A stretch of 64,000 nucleotides of DNA, from NCBI GenBank assembly GCA_009103225.1, contig RHPI01003422.1, positions 63,691 through 127,690 of the forward strand, read 5' to 3'. Positions 1 to 64,000 of this stretch are shown here, piece after piece. The DNA comes from Chlorokybus atmophyticus. Taxonomy: Eukaryota > Plantae > Mesostigma and Chlorokybus algae. A model generated the notes under the pieces. It ran no database searches, had not been told where the DNA came from, and worked only from the letters and a program-made list of their open reading frames with translations. Made by a program: the position numbers and the translations under genes. Numbering within the stretch: position 1 is the stretch's first letter; every line of letters begins with the position of its first letter.

Positions 1-3000
1 TGCATACATATTACATTGAAGTGCACAACCTCCATAGACCAAACACTATCCATGCATAGCACTGCATTGCAACGATCATATCCATTATGGACTATATTAC
101 ACAGTCAGGTGATTAGTGCAATGAGCAAGTCTCAAATGTACAACGTCTGTCGGATAGCTGTGTACGCTTGCTGTGCTAGCACTACTTTTGGTCATCATGC
201 ATTGTTGTTTGGCCATCCACTACATCGTAGATATGGCATTTTATGTGGGGTTGAAAACGTCTTTGCTGGTTGAGCACCAACTACTAAAACAATTTGTGAG
301 ATGCCACACGTACGTGTTCAAAAACTATCCATGAAACCATCTATATGTTTGGTAGATGAGACATGAATAATTGCGGACTTCATTGTCAAATCCGCCCTAA
401 GCATGACTTAGAGATACAAAACCTTCCAACATTAATAAATAGCTGTTTTATGTAAATCATATTGATCCAATTATGTTAAGTGGTATGCGACAATCAACTT
501 ACAATTGTAGTTAGCATTTATCCAACACCCATGTCAACGACAATAGTCCGATTGTCGAGCATGTTAAAGTTCAGCGTAAGCATCTGAAGAAAAAGTTGTA
601 AACCTGGTAGTGAGCGCGCACAATTACATAATGACTCGTGCTGAAGAGCTGTGCCATCTATCTCTTTATCATGTTATATATTCAAACACACACCTCAGCT
701 GTAAATAGCTTTAATTGTGAAGTAATGGAAAACCATATGCGAACATGCGCGTAAGGGCGAGATGTCAGCTCCAACGATACCATGGAGTGAGAGTTGATGA
801 AATGTTGAGATTGAGATAAATGTGGTTGTACGCCCTATATGATGGCGTTGAAGGCGGTGGTAATGATGGTGGTTGTGGACATGCTTAGCTATTCACTGAC
901 ATCAAACTCAATTGCTGACATTCCCACCACTTATGCACCAAAAGTATCAGCACAAGTAAAGAACAAATGGGTGGCAATTGTCGCAATGCCAAACCGGCTT
1001 TTGAGACCATCAAGCCTGACATAGTTTATGTCCACAACAATTATCTACAAATATAGCGAACAGGAATTGCCACGGCGCCTTGCGACTCAAACCCTAACTC
1101 AGCTAGATATGAAAGCCTCACTTATGCTGCATCGCTACCATACTGTATAGTTTGTACATTCTCAGCAGGATCGCTCAGTTGCACATGTGCGCCTCCGCTT
1201 ATGCTTGACGAGGTCGGCCTCGTTTTTTAGCGGCGGTAGCGAGCGACAAGCAGGCAAGTGTGGCTATGGGTTGGCTTGGTGAGCTCTAGCACCATCAGCA
1301 CCTTTCGATTGGACTTCACTTCACACTACACCAATTGTTAATGGTAATGAGCTTGAAGATTGCCTCCCTCGCATGCTTAGAATAACATGGAGAGTGACAA
1401 GCAATCTGCGGACTTGCTAGGAGCCTCCGCTCACTATTGGCGAGGGCAACTACCCTACCTACAAGCGGCGGTGGAGAGCGACAAACAAGCAGGCAGGTAC
1501 ACCTACACCCGCGCGGGTTGCTTTGCTGACGTGCGCTTTCATCCTGCCTTTCGTTAGAGCCCTGCAACCTACTAATTTGTGGTGGTTATACTATTAGCAC
1601 CGATTTGCCTGTTGCCCATGCTCACATGCAACTTTCAATGTCGTTGTGGATGCCGTGCTGATACCTAGGCCTTTATAGTACTTTTCAACTGCATTTGCGT
1701 CTTCTTATACCCGTGCACGCAGTGTGAGCACTGCATGGCCTGTTCCTCACATGATTTGAGTTTACACAATGTAAACCCACCCTTCAGCCAAACCGTGTTC
1801 AACAGCGCACAGTGGCTCAGCTCTAATTGCTTGGCGTGGGCAGCTCGCCTCAGACAAGCGACGGTGGGGAGCAACAAGTTGGCACGTGTGCCGGTTGGGT
1901 TATATTCGCTCTACATCAGTGCATTGCAATGCTTAACTAACAATGACTTTTGATGTTGCATACGCGTGACGCATTCGCGCTGTTCATCATTAATTGCCTC
2001 GCGCATACGCATACGCACATGCTGTAGTTCAAGGCTTTGCTAAAAGAACAGGGCCGCAAGTAATCGATCATAGCTTGCACTTTGTATCTTGGAGCTTGGA
2101 ATTATTCCAACCCCGCGCTTTCAAAGCAAGCTTGAGGCAATATATATCTACGGTTGCCACGTTTAACGTGCAAACTTTACATTAAAGTAATTTTGGTGTA
2201 ACAGGTCACATAAGCACATGTGTTCTTATGTGTGAATGTTGTTTGCAAACAAACGCGCACACATCATAAAACAACGATTCAATCTATGTAAAATGAAACA
2301 AAAGTCAACATCATGCTATAACTTTATTATTACTATTATTATAACTATATTTTTACATGGTAATCATATTTGCTTTCAGTGCCTACCTTATGGTAATACC
2401 ATCTACACAAACAAAAGCTGTGCTGATACCCCGAAGCGTTAGGCCATTATTGCTGCATTAAAGTTAAAATGTAAATACTTTGCCGCTTATATATACTATA
2501 CATAGTTAGTAACCAATTGCAACGTTTTTTAATATGGTCATTGAATATTTTCGCATTGCAGCTTTAATCTTCTCTTTCAATACAATTATATTGGATTGAA
2601 AATGTAAACACATGTGTCTCGAATTTCAATACCCGATTTGTGAAGGTTGTGTCATAGCGTGTTCCGCATCATGACCTTCTCTTGCCATGTCGCGACATGG
2701 CTAATGACGCCGACAAAATGGTTACATACAGTATAAGCTGATTATCAACTTGGCGCTTGCTTAGAACCGTATTATGCGTATGGAATCATGCCATTACATA
2801 CTATAAGTAAATATTGCTCTCACTTAAGCGGAAAGAGGCGTCTCTTAAAGTTTAATCAGCATATAACATGTAAGGTTGCCATTTTTTCAATGTGTATTTT
2901 GGACCATAATGGTGTTAATAAGATCGTAATGTTGCATCATTTTGTTGGACTCCACACTGGGTAAAACACTGCTTATCGTTGCAATGCTGAAACGCTGCAC

Positions 3001-6000
3001 GTGAGCAATCTAAGGTCAACACACGAACTATAGTTATATGCCAAGTAGATTTGAAGTGTTTGTCAAAGTTTGGAGACGGAGCAAAACAAGTTGCGCCGCG
3101 CTTCAATGGCATTAACATTGCAGATGACGGTGACATTACCATGAACGATAAGTGCGAACTGATGGCGGCAACGCGCATGCAAATGATCATATTGTCAAGT
3201 CAGCAAAGTTAACATGAGTTTGCATGTTGTTGCTTATTTTTGGAATGGTGGAACAACATGCACACTCATAAGTAAAGTGTACAAGGCTTGCAAATCTATT
3301 TACGTTTATACTACAAACAGCTAGTAGCGGCGCACAAAGACCTATTGGGATTGAAAATTAAGACAGGAAGCACCATGTGGCAGGAGGATGCTTCTTCATT
3401 GATAAACAACAGTCTTCATAACTGCACACCACGGTGTCACTTGCGCCATCATACATACAACTAGCCAGTCACATGTATGCGTAGTGTAACACTTATCCAC
3501 TACATTTTAAGTGCTAAAACGATGCAATACCGCCACATCTGCAAGTTCTACCCTTTGTCTGAAGCTATAGTACACCACAAGTACCATACACATACTATGT
3601 GTAGTACAACAAGTATTGTACAAAGACATTAGACAACGTTATAGGCATAACTGAATGACCAACATTGCAAGTTACATGTACACCTTCACATACCCAAGCA
3701 CCTCTTTATAGCTGCAAAACCTTCCATAATTAAGTTCTCGTTGGCATATATCGCTCGCAAGTATGGCACATTACATAAAAACTTACAGGTGGCTTCAATC
3801 TCCTTACCAGTTGTTTCGGTAACGAAGGGACCAGAGTGTTCCGCATATTAAATGATTGCATCAGCCATGGACACAAATTGTTCAGGTGGCATGGAGAAGA
3901 GCAATGCTATAGTTTTGATGCGTGAAGGTGCAGTGTCTAGATGTGTTAGAATTGGCCGCGCCGAGGCACGGTGGTGGGGTCCTCCTGTGCTAGCCGTCGC
4001 TGCCAAAGACGCTACAACCAAGTTGAGGACTTAATTGCGGTGCCACTAGGCCAAGGCCCTTTGATGTTGCCAAATCGGACAACGCTCGGGGGCCTAATGA
4101 CATCGCCATGCTGGCCTTTACGCCTTTTGTAACACTAGCCGTAAGACTGACCTTCAACTTCTTCTCAAGCTTTGCCATTACCTCGTTCAACCGTTCCTCA
4201 AGCCTCTTCTCCATCTCGTTGTTCGCCATGTCTGAGCGTGACCGTTAATCAATGGCAATGTGCCGCTTTTGAGCTTAATGATCAGGAGGCTTTCTGCCTC
4301 GACAATCTGCATAGCTGACTTGTTTGGCGGTAGATTGCTTGGGTCTATCTGTTCAAGCTCTAAGTAGCGGATCGCCTCAATATCAAAGGCATGTTTTAGA
4401 GTTTGTGCAACTGATCAATGCTTGTTGGGTTAAGGCTTTGCCACGCTTCCGCTTCCGCTTCCTAATCCTAATGTCAAATGGCACCAAGTTGTGCAGGCAA
4501 ACCTCCTGTATACTCCCTGCATCCATCTGCAATTTGTCAACGCAAAAGTATTGGGCTAGTAGACAACCATCTATCCTTTTTAGAAAAGCGACCTTGGAAT
4601 GCAATGTGCAGCTCATGCACTACGTGTCCATATGCCCGTGCCTTTAAACGTGAGGAATTGTGCACAGAAGGTGACAATGCAACCGCAAAAGTGATTGTTA
4701 TGCAGGGCGCTGGCAATGATAGCAAGCAATACTTCAACCCACATACCTGCATCCGTGTCGCCTCGCCGCCGCTGGTAGAAGAGCGTGCATAGCTGCGGAA
4801 GAAGAGCGGACACTGCGTGCACAGATGAATAACTCGTTGACAAACAAAGTGTTGTGTTCAAACCATAATTCAGCATGGGGGCATGAGTTGCCGCGGACTA
4901 TTGACTTCCCGAGGCCCAAACTTCAATTGAGCAATGAATTGGTGCACATGGTTAAAGTATAGCAGGCTATGATAACACCATAAGCTCAAAGCTTACGATA
5001 AGATGTTTAAAACAAATCTGTACTTACGTAGACACATCACCACCACCTTTCAATTGGGATCAAATTGATTGCAAGTACAAGTGCATGGGTATGTGTAATC
5101 AGTTTTGCGCTAATGTTTCAACGGGTGCGCAACATGATGTGGTGAGGATATCAGCATATTACATTGAGCCCTTGAGTAGACCGATGTTGTATAGACATCA
5201 TAATAAAGCAATAATCATACACATGATATGTATAAATTAATCATATATGCCTTCAATCATGTATAAACATTGTGGACATGATGTGGATACCCCTTCATTT
5301 TGATATATTTAAGAAAAATAATATGTAGAAACATACATAAATTGTAATTATGATTGTAATTATAATTATATACTTATCCATGTACCACTCTACACTGTTG
5401 ATACCACCACCACTTTTAGCATTATATTGAACATTAAATGTGCTTATTACAACCCGCTGAGTTCAAGTTTCACAAGGATTATTGAGCTTGCTAATTTCGC
5501 TACTTTACACGCTCGTGAAAAGAGCTCTAGCAACATTGTACAAAATTAGAGGTAAACGAATAGTTAAGCCATGGCCAAAGCTTATGTGATTATTGGCAAA
5601 TTATCAAGGCTTGTGCGTTTGTTACTGTAATTTATCTTACGTGTGTAGTTTGTGCTTGAAGGGTGCATGCATAGCATGACAATTGTTTAAGCACATCCGG
5701 CACGTTGAGACAATGATCATTTCAAGCATAACATAAGCACACACAGAATCTGTACCGCATCTCATTGAAGCATCTGGGCATGTTCATAAACACCAAGTCA
5801 ACATGTGTGCACAGCAACATGACATATCATGGGACTTTTACGCACATACATTCATGTGCAATATACGCAAACATGCGTACATAATCATCGGGTGTAGCAA
5901 CCAATGCCACAAGATGAGCTTTGAATTTGGTGATATACTCATTCACTCACGTGCATCATACCATTGCCTATGCACATAGTATTGGAATCTAGGATGAAAC

Positions 6001-6912
6001 ACTCTATGCCAAGCGCGAAAACAAAACACCCACAGCTTGCACGCTTACACTTAGTTTGAGCCAATCACTCATTGACGTTGATGTTAGTAGCCGTTGTACA
6101 TACACCTTTGTAAGGTATTCTGTTTGTATTGTTTTATCCATTAACAAGTCTGGAACGTGAATGTGCTTGCCTTTAACAAGGTTTGCACACAAGTTGTGTC
6201 GCTAGGTTGATACAAGTAGCTATATACAATATCTTAAACTTGAAGTTGTACAATTAATGTTGTATCCTGCACTTGAAGTCAACAACCTTATATATCTGCC
6301 ATTGTTTTTGTGTAATTGTTGCCATCATTCAACCAATTGTAGCCATGCCACAATTCACGACTGTTTGCAACAATTAACAAAATCCACAACCTTTATGTAA
6401 AGGCTTGGCTACGACCAACGCAAGGCATAAGAAGTCTTCAGCCGTGCATGTCAACGGCAACTCACCAGCTATGGCTGAATGCTGAGCAAATTTGCTGCGT
6501 GTAGCAGTCTTGCGAAATCGGTTATGCAAGGAAATGCAAAAAAAGGCAGCGATCTCATACCGTGATCACTGTAACAGAACCCCTTATAGACTCCTAGGCT
6601 AAGCTTGCATACACGCTGACTTGCACTCCGCAACACTCAGCAGCAGTCAACAAGGGACTTCAAAATGCTGTCGTAGCTGAGTGCAACATCCTGCAATAAG
6701 GCACACCTGCAGCTCCAAATGACTACAGTGATCAACATGCGATCTTGTGCTGTGCTTGAGAGAGTTATTGTCAAGCCATCACCATGTTACTGACACAGCG
6801 CAGACGCAACATTCAAACAGCATGCGAAGCACACACAATATTAGCGACAATCGCTATCCATTACTGGCGTGCAAATACAACCGGTCATGTTGTCCAAAGA
6901 AAAAGGTTTCCC

Positions 6913-8163
6913 TTATATCTGCGCTGACTCGGTGACGGGGAACTCGAAGACAACATCCTTGCCTGTGAGGCGCTTGTATACGCCTCCGAATGTCTCGAGC
7001 TTGTTCTCTGCGGAGGTGCGGTCCTTGGGGTCAAGGTAGACCTTCATGAGCTTTGAGCCGTCGAGCTTGTAGCGCCAGCGCCGGCCGACAATCTCTGTTG
7101 GGTACACCAGGTCCTCCATCAGCGAATCATGCACGGCCGTCAGCGTACGCGAGCGCGGCCGCTGCGTGCGGGAGTTCTTGCGCGGAGGCTTCATAATGCG
7201 CCTGCTCGCAACCACAACAACATCCTGCGCAGCATGGGATGGCTGAGTTACACAATGCAAAACCAGATGTACACGAGACTACACAGTTGTAGAGCTATAC
7301 AGGGAAAGCATTGGACTATGACACGTCAACTTGATGGCACAGTAAATCGCAAACATTAATGCACTGTTGCACACGTCAACGATGCATAGAGTCAACGCTG
7401 CATTGTTGGTCAAGCGTTTATGGCTGACGTGCTTGTGCGACAACCCTGCTCGCACACAGCATGAAGCCAGTAACAAAAACGATGCTGACAGTGTCTGCAT
7501 GAGCTATTCAAGTAGATGAGCTGCATACATGCTAACGCAAAGCACACAAGTCTGTTTGGAAGCACTTAGGGGACAGCATCACACTATGTTGCTGCTGACT
7601 GTCAGATGCATTCGACTGCAACTACAATGCCAATGCGACACATTTCGCACCTTGCCGGCAAACTTCTTCTCGAGCTCACGGACGAGCCTGGTCTGGAACT
7701 TCTTGAACTGCTTGTGAAGGCGGAAGGGCACCCAGACAACCACGCAGGTGCGGCTGCCGACTTGCACCTCCTTCGCAGCATTGATGAACAGGTCCTTCAG
7801 GTCCGCCTTCAGCTCTGCATTTGTCTGCTCCAAATCGAAAAGTGCCTGCACACACAACGCAAATTCGCACACGACAGAGACACACATTCGGCAGAGTGGC
7901 ATACATCAATGCGGCGCTATGGTAGCAGCTGGTGGAAGCAAGCACTGCTTCGCGGCTACAGCAGCAGGAAATGTCACAGGTGACTGTCGGTGATCATGAA
8001 CGTATGATCGCGGGACGAAGATGAATGCGTCTGTGGCGACAATAATTATCATGACACCAAGCACATGGCCAAGCAGCAGCCTGACCTGCCCGACGGACTC
8101 CTCAAACTCGTCTGGCTCGGCTCCCTTCTCCTTGATGATCTTCTTCCGCCCCGTCAGCGACAT
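6913..8163 (-). CDS. RPS7: 40S ribosomal protein S7 (eS7), 3 exons (8163-8086, 7845-7651, 7224-6913), 194 aa
   Basis: The spliced product reads [26 protein letters not shown]|[27 protein letters not shown]...[14 protein letters not shown]|[14 protein letters not shown]...[21 protein letters not shown]...[11 protein letters not shown]. These are canonical eS7 motifs, with GT-AG phase-0 introns. Confidence 0.97.
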
Positions 8164-8290
8164 GTTTGTGAATCAGGCGACGCCAAGGGACAATCGACCA
8201 GCCTCTCTCCTTGCCCTCCTCCTGGCCGTCCTCCTTTCCCCGCACCGCCGCCGCCGCCGCCCCTCACCGAGCGCGCGGCCAAAGAGACCC

Positions 8291-8364
8291 AAACCCTAGC
8301 GGCGGCGCCAGTTTCACCCGAGACAGAAACATCGTGTACGCCGCTGCGCCATGAATTAGGGTTT
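8291..8364. promoter_or_regulatory. Two teloboxes (AAACCCTA at 8291-8298; TAGGGTTT at 8357-8364) in the RPS7/syntaxin divergent promoter
   Basis: Exact motif matches 130-200 bp upstream of the RPS7 ATG. Teloboxes are established elements of plant ribosomal-protein promoters. Confidence 0.6.
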
Positions 8365-8657
8365 GTTTCTGCGAGCAAGACCGCACGCTGTACGCCGCTG
8401 CCGTGAACAGAGCGAATGAGCAAGCAAGCGAATAAACGGCAATAAAATAAGTGTAACATTTTGGGCACGTCAACACAGCGGCGGCGACCGGGGTGGCATT
8501 GCCGGGGTGGGAGGTTGAGGCCTGTGACTCTGGCCTGTGCGTCGTGGGTGCTTCGCCGATTGGTGCTTGTCGCCATCGTCGCCGCCGCTCTCGGAGGGGT
8601 GTTTGAGGGAGGGTTGAACCTTTTTGCTGCTCCCGCCGCCAACCGGCCACCTGCGCG

Positions 8658-8688
<31 letters not shown>

Positions 8689-8692
8689 CAGA

Positions 8693-10664
8693 ATGTCTAA
8701 CGACTTGCTGGTAAGTGACAGTCATGTCGCTCTGTTGTGTGCCCTGTCCATGCTTGTGTCTGCTTCTTGCCAGTTCTTTTACCTCGCCTGCTGCCCCCTT
8801 GCATTGCATTGTCAAGCAGCTGAGCTGCAGGCTTTTAGCGCCATTGGCCTGACCAGCACAGACCAATAGCAATGTACATGCATTGCATGGCATGCATGCA
8901 TTGACATGATTGACATAAGCAGCTAATGCACGCGAGCACGTTCTGTTACAGGTGTTTCACTTTTAGTCTCTACTACAAGTGCTCTTGTTTGCTTGCAACG
9001 CCCATGCCAACTGGAACGCACGTCATCTATTTACCCCTGCATTGCACATACAGATTTTGCATCAATCTGAAGTGCAACTGCTGTAGTTTCTTGGCTTGGC
9101 AACTTGACACACATGCAAGCAAGCTTACACCCTGTCATCCAGCACCATCGTTCACCACAACCACACATTAAGCTACTCACAAGTTACCTATGCTATCGCC
9201 CTCAGAACACGCTACCACATCACGCTACCCTCTTTGATCCTCATCATCTTTGTGTGTGTGACCATCAACAATGCAGGGCGGTGGCAGCGGTTATCAGGAT
9301 GGCATTGGTCGTTTCAAGACGGTTGGCGAAGACGTTGAGGCCGGTCCGGGTGCTGAAGCTGTATCTGGTGTTGGCGCGAGCGGTGACGCGGCCATGCAGG
9401 GTTTCTTCGACGAGGTGTCGGCCATCAAGAACGAGATGGCGAGCATAAGACGACACCTGCACAAGCTGCAGGACGCAAACGAGGAGTCCAAAGCCGTCAC
9501 GTCCGCGGCACGAATGAAAGGTGGGGAGTGTTGTGAGGTTAGTTTGTTGGTCTGGGTATGGTTAAAAGTTACAGGTTGGTTGTGTACTGTTTGACATGCG
9601 GGTGTGCTTTCTGTCTGTGTTCTTGTGCATGTGCATGTGCGTACTGATAACAACAACGACAACAACAGAGATAAGGGAGCGTATGGAGCGGGAGATTGAT
9701 GAGGTCAGCAGGAATGCTGCCGACATCAAGAGGAAGTTAGAAAATCTCGACAAGGCGGTATGCATAGTCATCAGCATCGCATTCGTTATCAGTCACATTA
9801 TTGCTGTTGTGTCCTCGATCTCATCGTGTTTGACTTTGCAGAATGCTGAGGCGAGGAAGCAGGCGGGTTGTGGCGAAGGCACCTCACAGGACCGCACGCG
9901 GACGGCCCTCACAGCGTAAGAGACACAACATGTTGCAGATGTGCATCGTACTCATGCACGCACAGGCGCACAAGCATACGCACGCATATATATGTACATG
10001 CATTCATATACGAACACGCGCGTGCTTGTACCCACGCGCACGAATGCACATGCCTGCACCTGCGTTTGCACGCGTGCATATACACTCACACATGCAAGAG
10101 CACCTGCGCCCGCATCCGCATGTGCATGCTCACATGCTGCGCCTGCGCAGGAGTTTGCGTAAGAAGCTGAAGGAGCTGATGGACGACTTCAACGACCTCC
10201 GTCAGCGTTTCCAGGACGAGTACAAGGAGGTCGTCGAGCGTCGCTACCGCACCGTGACGGGTCGCAAGCCGGACGAGGACACGTTGGAGCAACTCATCGA
10301 GACGGGAGAGAGCGAGCAGATATTCAAGAAGGCCATCCTCGAACAGGGCCGCGGCCACGTGTTGGAAACTGTGGCAGAAATCCAAGAGAGACACGACGCC
10401 ATCAGAGACTTGGAAAGGAAGCTACTCGAGCTTCATCAGATTTTCTTGGATATGGCTGTGCTCGTGGAGGCGCAGGGAGACCTGCTGGACAACATCGAGG
10501 CGCAGGTGGCGAAGAGTGTGGACTACGTGGAGCAGGCGACGAAGCACCTCACGCGCGCCAAAGCGTTCCAGAAGAGTTACAGGAAGTGGCTCTGCTGCGC
10601 CATCATCATACTACTCATCATCATTATCGTCATCGTGGTCGCCGTCATCAGACCATGGAAATAG
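8693..10664 (+). CDS. SYP13: Qa-SNARE syntaxin, plant SYP1 (SYP13-like), 5 exons (8693-8710, 9277-9520, 9669-9757, 9842-9915, 10151-10664)
   Basis: MSNDLL N-terminus; Habc helices ([39 protein letters not shown]); SNARE motif ([40 protein letters not shown]); C-terminal TM ([25 protein letters not shown]). Intron phases are consistent. Confidence 0.95.
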
Positions 10665-11143
10665 AGATGTCATCGTGCGTTGAGCGTGTACACGATGTGT
10701 AAGTTGTCTTATGTCACACGTTGGGCTGTCTAAGGTCGCTTTGTCATGTGGTCGATGCCAGAGTGATGCAGTCTATACTTTGTGTGCGATATGCACTGAT
10801 TACATGTTGAGGGTTCTTCAACATGAGGTGCATACTTCTTAGCAGGAAATCCCACAGTACAACAGACTCACATTGCGTCTCATCAAGCACCCACTTTGTC
10901 AAAACACAGTTGACACAACCCCATAACTATCCTTACCGTTTCCCAATGCGTATACATAGTAGCTTATCAGTGTGCCATGTGTACAAATAGTAGCTCATCT
11001 CTTTGCAAACCCGTCACATGACAAAACCACACACCCACACGGCGAGGGCCACACAGCCCGCAATTGCACCCTTCATGGAGTGCACCACCCAGTCACCCAG
11101 TCAGCCACCAGCACAACAGTAGGCAACAACCACAACCACACTA

Positions 11144-13676
11144 TCACTGTACATCAGCAGCTTGAAGCTGCTCGTGTGGCGTCCTTTTCTCTTCTCTCAA
11201 TTTCATCTTCAGCGCTCTATCAAACCTATTCACCGACATCACGCTCTCGACAAGGAGCAGCCCTTGCGCTACACCGAACAAAAGCGTGACAGCGTAGTAG
11301 AAGTTGGCGTTGCCAACATACTGATTCACCCACATGTGGTGCAGGATGGGACCCAAAAGCGTGGTATAAACGAACAAGTTGGCGATGACAAAGCCAAGGC
11401 CAAGACCGAAATCAGCGAAGCTGGCTGATATCACAGGCAGCAGGGCAATATACTGCGCCGTATCGGCGATAGACGGATACGGCTGCAGCACTGATATCAA
11501 ACCTGATATGAGATACGCCAAAAACAAAGGCCGGTGTCGATATCGGATCGCCAATGGCGATAACATAATAGGCCCAATCGCTTGAAAAACAAACAGGAAG
11601 AATGGTCGGAAGTGATCGAACATCTCCGTGAAGAAGTACCAGTACAAGCCTTGGTTGGGTGTTATGTCCTCAACAGATATTATGAAGCCATAACAGCCCT
11701 TTAGGAATGGATATAAACCCCCGTGGCTGCGTAACGCCAGCGCGGAGAGCAATATCAGCGCCACGCACCAGGTGATGAAGAGGAGTAATACATGTAGAGT
11801 TGTTTTGGTATTTGTCGGGCGGGGTTCTGTACTTGGCGTGTCCAGCCCACTCGAAAGCAGCAATAGAACCTGTAGCATATGCAGCACAGCATTAATTACT
11901 GAAGCAAACACTTTATGGAATGCGCGTGTGCACGTGTGGACATGAGAGTGCGCGTGCGTGCGCATGTACAATGACTGACATACGCACACCTCTCACCATG
12001 TGTTTGTGTGCATGTGCATATGAGCGCACGCGTTGCATAACACATACACGAACGCACGCACACACGGTCTCAAGCGACTTCAGACATGTATATCTTGTGT
12101 GACCCGACGTACACCCTTTGATGATTATGGTTTGCACGCACAGACGATTGTGCCTGCAAACCAACTCAAGAGTTGCTTGACTATGAGACATACTTCAGCC
12201 ATCCATACCGGTACGATAAGCAGTATCGGATGAAGAGACAAATAACCCGCAACAGCCACACCAAATGTCGCCAAGGCCACATCACCTGTGACACGAATCA
12301 ACCAAACCAGTTACAAACACAACTTTACTATAACAAAACAGTACACGCGCCCACCTGATGCGGCGGCGGCAAGTGCCATAAACACGAAGCCATTAACGAT
12401 TGTGCCGAGGGAGCGCCCGACACAAGACGCGATGGAATAAGGATTGAATAAGAACAGGGCTGCCACCGTGTTGGGATTGGGAGAAGCAGGTGAGTGTCTG
12501 ATACATGCAGTCACACATAGGTGGTGAGAATGATGTTGGGTGGGGTGATGGTGCGATGAAAGTGATGTTGTGAGCGCACCTGTCTTTGTGGTTGTGTTGT
12601 GTGAGCTTTTGGATTATCTGCCAGAGGAAGAGCGCTGAGCAGATGTCCGCAATGATGAAAGGAAGGGTTCTGTCACTCAAAGAACAAGTGCAAGCCCGGC
12701 GTATGTAAATGCATCGCGTGTACAAACACGCGTGTGCACGCATGCACCTGTTCGCACACGCACACAAGCAGCCGAAAGACACAAAACAAACACACACCCA
12801 GCAGGTGTGGTACACATGCACATATATACACGCGCACTTACACCCACAATCACACATGCATGCATGCAAATGCGTGAGTGTGAATGATAGCATGAACACG
12901 TATGCGCACTCATGTACCATCCCACTAACCACACAGTTGTCGCACGCACGCACGCACACACACACAAACGTGCGCGCGCACAGTACACTGCATCCCACAT
13001 GCCACTGCATGTACCTCATGATGCGGCTTGCTGCAGTCGCTTCCATGCCCTCACTGCGTTTCGCCGTTATACACAATAACACCGAGTCAATCGATTGCTT
13101 GCATGCAACCACTGTATCAACAGCAACAACACCCATGTAAAAAGAACAGCCGCGAATGCCAACAGTCACCTAGGAAAGGCTGCCAAAGGTCCGAGCAGTG
13201 TCAACACCAGCGGGGGTGCATGAAAGACCGACCCTGTGTTTGTTTGATTTGTTTACTTGCAAGTGCTTAGGTGTCCACAATGCACAGAAGAAGTAAGCTG
13301 CATTGCGAAAGTGAATAAAGAAGAAGATTACTTAGGCATACATACACTTGCCTGCATAAGGGGACATGCCCAGCTGCATCAGCCTCACACCCTCGTTGAC
13401 TGCAAAACAAATGCAAATGCACAAACATGAACATATACATAAACACACGTTTTACACACAAGCACGCAACACTACTGTAAGGAATGACAGCATCGTTAAC
13501 GAGAGATGGTTTGTCACTTTCTCCTCACCTCTTTTCAGTGCTGTGACAGGAGTGGACACCTCCACCCTGCCCTCCAGCCACCCCCCCACCCCCGCCGCAG
13601 CCGCCGCCACCCTCAGCACCACCGCCGCCACCACCAGGGCGGCGGCGGCGGCGGGAGAGGCCGGCGCCGCCGCCAT
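11144..13676 (-). CDS. PIGU: GPI transamidase subunit PIG-U (Gab1/Cdc91), about 7 exons, including one GC-AG intron (13351-13234)
   Basis: Spliced motifs RVEVSTPVTALKRVNEGVRLMQLGMSPYAGSVFHAPPLVL, LFNPYSIASCVGRS, AGYLSLHPILLIVP, DITPNQGLYWYFFTEMFDHFRPFF and GNANFYYAVTL are characteristic of PIG-U. Confidence 0.93.
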
Positions 13677-14004
13677 GGACAACGACAACGATGTGCAGGG
13701 AAATGTGCCAAACACATTGATAGAAACAGTGCAGCAAAGCTGATATCTGTCAGTCTTTGATAACATTATTTGCGTGGATATCTGTTTCGGTGAGCCTGGC
13801 TGGCGTCGGCGGCAGTGTTGTTGGCGTTGTTGTCGACGGCGGCGTAGTCGTTACAGTTGCCAGGTTGAGAGACATTCTGTTACAGGATTTGTCGTTGTGT
13901 GGTTGTGTGGTTGCGCGCGCACGCACGCACATTCACATACACACGCGCACAATCGAAGGGGAGAGTTGGTTGGTGTTTGGGCGGCACAGCTTCAACACAG
14001 CACG

Positions 14005-14679
14005 ATGAGTTTTGACGGCGGGGACTTCAGAAACCAGGTGACAGAGAGAAGCGCATGTGTGCATGTGGGTGTTATCACGAGAACACATCATACAGCAGCC
14101 TACTCTGTCTGTTTCTCATCCAACAACATCTGTTGATGGTTACACAAAGTTAGGGTTTGTTGTGGTGCGGCAGTCGCATGCGCACGCACGCACGCACGCA
14201 CGCACAATCAACAAAACCAACATAGCATCATACTCTCCTGTATGTGTGCTCGGACGCGTGTGCATGCGCATGACAGTTGATGCAAACAATAAGCGATTAA
14301 CAAGCAAGGGTAATTTTGTCTGTGTTGTATTGATCATGCATGGGTTGTGGTTGCTGCAGGTGCAACAGCAGCTTGCTCTGGACTATGCGCAAGAGTTTTT
14401 CCAGGTATAGTTGCAAACACATACACGAATTATAGACATTGCCACCAGTACACGCATGCACGCACACACGCATGCACATGCGCACAAGCTGAATTTTATA
14501 CAACGTTATGTACACGCGCACAGACGGTTCGCGACAAGTGTTTCTCCAAGTGCATAACCAAACCCGGCTCGTCGATATCTTCCTCGGAAGCCAACTGCAT
14601 CGCCCGCTGCGCAGACCGTTACGTCGACGCCACGCAAGTCATCGCGCAAGCCATCGTGAGCCAAGGCGGCCAACGCTGA
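14005..14679 (+). CDS. TIM13: Mitochondrial small Tim chaperone TIM13, 3 exons
   Basis: MSFDGGDFRNQ|VQQQLALDYAQEFFQ|TVRDKCFSKCITKPGSSISSSEANCIARCADRYVDAT... shows a twin CX3C motif and the TIM13-typical C..KC.TKPGSS..S.E..CI.RC.DRY pattern. Confidence 0.92.
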
Positions 14680-14749
14680 CATGTGGGTATGTGTGGTACC
14701 GACACAACACCATGACGTGGGTATTTCGTGTCGACACAACATACCCGCA

Positions 14750-17700
14750 TTATGGGATTAGTTGGATCAGTATGTCCCCCGTTGTGATGCTTTCGACAGT
14801 GAGGTTGAGTTGTTTGGGAGAGTTTTGTTGTTGAGGGCAGATTGAGCCCGACAGGAGGGTGCGGGACTGTTGCGTTATCGTGTAGAGGTCGCTCTGTTGG
14901 TTTGGTTGATAAGAGGCCGCCGCGGACTTGAGGTCGAGGCCGGGACGGTACTCCTCGACCTGACAGCAGAGAAGGTTGTTGGGTTGCGGAGCAACATGTT
15001 GTTGTGTGCATGTGTGCACATGGGCGTGCGCGTGCGCGTTCACATGTGCGTGTGCGTGCACGAGTGTTGCACATTGGCACATCAGCGTGCACACCTGTTT
15101 GGAGCCATGAGGCGCGCGCAGTGTGTAGTTGCCAGCGAAGCCACTGCACGCTCTTAGCATCAAGTTGGTGTTGCCCACGCGCACTTTGGACTGAAAGCAG
15201 AGGGACCTCAACACATGTGAGACATCACAATGTCGGTAACAAACAAAGTCCACAACACACCAACCTGTATGCTGCCCCCGGCAATGTACTTGAGTGACAC
15301 CCTCTCGCCCTCCCCTCCCCGCACGTCCACAGTCAACTTGCCCTCCTCTTGATCACATACAACCTGAGAACATAAAGGAGAACAGACAAGCCAACATATA
15401 GTTATGAGACTCATAGTCCCCCGAGCCAGCATGCAGACACGGGCATGTGCATGCAAACACAGCATGACATACACATGCACACGTACCAGCATATCGGCAC
15501 GAATTTGTGTGACTGCAAGCATGCATGGACACATGCGTGCATGCGTGCTACATGTGTCTCTACTGGTGTGTGCATGCAAGTGCACGCGTGCCTGCGTGAG
15601 CGTGTGCGTGTACGTGCACGTTCATGCGCATACACATGCACGTGCATGCGTGTCTCCATGTCCATGTCTTACCCACCGTTGGTATCGGGTACTGTGGATA
15701 CCCCTCTTTGTACTGCATCTCCGTTCGGCACGTGGCGAGGTTGTCCCCGCTCACCAACTCCACGTTGTCCGCGTTCACGTACCCGCCGTCGTCGCGCGCC
15801 AGGAGGAACGCAAAGTGGGACTTGAGAGAGGAGGCGTCGATAACACCCGTCGACGTGTTGAGGTTGATGCGGTTGGCCTGAAGGGGAGAACAGAGGAGTG
15901 GGGATGTGGGTGTGGGTGGGTGGGTGGGTGTGCGCGCGTGTCTCTGCGTGTGCACATGTGTGTCTGTGCCTGTGTGCGTGTGGATGCGTGTGGGTGTGTC
16001 TTACCCACAGTTGTTGGGCTTTAAGGGTGCCGATGTTGTTGCCAAGTGTGATGACGTCGAACCTGGCGTTCGATAGCCCTGCTGTCGTGATGTCGCCGAT
16101 GGTCACTTGGATATCCATCGCCGTCTGCTCTGTTGTTGTGTTGGAGTACGTACGTCAGTATGAAGATTAAGAAACATGACATCATCAGGCAGAGTGTTTG
16201 GTGAGAGTGCTCACAGCCAAATCTACAAAGCCAGCAGGGGATATGCCAACTTCTTGGTGCAAGCATAGAGCACATCACACGCACACGCACATACAACCAC
16301 GCGCATTTGGACGCACACTCACATGCGCACTCGCACACGCTCACGCATACACACCCGCGCACACACGCGCACACACCCACCCACCCACACCCACACTCAC
16401 CCAGCATGCACGACGCCGGCACGACCAGCACGACATCCGCCCTCCTGCAGCTCGTCTGTCCCGCCAACCTGTTGCTCGTCACGCACGACAGCGCCACATC
16501 GAACGAACCCACACCAAAATCCGCACTCGGGTCCGGCAGGGACGAGTTGTTGTTGCTGCTGTTGTTGTTGTTGTCGGCGGGTGTGATCGAGAGAGAGGAG
16601 ATGGAGGAGAGGATGGACTTGTCTTTGGCGCGGTTGGTGACCTTGAAGACCACGTCGACGGCGGAGGGGTCGGGGTCGGACTCGACACGCACGGTACCAA
16701 AGTCCTGGTGGGTTTGTTGATAGGGTTGGGTGCTCGCGTGTGTATGTGCGTGTGTGCGTGCGCGCATGCCTGTGTGTGCGCATGTGTTTCTGTGAACATA
16801 TGTAATGACACCACTATTACCATAAAGATGGAGAGTTTGTTGATGCGTCCTCCCCACGCGCGCATGGCTTTGTTGCCCGTCGCGCTGTCCCACTCCACGC
16901 GCTCCCTGTCAAAGTCAATGGTGTACCTGTACTCCTCCTGTTGGGGACTTGCTTCACTCACTGTGTCTCACGTCACACAACATCTCGCATGTCACACATG
17001 GCACACGCGCACGCGCATGCGCACACTGATACAGCACATGCATCATTAGTTACTTGTTCACATGCGTATTTTATTCACACGCATGTATATAGCGCGTGCG
17101 CGTGTGTGTGCGCGTGTGTCGCGTGTACAAGCTTGTAATCAGCTTGAACTGAATGCGAGTGAAGTGTTTGATTGCGTTTGTGTGTATTTTTACCGTGTGT
17201 GAGTTGATGGGCATGCGGCAGGTTTCAGCGTTGGCGAGGAGAACGGCGCCGACGAGGAGGAGGACAAAGACAGCACCGCCACCCAGAACCATTAACACCT
17301 GTTGCGTGTGCGTGTGCGTGTGCGTGTGCGTGTGCGTGTGCGAGTGGGTATTTTGGTTACCTTAATGACTCTTTCAACTCGGGTCTTTTGGCGTAGAAGC
17401 AGCGCCCGGCTGCGCTCAAACTGCCTGTACATACATGCATTGTAACATGAACTTGGTTGCAGACAGGGTGAGTCCTTGCTGTGACATGCGCAGGTGGTTG
17501 GCATACAGGGTGCATTGCGCGCGCGCGCGTGCGTGTGCGTGCATGCCCTTGAACGCATGCGCTAGAGGGATTCATGGACATGCAAACGACTTAATGCATG
17601 CATGTGTGCCTGATGATCTGTGTGCGCTCGGATATGAAAGTGTAATTGTAATCATGTACAGTCATGTGCACAGGTGTATCCCCCACTAGAGCCAGAAGCC

Positions 17701-18075
17701 ACTACCAAACAAACCCACACAAGCATGCGTGTTTGCATGTGTATGTGGCTCTCAATCCAAGCCTTCACCAACTTCCTTAGAAACCTTAGTTCAACCATGA
17801 TGAAACCATGATGAAACCATTGTTTCACACCGTTACCACTTCGAACCAACCAACAACCAAATCATGACGCAGATACCTTGATGCATGATTGCTGTCAACG
17901 TTGAGGAGTTGTTAATAGTTACAGGGTTACATCTTGTGTAACACAAGCTATGTTCTTGACATACTGACCTCCTGGCGTAGAGCGCCGCTTCCGATATCCC
18001 CCTGGCCGCCGCCTCATCCTCCAGACGATGAAAATCCTCATGCTGCTTCCTCAACAGCTCCTTCCTCCTCTTCAT
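14750..18075 (-). CDS. Uncharacterised type II membrane protein (charged N-terminus, one TM helix, long beta-rich ectodomain possibly of DUF4097/adhesin type), about 8-9 exons
   Basis: Phase-compatible exons give MKRRKELLRKQHEDF...RQFERSRALLLRQKTRVERVIK|VLMVLGGGAVFVLLLVGAVLLANAETC...YRYTIDFDRERVEWD...FGTVRVESDPDPSAVDVVFKVT...DIQVTIGDITTAGL...RINLNTSTGVIDASSL...LTVESITTGDILIQLIP*. One junction (~17140/16960) is unresolved. Confidence 0.7.
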
Positions 18076-18425
18076 CCCAGTCTGATACCTCCCCCCTCTT
18101 CTGCCTGCTCCTCTCCGTCGCCGCCGCCGCCGCCGCCTGGCCTAGACTACGCCCACGCTCTGGCCTAACCCTGGCTAACAGACCGCAGTTGCAACATAAC
18201 AAGCAACTCTGATTGATAATTAACTAGGCTATGTCTCCTCGGACGGCTGAAAATTCTGCTCAGACTCAACCAACGGTTAAGATGAAATTGCTGGTCACGT
18301 GAGGCGACGAGTAACGGCAAAGTAACGGGCGCGTTACGCGTCTGGATCGTTGCATTACGCGTGACGCTTCATGTCGAGTGAGGTTTTTATACGTTTGCCT
18401 TGGCGGCGGCGACGTCGGGTTGGTG

Positions 18426-20697
18426 ATGGAGGAGGTGGCGGTGGTGGTATTCGGGGTGGGCGGCGTGGGCTCCGCGCTGGTGCGGATGCTGGCGGAGGCC
18501 AGGGACCTGCACGCCCGCCAGGTATCGTGTGCGCATCGTCAAGCACGTCGATAAAAACCACTCGCTAAGAACGAAAACCCCACCACACCAATCCACTCGC
18601 TGTGACTGCTGTGAAACTCCTTCTCACACGCGTTCTTCTGTCAGGAGCGTCTGCATGTGTCCATCGCCGCCCTCTGCGACTCCCGCCACGCTCTCCTCAG
18701 CACAAAGCAAAGCAACTCCGCCGCTCACTCCTTGAGCGATGAGGCCGTGAGGGAAGCGCTGAGCTGCAAAGCCGCGGGGAGACTGATGACAAGCGTGCCG
18801 GACAAAGGTGTGCATGTGCATGTGCGTGTATGCGTATGTGGGTGTATGACAACGAGTGCGTTACTCGCTTTTATGTGCACTTTGTGCACATAATGCACGC
18901 ACCCATGCAGTTGCCGGGTGCATTGCTGTGGATCTCCCTGCACCCCAAGACCTCCTCCCTTGGCTCCTCAATACCTTCCCGCTCTCATCCAAAGAGGTGT
19001 GTTTGCTATGTACTGCGCTCTGTGTGCACATCTGTCATTGACAAATAACTCACGCACACTTCGCTGAGTGTGTGTTTGTCTCTAGCAAGGGCTCAGCACA
19101 TCGTAAAGTGGCGTTGATCGACTGCACTCCCAGTGAACACCTCTGCCCCGCCCTCGCGCAAGCAGCACAACGCGGATACGCCGTCATCACAGCCAACAAG
19201 CGACCAGTCACAGGCACGTGTGTGCGTGTCTCTCACCCCTCATCCAACATCACCACTCACCCACTTCTCACCCTCTTTGCAGGTTCCATGTCTCAGTACC
19301 GTCGGTTGTCCACCTTCCCCACTCGTTTGGGCCTCGAGTCCACGGTGGGCGCGGGTCTCCCCGTCATCGCGTGTCTCGACACGCTTATGAGAGCGGGAGA
19401 CGAGGTGAAGCGGGTACAGGGGGCACTCAGCGGCACGCTCGGGTGGGTGAAGAGTGTGGTTGTTGGGTGGAGTCATGTTGGGTGGGGTGGGGTTGGTGTG
19501 TGAGTGCGTTGGGGCGTTAGGTATCTGATGACGGCGTTGGAAGAGGGGAGGGCGTTCTCGAAAGCGGTGATGGCAGCCAAGGCAGCAGGGTGAGTGGTAC
19601 ATGTGTGTATGCAGTGCAACATACGCCAATACGCGTGTGCGCGCATGCACAGCGCTGCACGACATATGCACATGCACACATGTATGTGCATGTGCATATG
19701 TGTGTCTGCGTGTATCTGCGTGGATAGGTGTGTATGTGCGTGGTATGACAACACGCTGTGTGTGCGCGCGCGCGCATCTGTAGGTATGTGCGTGCATGCG
19801 GGTGCATGAGCGTGTGTCTTCGTGTATGCGTAGGTGTGTATGTGCATAACACAATATGTTGCGATGTGTGATATCAATCGCCTTTGACAATGCACAGCTA
19901 CACTGAGCCGGACCCGCGTGACGACTTATCCGGCACGGACGTTGCTCGTAAGGCCCTCATCCTCGGCCGACGGCTTGGTTGGGACTTGGAGTTGGATCAA
20001 GTCCAGGTGGAGAGTCTTGTGCCACCCGAGTTGGCGTCCGTCGATGTGGACACGTTCCTCGAGCGCGTGAAGGAGATGGATGAGGGGTTTAGGGAGAGGG
20101 TGGAGGGGGCGAGAGACAAGGGGTGTGTGTTGAGATACGCTGCGGATGTGGGAGAGGGCAGGTGGGTGTGATTGGCTGGTGTCAGTGTGTGCATGCACGT
20201 GCGCGTGACCGTGCGATTGTGTGTGTACCCATGCGTGTTTGTATACAGGTGCATGCGAGCGCGCATGTAGGTGTCATGCTTTGTGTGTGTGCCCACGCAT
20301 GCGAGTGTGGGCGTGCGTGTGTGCCCACGCAGGCGTGCATGTTTGTGTGACTGTGTATAACATCAACAGAAAGGCAGCGTGTTTGTGTTGCTGCTGACAG
20401 TGTTACACGTTGTTCTCCTCAGATGTGTTGTTGGTTTGAAAGAGGTGCCAAAGGACTCGCCGTTGGGGCGTTTGCAGGGCACTGACAATCTGGTAAAGAC
20501 AGGGTTTGTCTGTTTTCTGTCCCGTTCATGTTGGGTTACCAAATAGCATACGACGTAACATATGTCAGGTGGAGTTCACGACGCGATTGTACCCGGCAAT
20601 GGCCCCAATGGTGTTACAAGGAGCGGGCGCGGGGACCGAACACACGGCCTCCGGCATCATCGCAGACCTGTTGAGTATCATGGCCAGCTGGCATTGA
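18426..20697 (+). CDS. HSD: Monofunctional homoserine dehydrogenase family protein, 8 exons
   Basis: The NAD-binding start MEEVAVVVFGVGGVGSAL lies in a frame not called by the ORF track. Further motifs: VITANKRP, LESTVGAGLPVI, GALSGTLGYL, GYTEPDPRDDLSGTDVARKALIL, LQGTDNLV, GAGAGTEHTASGIIADL. There is no aspartokinase domain. Confidence 0.93.
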
Positions 20698-23600
20698 CAT
20701 GCGGAAAATCAACGAGCAAGCAAGTCAAGCCCACACTACACGCCCTGCACACGGATACACCTGTATTCAACAGCGGGAGCAGTGGGTACTGCGGTGGCTT
20801 ACATCTGGTGGTTGCGAGCAGGCTCACATCTTGTTCACGTGGCTGAGATCTTGTGCTTTGCGTTGACAGCAGCTCGATGTGTCTTGTGCCACAGACCCAC
20901 ATTGCACACGCCACTGACACACTAGCAAGTCCCGTTTTGTTGTCCTCATGTGAGGTTACAGCTCGCTAATGCAGGCAGCGAATTTAATCACGTCCACTAT
21001 AATGGCTGATCACACATACACACATTATCATAGTTCAGGTTGTGTAGCACATGGGCTACAAAGCAGCAATGGTTTCCACTCCTTACGCCCAACACCTACG
21101 CATCAGCAATGGCACTCACGGCTGGCGCACGACACCAACTTGATGATAGACCGATGTCAGCGCGCCAGCTACCACAAATACAGCGCAGTCAGAAAGTCAG
21201 CGTCTACATCAAGTGTATTGCATTAAACACTTTACATTGGTCTGGCTATGCAACTTTGTCACCATACTCAGCACAGCCATACTTGATAGCGCAGCACATG
21301 TACCACGACTCTATACACCCGGGCGTGTCGTCCTTGGACCGCCGCCAATGACATTTACCTCTGTCGTCAGCAATGCCGTTAGCAATGTCGCCCACATCGG
21401 CATGGCCACCACTGCACCATCATCTCCACGCATACGCTTGTTGCATTGCACACGACTGGCGACTTTTGTGTGATCGTACATGGGAAAGCAATGTGCTGCT
21501 TACTGAGGCTATGGGGGGTGAAGTGGGGGGTTAGACAAGGTGCGAGGTACGATAGCTTGCCAAACAATAGTGTTGTTGTGTTAGTCATTGCTTTAATTTA
21601 GGGCCCGCGGCTTGCTCATGTGTGTGTCATGTTTATACATTACTGTTCTTCCAGAGACGGCAACCTATTTGTTGATTGCCTATGTATCATATTTGCAAAG
21701 GGCAATTGCGCACACATATTGTATAATACATGCTACATATCCACAAACACTTATGATTTGTAAACAACCATCGGGCAAAACCACACGCCGGCATGCCACC
21801 CACCCTCTAGAGAGGCGGGATTATGGGTAGCTACCCATAATCCTACCTCTCTCGCCTCCCTTGTTACGCAGTGCACGCATGCATGCACTGCGGCCTTCAT
21901 TTCGCCCTCCCCCTTCTCTGCCGTTGCCCTTACCCTTCACGGTGGGAAGGTTTCTTTGTTTAAAAGAGACCATTGTTCTTGCGACAGGAGTCTTTTTTTT
22001 TATCAGATGATGCATACCACTGAGTTGTAAGCTTACATTTACTTTGCAACGGCATGCACGTGCAACCTGATGATAACGCACGTCATGTATTGTATTTCCC
22101 TTTTCTTCAAATTGCTTTAAACAAGAGCACCCATTTATGCCCAGTCTATTAACATTAGAGTAAAAAACGATTAGATACTCAAGAGAGCCAATGCATGTTG
22201 CACCTGTCATTTGTATTTTTGTATCATGTAATTACTATGTAACTTTCGTCAGTAGGCGTCTGCATTAGATTTCTTAAATTCAAAGTGTATCTGTAAGTTA
22301 TTAGTTTGCGCGCAAGTGAGTTGGCAAGCTAACAACTGCAGCGGTACAATGTGAGATTAAGTTTATACGACATGAGCCTAACTGAAAAACTTTTAGCAAG
22401 TGCTAAATCTATCCGTAATTCAAATATCATTGCATTGAATTTTGCTCATGCAAACTCGTGCAGCTTGTTGGCACACTTGAAAAATGAGGTACGTACGTGT
22501 TTTGCCAACATGTCCATGCTTTATGTTCAACAATTCATAAGCTATGACTTCGTAGCCGACCAGCTGCGTAACATGTGCTTGTAAAATGCGTTTTATTAGC
22601 GCCGATATATGCACTGTGCATGTGCATGTTTAATGCGTTCAGTTGATTAGTCTGCAACCAAATCGTTTACGGCTCAAACTCAAGGATTTATACCTTGATG
22701 GCACATCACACGATCATCGTTATGATAATGAAGCATTGATACGTTTCCATGAAAAACCTTTGCAATGGAAACGTAGCTAATAGAGCGGCAGCTAGTTGCG
22801 GAGTTGGATAAAGCAGGCAAGCAAAGCTACAACGCCGTTAAGCAGCTGATGCCTGCTAACTGCAACGTATTTTACAACGTTACAATTGTGTTCTCTATCG
22901 CACCTTCAATATAGTCGTTTGACGCAACCACAGCATGTTTGTTGCATGGAGTTACCCAAGCTGCATGAAGCGTTCGCATGTGCAGTTCAAAATGTCAAAC
23001 GCCAATGTGGAAGACGCTGGTCCCATATGCATATGAGTTGTGACGCATGTTTGTGGCATGCCATTATGAACGGGCGGCGCTGCAGAATTCAAGGTGAGCA
23101 CTCATGGCGGGCCGTGGGGGCACACCGATATGTTAATAATAGGTAAAATGGAAAGCATTGCATACACTTTCTGCATACACATATGCACAAAGTATGGAGT
23201 GCACGAACCTTCGATTTTTTGTGTTGTAAGTGCACCAAGGACTCCAGAGCGTGTGGACGTGACAAAGTGTATGGACATGGATGCAGTTAAACATCACTAG
23301 TTGAGCATTAGCATGTGCACGCGCCGCACAAGTTAGGAAAAACCCGCTTTTGCCTGCAAGCGGTGCCTTGCGCACATGCGCGTGTTGGTGAGCCGCACGA
23401 AAGGCATGTGTGTGTTGATAGCCATGACTTCATGCGTGCATATGGGCATGCGTGTTTCAGGCCTTTAATGACCGACACATGCCCGATGTGTCGGTAATTT
23501 GAAGCGCATGCATATGTTTAAATGCGCAAGCATGCATAGACATATGTACACATGTTAAACGTGTATATTGCAAATGGGATGGGGCTAATAAAGGCAATGA

Positions 23601-24249
23601 TGCATGCAAGCAAATCTTTGACTTGGATGCATTAGACCTTGTGACAATTCGCAATCAAGATAACCATCTTGTGGTGAGTACCAATAAATTTTGCTATTAA
23701 TGGTATATACATGCATGACGTTTGCACACAAACGTGTCTTTAACGCCATGTTTTGCATCATGCAAGCAATAATAAATAAATTACAAGTAAAATTGCTAAA
23801 ATAGCATAACTTCATTATAAGGAATAAAAGTATGTGATAACCGCATGTTTTCATCACAATATTAATGTTGGGTAAGTCCATCAATACTGACCTTGATTTC
23901 ATCCCCAAACCCAACACCGCCGCCGTTCAATGTAATGTTATTGCAGCAAGTTTGGACGTTCAATCACTCAACTTGTCGAGATTGCTCATCTTTAATGGTT
24001 TTCCAATGCGTACGGCATCAAATCAACACGCAGCACATCTGCTCTTTTACAAAAATTTACTTGATGTCATCCACGCTACTTGTAATACTTATGATTGATA
24101 AATCATGTTGCTACAGTGCACTTTTGATTGGCTCATTGGTGATCATTTATGTTTCCAACTTTACAACCAAAGAAATTGGTACAATGAGTTCGCAGAAATA
24201 ATTGGCCTTGGCCTTGGCCTTGGTTAAACAGGGTAAAGACAGATTTAGG

Positions 24250-24257
<8 letters not shown>

Positions 24258-24326
<69 letters not shown>
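24258..24326. repeat. (CT)n microsatellite, about 34 units
   Basis: Directly visible perfect dinucleotide run. Confidence 0.97.
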
Positions 24327-24328
<2 letters not shown>

Positions 24329-25353
24329 CGCACACGCGCGTCCGTGCATATAACACGCACACATCACTCACCTTGCCAGAGCGCATCAGAGCAGCAGATT
24401 GCACATGTGTACAAGGGGTATGGTACTGTGCCAGCATGCATCATTTGCATAGCCACGCACAACACACCCGCCTTCCCACCCTGCACCCTCACGCCTTGCT
24501 GTTGATGTTGCTCCTGCGCCGCTCTCCTGGGTTCTACCTTGCCGCTATGTCTGTGCTCAGATTGGTTTGATTGCTTGCTTGCTTCTCGCTTGCCGCTGAC
24601 CATTGCATCCTACTGCCGCGCCCCGCCTAGAGCACAATGTTGCTCTTGCCTGTCTTTGTGTCCAGTTTGCTTACTGCTTGTGGTGCATTTGAATTGCTTC
24701 TTTGCCCTACGACTTATACCTTATGCATGGTGTGCGGACAATGTGAAAACCATGCATTACAACCAATCTTCACAACTCATCATATAACAGTCATTACTGG
24801 GCTAGTACCATGGCTGCTTGCTAAGCTATGCTACTATTGTGCATGGCCGTAGCATGTGACTGCAAGAACTCACCAGCGTGCATATGTTGTTCCACTGGCA
24901 ATCCCATTGCTGCCAGCAACTTGATGAACATGCTTGAAGTGCTGCTGCAAGATGGATAACTGTTGTGCCTTCATTTATGCATTCCGGCATCGCATGTGCA
25001 GACATGTCCTACATGTGTCCATGTGTTGCATGCGTGCGTGCGCATGCCGAATTGTAGCTGTGCACATACACACACAAGTGTAGCCGAATACCCAATAAAC
25101 ACACGACCTTGGCGGAAACATGTCTACTTGATGGGTTTCCAGAGCAATCAGGGCAGATGGGATGCATTGACGATACACTTCAACAGGCGCAGCACCGCAC
25201 CGCACACCGCACAGTGATACATTACACAGTACAGTGGTACAATACAGTACACAACAGCCCTACGCTGCACTAGACTACATAAGCACCCAAGCAACAAATA
25301 CACATTCACGCAAGCAACCCTTCCCCGCAAGCTCCCTCGCCCTCTCACCCTCA

Positions 25354-27651
25354 TCAGCCTCCCGCAGTCACCTTCACCACAGCCAACGCGGTTGTGGCGG
25401 TGAGGAGCCTGTGGCACATCGCCACCCACGCATTGGTTGATGTCGAGTTCTCCTCCTGCATGCTGTCGGGGGCGCTGGTTTCAGACGTGGGCGTGGACAC
25501 CTCGCTTGAGGGCGCGGGTGTGGTGCTCGGCGTTAACGCTGTGACATATCTGTGGGCAGCGTGTAAGCATGCAAGGAGCTTGCGCGCCGCCTCACGTGCT
25601 TCTGGAAGTTGGTCTATCAGCAAATTGCCCCCAACCTGCACCAGCTCATCCAGCCCATAGGCTTGCAACTCCTCTGCACTCTGCAAGCAACACCAACACA
25701 ACATCAACATGTCAACAAGTCTGGTGTTGACGCTGTTCGGTATCAAACAGTAAGTGCTTGATACCAGACAACTTCCATCGTATGTTACCGGTAAATATCA
25801 CCACATGCACACACATACCCATGCATGCACTTGCCCACACGGACCCACCCGCATGCATGCACATGCGAGTATGACATCAATGGATTTTATCAATGCTCAC
25901 CATGCGCTGTACGGCTAGAGTCATGGCTTGTCCTGCTTTGGCCCGCACTCGGGGGCTCTTGCTGCCTTTGGCGTGTGTGAGCAGGGCGCGCACGCTAACG
26001 GAAGGGTACATGTATGTGGCGGCATCAGCCAACGCCGCTTCTGCAGCCTCAGCAACAAACCGCTTGTCCTGTCACAGAAATGCACATTTGTTGATATGCC
26101 ACTGACCCTTGCTGAACGCATGGATAGCGGGACAAAGCTTGAGCCTGCGCATATTGTGTGCGCGTACAATTTGTTTATGCAAGACGTGCCCATATCCGCA
26201 AACGTGTGTTTAGATATATGGGTTTGCATGTACATGCAGGTGCAGATGCAAGTGTATCTCTGTGTGTATGTGCGTTTGTTTGTATTAGTGTATGCATATG
26301 CGCATGTAGCTGTGTGCATATGTGCATGCATATGCGCTCGTGTATCTGCGCACAAACATGACTGTACGCGAATGCATGCTTTCGTGCATGTGTACACATG
26401 TATGGGTACAGTCAACTGCTACCTGAGAGGCTTTCAGAAGAAGTGGCAGTGTGCATTCGCCAAAAAGCGGTCCCGCGCGGTCCTGGAACGCATAAAACAC
26501 ATCTCCAAGACACAAGATCGCCGTCTTGCACAACGCGCTCCTTGGCGACTTCACGGACTTGAGACACAGCGACACCATCGCATCTCTGCTCAACAAGACA
26601 CAACAGTTGGCCCACAGCAAGCGGATGCATTTGACAAGCAAACCACAAACTCACATGACTGCAACTGTGAGTTTAACCCGAATAGCCACACATGTGACCT
26701 GTAGCTGAGAACAAAATGATTGAATGCATGAGACAAAAGCTTGACTCAATCAAATCAAGGTTGTGCCTGAGCTGACATCAGTTGTGGTTTAACAATGTGC
26801 GCACAAGTGTGTCAACCCGCACTTACAGCTGTGGCTCAGCAGCCACGGTATGATGCAAAGCAAGCCTCCGGGCCTCCCCGAGCGCTGTGCACACGCACGC
26901 CCAATCTGACGATGACAACCGCTCCTTCAAATCCTGCAGCAAATTGCACCACATCACGACCACCGTCACAAACAACCACACCATGACCAACCATTACCAT
27001 CATCATCATCTCCATCATACTTGTCAACGTCACCATCACCACCATCGCAAATACCTAATGCCTGAATAACCAACCACCACTACTACCTTCTATACTCACT
27101 TCAGTAACACCACCACACAACCATGACAACAACAAATCTACATTAGGGTTTGGGAGTTCTTGCTTGAGTGGTATTACATCCATCAAGGTTTCTTGCGTGC
27201 TTACTTGAAGGGCAGCAGAGGGGTCGTCGAGGGGTCTGAGCTCTTCCCTGGAGGGGTATTCCACGTCAATAGGGGTAGGTTCACGGCCCAGCTCAGAGTG
27301 GACGCCTAGGGCTTGACCTGGTGCTGGGCCTGGCATGGCCGTCTCCGACTGGGCGGCCGTGTGATTGACCTGGGAGAGGAGAGGCTTGATGTTGCCGTTG
27401 GGGGCTTGGATGGGGGCAAGGGGGGCTTTGACGGCCGGATAAGAAGAAAGAGGAGTAGCAGGAGAAGGACAAGCAGCAACCATAGCAGCGCCACCAAGCG
27501 GAAGCTGCTTGTTCTGGTTCTGATAAGCCACCTCCCTGTTCTCGTCGTTGGGCACGACGGCAGCGGACAGCCGCTTCGCCGTCACAGCGGCGGCACCGGC
27601 GTTCTCGTTGCTGAAGCTCCCGCCCCCGCCTCCGCCCCTGCGGTCCTTCAT
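25354..27651 (-). CDS. TOG/HEAT (ARM-repeat, CLASP-N/TOGARAM-like) microtubule-associated protein, about 5 exons
   Basis: A low-complexity N-terminus is followed by IDVEYPSREELRPLDDP|DLKERLSSSDWACVCTALGEARRLALHH|...LKSVKSPRSALCKTAILCLGDVF...LLLKASQ|DKRFVAEAAE...SPRVRAKAG|...NLLIDQLPEAREAARKLL. This is the pattern of plant single-TOG ARM proteins. Confidence 0.85.
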
Positions 27652-29213
27652 GATCAGGACCACCGCCGCCGTCACAGCCGCTGCCGCCGCCGCAGCCAGG
27701 ACTGCGGGCCACCCCAACCCTCCCTCCCCCCTCGCCCAAGCCCTAACGCGCCGGCGCACGATGGTGACGACCACGACGACCACACCGCCGCCCCAGCCTG
27801 CTCTACCGCCACCACCACCGCCGCCGCCGCCGCCGCCGCCGCCACTCACCGCCACATTCACACTGACAAACACAACAACAGCCACACGTGGCTCAAACCC
27901 GCCCTGCCTTCTTCAACGGTTCAATACAGGCAAATTCATTTCAAATCATTTCATAAAAGGGCGGAAAAGGGGGGTTCATTGACCGAAGGACCACAAGGTC
28001 TGAACAAAATGCAGTCTACAATGCAATGAATGCAGCAAATGCATAACTTCCAGATCATGTGGAATGCCTTTCGTTTTCTTTGGCTCGCCTTTTGAGTTGG
28101 AACCCTAACCGGGAGATCTGACCATAGCAGCCGTTTGATGGTACATTGGAGACGGTGTGATCGTCAGATGGGGTTACTGGGAGTTACTGGGGCGAGACTT
28201 TTGCTGAGGCGCGTGAGTCAGATCTGTGAGGGCGTGCCTGGGGTCTTTGCACGTGCGCCGACTGCAAGACGAGGGGGGCATACGCAATGCCGCATTCCGT
28301 ATGGCAAATGTGATGGCCTATGACCTAGCGCGGATGTTAATGGCCTGCCCAGTGAGGGTCCCGATGAATGGCTCCCAGGAGCCAATGTGGCTCTTTTTCG
28401 CTTATTGGCTCAGATATGTGTTTGGGCGCATGATGATGTAGCCCCATTGCACTCTGGCTACTTGCATGCATACCTCACGCTGATCAGCTCATGTAGCGAT
28501 TACACAAGATCACAAGGTAGTGCTCGTGCATATGCTATGCAATGCGTGCGATAAGCAAGAGGGCTGGCTCAAGCTCCAAAGTATGTTGTCTCTCTCATAC
28601 ACTAACAGCGACATCGTCACACCAAGCTACGTACTGTCAACCCTGCCTATCACTGCACAAGCATACTCACACGCATGCCAGCGGCATGCAAGCACGCCTA
28701 CACAACTACACTGCCGCAGCTGCGTGTGCATGTTGTGCTACTCAATGCGCAATACAAGCACTCACCACCATCTACGGTGAACCTTGTCCGCACATGCACG
28801 AAATGCAGGTTACATCTTTTATGCAGATCAGTTCCATAGCCAACCCCACCAAGCACACTACCCCATGATCACCTGTTGTTGACACGACGCAGTTAGCAAG
28901 TTGCCACGCAGGCAATTGCCAACTGCGGCCACACTTGGAATGGAACAGCTGGTTGCTTAACAACACATACGACCTCATACGCAAAGGCTAGTCCTCACCA
29001 GCATGCCGTGCTAACTACTGTGCACATGCTCATGTATGTATACTTCAACATGGCATACAGGCAGCTTCATACCAGTCTGTCAACATGAACCAACAGCCGC
29101 AAGAGCTGTTAGCAAAAAAGATTACTAGACCAATTGTCTATACAATCCCCTACAACAGTACCCAAACAGCACCGCAACGCTGATGCTCAACCCACTGCCT
29201 CAGCAATTGTAGG

Positions 29214-31913
29214 CTAATGAACGTAGCGGCGGAAAGGTGCGTTGTAGCGGAAAGTGCTTGAGAGCAGCTCACAGTAAGGCATGTGCATGTCGCGCGCCTC
29301 CTGCTTGCGGCCCCTATTGATGAGATACTGGTGCTGCATCTGCTCATACGAACATTTGGACTCGAGCTGCTGCCTGAACTGGTCCTCCACCGCGTGCTCT
29401 ACCCGCGCCCGATTCTGCTTCCCAACCGGGTACTCCGTTTGAAACCTGTCAAGTCACATTGAGATACAGCAGCGTGGACACAAGCTATTGAAGGCATCAC
29501 CCTTGGCTTGAAGGGGTAATTTTACTGACACATGCCGCACACGCACGCGCGTACACCCACACTAACACATGCGCGAGCGCACGCACGCACGTGCACATGG
29601 CCATATGCATGCGCATATGCACACAACAACACTCAACAGCAGCCAACATATTGCCTAAGCCCACTATCCTGTTGCGTTTGGAAAAAGAAGCATGCAGTCA
29701 CGCGCACGCGCACCTTTCTGCACTCTTCACGTAGAAAGGGATGTTCAGGCGCTCAGTGCGGAGCTCTGTAAGAAAGCCATTCTCACGTGCAAGGCTGAAT
29801 GCCGGCTCGCTCTGATTATAGAAATACGAGGCAATGAGCAGCATCAGCACGGGTATGAGTTGTATGAGCCCCGTGAGGTTGACCGCATCGTCGCTCCCGG
29901 CGCGTTGTTGTTGCGCCCTCCGCTGCCTGTTGTGCATGTGCGTGCGGAAATGCTGCCCCTGCCCATTCATCCCATAAAAGAACGCATTGAATATGTCGTT
30001 CGGGTCAAACTCCTCGTAATACGCCTGCCGCCCGCCCCCCTGCCTCTGCTGCTGCAGCCTCCCCTGCGCTCCATCCTCGTGGCCGAAGCGGTCATAGTTG
30101 GCACGCTTGTCCTGCAACACACCAAAACGCCATCACGATGCACACTCGCCAATCGCGCATCGAAAACAACATTATTGGCGTGAGTAACATCGTTTTTACA
30201 GATGCTACTCGTGCATACTGGTAGAATTACAATTGCTAGTGATGTAATACTGCTGGTGACAATTGCAAAGCTTGAACACAACAATACAAACATCACAACC
30301 GATTCACTTGTAGCAGTCAACAGACAAACTAACAACATGCAGTAAGAGACACACCCCAAAATGTCACTGTCAGGAGCCACAATTAGATCATGTTGCTCAC
30401 CTTGTCGCTCAGACACGAGAACGCTTTAGACACAGTCTTGAAGGCCTCCTCAGCCCCTGGCGCCTGGTTTTTGTCCGGGTGCAGTTTCAAAGCAATCTGC
30501 AGCAGTAAGAGGGGGGGAGAGGTTAATACTCTTGTGTATGGGCGTTGACATATCGTGTTTATTACCTATAGACAGGATATGTGTGTAGGTAATCTACATC
30601 ACCCACCTTACGGTACGCCTTGCGAACGTCCTCTTCGGCACAGTCTTTCGACAGCTGCAGGACCTCGTAATAATCGGTGGTGGAGCGTATGCGTTTTACA
30701 ATCGCAATCTGCATGTTGGGCAACATGAGTATGTTTATGATAGCGGTAAGAATGTGGTGGTCATGTGGCATACATACAGATATGCAAACATGTTGTGTGT
30801 ATCCAGTTTTCAGGAATACACGCACTTGCAAGCAAACTGTATACACACATACATCTGCGATGTAAGCTGTACATACACTTACATAAGCACACAGATATGT
30901 GCATGCGTGTTGAAATGGATATATTTGTGTGACGTACAGCTAGCCATGCACATCACATAGCAGACACACACCTGTTCGGGTGTGGCGGCCGCTGCAGGTG
31001 ATCCAGATGAAACTGAGGGGCCCGCAGCATCATCTGCGGCCGCAGCCGCATGAGTTCTTTTGCGATGGTGGGAGGAGTGGCCTCCGTTCACGCCATTTGC
31101 ATGATGAACATTGGCTTCCGGCGCATGCTTTATCTGAACAGGCGGGAGGAGAACAGACACGTAAAAATGTTGGTCACTACAAGTAACTACATAACTGGAT
31201 TGGGATTGAGAATGGTTGCACGCAAGAAAATTGATGGAAACATGTACAGAGGATGCATTGGCAACATGAAGTTAAGCAATGGATGGACGCAGCATAACCA
31301 AATCTGGTGTAAGTAGTATATACATGCATGTTTTGTTGGTTGCCAGATTTGCTGCATGAATGAGAGCACACCCTGCGGGTCCAACCAAAGCACCAAGTTG
31401 ATGGTGCAATGCAAACTCAATTGCCAAGGATAACAACCTGAAACAGGCATGCTTGAACACCATGTAAACAGTAGTAACACAGAAACAAAACTGCAGACTG
31501 GATCATATGCGCAGTCTGCGTTCAATAAAGAGACTATGTGTCAGCATTGCGATGCAGCCTTCGACGGTCATGGCACAAACATACACACACAGCCAATAAA
31601 AACAAATACAACACACAGTGACATACTGTCCTGCATACACACACACATCTGTGCAACCTACAACAGATGACATGGGTTCAAATAAATGCAGGCTCATCTT
31701 CTGAAAGGACTACATCTGAAACTCCAAGGCGACAGTTTTCAGAAATCAGTTCGTATGTGTGCTGACCTGAGCAAGCAGCTTTTCTGCTTTGGGAAGAGGG
31801 AACAGGCGGACTGACTTGGCAAGCAGCTTGGCGGCGCGGGCTTGATCGCCGCCCTCCAGCGCTGCTCGCCCCATCTCGTAGCACCTTTCCGCATCATCCC
31901 TGTTGCCCTCCAT
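29214..31913 (-). CDS. DnaJ protein, DNAJB12/14 type (J domain, TM, DUF1977-like luminal domain), 6 exons
   Basis: [23 protein letters not shown]... N-terminus; J domain [23 protein letters not shown]|[31 protein letters not shown]|KRANYDRFG; [18 protein letters not shown]; C-terminus [11 protein letters not shown]...[20 protein letters not shown]...HMPYCELL. Confidence 0.93.
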
Positions 31914-33676
31914 GACAACCGCCAGGCCAAAGCTGAAACCCTTTCCACACAGGCAACCTCTACACAGCTGCTCAGCCGCCTCCGCGGCCTCCTCTGTGTC
32001 GCCGCCCCAATGCTGCGTAGCCAGGCTGTTAGTCAGGCCAGGAGGATCAAGCCAGGCAAGTTCAGGAGAGGATCAGACCGGATGCGCCGCTCCCTCCGCC
32101 TCCACAATCAGGCAAGGCCGGGCCAGGCTAACAGCTGGGCACCACCGTACCAGGCCAGTGAGGGTTTTAGACTAAAACTCCAGCAGGTTGGCCTGTGGTT
32201 AGTTCGGTGGGGCGAACAATGGAACCCATGTCTATTGTGAATGTATCTTTCTCTGCATACATAAAAGCGGTTTTACCTCATCACAATGGCTTGACGGGCC
32301 ATTCAAGCAAGCCTCCTGTGTTAAACCTGCAATTTTGCATGCATATAATTAAAATCTACCTGGTACTACATGGGGCACAATATGCTTAACATGAAATCTA
32401 CTTACGGCTTGTGTACAAACTTGTAATGTTCGTTGTATATTACATTATAACACAAGATGAACTTGGTCCGAACATTGTGTATAGCAATGTCACACTATTG
32501 CATGTGCACATGTTGGTATGATTTATGTAAATGACATTGTGATATGCGTAATCTTATTGCTGATTTGCCCTCACGTTCCGTGTACACATAATCATCATGT
32601 GATATACATATAATTAAATGCATCCGGTGGTTGCGGTTTGCAACCGTCTTACATCATGCAGCAGCACAGTCATGCAAGCAAGACTTGACTGCAGGGTATG
32701 TCTCGCAGTAGGGGTGCGTACGGGGCAGTGCACAAGTGTGAAGAATAAGCAATGCTGCAGGGCAGCATGCAAGGTGGCAAAGGGGGGAGAGTAGGGAGCA
32801 TATGAGCTGCGGCACTCGTAGAGATGGTGTGGTGGTAGGTGCAGAAGACAGGGATAAGGAAAAACAAACTGAGCGATCCCCTAAGCTTGGTATGAAATAG
32901 CAATCACTCAACAAGCTCATGATACAAGGATGCATGCGAGCAAGCAAATCGCAGTCATGCAAAGGAGTTTGTGTGTGGTTCAAGGTTTAAGCTAAGTAAT
33001 GCGAGTTTACGTGCTGCAAGCATTTAACAACCGTACACTAGTGGATGCTTGCAGTTGCCGAGGCGACTGTGCAAGGCATGCAAAATACCATATTGTGTAG
33101 AAGTTGGTGCAATCCGCAGGCAACGGGGCAGTGGTCACGTCACAGATTCAATTAACAGCAATACGCAAGGGGAATAGCAGAGTAATAAATAGTAGGGCAA
33201 GGCAAGGGGAAAAGTATACAACAAGGGTTTCAAGGTGTCCACATTACAAGTTATAAGCTCAAACAAGGCAGCGTGCATGCGCCTAAGCTGATGAGACTTC
33301 TTTGAAGTCTTGGGGGCAACGCCGCTGCTTCCGCGCCAGTCCGCTTACTTGCAATTTACTGCTGACGTCCTTGTTAAGGTTTGCCTAGAGAGCCGTCAAT
33401 GTCTGCCGCCATAAGCTCTCACCGCTGATTGGTTAGCATCAGAGGGGCGTCGATTGGTATTGTCACGCTGGCCGGGGGGGTTGATCGGGGGCACAGGTTC
33501 GAGTGATCCAGATGCGGGGGCAGGGGGCACAAGGAGTGCGAGAGTGAAGTGCATGCGAGGGTCATCACCGTGACAGCATGGCTCGTTTAAAAACGTAATA
33601 ACTTGTATTTGTATTCAAGTCATAAAATGCAATTGATATGTTCAATCCAGGTCTTAAATGTTACGCGTTATAAGTA

Positions 33677-33718
<42 letters not shown>

Positions 33719-33728
33719 GTACATATAT

Positions 33729-33790
<62 letters not shown>
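33677..33790. repeat. Compound microsatellite (CT)n-(CA)n-(TA)n-(TG)n
   Basis: Directly visible. Confidence 0.95.
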
Positions 33791-36700
33791 TTATATGTGT
33801 GTGCATGATATAGCTGCTGATGTAAGAAGATGATGAATTTCATATATTGCACCTTAAGCATCAAGAAGTTTTGACGTGAAAGCATCATCACGATGTTGCT
33901 CTGTTTGTCACATTATACTCAAACGCATTTGCTGTACATCCATGTATAATGCATACCGCATGGTCGCATGATCGCATGTCATGTGAGTAATTGCTAATCA
34001 CGGCATGACTTGCACATCTCTTGCGGTGTCGAGACCGGCAATTCCCCGAGGGAAGCCGCGGGGAACCCGCGCACCCGCCCGCCGAGGGATTCGAGCCGCG
34101 AGGAGCCGAACCCTCGAGCGTTGCAGTCAAATCAGCGTCGGCAGATCAGTCGGCGTAGCGCCAGCACAAGTTGTGTCAGCGTGAGCTATACATGTTTATA
34201 TACGCCCAGTATATAGCCAGTAATAGTATAGCCTATGTTATGACTATGCAACTAAAAGTAGTGATATGCTTATATGCTTGTACGCAGACAACACACATTT
34301 TATGTAGGTGTATCACATGGATGATGAATGTTATGCACGTTGTTATCAATGGTTTAACGCTGCAGCAGCGGCGGCAGCATTTACATAACCAAATCTAATA
34401 TACCCTACACGGTACGTTAGTGAATACCGCACAAGCACCGACGCACAGTTGGTTAAATGGCCGGGTCTTGATACAGTTCACCCCCGCTAAGAGACTTCGC
34501 TCCAAAAGAATAATCCGCTAATAGCATTTGAATGAGAGTATTAAGCGGCATACAGGTAAATGTTGGTGCCTAAGAGAATATGCTTAACCGCAAAAAGCAT
34601 AATTGTTTTTCATTTGATACTTGCAACTTTAGTGAGGGATATTCCAAGGTTGGGGGAGTAGCGCGTGACGGGTGTGATATTAAGCGTAACGAGCGTGATG
34701 GTTAAGGTGTGACGCGCAATTAGCGTCACAGACGTGATGGCGCGATGGGCTTAACGTAACACGTGTGATGCAATGGGCATGATGGGCGTGATAAAACCGC
34801 GCTTACAGCATATGTATGCTCTTGACATCCAAGAGCATAATATGCTCTTAGACGTGAAGAGAAATTACCGCGCCCAGAGCATAAGATAGCTGAGGATAAA
34901 CAGTATGCTCTTAATGGGGGTAGACTGTACTGAGACACGTTCAGTACCTCAGGGCACCATAATTCCCTGGGGAACGAGAGCACGGCTGGCTTGGGTCGGG
35001 CCGGCCGGCCGGCCGGCATTCTTCGTCACCTTCACACGCCAGGGCCATCACATCTGGCACCCGCGTCTGCCGGGCGCAAAATGCGCGGCCCGCCTGTCTC
35101 TCATTGGCCGGGTGGCGAGCATTTCTTGCCAATCGTTGGATCTGCTCAAAACAGATCGAGCCATCCATAGCACATATCCATAGTACGCAATTGCTCAAAT
35201 ACATACCAAACAAATACGAAATATTGAGCATAACTACATGCACGGTGCAGATGGCCACTTTTCCCGCCGCAAATGTCCAATCAAACAACGTATGATGTGA
35301 TAGTAAACAATGTGGCGACAGATGCCGGCGTTTTGAATGTGTATATACTACGGCATTTGGATGCATGTGGGGGGTTACAGCTCGCTTTAAATTACAATGA
35401 TTGGATTGCAATTGTGAGTCGGCGCGTTACCCATCAAGACCATTCAGATGATAACTCAGTTGCTTGAAATAACTATGTTGGGCATTTTCCACTAAAAACG
35501 CCCATAAAAATTCGTACCAAATGAGTACAGCAATAAACTCGAACAAGTTTGAGTTCTGATTTAAATCAATGAACGTTGCTTTTGGTCTATTGATTGATAT
35601 CATGCAAAAAGTGGCATCGCCGTTATGCCGCAGTGAGTTAATTGCAATGGCACATAAACCACGCGGTCGCGTCGTTTGAACTGTAGTTGCCGATAGGCCG
35701 TATGAAGCTTAAAGAATCTTTGACCACTAACAGTAACGGCGAACGACAACGGTGCGTTTCAATGTTGTGCGCATTTCGTCAAAACATGACGGTTTGCCGT
35801 GGAAACGCGCTCTGCAAACGCGCTTCCAGTGGTACGAGGTTGGTCGGCCCCCCCTACCCCGAAAGAATTATTTAAACCATCATACCAACAACAATCGCAC
35901 TCTGTCCATGAAAACGAGATCATATGCTATCCTCACCGATTTTATGGCCGTCGCCGACGGCCCGTCGGGCTATACATTAGCCGAACGAGTCTCAATGAGT
36001 TTTCAGCATCAGTTGCGAACACGCGCTTGTTGGCGTGAAAGTTCTCTGAGCTTAAGGGCCAAAGCAGAGAACAAACTGTGGCTTCAAGCTCTGTGAGCTC
36101 ACAGAGCTTGCCATCATGCATGTGACATGTAGGATGGCAGTACATGAGTCTTTAACCTTCACATCATGTGTAGGCTATACGAAAACACCATGGTGGTAAC
36201 GCCGGGCATTTCCCATCAAGGCATGTGAGAAAAAGGTGCTCACACGTTGAGACTTCTTGAAGTTTTTCATTACTCAAGCACCCAACCACGAACCGGCATC
36301 ACAATGGCACTCACCTTGAATATGCGTGCATGTTAGCACATTTAGCATCATTGGTGTTTTATGTCATTATGTTTGATCAGCATCAATGCAAGTCACCAGA
36401 CCCAAGCATGCCGATGCGCTCCATGCAACGCAACCATTACATGAGATACGACCATATTGCTGTAAGTCAGCCTACAAGAAAAGGAAGAAGGGGGGGGGGG
36501 GGGGGGGNNNNNNNNNNNNNNNNNNNNNNNNNNNNNNNNNNNNNNNNNNNNNNNNNNNNNNNNGGGGGGGGGGGGGGGGCAAACGCAAACATCTCAACAC
36601 ATGCTGGACAGACAATGGAGCATGCACACTCACCTTAAGAGGAACGCCACAAGGCTTTACAAAGCAAATTCAACTGTGTATTGAATGGTGCAGTTGTCTT

Positions 36701-36909
36701 GGCCCAGCAGAACACTGCTGCATGCATTATGCACTGATAGATGCACACATTCAAACACGCGCGCGTGCGCACATAATCAGAACTTGCAGTAACTTGTGGT
36801 AAACACCACAGCCAATGCAGAAGTAATGCACTAGGCACCTTCACAGCTATGTATATACGATACACGGAACAGAAAGAGCTGGAGAACGCACACACCATCT
36901 TAACCTCTC

Positions 36910-38013
36910 TCACTTGCTCCCATTCTTCATTTTGCCTTCTTCCTCTTCACTTTCCTCCTCATCTGCGTCCCCTTCATCAATCCCTTGCCCTCCTTTCTCC
37001 TCCAGCCCCCAGTCGTCTTCCAGCTCCTCCACCGGAGGCAGCCCTTGGCCGTCCTCTTGGCCCCCTGCCGAGTCCCGCGCATGCTCGTCTTTCTTTTGCT
37101 TAATTGCTATGCTCGCCGTTTCATCTACACCCACCTGCAGGAGCATTGGTTGAAGTAGAGCATAATCATGGACACAGGGTATGCAAGATGGCGTGCTGAC
37201 ACAAGTGTACCCACATACGCACGTGCACGTAAGCACAGAGGCTGTGTGCATTACTAAGCATGCACGGAAAGGCTAGGTGCTAGTGGCGTACAGCCATGTG
37301 TCTCGGCATCCTGTGTCTGTGTGAAAGTATGCGCTAGCACACAGCAGTTCTCCTGTATGCGCGCACACAGGCACAGGCACAGGCACTCGCACAGGCACAC
37401 GCACGCGCGAATGCATATGCGCACACACCTCTCCACCATCGTCCAGGTGGTGTGAGGCAGCGGTGGTGGGCGAAGCATGGGAGTGTCGCACATGAAAACC
37501 GAAATCATCCACAGGCGATTGCAGTTTGTCTGTGTCCTCAACATCATCCTCTTCAAGTTCAAGCAGCTGCTGGGACGTCTTCTTCAGGCCCTGTAACAGC
37601 AAGCATGTGAGTGATATGGCAGGCCCACAAGCGTGAACTACCAACAGAGAGAACACAAACAAAAGAAAGCTCACATCATCATCAGCAGCATCGCCGAACG
37701 CCTGTTGTTCCTCTTTGGGTAGGAGCGGCTCAACCTGTGAATATGCTCAAGTAAAAGGTTCAGTGAAAACTTCAAATTATTACGACAACAACAGCAGCAG
37801 CAGAGCAACCAGAACCATGACTGCAACATTGCACAAGCCAGCGTACAAGCCAGAAGTGCTGTGCGTGAACAGACAGTTGAGTCCGAAAATCTACTACCGA
37901 TCGCACCGGCGGCGACAAAGACAGGAGCAACAACGACAACAGCAACAACCAGCAGCTATAACATAGCTTTGACGCAAGTCTGCCCCCTTACTCACCCTGA
38001 TAGTCAGCACCAT
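36910..38013 (-). CDS. Hypothetical small acidic, disordered protein (~155 aa), 4 putative exons
   Basis: Four segments bounded by GT/AG splice in phase 0: MVLTIR|VEPLLPKEEQQAFGDAADDD|GLKKTSQQLLELEEDD...DDGGE|VGVDE...EEESEEEEGKMKNGSK*. No recognisable family; the start codon is uncertain. Confidence 0.45.
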
Positions 38014-38231
38014 GTTGGAGAGACAGTGTGTGCGCGCAACCAGCTTGCCGCAAGGACTCCAACTCAATCCAACTCCATCCACACCAACAATCGATTGGAT
38101 ATAGCTCCTCTGCAACAATAGATGGCCTGCTGCCCCACTCGCCACTCAAGCACAAGTTGCGCCTCTGAGCATAAACTAAGCACCTGACTTGCTGAAGCTC
38201 AACGACCGAGTTGGGCCGCATTTTGGGTGCC

Positions 38232-41028
38232 ATGGCGCCTGCGGCGGGGGCACTGCCAGGGGCGGCGGTGTGGTTGTCGGTGGGCTTGTCGGCGTCGTCT
38301 TTTAGCCCTGCTGGTGTTGTCGGCCTCCGCCGCGGGAAGCCTGACTGCCCAGCTCGACGCCCCAGCCCAGCCCCAGCCCCAGCCCCAAGCTCAGGCAGGA
38401 GCAGGAGGAGGCACACTCCTGCTGTGCGAGCTTCTTCCTCCTCGTCCGCGGCCGCCTCCACGCCTGAAACGGCTGTGACACCTGGCAAGTGGGATTGCTG
38501 TGCATGGGGGAAGTTTGCTGCTTGTGCTGTGTGTAGTCTGTTGGAGCACGAGTGCAATCCACCAGCAGCAGTGCTTTGCGAGGCTGGCGATGAAGGCTCT
38601 CAGCATGCGGAAGTGGTTGCTTTGCTTGGTATTTGCTTGATGTTGTCTGTCCAATTAGGCAATGCACGCTGCATTCAACTGAAAGGCAGTATGCTATGCT
38701 GCGGAGCACATCACTTGCATTTGTGCTGTAGCAATCGTAATGAATCCCTTGTTATTTCAAACATATGTGTACACACACGCGCTTGCCCGCACACGCACAC
38801 ATGTTTGCACACACGCATGCACACAATCCCCCCCCCCCCNNNNNNNNNNNNNNNNNNNNNNNNNNNNNNNNNNNNNNNNNNNNNNNNNCCCCCCCCCCCC
38901 CCCCCCCCCCCCTCTCCCCCTGCGCATCCAAGCGCTCGCACACATGCATGTATGCACACACGCTCGCACACATGCATGTATGCACAAGCCTGTTGATACA
39001 TGCAGCACAACACTGAACATCATTGGTAACTGTATTCATCTGTGCTCTTTAAACCAATGCGTGTGCCACAGAATTGTGTTTGCTGTTGTCAACTGGTTCG
39101 GGTGTCTCGCAGCCACAAAGGAGCGAGGGCATGGCGATGGTGTTGTTGCGCATGAAGCTCACTTGCATGGAAGTGTTCGCGACATTCGCCTGTACAAAGG
39201 CAGGTGCATGCATGTTTGACGCGGACACACCTATGGCCATCATACAACGCAATCAGCATGTTGTGGCAGGCACGTTACGCATTAGAGATACGCATCTTAT
39301 TGCATAGTGGTTAACGGTGTTACATATGATCACGTATACAGAAATCGCATGCATAACCAAATACAATGCAACAGATGCTGCAGCGGCGTTTGCCAGGATC
39401 AAGGAAGTGTATGACGCCAGCACGCAGCGTATACAAGACGAAGTTGAAGGCATCAAAGCGGGCCACATTCAAGCTGGCGTGAAGGTAACTGAGTTGAGCA
39501 CTGTGTGCATGCATTCACAGTGTTAGCTGAAAAAAATCCTTATCAGGGTCCTTCTTCCGACCTCGCCAGCAACTCGTGCTACCCGTATGTTGGACTCACT
39601 GTTGGAAAAGATGCGTCGACAATGCCGAGACCGTTGGCGTACGGCAACTTGCCTGGTACGCCCGGCACAAGCAAGGATGAAGTGCGGTGCACGTTGCGTG
39701 CACCACAATGTAGACAATCGCATTGAAAGCATGCACAAGACACTCGGGGAGTTTGTGACACAATTTTGAACACGCGGTTTATACCACCAGCGAAAGTCTC
39801 TCATGATACTCATATGCAAATGTTATGTGAACATGTTGTCAGTGGTCTGCTTGACACAACGATGTTGGTGCTGCTTCATGTTGTATGGCGAGCAGGTGCT
39901 GGTACGTATGGAGCGACGGTGACACGGCCGGATTTGTTTGAGGAGTATTACATGGAACAGCTTGAACTGCTGCTGCAGAACTATGACGTCCCGTTGGCTG
40001 TCGGCGTGTCCAACCAAACCATTCCCCTACCCTTTGTACAAGTAAAACCTGACTCTTGCAGAGCACAGGAGGTGTCACATCATTTCCCTCCCCTGCTGTG
40101 AGGACCTTAGACATCTTGTGTCATCGTTTCTTGCAGGAGTTGAAGGTGTCCGAGTTGAATCCCGAGCAGTGGCCGGCAGTGCAATCGCACTTCACTATGC
40201 CGGATCTTGCGCGTATAGATGATGGCATACCCAACGGCACGCACGCTCGCAAGCGAGTGCTTCACTACATTACAGTGTGCTTCAGTTGCGTGAATGTTGG
40301 GTAACACTCCACTTGCAGGGTTGGCATGCCACGGCCGCTCGCGTTGTACAGCGCAGAGAGAGTGGACTTGTCTCTCGCGAGGCTTGGACACTACACTGCC
40401 ACTGCACCTGAACATTTCCAACGCTTTGTGCTTTTCACCAACTACCAGCGCTATGTTGATCAGGTGGGCTCGCTGCTTTTTGACCTACTGCGCGCGGGGG
40501 AGACATGCGTCCACTTACGTGTTGTGCACACAGTTTGTGGAGTTTGCACACGAGCAAGTGCGCAGCGGTACGGATGGCTACTCTGCCATTGTAACACCCG
40601 GTGACGTCATAACCACAAGTGACGGTGTCACACAAGGGACGCCTCCCAAATCCCTACCTCAGGTATGTGTGAGCACACGCGTGTGTGCGCGTATGTGCAG
40701 GCGTGCGTGTGTGAATGCGCACATGTGCGCGTGCACGCATGCGTGCGTGCACATGTGTTTGCGCGAGTCAAGTTGGTATTAGTCTTTGATGTGTTTGAAC
40801 TGACCTGTTGACAGATGCCCGCTTACCATCTCGTGCGTGAGGGACACACTGGCATCACCCTCATCAACATCGGCGTTGGTCCCAGCAACACAAAGACAAT
40901 CACCGATCATGTAGCTGTACTGCGACCTCACTGCTGGCTCATGGTAAGCGATAGCCCCATCACACGGATTATAGCACATGGAAAGGAGGCGTGTGTGTGT
41001 GTGTGTGTGTGTGCGCGTGCGCATGCGC

Positions 41029-41066
<38 letters not shown>

Positions 41067-42118
41067 ATGCGTGCATGCACACGCACGCACCTTTTTGAGC
41101 AGCGATAACGTGAGTATTGCACACAGGTCGGGCACTGCGGGGGGTTGAGGGCGTCGCAGAGGCTTGGTGACTACGTGTTGGCGCACGCATACGTACGACG
41201 CGACCACGTCCTTGATGAGGACGTCCCGCTGTGGGTCCCTGTGCCTCCTCTCGCAGAGGTCCAGATTGCTCTGCAGCAAGCGGTCTCCAAAGTCACTGGT
41301 ATATTTTTTGGACTCTGGCAACACAGCCTGATACACGAGTTGCAACAGGTTTTTTGAAGCAACTCATGCAAGCCTGCCTGTGTTGGCAGCACGCACGCAC
41401 ACTCATCGCCGCATAACTTGCAAAGGTGTTTACAGTTGCATGTCAGCGGTTGAATCGCAAAACATGCAAGCCCACATAAGTACAAAAGACGTTGTACATG
41501 TGAGTACTGCTTGGAATGTGCAAGTTGCAGTCAGCACTCAGCTGTTTTTATTCATGCTTTATCAACTGCATGCACACAAATTTGCTTTCATAAGCTTCGC
41601 TCGTGAGTGAGCATGCAATGTTACAGCTGGCATGGGGTCGCAGGTGCATCCGGCAGTGAGCTCAAGAAAATCTTGCGCACGGGCACGGTTGTGACAACAG
41701 ACGACCGCAACTGGGAGTTCCGACGCACGGAGATGGCGGCGGCGTTCAACCAGAGCCGTGCAATTGCAATCGATATGGAATCGGCGACGGTGGCGGCAAA
41801 CGGCTTCCGCATGCGCGTGCCGTATGGGACGCTCCTGTGCGTGTCCGACAAGCCCCTCCACGGTCAGCTCAAGCTCAAAGGCATGGCCAACCAGTTCTAC
41901 AACGAGCGCGTCGGACAGCACCTTGCTGTCGGCATCGAGTTCATCCACGCCCTCCGCGACTCTGTCAACTCACTGCACTCGCGCAAGCTCCGCGCCTTTG
42001 ATGTGAGCTGCGTGTTTATGCTTGTTTTGGTACAAGTGCCAGCGTGTGCGGTTTATACAACCAAGCGGTATTGTTTTGAACGCTCACTGTTGGTGTGCAG
42101 GAGCCTGCATTCAGATGA
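38232..42118 (+). CDS. amn: AMP nucleosidase (EC 3.2.2.4), proteobacterial Amn type, with an N-terminal transit-peptide-like extension; about 10 exons, two GC-AG introns
   Basis: Spliced product: ...YPYVGL...GAGTYGATVTRPDLFEEYYMEQLELLLQNYDVPLAVGVSNQTIP...RPLALYSAERVDLSLARLGHYTATAPEHFQRFVLFTNYQRYVDQF...LPQMPAYHL...GITLINIGVGPSNTKTITDHVAVLRPHCWLMVGHCGGLRASQRLGDYVLAHAYVRRDHVLD...RTGTVVTTDDRNWE...SRAIAIDMESATVAANGFRMRVPYGTLLCVSDKPLHG...LHSRKLRAFDEPAFR*. These are Amn signature motifs across the full length. Confidence 0.95.
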
Positions 42119-43330
42119 GAAGAGAGAAAGTCTGCCTGTGCTTGTAACGCCGGGCTGGAGCTGTGCAGTTTTCTGTGCTGGTCTGCAAGCTGCTTGCAGA
42201 CCAGCCCTTCCATTTGTAACATTGATGTTTATGTACATTCATGGCGCCTTTATGGGAGTGTTGATTGGCTTCTAATGCAGATGTCATTCAATTTGTCACG
42301 ACAAGTTGGTTTGATGCTGTAGCATTTCATCACACCCTTCTGATACGTTGCGATCTCTCAAACACGCTACAAAAGACACTGTACGCGCACAAGCAGAGTT
42401 GGCCTCTCATTGTTGCTGTTACTAATGGCTAATAGTGTAATCTCCCCCATCAAGCAGACCAGAACCAATGACTATCTCTGTATGCTGGATCCGTACCATG
42501 AGTGCATAATTGCAGGTGGAGCTATCAAGCGAAGCCCATATTTCATCATCACCCTCTTGAGAACAGTACAACAATAGTTCAAGCGTTGAGTGGCTGGCGG
42601 CCCACAGGTAACTTGATTTGTCGAATTGTGCTGTCATCAATCCTATCTGCAGGAGGTCTCAATTTGCGTTTTGTGACAACATCACTGCTACTGCATGACC
42701 CATTTTGGTTCTTCCTCCCTTTGCCTTGATGTTGCACAACCAGGTGATACCGGTGATCAATCAAGGTAAGCAGTTACAATGCTGCCAGCTGATTGTGGTT
42801 GCAGCATGTGCTCATGGCGTGCGTGCGCGTGCGTGACACATGATGATGTTGTGGTAATGGCTGGCATAATGTTGTGTGATTTTGCTGCTAGGTTTTCAGC
42901 CTTGAGGATTCAACAAATCTTCGTTGTATATTTCAGTCACTGGCGTTGACTTCTGCTTGGCTGAATACCATGCTGTCAAGCAGGTGTCAAGTCAATGCCC
43001 GGTATGGATTCACATGTACTTGTTTGAAGAGTTTTGAATCTTCGTCTTCGTCTGATTAGTGTGTGTCTTAAGAAGTCCATGGGCTTCTTTATGCCACGAT
43101 CTGAAACTTGTTGTGTTTGTATGTGTGAGTGGTATGCTAGCTGTCTCGCCCTTTCTTCATGTGAACACGCAGTGCATTACGCAGTCTGTTCAGCTGCATA
43201 TCAGTGATGAAGCTGAAGGAAAGCTTCTCCTCTTTGCAAACGTGCACGTGGTATGATGATGTAGTGTTCTTGCTGGAGCACCCTTCATTACACTTACATA
43301 TAAGTGTTTGGCTGTCAGCGCTGCCCCGAA

Positions 43331-43370
43331 GCCTAATAAACACTCGCGCACGCGCGAGTGTTTATTAGGC
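43331..43370. repeat. Perfect 19-bp inverted repeat with a 2-nt spacer (GCCTAATAAACACTCGCGC-AC-GCGCGAGTGTTTATTAGGC)
   Basis: Arms 43331-43349 and 43352-43370 are exact reverse complements. Confidence 0.95.
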
Positions 43371-43971
43371 ACGATGCACTGTGACGGGTGGAGAGAGTGG
43401 CGGCGACATGGGAGAGGAGGGCGGGGAGTCCTGCAGTCTGCTGTTGCTGTCGTGGATGTGTTGGAGGCTGGTCGCTAATCACAACCGTGGTGCAGGTGAA
43501 TACAATTCTGCATGCTGACTGCATGGCTAACGGGGCAGGCTAGAGTTGGCATAGCATAGAAAGTACTAGCCCGGTGGTGAAGTAAATGTGTTTAACCATG
43601 AGCGTGATGCATGTCACTGGCATGTCTCGGCACACCATGCATGTCGGCATAGCAGCACACCCTTTTGTGCACTACTATCGTCGTGCTCTTGCTGTTGGTT
43701 ACCGACCAATTGCAAACCTTGTCTGGGTTGTAAAGCTCTGTTTGCCCCCACCTAAACTATTTTGCCTTGTGAGACTGTGTGCTGCACTTGTGCGTGAACA
43801 CATCGACCCCCGAGCGTGCTTTCAACAGCTCTTATGTAGATTGTGTGCTTATGCTGCTTACATGGTGTGGGCATACAACAGCACGCAAGAGCACACTGCT
43901 GAAGATATGCGTACGTAAGCAGAGTATATACTATACAGGGGTGAGAGTAGACAATGCATGACTGCAACTGG

Positions 43972-46041
43972 TTAAGCAGCGCCCTTAAGAAAACATCTAC
44001 ACAGCGAAGTGAGAGGTTTCTCATCCGGCTCATATTTCAAAAGCGACTCTCGCGCAGCCTCTACCACAGCTGCGGGAATGATGCCCGCCTTTGCTCGCAC
44101 TTCAAGGATATCGTTGATTATGTCTTTGTTGTACTCAGGATGGCCCTGCAGGGAAAACATGGAGGAATTCTTATCAACCAACATGAACATACAAACAAGC
44201 GGACACGCAACCGCAAGAAGTTGATTGGCAGTTGTCTTGCAATCGAGTGTGCATAAAGCTCCAACATACAATGCCCCAAGCTTGCCTGCATGCAGAGTAT
44301 GTGGTTGCCAATGGAGTACATCTCATAAGATGTGCTTGCAGACTGAGCCAGTGATTTTGCCTCAGGTGGAAGCACTAGCACCTGCATTGCCAAGTGTCAT
44401 CTGCAATTGATTATTAGGTACTATGCAATGCTTGTGGAACCCAGTCACACATACAATAACCAAAATCTCTTGCCTGGTCTTGATGTGACTCCAATATGTT
44501 GAACCGCATTGGCATATCTTGCCAGTAAGGCTTGTCCGCAGCAGCTGGTGTTGCTGTAATCTGCCAGTCAACCATTGGGTCACAACTATGTTGTATTGGA
44601 AAAACAGTGGCAATGCCGTACAAGCCTACTCAACACTCGCATGCATGGCTCACGTGTTTGATTCCTATCTCCCAGCCAACAGGAGCTCGGCCAGATGCAC
44701 CACCAAGCGCGTTGCTCATAATCTGAGCAGAGTGGTTAGTTGTTGGCATGAGCAGTTTGTCAAACAACACACTACTGCAAACCAAATACCCAGGCAATTA
44801 TTGACGTCAAACCTGATGACCGAAGCAGACGCCGAGCATGCGCTGCTGTCGCGCGTGCAAGTCACGAAGCAATTCTCTCAGCCTTAGCATCCAAGGGTCT
44901 GTGCCTGTCATAATGCATAAAGAGTAGTATTACACACGGGCACGCCCACGAACAATTCTATCCAATCAGACCCGCATGCAGTGCTGACAAAAAGGCCAAA
45001 CGCACCATGTGCATCATACTTGCTGCCCGTGACGACCACGCCATCCAACTGCGCAGGCCACACACAACCATCACTGCGATAAGACCCTTGACTAATTGCT
45101 GAGGTTTTGTGGCTGCCTTACCTCTGCCAGCTGATCTGCTGAAGGGACTTCATCATCGCAAACATTGTAATAAGTCCACTCCTCGTCATTGGTGTCTCTC
45201 AGGAGCCGCTCAAACAGCGGCCCGTGATCTCCGTATCTGTAGACAAGAGTCAAACCTGAGCAACATGTGCCAGTGATTGTTATCTGTGAGCGGTGGCTTT
45301 TCCCACGATAGTGTGTACGTACGCATGCATGCACATGCAAACACACGCGTTCAAACATGCACGTACACATATGCTGGCACCCACACGTGCACGAGCGCAA
45401 GGACACAAGGACACATGCACATGGGCGCGTGCACGCAAGGGAGCACCCTCGTGCGAACACTCTTGCATAACGGTGTACACGTGCACATAAGCACGAACAG
45501 ATGAAAAGACTTGCTCTTGACTGAAAATCTCCGGAAACGTAGCTGCATGCACCAATATCAGCACGGCACTGTCTGAGTTACAGATTATTCAGGTAGCATA
45601 CCTCTGCTTTGTGTAGTCTGATGTGTGACCTGAGCACACAATGAGACCAAGAATCAATACACCGCCTGTGACTGCTCGTATGCAGGCAAGCAGTACACTA
45701 GATTGGATCCATATTGTACGAGAGACACACCACACCGCAATGCACTACAACCAACACTTCAAGACACCACGCAACTAACCAGTCACCAGCACGGCGAACC
45801 GCTTGCTGCTCGCTCCAGCTACCGCCGCTGCCGCCATCCTCAAACAATGCACCCGAAAACCACTGCGACTTGCACTTGACTTCAAGCTTGAATCTAAGCT
45901 TGTTGTTGTTGAGCTTGCACTGGAACCTGAGCTCTTGCTACCAAAGCTGCTTCTTGTAGACGTGCACAACCTGGCTCCCAGGCTATAAGCAGGCCTCGAC
46001 TTCACGTTCAAGCAGGCCCTCGCCGCCGCCGCCGCCGCCAT
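43972..46041 (-). CDS. Class I glutamine amidotransferase-like protein (gamma-glutamyl peptidase GGP/GMP-synthase GAT-like) with a Ser-rich N-terminal presequence; 8 exons, three GC-AG introns
   Basis: ...SKRFAVLVT|ATFPEIFSQE|YGDHGPLFERLL...|LDGVVVTGSKYDAHG|TDPWMLRL...MLGVCFGHQ|IMSNALGG...GWEIG|...FNILESHQDQ|VLVLPPEAKSLA...NHILCMQ|GHPEY. The Cys-His-Glu triad (GVCFGHQ; GHPE) is intact. Confidence 0.93.
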
Positions 46042-46357
46042 CCAAGACAGGGTTTACAACGCCAAGCTCGCACTCGGCGTGGTTGTTGCTGTGGGGAGAG
46101 GCGGAGGCGGCAACATGGACGTCGTGGTGCTTATTCTCGTGGCTGTAATTATGCTGTGCATCTGTCTGCTGCTCATCGTATCCAAAACAGAGGAGCGCAA
46201 GGACAACTAGCAGGGAGAGCAAGCAAGCAACCAAACAAGCAAGTGAAGCAGCAAGTGAAAGTGAAATCAATCAGCTTTGTGCGAAGATCAGCACCAGCTA
46301 AAGCAAGCAAGCATCTAAGCAAGTCGTGGAGTCAACTGGCGTGCTGTGCTTGGGACC

Positions 46358-48646
46358 ATGCTCATTGAGCTCAGCCACGGGCTGAGCAACACGGCTTACA
46401 GTGCCCTTGCAGCGACGCTCAGCAGCGCAGGTGGCAGCTGTGCAGTATGTTCGAGTTATTGTCGTTTGCAGCATGGTGTGCCTTGCGTGACAGCTTCTTT
46501 GATGGCAGTTAGGCTGGATCACAAATGGCGTGCGCATGCCTCAAACCATGCACAGCTCAGCAGCAGGCTGTCAGCACCTAGCAAAAGAAGTCCACGTCCA
46601 ACCAGGCAAGCATGGTGGTGAATTTGTCAAACGGCTGTTACCAGCAGCTGCATGCCCGTCAACAGGTCTTGTCATGTTATCACTGTAGCACAGCACAACC
46701 AATGCCTTATCAAGCATGTGAGAGCGCTGCACAGATCTACACGAAGCACTGTGCATTGCGACGGGTCAAACTACACAATACATAGTCAAGTTGGTACAGT
46801 ACTGTACTGCACGAAGTCAACTATGTGTACACGAATATGCACATCAGTCATATCGCACGACACTGGACCATGCACATCACTTGCAAATGTTGCACCCACT
46901 GCATTCGACTCATCACAAACATGCCACAGCAGATGTGATACTCTCATGGTTGGTCAATCTACCATGACACATTTTGTACAGGAATGGCGCAAGCAACTAA
47001 GTCCATGCGCTGTTCAGCAGGCTTGGAAGGCTTCGTGCGTCGTATGGCTCGTGTCCGCCCGCATCGCAACATACGGTAGTTGCAGTGAGAAGATGTCAAT
47101 GCGCTGCTCTTTCTAGCGAAGGTGAAGTGCAACAAGGGGAGCAGCGGAGTATTGATGATGGATTACAAGAAGAACAGGAAGAAGCAGAAGAAGAAGAAGA
47201 AGAAGAAGAGAAAGTGGTCAAAGCGCGCTTCAGCGGGCTTGCTGGCTTCCCAAGGTGACGCTGGCTGCTCATCAACTACTGAGAGTTGGTGTGACCGTTT
47301 GCATGGTTATGTGTTGGCATGCAGCCTTGCTTGTGCGCAACCAAGCGGTCAGACGCATCAACACACAAGCAATTGCATCTGTTGCGTCTGATTGATTGGT
47401 TGTCAGATCAGCAAGGTATGCTCACTAACATGTAAGGAGGCATATGAAGCAGTGTCTAAAGCGTTAATGTTTTTTTGACAGTACGTCACGCAGCAATTTC
47501 GGTTGTGTATGGACTTGTGCAATTATATTGTGATGATGGCACTGCTGGCTGTTCCATCAACATAACATTATTGCCAATGCTTTGGAAAATGGCGCAGTTA
47601 CTCGCGGATGACGCTTGGTGTGGATTACGGGAAGAGGCGGACAGGTGTTGCTGTCAGTTGTGGCTTTGCACCCCGTCCTGTAGAGGTCCCGCTTCAGTTC
47701 TGCAATGGTTGTAGTGCTGGCAAGGTGTCTCTCTGATAGCCGCTCCTTCAGGTTGTGGAGCTTATAGGCAAACCTCTCATTGATAAAGTGCTGGATTTTG
47801 CTGAACAGGAGGTATTCTTTCTCTCATTAGTCCTGCACTTCATTTCTACTGTGCAAGTCACAACTGGGTATGCAAAGTGCATATGCACGCAAGTTAATAC
47901 TCTGACCAAGTGTTGCTTGTGTACACGCAGAATGCGCGGGATATACTTGTCGGTTGCCCGTTGTCCACACAGACAAAGCAAGCGAGTATGTATCGCACGA
48001 CAGGGATAAAAAGCAACAACACTAGCAAGCCATCATCAATGTCCCGCGTCAACCCGCAGGCGAAGGAAAGCATTCTGTTTGCGAAGCGACTTTGCAACGC
48101 TGCTGCCAAAAGGTATGCTCAAGTCTGTTTGTGAAAATAGAAGCGTACCTTCAAGTTGTTGTGGCTTGCAATGCCACCTCACATCATGTTATGGCAGGGG
48201 TGTTGATGTCCGGGTGATGCTGTACGATGAGTCTTTTACTTCCAAAGATGCATTGGAGCACATGATCGAGTTGTAAGCAAAACTTGAGCTCCATCTTGAT
48301 TTGATTTGCGATGGTGCTCTGAACTCTTTGCGCGCATGTTACCAACGAACAGTGGTAGCAACAGAAGGTCGCGGCGAGAGCAGCTGGACGCCGTAGCAGC
48401 AGCGGTATGTATTTTTTCCGCTGTGTTTGCATTGCGCAATAGGCATCAAGGCATTGGTGGACAAGAGTAAAGTTTGTTAGGTTGTCTGGTTGTAGCCGAG
48501 CTGCCCTCTGCTGTGTCATGGCGTTTGTTGTTGATGGTGCATGAGTGTACTTGCAGGTGCTGCTGCGCAACTACTTTGATGCAGATGGCGTTGGCGCGAG
48601 GCTGGTTTCGCCAAAACTTAACAAGCGAGCAGCCACTGATGCGTGA
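46358..48646 (+). CDS. yqgF: YqgF/RuvX-family (pre-16S rRNA) nuclease with an organellar-type N-terminal extension; about 7-8 exons, first intron GC-AG (46606-47020)
   Basis: TLGVDYGKRRTGVAVSCGFAPRPVE|...ILVGCPLS...|VRVMLYDESFTSKDA...|RREQLDAVAAA|VLLRNYF. These are the YqgF motifs (D-x-G-x-x-R-x-G-x-A, DE, DAxAA). Confidence 0.88.
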
Positions 48647-49232
48647 ACTGTCTGTGGGATTCATCTTAGCTATAACAGCTCTCCAGAAGTCCACACTGGT
48701 GGCGGTGGCTTCCTTCATTCTTCTCTATAAAATGTAGTGAGGAGCTATGATAAGCGCAGAGTAATGCGGTAAGCACTTATGTTGGTAAGTTAAGTTGTGC
48801 ATATGTCAATGTCAGTGTCAATGTGCTGCTACCCATAACGTGCAAGGCAATCTAGACCATGGGTACTTGCTGTTGAGTTTGACATTGACTGTGAGTTGCT
48901 TACGAACATCACAGCTATACATGAACACTGTTGTACTAACCATGATGTGTTCAATAGCGTTGATAGTATTAGTTAAGCATTCAATGGCCAGGTTCAAATG
49001 ACTTATCACTTTGGTCTAGAAATGTGGTGATTGAAGCTGCAGCACCGATGATGATAGCGTGTGTTGATATGTGAGTCATGAGTTCTAGAGCCACCGAATT
49101 TTTGCGTAAAAGGCAAAGCAGTAATCACGGTATTGCTCTCAACCAAGTGTTGACTTCAAGTGAGCTTAAGAGCTTACAAGACATTCATTGATATCAATCA
49201 TAATATCACACATTATTATTGCTGTTTGCAAC

Positions 49233-49763
49233 TGTCACAGCCCACTCGACCACAAAAGACTTGGTGCCTTTATGGTCGATTTGTGGTATTTTAATGTGCC
49301 TTCCCGTTACATTCCCCCCCACTTAAGAACGCTGACGTCCTCGGCAGCTGCCCGCTCAGCTGGGGAATTACCCAAAGGGGTTTGTTAGGGTCGGTCACCG
49401 GCCCCACAGCCAAGGACCGGCCAATTTAGGCCCATACCGGTCAGCGCGCGCGCATAGCGCGCCGATGCCGGCCCCACAGGTCGCGTCGCCGCAATAGGCA
49501 GGTCGCGCCCTGCCGCGCCGACTGAACTAATCAGTTCGGCGCGACTGCCATTAGGCAAGTCGCGACCCATCGATGATGGCACTCATAAAGTGACCATTTA
49601 CGATGTTATTGGATCGAGAAACAACGACCGCGGAATTCGTGTGCAAGGCAGGAATCGAACCCGGGTCTCAAGCTCCGATACCAATGTCACAGCCCACTCG
49701 ACCACAAAAGACTTGGTGCTTTTATATTCGATTTGTGGTATGTTAATATGCCTTCCCGTTATA
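49233..49763 (-). mobile_element. TRIM-like non-autonomous LTR retrotransposon, copy 1 (531 bp)
   Basis: 79-bp direct terminal repeats (49685-49763 and 49233-49311; minus strand T[G/A]TAACG...GTGACA). PBS TGGTATCGGAGC (tRNA-iMet-like) at 49672-49683; PPT AAGTGGGGGGGAA at 49312-49324; 5-bp TSD GCAAC (49228-32 and 49764-68). No ORF. Confidence 0.93.
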
Positions 49764-50579
49764 GCAACCGAGCATGCCATTTTTGACACAATTTCAAAAT
49801 TGATAATCGCCAAACACTGCAATTGCGTTGGATGCCTGCTTGTGCGTATGCATATAGCATGTGTTGCAACAGATTGGTTGATTGGTTGGTTGGTTGGTTG
49901 GTTGTGCTGCGTACTTGCTCGTACCCACTGCCCCGCCTTGCATTCGCACAAAGCACATTTGATCACTTAGCTTAGGCTTGGTGTAATTGACTTTGCATCT
50001 GTTGTCTTGCCAATTATGAGCGTGGAAGTGTGCATGATTGTGCGTAACTATGCATTACCTACCCGACTCCATACCAAATGCAAGTTATAAACTTGCAATC
50101 GTTGTTATCCCCTTGTTTTTTGGTGGCTTTGTATACACTAAGATTAATACCTTTTCATGTATTAAACGAGATAAGAACTTGTTAACTACAGAGGCTCATT
50201 TTTATTATGCTCGTTTTCACCACGATACTACAATGATCAAGTAAACTCGCGGAATCTAAGCCGCTCGTGTGAGACGGCTTGCAAGGCGCATTTGACGATC
50301 AATAAGGGTCGCAAGTGTATTTGGCCAATGTGCAATTTCACATGGTTAACCTATACTCGCATGCATAAGGTGACTTAAATCTGTATCAATAACAGCAATA
50401 GCAATAACATGATAATTGTACCGTTTATATAACGACATAATAGGCGACGTAAAGGCCGTCTTCAACTAAAGGCGCACGTCACCGGTACGGCACACGATTG
50501 ACTTAATACGTCAATTTTGGACCAGTCTTGGGCAGCCTACTGAATGTGTCATAATCAACGCAACCTCCAAGTTGAATGC

Positions 50580-50880
50580 GTTTGGGCCGGCTGCAGCCGG
50601 ACCAGCATGAAGAAAAACCGATGATGGTTAAAAGTGCGGCAGTGTAGCTATGCTTTGGCGGCTAACTGCGGTCAGCCGCAGCAACTAAGCCGCAGCTGAC
50701 CGCGGTTAGGCCGCCGCTGCTGGTGGCCTAGCGGGCGGCCTGGTACTCCACACAAAGAGCACCAGGCCACGCCGCAGGCCTGGTCATGCTGTCTTGGTAG
50801 CGACCAGGCCATGACTTCTGGCGCTGCCGCCGCTGCCGCCGCTGCCCTGGCACCGACCAGGCCATGACGAGCAAATAGCC
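50580..50880. repeat. GC-rich cluster of short inverted and direct repeats
   Basis: Near-perfect IR 50657-50676/50695-50715. The motif ACCAGGCC/GGCCTGGT occurs 5 times in both orientations. Confidence 0.6.
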
Positions 50881-51549
50881 ATGAAGCCGTTTGCTTGTCA
50901 TGCCTTGATTATGACACATTCAGTAGGCTCTGGAAATATGCATGCTGGTTTTACAAAACTAACCACATGTGGTTGCAATCCACGAACCTTTCAACATGCA
51001 TGCAACGGCATACATTGTATGCATAGCATGCACGTAGCAAAACTCTCCAGTCACAACCCCACTGAACGTGGGCAGAACTATACTTTCTTTGACTGTATAA
51101 TAAGCATACAGCTACAACACAACGCCACACCTACGATCTGAATGTCAATCACACAAGTTCTGAAACATATGAATGCCACCCACTTAAACATAGTAAAATG
51201 TGGCACATACGCGTAAGCACAGAAACGGTCTTGCTCACCTAGAGGACTACACCACAGGATCACAACTTGGTACCTGTTGCCTTGGTAGCTGATAAGTAGC
51301 CAGCTCCTCACCCCATTGTCATTGCTGCCACACCTTTGCTGATTTGCGCAATCTGCACGCGCGTATGTGTGTAACTATCAATGTGCATAAGCGCGGCAAG
51401 GGTGCAAGCTTAAGCAACTGTCAACGTCTGCGTGTGATTACACAGAAGTGAAATGCTCTTGCGGACACATGCATGTATGCAGGCCTGCCTATACAAGCTG
51501 GCACTTTCAGACATCCGCCTATTTTTTGAATTCTAATGACCAAGTATTG

Positions 51550-54500
51550 CTGGCTCATAGGCCGCACTGGTCAGTGTGGTCTATTAGCCAGCCTATGGCA
51601 TGCCGTTTAGGGTGCAGTAGTCATTGCAGTCCATGAGCCAGCCTCATAGGCTGCATTAGATAGTGCAGCCTATGAGGCTGCACTACCATAGCTGGTAGCC
51701 TAGCAAGTGTGTGTAGGTGTGCACATGCATGCGCGCATGATAAAGAGCACTTGCATGCTTGCATGTGTGAACAGTGCGATCTATAAACCTAATTGTAAGT
51801 GCGTGCGTGTACATTCACACATGAATCAGTTTCGCAATAAACCTATGCACGCACGCGCACAGGCACAACAAGCGCACCTTCAAGATGGTGGCGAGCATGG
51901 GCAGCTGGGGCGGGGGGCAGCTTGCGTACGCGGAGCCTTTACTACACACCTCTGTCTTCTCAATAGCGGGCTGCTGATTGCCAGCTTGCGGAGCAGTCCG
52001 CGTACCTGCACGTGAGCGCATGCACGTGTGCCTGCCCAGTCACGTGTGCGTGCACGCATGCTTGTATGTGTGTGCACATCTCATTAAGGAGGAAGAGGTG
52101 GGGGCCGGGAGGGGCAACACCTACTCACTAACATAGTGTACACGCAGAACTGACTCAGCCAGTACTGCGTGTATGAGCCAGCCTGCAGCAACTGGTCAAT
52201 GGGCCGCACTGTTTAGTGCGGCCCATCAGCCAATAAGCCAACTGCAACAGAGTGTGTGTATGTCTGTACATGTATGCGTGCATGGTGAAGCTTGCATGCC
52301 CATGAGCATGCGCTTGCGCATGCATGTGCTTATGCGCACATATCCTCCCCCTTCCCTCCTCTTCCCCCTCCGCTTACCTTGAGATCTAGCAGTCAGCGCG
52401 ATGCTGTGGGGGAACAAAGAGGGAGAAATACCTCATAGCACAGCACCGAATTGCCCACCCGTTCGACCTGTGGGAGTAATAGCTCGCACGCGTCAGTACT
52501 CATGTGCTAATGCCATAGCGCACACAAGCCTTGCCGCAAGGCTTGTGTGCGCTATATGAGCACACGGAGTCAATCACAATGTGCGCACTGCTAGTATGTA
52601 TGCATGTAAGGGTGAAGCATATGCATTCCTAAGCCTACCAGCTGAGCATTACCATCTGAGCGTTTGCCTTCTTGGCTCGCCTTCTTGTCATCTGCGCCGC
52701 GTATTGCCCAACAACAGCAGCCTGCAGCACCCTGCGTATTACATCATGGAGCAGCATTGTCCGTAGTCGAACGCAGTCATGGCAATTCCAGCCAGCCGCC
52801 TATGACTTTTGGAATGTAGTGATCAGATTGGTCATTAGATTACAAAAGTCATAGGCGGCTGTCTGGCTTGATCGCTGCCTCGTAGGCCGCACAATTCAGT
52901 GCGGTCTGAGCCAGCTTTATAGGCTGCACTGGACAGCCTATGAGGCTACGCTATCAAGTGCAGATAGCGAACAACTGTGTGTATGTGTGCATGCGTGCTT
53001 GCCTGCGCGTGACAATGAGCGCTTGCGTGCTTGCATGCGCATGCCTGTGTGGACAGTGCTATAGGTCTATGAGACGATTGTAACAAGTGTGTGTATGTCT
53101 GTACGTGCATGCGTGTGTGCCAAGAGCCCGCAAGAAAGTAAGATAGAGTAAGAGAACATGCATCTTGCACGCACATGCCCGCGTGCGTGCACTTGCGCGT
53201 GTGTGTGTGCGCAAGTGAACGCATGCATGGGTGCGTGCGTGCTTACTGAGTGCTTGACCATGCACACTTGTTCATGAGGTCCACTGCCAACGTTCCGCGT
53301 CAGCTTCAGACCTTCATTGTCGATTTCCAGGGCTCCCTAAGCCTAGGTAGATGCTTGGGCTGTTCTGTTACACCTTTATGCTTGCTGAGTGCTTCAACGA
53401 CAACTATTGGCGGCGCGGTGATCATGTCTTCCAGAGGCAGGTCCGCATGCAGCTTCTTTGAAGCGCATGCGTCCATGTCCAGCTGGCGCTGCACACTGAC
53501 AGCCGAAAAAGCGTCCTCGGGTGCCGCATGCTCCTCATCCTGACAGGATGAGGAGCATGCGGCAACCAAGGAGGGCGTGCCGCGGACGTCCACGATGACA
53601 GCTGAGCCTCAGCTGCCGGCGGCCGCATGTCACCACAAACATGGTGGTGAGACTTTGTGACAGACTGAATGCGATGGCCCATCATTGGATGAGCGAGTGA
53701 GTGAGTGCGTACATGCGCAAGTGAGTGAGTCAGTAATGGGTTGAGTGAGTGCAAGGTGAGTGAGTGAGAGAGCAATGAGCGAGTGAGTGGTTGGACCTGC
53801 GATAGGACTGCCGTCCGTAGCGTGAGTGAGGGCGACCATGCGTCTTTGAGGACGTCCGGGCAGATAGTCCCCATTCGCCATGCTGATGTTGAGATGCCTG
53901 CATGTGTATGCATGGTTGGGGAAACAATAGTTAGTAGCAGCACTGCAATAACCTATGCAAAATTGCAGCAGGCGTCACGCATGCAACGCACGTGCAGGCC
54001 CCTTTTTGCATGTGTTCGTGTGAGCGTGCCGCGCCTGTCCGTGCAGGCATGGGTATGCGTGTGGGGGCGATCGCGTGGGTGGGTGGGTGTGGGTGTTCAT
54101 TGCAGAGCATGTGCGTGCTCATGCATAACCGGGTGCAGATGCGGGAGGAGAAAGAAGAGGGTCTGCTCTCACCATACTTGACTGATAAAGCTCATCCTTG
54201 GGGGCTTAAACGAGAAAGTCGCTGTCATGCAGATGCAGATTATGAAACATGTTGGTGTCTGAGTCATTGTTGAAAGCAGCAACATAATGTTCAAGCACAC
54301 ACGCACTATTACAAACAACACAACCAACGACACCACTCACAACCAATAACACCCGCAACAAACACAACCACCCCCACCCTCACCACCCATCTGTGTCTTT
54401 CAGGTGCGGGGGGGGNNNNNNNNNNNNNNNNNNNNNNNNNNNNNNNNNNNNNNNNNNNNNNNNNNNNNNNNNNNNNNNNNNNNNNNNNNNNNNNNNNNNN

Positions 54501-54730
54501 NNNNNNNNNNNNNNNNNNNNNNNNNNNNNNNNNNNNNNNNNNNNNNNNNNNNNNNNNNNNNNNNNNNNNNNNNNNNNNNGGGGGGGGGGGGGGGGGGGGG
54601 GGGAACACCTCTGTTCACATGCATAGTGCATTCGCATAACTTTCTCATAGGCCGTACTGAACAGTGCAGCCTATGAGCCAGCCTACAGCAACCAACTCAT
54701 GGGCCGCAGGCTGAACAGTGCGGTCTGTGA
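51550..54730. repeat. Dispersed palindromic repeat family (CAGCCTATGAG / CTCATAGGC / GGCCGCACT...AGTGCGG), probable transposon subterminal repeats
   Basis: Perfect IRs at 51639-51680 (17-bp arms), 52199-52226 (12-bp arms) and 52793-52861 (19-bp arms). Related motif clusters at ~51555, ~52880-52950 and ~54645-54730. Confidence 0.65.
53797..53897 (-). pseudogene. Isolated, frameshifted exon of a ubiquitin-conjugating enzyme (UBC27/UBE2K-like)
   Basis: Between CAG| and |GT the segment reads HLNISMANG[+1]ICPDVLKDAWSPSLTLRTAVLSQ, matching the E2 core HPNIS...GAICLDILKD.WSPALTL.T.LLS. I found no flanking E2 exons. Confidence 0.65.
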
Positions 54731-55986
54731 GCAATACGAACAAAGCAGTGTGTATGTGTATGTGTATGCGTGCATGATGATGAGCACATGCATGCTTGCA
54801 TAGCATAAAAGCACGCGCGGCTGGCTGGCATTGCTTCACGTAAACACAACAATCAGATTAAGACTGTTGTGCACGTGCATTCAGACAAGGAAAGCTATCT
54901 GCTTCAAGCAGAGCCACTTTGCAAGCATGCAAGTGGCAATGACATGAGACAAAGCTTATTCAACAAGCAATTAAAACTATAGCTTGATAGTGAACAATTT
55001 AGCTGAGCAGTGCGCTTGCATTATACTGTTCAAAGGCGCGCATGTGCAGGCGTGCATGTGTGCTTGAGTATTGACTACACGTTTGATTGTGGTTGTTGCT
55101 ACTACGGTCGCAGCAGCACCTGCGGCTATAGCTGAGCAGCTGTAGCAGCACGCGGCACTGGCACGCTACAACGTACAGTCTTACCCCGTTATAAAATTAC
55201 CGTATATCCTTCAACTTGCTAATCCACTAACGGGGTTATTCTCTTGGCGTTTAGAAGAATATATATTCTTTTATCGTTTACGGAATATATATTCTACTAA
55301 TGAGGGTCTAGCCAGAGAAGCGCATGTGCATTTACAAGAATAAATATGCCATTATCAAACCAAGTGCACAGCATATGCATAACGTTAATCTCATGAGTTC
55401 AAAGTATGTTGTGGACAAGTTCATAATAAAAGCTTCAATATGCATTGTGGTATGCATTGCGTTATAGCATGCACGGTGTTGTTAACATCATGAATAAATA
55501 ATAAATGCTCATATGCATGTGTGTCGGCGTGCACGCACGTGCGTGCGCAAGTGTACATATTGTCGGGTCGAGGAGAGTCGAGGGTCACGCTGTCTCGGGC
55601 CGCTGCAGAGAAAGACATGCTTGCTAGCCCTGTTGCTGCAACATGTTGTAATGTGTAGCAAAAACAAATGATTACTCAGCTCGTATGCCGACGAGTGCTT
55701 GCTGGAGCTGCTCCGCTGTCGCTGAATAGCGTGGATATGTGGAGGCGGTGTCCTCTTTAATATACATGCTGTGCTGTAGGACACACAGTCAACAAGCCAC
55801 CCCCCCCCCCCCCCCCNNNNNNNNNNNNNNNNNNNNNNNNNNNNNNNNNNNNNNNNNNNNNNNNNNNNNNNNNNNNNNNNNNNNNNNNNNNNNNNNNNNG
55901 CCCCCCCCCCCCCCCCCCCTGAACTTCTGGGAAGGTTCCAGATTCAGAGCTCAGTTGCTGCGCAAATGAGGAGGGCCGTTGGCGCG

Positions 55987-58900
55987 GCAATCGTCGCATC
56001 AGTACTCCTCCATGGGTTTTGCGTCCAATGGGGGCTCCAGACATTAGCAATGCAGGCCCTTGTTAAAGCCATTGCAGAGCATCATGAGTGTGTCGTCGCT
56101 GGCGCTGCCGCAGCGTTCCCAGCGTGTGCTGCGGGCGGGGCGAGGGTGCTGGATGCGCGCAAAGCCAGCTATGTAAGGAAGGTGACATGGCGCGCAGTTC
56201 ACCATGTTGTCTTTCAACCTCTCTCCGTGTTTACCGATGAGGTCCAGCACCCCTGTGGGGGGGGGTACACCTTGAGTACCTTGTAGACGGTGCGGCCCAC
56301 GAAGGTGTCGAGCGTGTTTTTGGTGGCTACCATGCGGTAGGCAAAGTCCCCTGCTTGAAATCACTGTTGGCGCTCCTTGTAGAAGCCGCTGCGCATGCGC
56401 TCGTAGCGCAGAGTGTCGCGGTGCTGTGCGATGCGTGAGTTGTTGAAGGCCATAGGGACGGTGCGCTCGAACAGCGCGGCGCGTGTGGTAATATCGTAGT
56501 GCATCCAATTGGGATTATCGAGGTTGTTCACCACACGATCTACTTCCTGCTGTGCACGAAAGGGAAGCAATGGCGGATGGCCTAACAGCAGGTAGTATGG
56601 GTTATACTCGCGCAGAGCCGCCTGCTTTGACAATCGATATCCAAGACCCACCCACGGAAGGTGGTTGTCCCAGGTGTTCTTCTCATACTCCATGGCACCG
56701 CCCACTCGACCACAAAAGACTTGGTGCTTTTATGGTCGATTTGTGGTAACTTAATGTACCTTCACGTTACATTCCCCCCCACTTAAGAACGCTGACGTCC
56801 TCGGCAGCTGGCGCCCATTAGCTGGCGAATCTTCCTAGGGGTCTGGTTTAGGGTCGGTCACCGGCCCCACCACCCAAAGACCGGCTAATAGGCCCATATC
56901 GGTTAACGTGCACACATCGCGCCGCTGCCGGCCCCACAGGTCGCGTCGCCGCGATAGGCAGGTCGCGCTTTGCCGCGCCGACTGAACCGGTCAATTCGGC
57001 GCGACTGCTATTGGGCAAGTCGCGACCCATCGATAATGGCACTTATAAAGTGACCACGATGATTACGATGTTATTGGATCGAGAAACAACGGCTGCGGAA
57101 TTAGCGTGCAAGGCAGGAATCGAACCCAGGTCTCAAGCTCCGATGACCAATGTCACAGCCCACTCGACCACAAAAGACTTGGTGCTTTATCGATTTGTGG
57201 TAACTTAATGTACCTTCCCGTTACACTCCAGCACGTACTTTTAGAGTGCCTTCTTAATGGTCTGCACTGTACGCTCGGCGAGACCGTCGGCTTGGGGGTG
57301 GTCACGCGAGGTGCGGCGATGAGCGATGTAGTATGTGTCCAACAGGGTGTCGAACCCCTCTAAACTCAGTGCCTTAGTTAGTGATGACCTCACCGCAGCT
57401 GCCGAACCGGCTGAGGACATTGGAGAAAAGGCTTGAGACACCCCTCTGCTGCTTTTGTCGGGTAATGGCACCAGCTCCACCCATTTGAAGAAGTGCTCAA
57501 TCATGACCAGGATGTAACGGTTGCCACGTGCCGAGGGTGCCAAGTCTCCCAAGATGTCGAGTCCCCAGCAATAGAAAAGACCGGAGATGGGGAGAGGGTG
57601 CAAGGTGGCGCTGCGTGTCTTGAGGCTGGCGCATACCATGTCACACTGTTGGCAGTGACTGACGAACCCTTGCACCTGCTTGGACACTTCCATACACCAA
57701 TATTGCGCCCTTACTATGCTAATTATACGCTTGACACCGAAGTGTTCAAACTCAGTGTGGAGGGCAGTGATGATGCCCTCGCGTGTAGCTGGTGTCGACA
57801 CCTCCTTGTCTTCGTTATGGAAGCGGCGATACAGCTTGCCATTTGCCCACCGATAGTGGCGGGTGCGTTGGTTGACACAATCTCTCTCTCATGCACTCAT
57901 GCCGGAGGGAAGCTGGCCACTTTGCAGGAAGGAGAGTGATGGCTTGTCCAGCCATATGTCCTGCCTAATGTCGGTGGGTGCCAGCTCGGTGTCATCGACT
58001 TTAATGTCGACCGAGTGGGCGTCCCTCAAGGGTGCGATTACTGTGGGGCCGGTAGACAAAGGGCAGGCATCTCCTCCGCCGTTGATGTGGCAGTGGTGTT
58101 GGTCTTGCGCCTTGAGCGTAGGTAAACAGCAAACATGGCTGCCACGGTGGGAGCTATTGCTGTAGGGCCGAGCTCATGCCGAGCTCCGGTTGCATCATTG
58201 GTGCTGAGGTGAGGGTTGCGACTGAGGCCATCGGCGTTTTTATCGGTAAGGCCGGCGCGGTGGTCAATCTCAAAGTCATACTCCTGTAACAATAGGGCCC
58301 AGCGAGCGAGTTCCCTATCAGATGTTGGTTGGTCATCAACCACTTCAATGGCTGATGATATGTGATCAGCTGCAATTGTCGACCGAAGAGGAAAGGTCTG
58401 AAGAAGGAGATAGCCCACACTGCAGCGAGGCACTCCCCCTCATAGCTGCTGTAGTTGGCCTCGGCGCTGTTGTTGCTTCGGTTGGCGTATGACACCACCT
58501 GCTCCTTCTTGTTCTCATCGTATTGCACTAGCACAGCCCCCATCCCGAGCTTGCTTCAATCGGTGTAGAGGATGAATGGCTTGGTGTAGTTAGGGCGTTA
58601 AAGGATGGGAGCTGTGGTGAGCCTGCCAATTAAATCCTCAAACGCCTGCTGCTGTTGCTCCTTCCACGCAAACTCCACTTCCTACTTCAGGAGCTCGTTG
58701 AGGGGCCGCGCAATCTTTGCGAAGTCCTTCTTGAACTGGCAATAGTAGTTGGCAAGGCCCAGGAAGGCGCGCAGGCGCGTAAGGTTCGTTGGCAGGGTTA
58801 GCTGCCAGGGCCTCCACCTTGCCTGCTGTACGTACACACCGTGGGGCACAATCATGTGCCCTGGGTAGGGTACCTTGTGAGTGAAGAAGGTGCACTTGTC

Positions 58901-59745
58901 GGGGTGCACAGTCATCCCCACCCCCTTGAGTCTTTCCAGCACCTCCCGATGCGCTGTAAGTGCTCTTCGTAACTGCGGCTGAAGATGAGAACGTTGTCAG
59001 TATAGCATTGCGCGAAGTCCAGCCCCTTCAAGGCTTTGTCTATGATGCGCTGGAACTTGGCAGGAGCATTCTTCAGTCCAAAGGGCATGACCTTCCACTG
59101 GTGCAGCTGCCGGTTGCCTAAGAAAGAGGTCTTGTGCTTGTCCTCCTCCTTGATGGTGATCTGGTTGTACCCTTTGCGCATGTCCAGGTGGCTGAAGACG
59201 GTACAGTCTCCTACATCATTAAAGATTCCTTCTGCAGTAGGCATTGCATACCTATCTTGCTTGGTCTTGTCGTTGAGGGGGCGGTAGTCGCCGCACATAC
59301 GCCGGTCTGTCCAGTTGCTTGTTGACTCCTTCTTTAGGGGCATGACGGTCGCGGCCACAAAGTCCGATGTAGACTCCTTAATCAGGCCTGCATCTAGCAG
59401 AGCCTTGCACCTCTGCTCCACCAAGTCTTCTTCCAACATGGAGAGTCGGTACTGTCGTCGGAACACCGGTTCGGTGTCCATCAACTTGATGTCCATCTGG
59501 TAAACTGAGCAGAAGCCCAGTTCCTTCACGCTGCAGCTGAACTGACTCTTCACTTGTTGAGGAGCCTCGAGCCTCGTTCTCGCGTCTGGCCTGTAGCCAG
59601 TGGTGCAATGGCATGGGACCAACAGGTCACCTCCTACGGTAGCGTTGGCAACTACCGGAATGTCCTCCACTATAACTGTTGCCTGCTCCTCCATATGCGC
59701 AATTTTGAGGGTGGTGTGTGCCGCTTTGGTCTCTCGCACACGATC
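55987..59745 (-). mobile_element. Decayed Ty3/Gypsy pol: protease tail, RT, RNase H, integrase and C-terminal PHD finger; interrupted by a TRIM
   Basis: RT: RRMCGDYRPLN, LDMRKGYNQI, MPFGLKNAPAKFQR, YTDN. RNase H: ILYTD, SYEGECLAAVWAI, LLQEYDFEIDHRAG...NADGLSR. Integrase: H..FGVKR, C.QC, WGLDILG, SRDHPQADGLAER. PHD-like: ERCGSASDDTLMMLCNGFNKGLHC*CLEPPL...EY*CDDC. Multiple stops and frameshifts. Confidence 0.95.
56693..57225 (-). mobile_element. TRIM-like element, copy 2 (533 bp), nested in the Gypsy integrase
   Basis: Terminal repeats 57151-57225 and 56693-56771; PBS TGGT(C)ATCGGAGC; PPT AAGTGGGGGGGAA; 5-bp TSD CTCCA (56688-92 and 57226-30). Removing it restores the integrase frame KYVLEYEKNTWD. 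Confidence 0.93.
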
Positions 59746-59869
59746 AGTCCCCCCCCCNNNNNNNNNNNNNNNNNNNNNNNNNNNNNNNNNNNNNNNNNNN
59801 NNNNNNNCCCCCCCCCCCCCCCCCCCCCCCGCTAGGTGTTCGAGCTCCTAGAAGGACACATGGCGGTCC

Positions 59870-60690
59870 TGAAGAGCAAAGCAAATCTCCAATAACCACA
59901 CCATGCTGTTCTGGTCCATTGCGCGTCCCTACAACTGACATTGCTGACTGTCGGTTAGCATAGAACCTGTGATACTACCTTGAGAGAATCCCATGGCGTT
60001 CGCGCTCACGTGCGTTGGGTTCCTCCAGTCGCATGGTGTTGGAATCCAACACCATGCCTTTGCTGCGGTTGCGGAAGGCATATGATCCTGGGTAAGACAC
60101 TAGAGTTGGGAACGCACGACGTGGTTGTCCAGGCTGGTTGCATTGGTAAAAGTGCTGGTGATCGTGTCGCGTGACCGGTTGTGCTGTGCGCTTAGAGTCC
60201 AGGATGGCGTTGACAGTGAGATCGCGTGGACGATTGCTGTGCAGATATTTATCAGCAAAGAGATCCTCGACTGTAGCCAGGTTGGTCCACTTGGCGCGGA
60301 CGCGATGCGCACGGGATCCATGACGCGCTGCGTTGATTTTGAGAAGATGCCCCAGTACAAAACACACCTGTCGAAAGCTGTTGGCCACGTGATGGCGCTT
60401 ATCGTCCTCGGGTGCACATTTTTAATGATGTATCCCAAAGGCCTGGATAGCTGGTTGCTCTGCAGAATTTTGATGACACGCATCAATTCTCGCAATAGTC
60501 CCGAACGAGGATCAGCGAGTCCTTGGCCTCTGCCTGCATTTGAGTGTCCTTGACACTCCCATCCTGCTATTAGCAGGTCGATGTTGTCCACCGTTAGGGT
60601 GTGATCCGCAATGATTAAACGGATGTCCTCGTATACATAAGCTAACGGTCATATCGAGGCTATTTCCACAGCAATCCCCAACCGATATAA
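59870..60690 (-). pseudogene. Degenerate C5 cytosine DNA methyltransferase (retrotransposon-type DNMT) immediately upstream of the Gypsy pol
   Basis: Ordered DNMT motifs: EDI (III), DLLIAGWECQGHSNAGRGQGLADPRSGLL (IV, catalytic Cys), IIKNV (VI, E>K), SRAHRVRAKWTNL (VIII), EEPNARERE-MGF (IX), L*GRAMD (X). Frameshifts and stops are present. Confidence 0.85.
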
Positions 60691-61409
60691 AACACAACTT
60701 ATAACTGAACTCACAACTGAACATCTACGCGCGGTGTCCATGTAGGCTATGGTCATGAGCTTCAGAGTCATGACCTAGCTACTGGTTAGTGACGCGCGCG
60801 AGTTGGTATGCTGGTAGGCCGGGCGATGGTTTCGATGTAGGCATGCTCGATGAAGGCTGGTATGCGCGGACAATAGGCATGACAATATCGACTTGTTTGG
60901 CATGTGGGTGCATGTGCAACAATATGCGTGAGCATAAATAAACAGCATGCATCTACATGGCCATCCTCGCATGTATATGCACCACAATCAAGTCTCAATA
61001 CACTACTCTACAAGAATGGGCTCATCGCCAGTGTCACCAGAGCTAGCGACATGTACAAGAGAACCCGTAGCGAAAAAGTCCTGTATGCGGGTTTCCTGGC
61101 CAACATGAAAGAGCTGATGCTTAATGACCACATTACGCAGCTGCCGTAATGTGAGCTAATGATGCTTGGAGATAGGGCAGTGGTTGGTGGCGATGAAAGC
61201 CTCCACACCATCCAACAACCTCATGCATGCTGCCACTATGACACGCGGGCCCCGGGGGCAACTCTTCCTCCTCATCATCATCTGCAACACATCCACTGTT
61301 AGTGCCTACTCATACTCACACACATGTGCACACATTGCAATCCACCCTCTCACCTTAATCCTCAACAGGCTCATCAAAGGCGGGCCCTTCTGCCGCTTCA
61401 ACGCTTTTT

Positions 61410-63240
61410 AGGATGTCCTCATCGCTCTGTCCGGCTTCGGTGGGAGGAGCGTCATCAGCGTGGATGAACTCAGCAGGTGAAAGCATCTCCGCACGTGGAA
61501 TGGAAAGATGCTACACAATGTGACACATCTTCTGCACAACAGCCTGCTCTGTGTTGTGTGTCGGTGTCGAGAGTGGGCGCGTGCCAAGCCGAAGGGGTGA
61601 TGCCACTCTTGCGCCAACAGTTCGTAATGGTGAGTGCGGAGAGCTCCTCATATGCCTCGCGACACCATATGACTGCCTCCTTCAATTGCACCTTAACTTT
61701 GCGACAGCCGATGCTTGGGTCTGCGACATATTGCCGCAAAGCGCAAGCTTGCAACAAGCTTGCGCTTGCACCTGTCACAAACAAAATGAGAAAGAATAAC
61801 AACCTCTGACAAACAAGGGGGGTCCGGACGCGGCACTGGCACGCNNNNNNNNNNNNNNNNNNNNNNNNNNNNNNNNNNNNNNNNNNNNNNNNNNNNNNNN
61901 NNNNNNNNNNNNNNNNNNNNNNNNNNNNNNNNNNNNNNNNNNNNNNNNNNNNNNNNNNNNNNNNNNNNNNNNNNNNNNNNNNNNNNNNNNNNNNNNNNNN
62001 NNNNNNNNNNNNNNNNNNNNNNNNNNNNNNNNNNNNNNNNNNNNNNNNNNNNNNNNNNNNNNNNNNNNNNNNNNNNNNNNNNNNNNNNNNNNNNNNNNNN
62101 NNNNNNNNNNNNNNNNNNNNNNNNNNNNNNNNNNNNNNNNNNNNNNNNNNNNNNNNNNNNNNNNNNNNNNNNNNNNNNNNNNNNNNNNNNNNNNNNNNNN
62201 NNNNNNNNNNNNNNNNNNNNNNNNNNNNNNNNNNNNNNNNNNNNNNNNNNNNNNNNNNNNNNNNNNNNNNNNNNNNNNNNNNNNNNNNNNNNNNNNNNNN
62301 NNNNNNNNNNNNNNNNNNNNNNNNNNNNNNNNNNNNNNNNNNNNNNNNNNNNNNNNNNNNNNNNNNNNNNNNNNNNNNNNNNNNNNNNNNNNNNNNNNNN
62401 NNNNNNNNNNNNNNNNNNNNNNNNNNNNNNNNNNNNNNNNNNNNNNNNNNNNNNNNNNNNNNNNNNNNNNNNNNNNNNNNNNNNNNNNNNNNNNNNNNNN
62501 NNNNNNNNNNNNNNNNNNNNNNNNNNNNNNNNNNNNNNNNNNNNNNNNNNNNNNNNNNNNNNNNNNNNNNNNNNNNNNNNNNNNNNNNNNNNNNNNNNNN
62601 NNNNNNNNNNNNNNNNNNNNNNNNNNNNNNNNNNNNNNNNNNNNNNNNNNNNNNNNNNNNNNNNNNNNNNNNNNNNNNNNNNNNNNNNNNNNNNNNNNNN
62701 NNNNNNNNNNNNNNNNNNNNNNNNNNNNNNNNNNNNNNNNNNNNNNNNNNNNNNNNNNNNNNNNNNNNNNNNNNNNNNNNNNNNNNNNNNNNNNNNNNNN
62801 NNNNNNGGGGGCGAGTCACAATTTCCTACAAGTTATGTCAATTGACACTCAGTTTTGCGAGTTACGAATCAGTGTGTTTGACTAGTGCGACGCAGCAACA
62901 GTAAATGAAGCAACACAAGCCTAGCCTTGAACGCAGCGATAATGCCTGCGTTTAGAGGTTGAACTTTGCTTGCTGTGATGGGAGGTAGAAAGAGACATTT
63001 CACTGGGTCCACCTGCAGCGTCTTGAACCCTTTCTCTATGCCCGGTATCCCATACCTGCAAGCATGTGTGGAAGAATTGTCGAGCAGCAACAAGACATTG
63101 CGCTTCTGTAGCTTCATCTGCAAACCGAAGCTGCAGAGCCCGCGGCTGGAGATCTGCATGACAACAACACTTAGTGCCAACACGAACTTACAACAAAAGT
63201 CAACTTGCGATGACATGAACCCTACAACCCTATAACACTT
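61410..63240 (-). mobile_element. pogo/Tigger (Tc1-mariner superfamily, DDE_1) transposase remnant split by an assembly gap (61845-62806)
   Basis: RNVLLLLDNSSTH...CLFLPPITASKVQPLNAGIIAAFKA (62870-63130) and VQLKEAVIWCREAYEELSALTITNCWRKSGI (61600-61700) are typical DDE_1 motifs. Confidence 0.85.
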
Positions 63241-63444
63241 ACAAACATCTTACCTCTGCTATGCAACACTGCCTTTTCACTCAGCCTCCATACACGTACG
63301 CATCTCGCCTATTGTAACCAACTCAATCAGGCACATCGACGCCCTAATGGACCCCGAAAACTAGAAAGCCCCGATGCGCAACGCGCTCTCAAGTAAGTCA
63401 CAGGCACTATTCTAGCTTGGTGCAAGCTCAACTTGAACTATCTA

Positions 63445-64000
63445 TCGTCGAAAAATTTTTTCCCTGCCGGCCGACTAAATATTGGCGACGCCCGTTCACC
63501 TGAGGATACTTATTTAGACTGTCGTGGCTCAGTCCACCTAAAATCTCGTTACACGTGCCGAAGTATAACGGCAGTCCCCAGCCGTTACACAAAGGGACTG
63601 ACTTGGACTAACAGGTACCTGTCAGTTACATACCCGTTAGGCAAAAGGGACTTAACCTAACTAACCGATACATGTTAGTTAGGTACAGTTTGTGTCGTCG
63701 CAATATGTTTTCCCTGCCGGCCGACTAAATATTGGCAACGGCCGTGCACCTGAGGACGCTAAGTTAGACTGTCGTGGCTCAGGCCACCTGTAATCTTGAT
63801 ACAGGGACCTAATAGTAACTTTCGTTACTGTAAGGCCCTTTTTGTTACTATTTAGTCTTTAACAGTTGACTTTGCCTAACTAACAGGCGCCTGTCAGTTA
63901 CCTTACAGTTTGTGTCGTCGCAATATGTTTTCCCTGCCGGCCGACTAAATATTGGCAACGGCCGTGCACCTGAGGATGCTAATTTAGACTGTCGTGGCTC
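63445..64000. repeat. Tandem repeat array, units of about 250 and 220 bp, running off the window end
   Basis: The conserved block TTTTCCCTGCCGGCCGACTAAATATTGGC...CACCTGAGGA...TTAGACTGTCGTGGCTC recurs with CCCTGCCGG at 63462, 63712 and 63932. Confidence 0.9.

Follow-up and report, generated by a model that had tools for sequence, protein, structure and literature searches.

Textbooks treat AMP nucleosidase (Amn) as an enzyme unique to bacteria. The literature treats it as bacterial as well, in line with the prokaryotic status that the original prediction of the gene described here had assigned to it: Amn is called unique to bacteria and is contrasted with the AMP deaminase of eukaryotes (PMC9584410). 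We have analyzed a window of 64,000 nucleotides from the streptophyte alga Chlorokybus atmophyticus, which includes a gene of this family. The algal protein has the same two-domain layout as the enzymes from E. coli, Salmonella and Klebsiella (1t8r, 2guw and 7uwq) and keeps their nine active-site residues, its overall identity to them being lower than that to a subfamily of 489-residue alphaproteobacterial Amn proteins (Kiloniellales MAGs and Sneathiella spp.; P0317 from GCA_039029395.1, P0351, P0359). With the latter, both domains align end to end with few gaps; algal exons 7, 9, 10, and 11 are 81, 86, 81, and 73% identical to P0317, respectively. The algal gene differs from this subfamily in having at least ten spliceosomal introns, eukaryotic gene surroundings, a longer branch, two small inserts that add up to an excess of 15 residues and, possibly, an N-terminal presequence of some length. 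The short Amn-like proteins (TIGR01721/PRK07115, PDB 1ybf), as well as the MTA/SAH nucleosidases and purine nucleoside phosphorylases of the PNP_UDP_1 superfamily, also have this catalytic fold, with its Met-Glu ... Asp core. These proteins score far lower, at 74 and 62 bits versus 209 for exon 11, and do not contain the AMNp_N domain that is present in the algal gene.

We consider it very probable that the locus is a working nuclear algal gene for a complete bacterial-type Amn (EC 3.2.2.4), which was acquired by horizontal gene transfer and has gained at least ten introns since.

Results

The Amn gene comprises eleven RNA-supported exons located at positions 39113-42118 of the forward strand, which correspond to exons 2-12 of our model. 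The 12-exon model yields a single open frame of 605 codons, or of 501 if counted from Met 39131. The borders of ten introns, nine GT-AG and one GC-AG, were predicted first and then matched exactly by a spliced contig of 1,596 nt from the public run X2. This contig covers exons 2-12 with 0 mismatches, and its ten joints, including that of the GC-AG intron, fall at the predicted borders. The splicing evidence comes from this one contig of run X2. The word share in two transcriptome-like runs is 0.31-0.32, a value that fits the exons only. The algal Amn is thus a genuine nuclear gene of a eukaryote, transcribed and spliced. About nine introns had been anticipated; their existence is borne out, and their number has to be raised to the ten seen in RNA, plus a hypothetical one at the 5′ end.

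All exons lie on the forward strand. The first one supported by RNA, exon 2, spans 39113-39203, or begins at 39072 if an alternative acceptor is used; it contains Met 39131, the likely ancestral start (GGCATGGCG). Exons 3 (39375-39484) and 4 (39547-39655) belong to the N-terminal domain, both being delimited by the gene model and by contig joints. Exon 5 (39896-40041), bounded by contig joints too, carries the core of AMNp_N (PF10423, E 1.2e-19). Exon 6 (40137-40252) is followed by the GC-AG intron, 40253-40318, whose donor is GCGAGT and whose joint, 40252 to 40319, is present in the contig. Exon 7 (40319-40463) aligns to residues 170-212 of 1t8r_A, and exon 8 (40534-40662, contig joints) encodes a variable interdomain linker. 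The PNP-like catalytic domain starts in exon 9 (40815-40943; MPAYHL...GVGPSN) and continues through exon 10 (41127-41298; VGHCGGLR..., contig joints) and exon 11 (41644-42002). Exon 12 (42101-42190, joint 42002 to 42101) corresponds to contig positions 1-90; it provides the last five codons, EPAFR, a TGA stop at 42116-42118 and a 3′ UTR of at least 72 nt. The last intron hence falls within the C-terminus, ...SRKLRAFD/EPAFR. The motif SRKLR(A/S)FDEPAFR is common to the algal protein and the alphaproteobacterial subfamily, as expected from the proteobacteria-like C-terminus that had been pointed out before.

Family, structure and database searches were run exon by exon, and the whole spliced protein was compared by blastp. 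Six exon pieces match the NCBIfam equivalog model NF006142 (TIGR01717) collinearly, at profile positions 84-130, 139-168, 174-219, 267-309 (exon 9, 88.7 bits), 310-366 (exon 10, 105.9 bits), and 369-487; the simple sum of the bit scores of these pieces, which is not one whole-protein score, is about 544, the cut-off being 307. AMNp_N is matched by exon 5 with 71 bits (cut-off 27; profile positions 64-110) and by exon 6 with 20 bits (positions 125-147), while PNP_UDP_1 (PF01048) is matched by exon 11 with 33.7 bits (cut-off 25.1) and more weakly by exon 10. Among PDB chains, exon 11 matches E. coli Amn with an E value of 7e-46, aligning to residues 363-478 of 1t8r_A and 2guw_A. As judged from its domains, the gene encodes a complete Amn, with a regulatory N-terminal domain and a PNP/MTAN-like catalytic domain, in agreement with the full-length, two-domain enzyme of the original prediction.

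The list of active-site residues was taken from PMC9584410. In the alignment to 1t8r all nine are identical (E. coli/Klebsiella numbering): H188 and Y189 (codons 40389-40394) and N205 (40440-40442) in exon 7; R381 (41706-41708), W383 (41712-41714), M404 and E405 (41775-41780), D428 (41847-41849), and K436 (41871-41873) in exon 11. Furthermore, 122 of the 124 columns that are at least 97% conserved in 294 bacterial Amn proteins are kept, the two changes being F to Y and L to F. [quoted passage not shown]

Upstream of the RNA-supported exons, an ORF that begins with an ATG at 38232 and extends to 38484 (forward strand; 84 codons plus 1 nt) was considered as a hypothetical exon 1 and a candidate transit peptide. 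It stands out as an island of 70% GC, its flanks having 51-53%; its ATG lies in a good start context (GCCATGGCG), and it ends at CTG/GCAAGT, the region having no other strong donor. Its 84 residues include 18 Ala, 15 Ser, 13 Pro, and 9 Arg, with 19 Ser plus Thr, 10 basic and 2 acidic residues. Such a hydroxylated, basic and acid-poor composition resembles that of transit peptides, and fits plastid and mitochondrial presequences alike. The N-terminal LSASS/FSP was considered as an ASAFAP-like motif of a stramenopile, a reading set aside because the genome is that of Chlorokybus. Only one good in-frame join of the ORF to the gene was found, that of 38484 to 39072. Between both sites there is an assembly gap of 49 N (38840-38888), located within a poly-C homopolymer with C runs on both sides, and either in the hypothetical intron 1 or in the 5′ flank; of the six gaps that the window contains, five fall in homopolymers of C or G. 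No read shows continuity across this gap. Since it lies upstream of every RNA-supported exon, the reading frame of the enzyme is not interrupted by it.

No RNA contig was found on the ORF. The sole spliced contig begins precisely at 39113, directly behind an acceptor (cag/). No good donor that keeps the frame of exon 1 could be found for this acceptor. The contig begins 18 nt upstream of the ATG at 39131, which is itself in a good start context, and the frame is open upstream of this Met as far as 39053. When bacterial Amn proteins are aligned to the model, their residue 1 falls at model residues 105-113, that of P0376 at residue 105. Which start is used, either the ATG at 38232 with a presequence of 104 residues or that at 39131 with none, decides the compartment of the enzyme.

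The alignment of the bacterial N-terminus with Met 39131 makes a cytosolic enzyme that does not carry the extension as likely as a plastid-targeted one. We give about an even chance to a cytosolic Amn of 501 residues, which would start at Met 39131 with an essentially bacterial N-terminus, the upstream spliced sequence representing a 5′ UTR and the 38232 ORF a GC-rich promoter or UTR feature. The contig start just before a well-placed ATG, the match of P0376 from its own residue 1 and the missing RNA support for exon 1 are all consistent with this reading. On the other side, the end of the contig falls precisely on an AG acceptor and thereby speaks for an upstream exon, the frame remains open upstream of Met 39131, and GC-rich 5′ ends often go missing when the depth is about 12.

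More tentatively, the enzyme may be directed to an organelle, plastid or mitochondrion. Translation would then start at the ATG at 38232, and a GC-AG intron at 38485-39071, holding the gap, would be spliced to the acceptor at 39072. The GC content, the start context and the composition of exon 1 point in this direction, as does the fact that the join of CTG/GCAAGT to cag/39072 leaves the frame open into the enzyme. Likewise, a contig that ends exactly at acceptor 39113 would be expected from a branching assembly graph if more than one upstream sequence were attached. Against organelle targeting, however, no contig lies on exon 1, which cannot be accommodated in the word share of either transcriptome-like run; the RNA-supported exon begins at 39113 instead of 39072, with no good donor keeping the exon-1 frame; the bacterial start aligns with Met 39131; a stop-free in-frame join arises by luck with a chance of about 1 in 8; and the composition does not separate plastid from mitochondrion.

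An Ala/Ser/Arg/Pro-rich extension of about 85 residues resembling a plastid transit peptide had originally been predicted. The ORF and its transit-peptide-like composition stand, whereas its membership in the protein is not confirmed, since the contig starts at 39113 and does not include it. Plastid targeting had its one basis in this upstream ORF and is not supported by our data: no RNA contig lies on the ORF or shows it spliced to the gene, and it is Met 39131 with which the bacterial start aligns.

The closest relatives found are all bacterial. They belong to the 489-residue subfamily of Alphaproteobacteria (Kiloniellales, Sneathiella) and show 60-64.5% identity over about 480 residues; blastp against P0317 gives 64% over 482 residues, and the best named genomes, Kiloniellales MAGs, 61-63.5%. 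Three of the nearest proteins sit in dense bacterial gene neighborhoods. Exons 7, 9, 10, and 11 were used in alignments to a bacterial scaffold, and the sampling of relatives was steered by bacterial scaffolds. In the tree, the algal protein falls within a 24-row clade (SH-aLRT 99) of the 489-residue alphaproteobacterial subfamily. A careful tree places it as sister to P0359 (90/86) inside a 5-row set (89/95), whereas in a quick tree of the same 56 rows it is not beside P0359, so that the exact sister shifts with sampling. A bacterial clade without the alga is rejected in an AU test with p = 0.038, a marginal value for a group that was named after a tree had been seen. The branch of the algal Amn measures 0.73, compared with a median of 0.31.

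As its closest relatives are all bacterial and it nests in their subfamily, transfer from a bacterium is the best reading of these sequences, and the donor was probably an alphaproteobacterium. The bacteria-to-alga transfer put forward earlier agrees with this placement; its direction and its supposed old age are inferred.

That the nearest relatives are Alphaproteobacteria would also be expected if the gene came from the alphaproteobacterial ancestor of mitochondria, and was kept vertically here and lost almost everywhere else. We regard this inheritance as very improbable. The alga lies several nodes deep in one modern Amn subfamily rather than as sister to all alphaproteobacterial Amn, and 64% identity is high for lineages that would have separated over 1.5 billion years ago. 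In addition, the nearest Atlas clusters are 100% bacterial and the enzyme is called unique to bacteria (PMC9584410), so that very many independent losses would be needed.

Bacterial contamination, an assembly chimera or a dead relic, which a nearby assembly gap and exclusively bacterial relatives might bring to mind, can be dismissed, as had been anticipated from the introns: ten of them, spliceosomal, are exactly removed in the RNA-derived contig, which refutes it, the reading frame is intact and retains nearly all family-invariant positions, intron-bearing eukaryotic genes lie on both sides on the same contig, and the gap is outside the enzyme-coding exons.

Several searches were directed at other homologues. 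None of the matches listed was recognized as eukaryote-like upon inspection of 30 sequences and six gene contexts, in searches that see eukaryotic orthologues unreliably; the representative library would conceal any eukaryotic homologue that shares more than 50% identity with a bacterial representative. Three word searches built on a bacterial scaffold were swamped by relatives of the scaffold, and returned neither the alga's own protein nor any eukaryotic one. No match above 72% identity was obtained when exon 11 was used to scan bacterial genomes and metagenomes. Exon-sized and run-on matches in the representative search were considered as eukaryotic exons and ruled out, as they correspond to frameshifted or chimeric high-GC bacterial calls. 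Amn-like proteins of 600-800 residues were also considered as eukaryotic candidates: P0120 is encoded among bacterial-type genes (LutABC, TetR, ABC transporter), whereas P0105 and P0148 lie on contigs too short for a judgement. In the literature searched, no paper connects Amn with algae, plants or gene transfer, and the Chlorokybus/Mesostigma genome paper and its supplements do not mention Amn.

Discussion

The course of events that we propose would begin with the transfer of a bacterial gene into the alga, the most likely donor being an alphaproteobacterium that had an Amn of the 489-residue Kiloniellales/Sneathiella type; at least ten spliceosomal introns would have been gained afterwards. 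By analogy with the E. coli and Azotobacter enzymes, the product is probably a hexamer activated by ATP and inhibited by phosphate. It may trim the adenylate pool of the alga, and feed both adenine salvage and pentose-phosphate metabolism.

The bacteria-only view of the enzyme (PMC9584410) meets a clean counter-example in this intact, expressed, intron-bearing Amn of a streptophyte alga. The gene is also a well-documented addition to those that algal relatives of land plants have obtained from bacteria, and offers a simple, assayable enzyme for studying the way in which eukaryotic metabolism accommodates a foreign regulator of the adenylate pool. Single-enzyme transfers into algae are common. 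As this is so and the understanding of the Amn family is unchanged, we give the finding moderate weight.

It appears unlikely that an added first exon directs an ATP-sensing bacterial Amn into the chloroplast or the mitochondrion, in a gene confined to the Chlorokybus/Mesostigma branch. If true, it would imply a prokaryote-style destruction of AMP and reset of energy charge within an organelle, in no other organism of the plant lineage. An organellar energy-charge route of this kind is speculation.

The window contains a single copy of Amn. On the same contig the gene is flanked by intron-bearing eukaryotic genes, the upstream one being a DnaJ/DUF1977 gene that is itself split by introns.

An Intact AMP Nucleosidase Gene

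Three-frame translation of 38100-42200 revealed blocks of protein similar to AMP nucleosidase (Amn) on the + strand, separated by stop-rich stretches. Upon moving the block borders to GT/GC...AG sites, a 12-exon model was obtained with a single open frame of 605 codons and the C-terminal end ...SRKLRAFDEPAFR*. Exon 1 (38232-38484) is hypothetical and exon 2 (39072-39203) belongs to the model, its RNA-supported part beginning at 39113. Exons 3 (39375-39484), 4 (39547-39655), 5 (39896-40041), 6 (40137-40252), 7 (40319-40463), 8 (40534-40662), 9 (40815-40943), 10 (41127-41298), 11 (41644-42002) and the coding part of exon 12 (42101-42118) are present both in the model and in an RNA contig. When the whole window was searched by tblastn with bacterial Amn as query, only one copy was found. 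GC3 of the coding sequence is 0.66, and the introns are 49% GC.

In a profile search by exon, the translations match NF006142, the NCBIfam equivalog for AMP nucleosidase, collinearly (positions 84-130, 55.8 bits; 139-168, 13 bits; 174-219, 71.8 bits; 267-309, 88.7 bits; 310-366, 105.9 bits; 369-487, 208.7 bits). Pfam AMNp_N and PNP_UDP_1 are also matched above cut-offs, in agreement with the predicted full-length enzyme with both its N-terminal and PNP-like catalytic domains. Exon 11 matches the solved Amn structures of E. coli, Salmonella and Klebsiella with E of about 1e-45. In an alignment with 294 full-length bacterial Amn, 124 columns are conserved at 97% or more; the spliced protein matches 122 of them and differs in the other two by F to Y and L to F. 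The active site of Klebsiella Amn comprises H188 and Y189 (adjacent chain), N205, R381, W383, M404, E405, D428 and K436 (PMC9584410), and HMMER alignments of exons 7 and 11 with 1t8r show identical residues at all nine positions. The conserved columns and the active site are strong indirect evidence of a working AMP nucleosidase. By analogy with the family, the protein would hydrolyze AMP, be activated by ATP and inhibited by phosphate, and form a hexamer. The gene is real and expressed and, judging from its sequence, very probably functional.

Transcription and Splicing

In two public runs from this organism, sampled words of 38100-42300 were found at a share of 0.31-0.32, the value expected from exons alone. 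The public run X2, the only one of four whose contigs passed filtering, yielded one 1,596-nt contig (depth 12), which lies on exons 2-12 with 0 mismatches, extends 72 nt beyond the stop codon and skips ten stretches exactly at the predicted borders, nine of them GT..AG and one GC..AG (40253-40318). That these runs are RNA is a guess; nevertheless, a contig without the ten introns cannot come from a DNA source, and the gene is therefore transcribed and spliced. The same contig excludes bacterial contamination, as the original prediction had claimed and as its proposed RNA-seq check now bears out; the spliceosomal splitting stands as well, the number of introns being ten in the contig instead of about nine.

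The RNA-confirmed GC-AG intron has the donor GCGAGT. The hypothetical first intron (38485-39071, donor GCAAGT) would be of GC-AG type too, and two such introns within one gene would be unusual. The introns contain (GT)n/(GC-GT) microsatellite-like and CACGCA-rich low-complexity runs (regions 40670-40760, 40981-41092 and 38760-38990); read mapping passed over 38355-38411, 38889-38927 and 40981-41092 as repeats.

Relatives and Origin

Exon 11 was run with HMMER against the complete set of 1.84 billion representatives; of the 700 matches, none exceeds 76% identity. Exon-sized or run-on matches were considered as eukaryotic exons and rejected, being frameshifted or chimeric high-GC bacterial calls. 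Relatives were then sought with bacterial scaffolds aligned with the algal exons, in place of the spliced protein. Members of a 489-residue Amn subfamily are 60-64.5% identical to the algal protein over about 482 residues, and Parvularcula/Maricaulis-type Amn about 51%. Named members include Kiloniellales MAGs, Sneathiella species and other Alphaproteobacteria; in a set with each bacterial species represented by a single genome, Kiloniellales and other alphaproteobacterial MAGs match best over the full length (61-63.5%). The nearest proteins examined (P0317, P0305 and P0359) lie in dense bacterial gene neighborhoods, and the nearest Atlas clusters are 100% Bacteria. Of the long Amn-like forms, P0120 was discarded as a eukaryotic candidate owing to the bacterial-type genes around it, and P0105 and P0148 lie on contigs too short to show gene context. 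On two bacterial contigs bearing nearest Amn genes (L001 and L002), gene order is conserved: an SH3_3 protein, ADP-ribosylglycohydrolase, Amn, a Na+/H+ exchanger with TrkA_N, then ParA/MipZ-type ATPases. The L001 copy of Amn is frameshifted and appears as two calls of 97 and 400 residues.

A 62-row tree puts the alga within a 24-row clade of the 489-residue subfamily (SH-aLRT 99). A careful 56-row tree places it as sister to P0359 (bootstrap 90, SH-aLRT 86), the pair being inside a five-row set (89/95) and nested many nodes deep; a quick tree of the same rows placed it elsewhere in the clade. The alga has a long branch, at 0.73, where the median is 0.31. The best tree holding all 48 bacterial members together, with the alga outside, is 15.9 log-likelihood units worse (AU p = 0.038, for a group chosen after a tree had been seen). 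It is safe to state that the algal gene belongs to the alphaproteobacterial subfamily, and it probably nests within it, which points to transfer from bacterium to alga, as originally predicted. Transfer with an alphaproteobacterium as donor is the best explanation of the origin. Descent from the mitochondrion is unlikely, given the nested position and a family that otherwise looks bacterial, with Amn described as "unique to bacteria" (PMC9584410). Unlike the bacterial subfamily, the algal gene carries at least ten introns; together with the shifted composition of the coding sequence, this suggests that the transfer is not recent.

Full-text literature searches found no papers on AMP nucleosidase in connection with algae, plants or horizontal transfer, and the Chlorokybus/Mesostigma genome paper and its supplements do not mention the enzyme; the gene is probably already auto-annotated in the public genome. 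It adds a new eukaryotic member to what is considered a bacterial family.

The N-Terminus

The original prediction also included an Ala/Ser/Arg/Pro-rich extension of about 85 residues resembling a plastid transit peptide. The corresponding ORF exists (38232-38484, hypothetical exon 1). It forms an island of 70% GC, its ATG has a good context, its 84 residues include 18 Ala, 15 Ser, 13 Pro, 9 Arg and two acidic ones, and it ends at the sole strong donor nearby, CTG|GCAAGT. When all donor-acceptor pairs were enumerated, 38484|39072 was the only good in-frame join; it would add 104 residues before Met 39131. Several observations count against it: no run X2 contig lies on the ORF, the word shares of the two runs leave no room for it, and no decent donor keeps the frame from the RNA-supported exon start at 39113. 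Moreover, bacterial Amn begin at the position of Met 39131, residue 1 of the database protein P0376 aligning to model residue 105. A presequence spliced on from this ORF is conceivable, at somewhat below even chances. Plastid targeting specifically is the more doubtful, putative part of that reading, and a mitochondrial presequence could have this composition equally well.

From the record positions, the 5′ end of the contig is 39113, the first base past the acceptor-like tctcgcag| and 18 nt upstream of ATG 39131. A contig end coinciding to the base with an acceptor suggests a further piece joined upstream by splicing, with a branch in the assembly graph at this point. Candidates for the upstream piece are exon 1, joined at either of two acceptors, an untranslated exon, or intron sequence retained in the transcript.

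A gap at 38840-38888, with a C homopolymer on either side, would lie in intron 1 only if exon 1 is real. It is spanned by neither reads nor contigs, and the continuity of 38232-38484 with the rest therefore stays putative; being upstream of all RNA-supported exons, it has no bearing on the reading frame of the enzyme.

Assembly Gaps and Neighboring Genes

Five of the six window gaps lie within long poly-G/poly-C runs (36508-36563, 38840-38888, 54416-54579, 55817-55899 and 59758-59807), hence a systematic assembly failure at homopolymers; the genome seems to have many such tracts. The sixth gap (61845-62806, 962 N) accounts for the apparent 28% GC at the window end.

On the - strand, two Asp/Glu-rich ORF pieces at 36910-37674 (…EEEDDVEDTDKLQSP…, …DEEESEEEEGKMKNGSK) have no Pfam match and probably belong, as exons, to a neighbor that is transcribed divergently and whose 5′ end faces Amn. 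If Amn exon 1 is real, about 0.5 kb is left for a shared promoter. Farther off, an intron-split J-protein gene lies at about 29698-30846 (- strand), with the start of a DnaJ domain (E 3.5e-5) in one ORF piece and a weak DUF1977 match in another, the combination of ER-type DNAJB12/14-like proteins.
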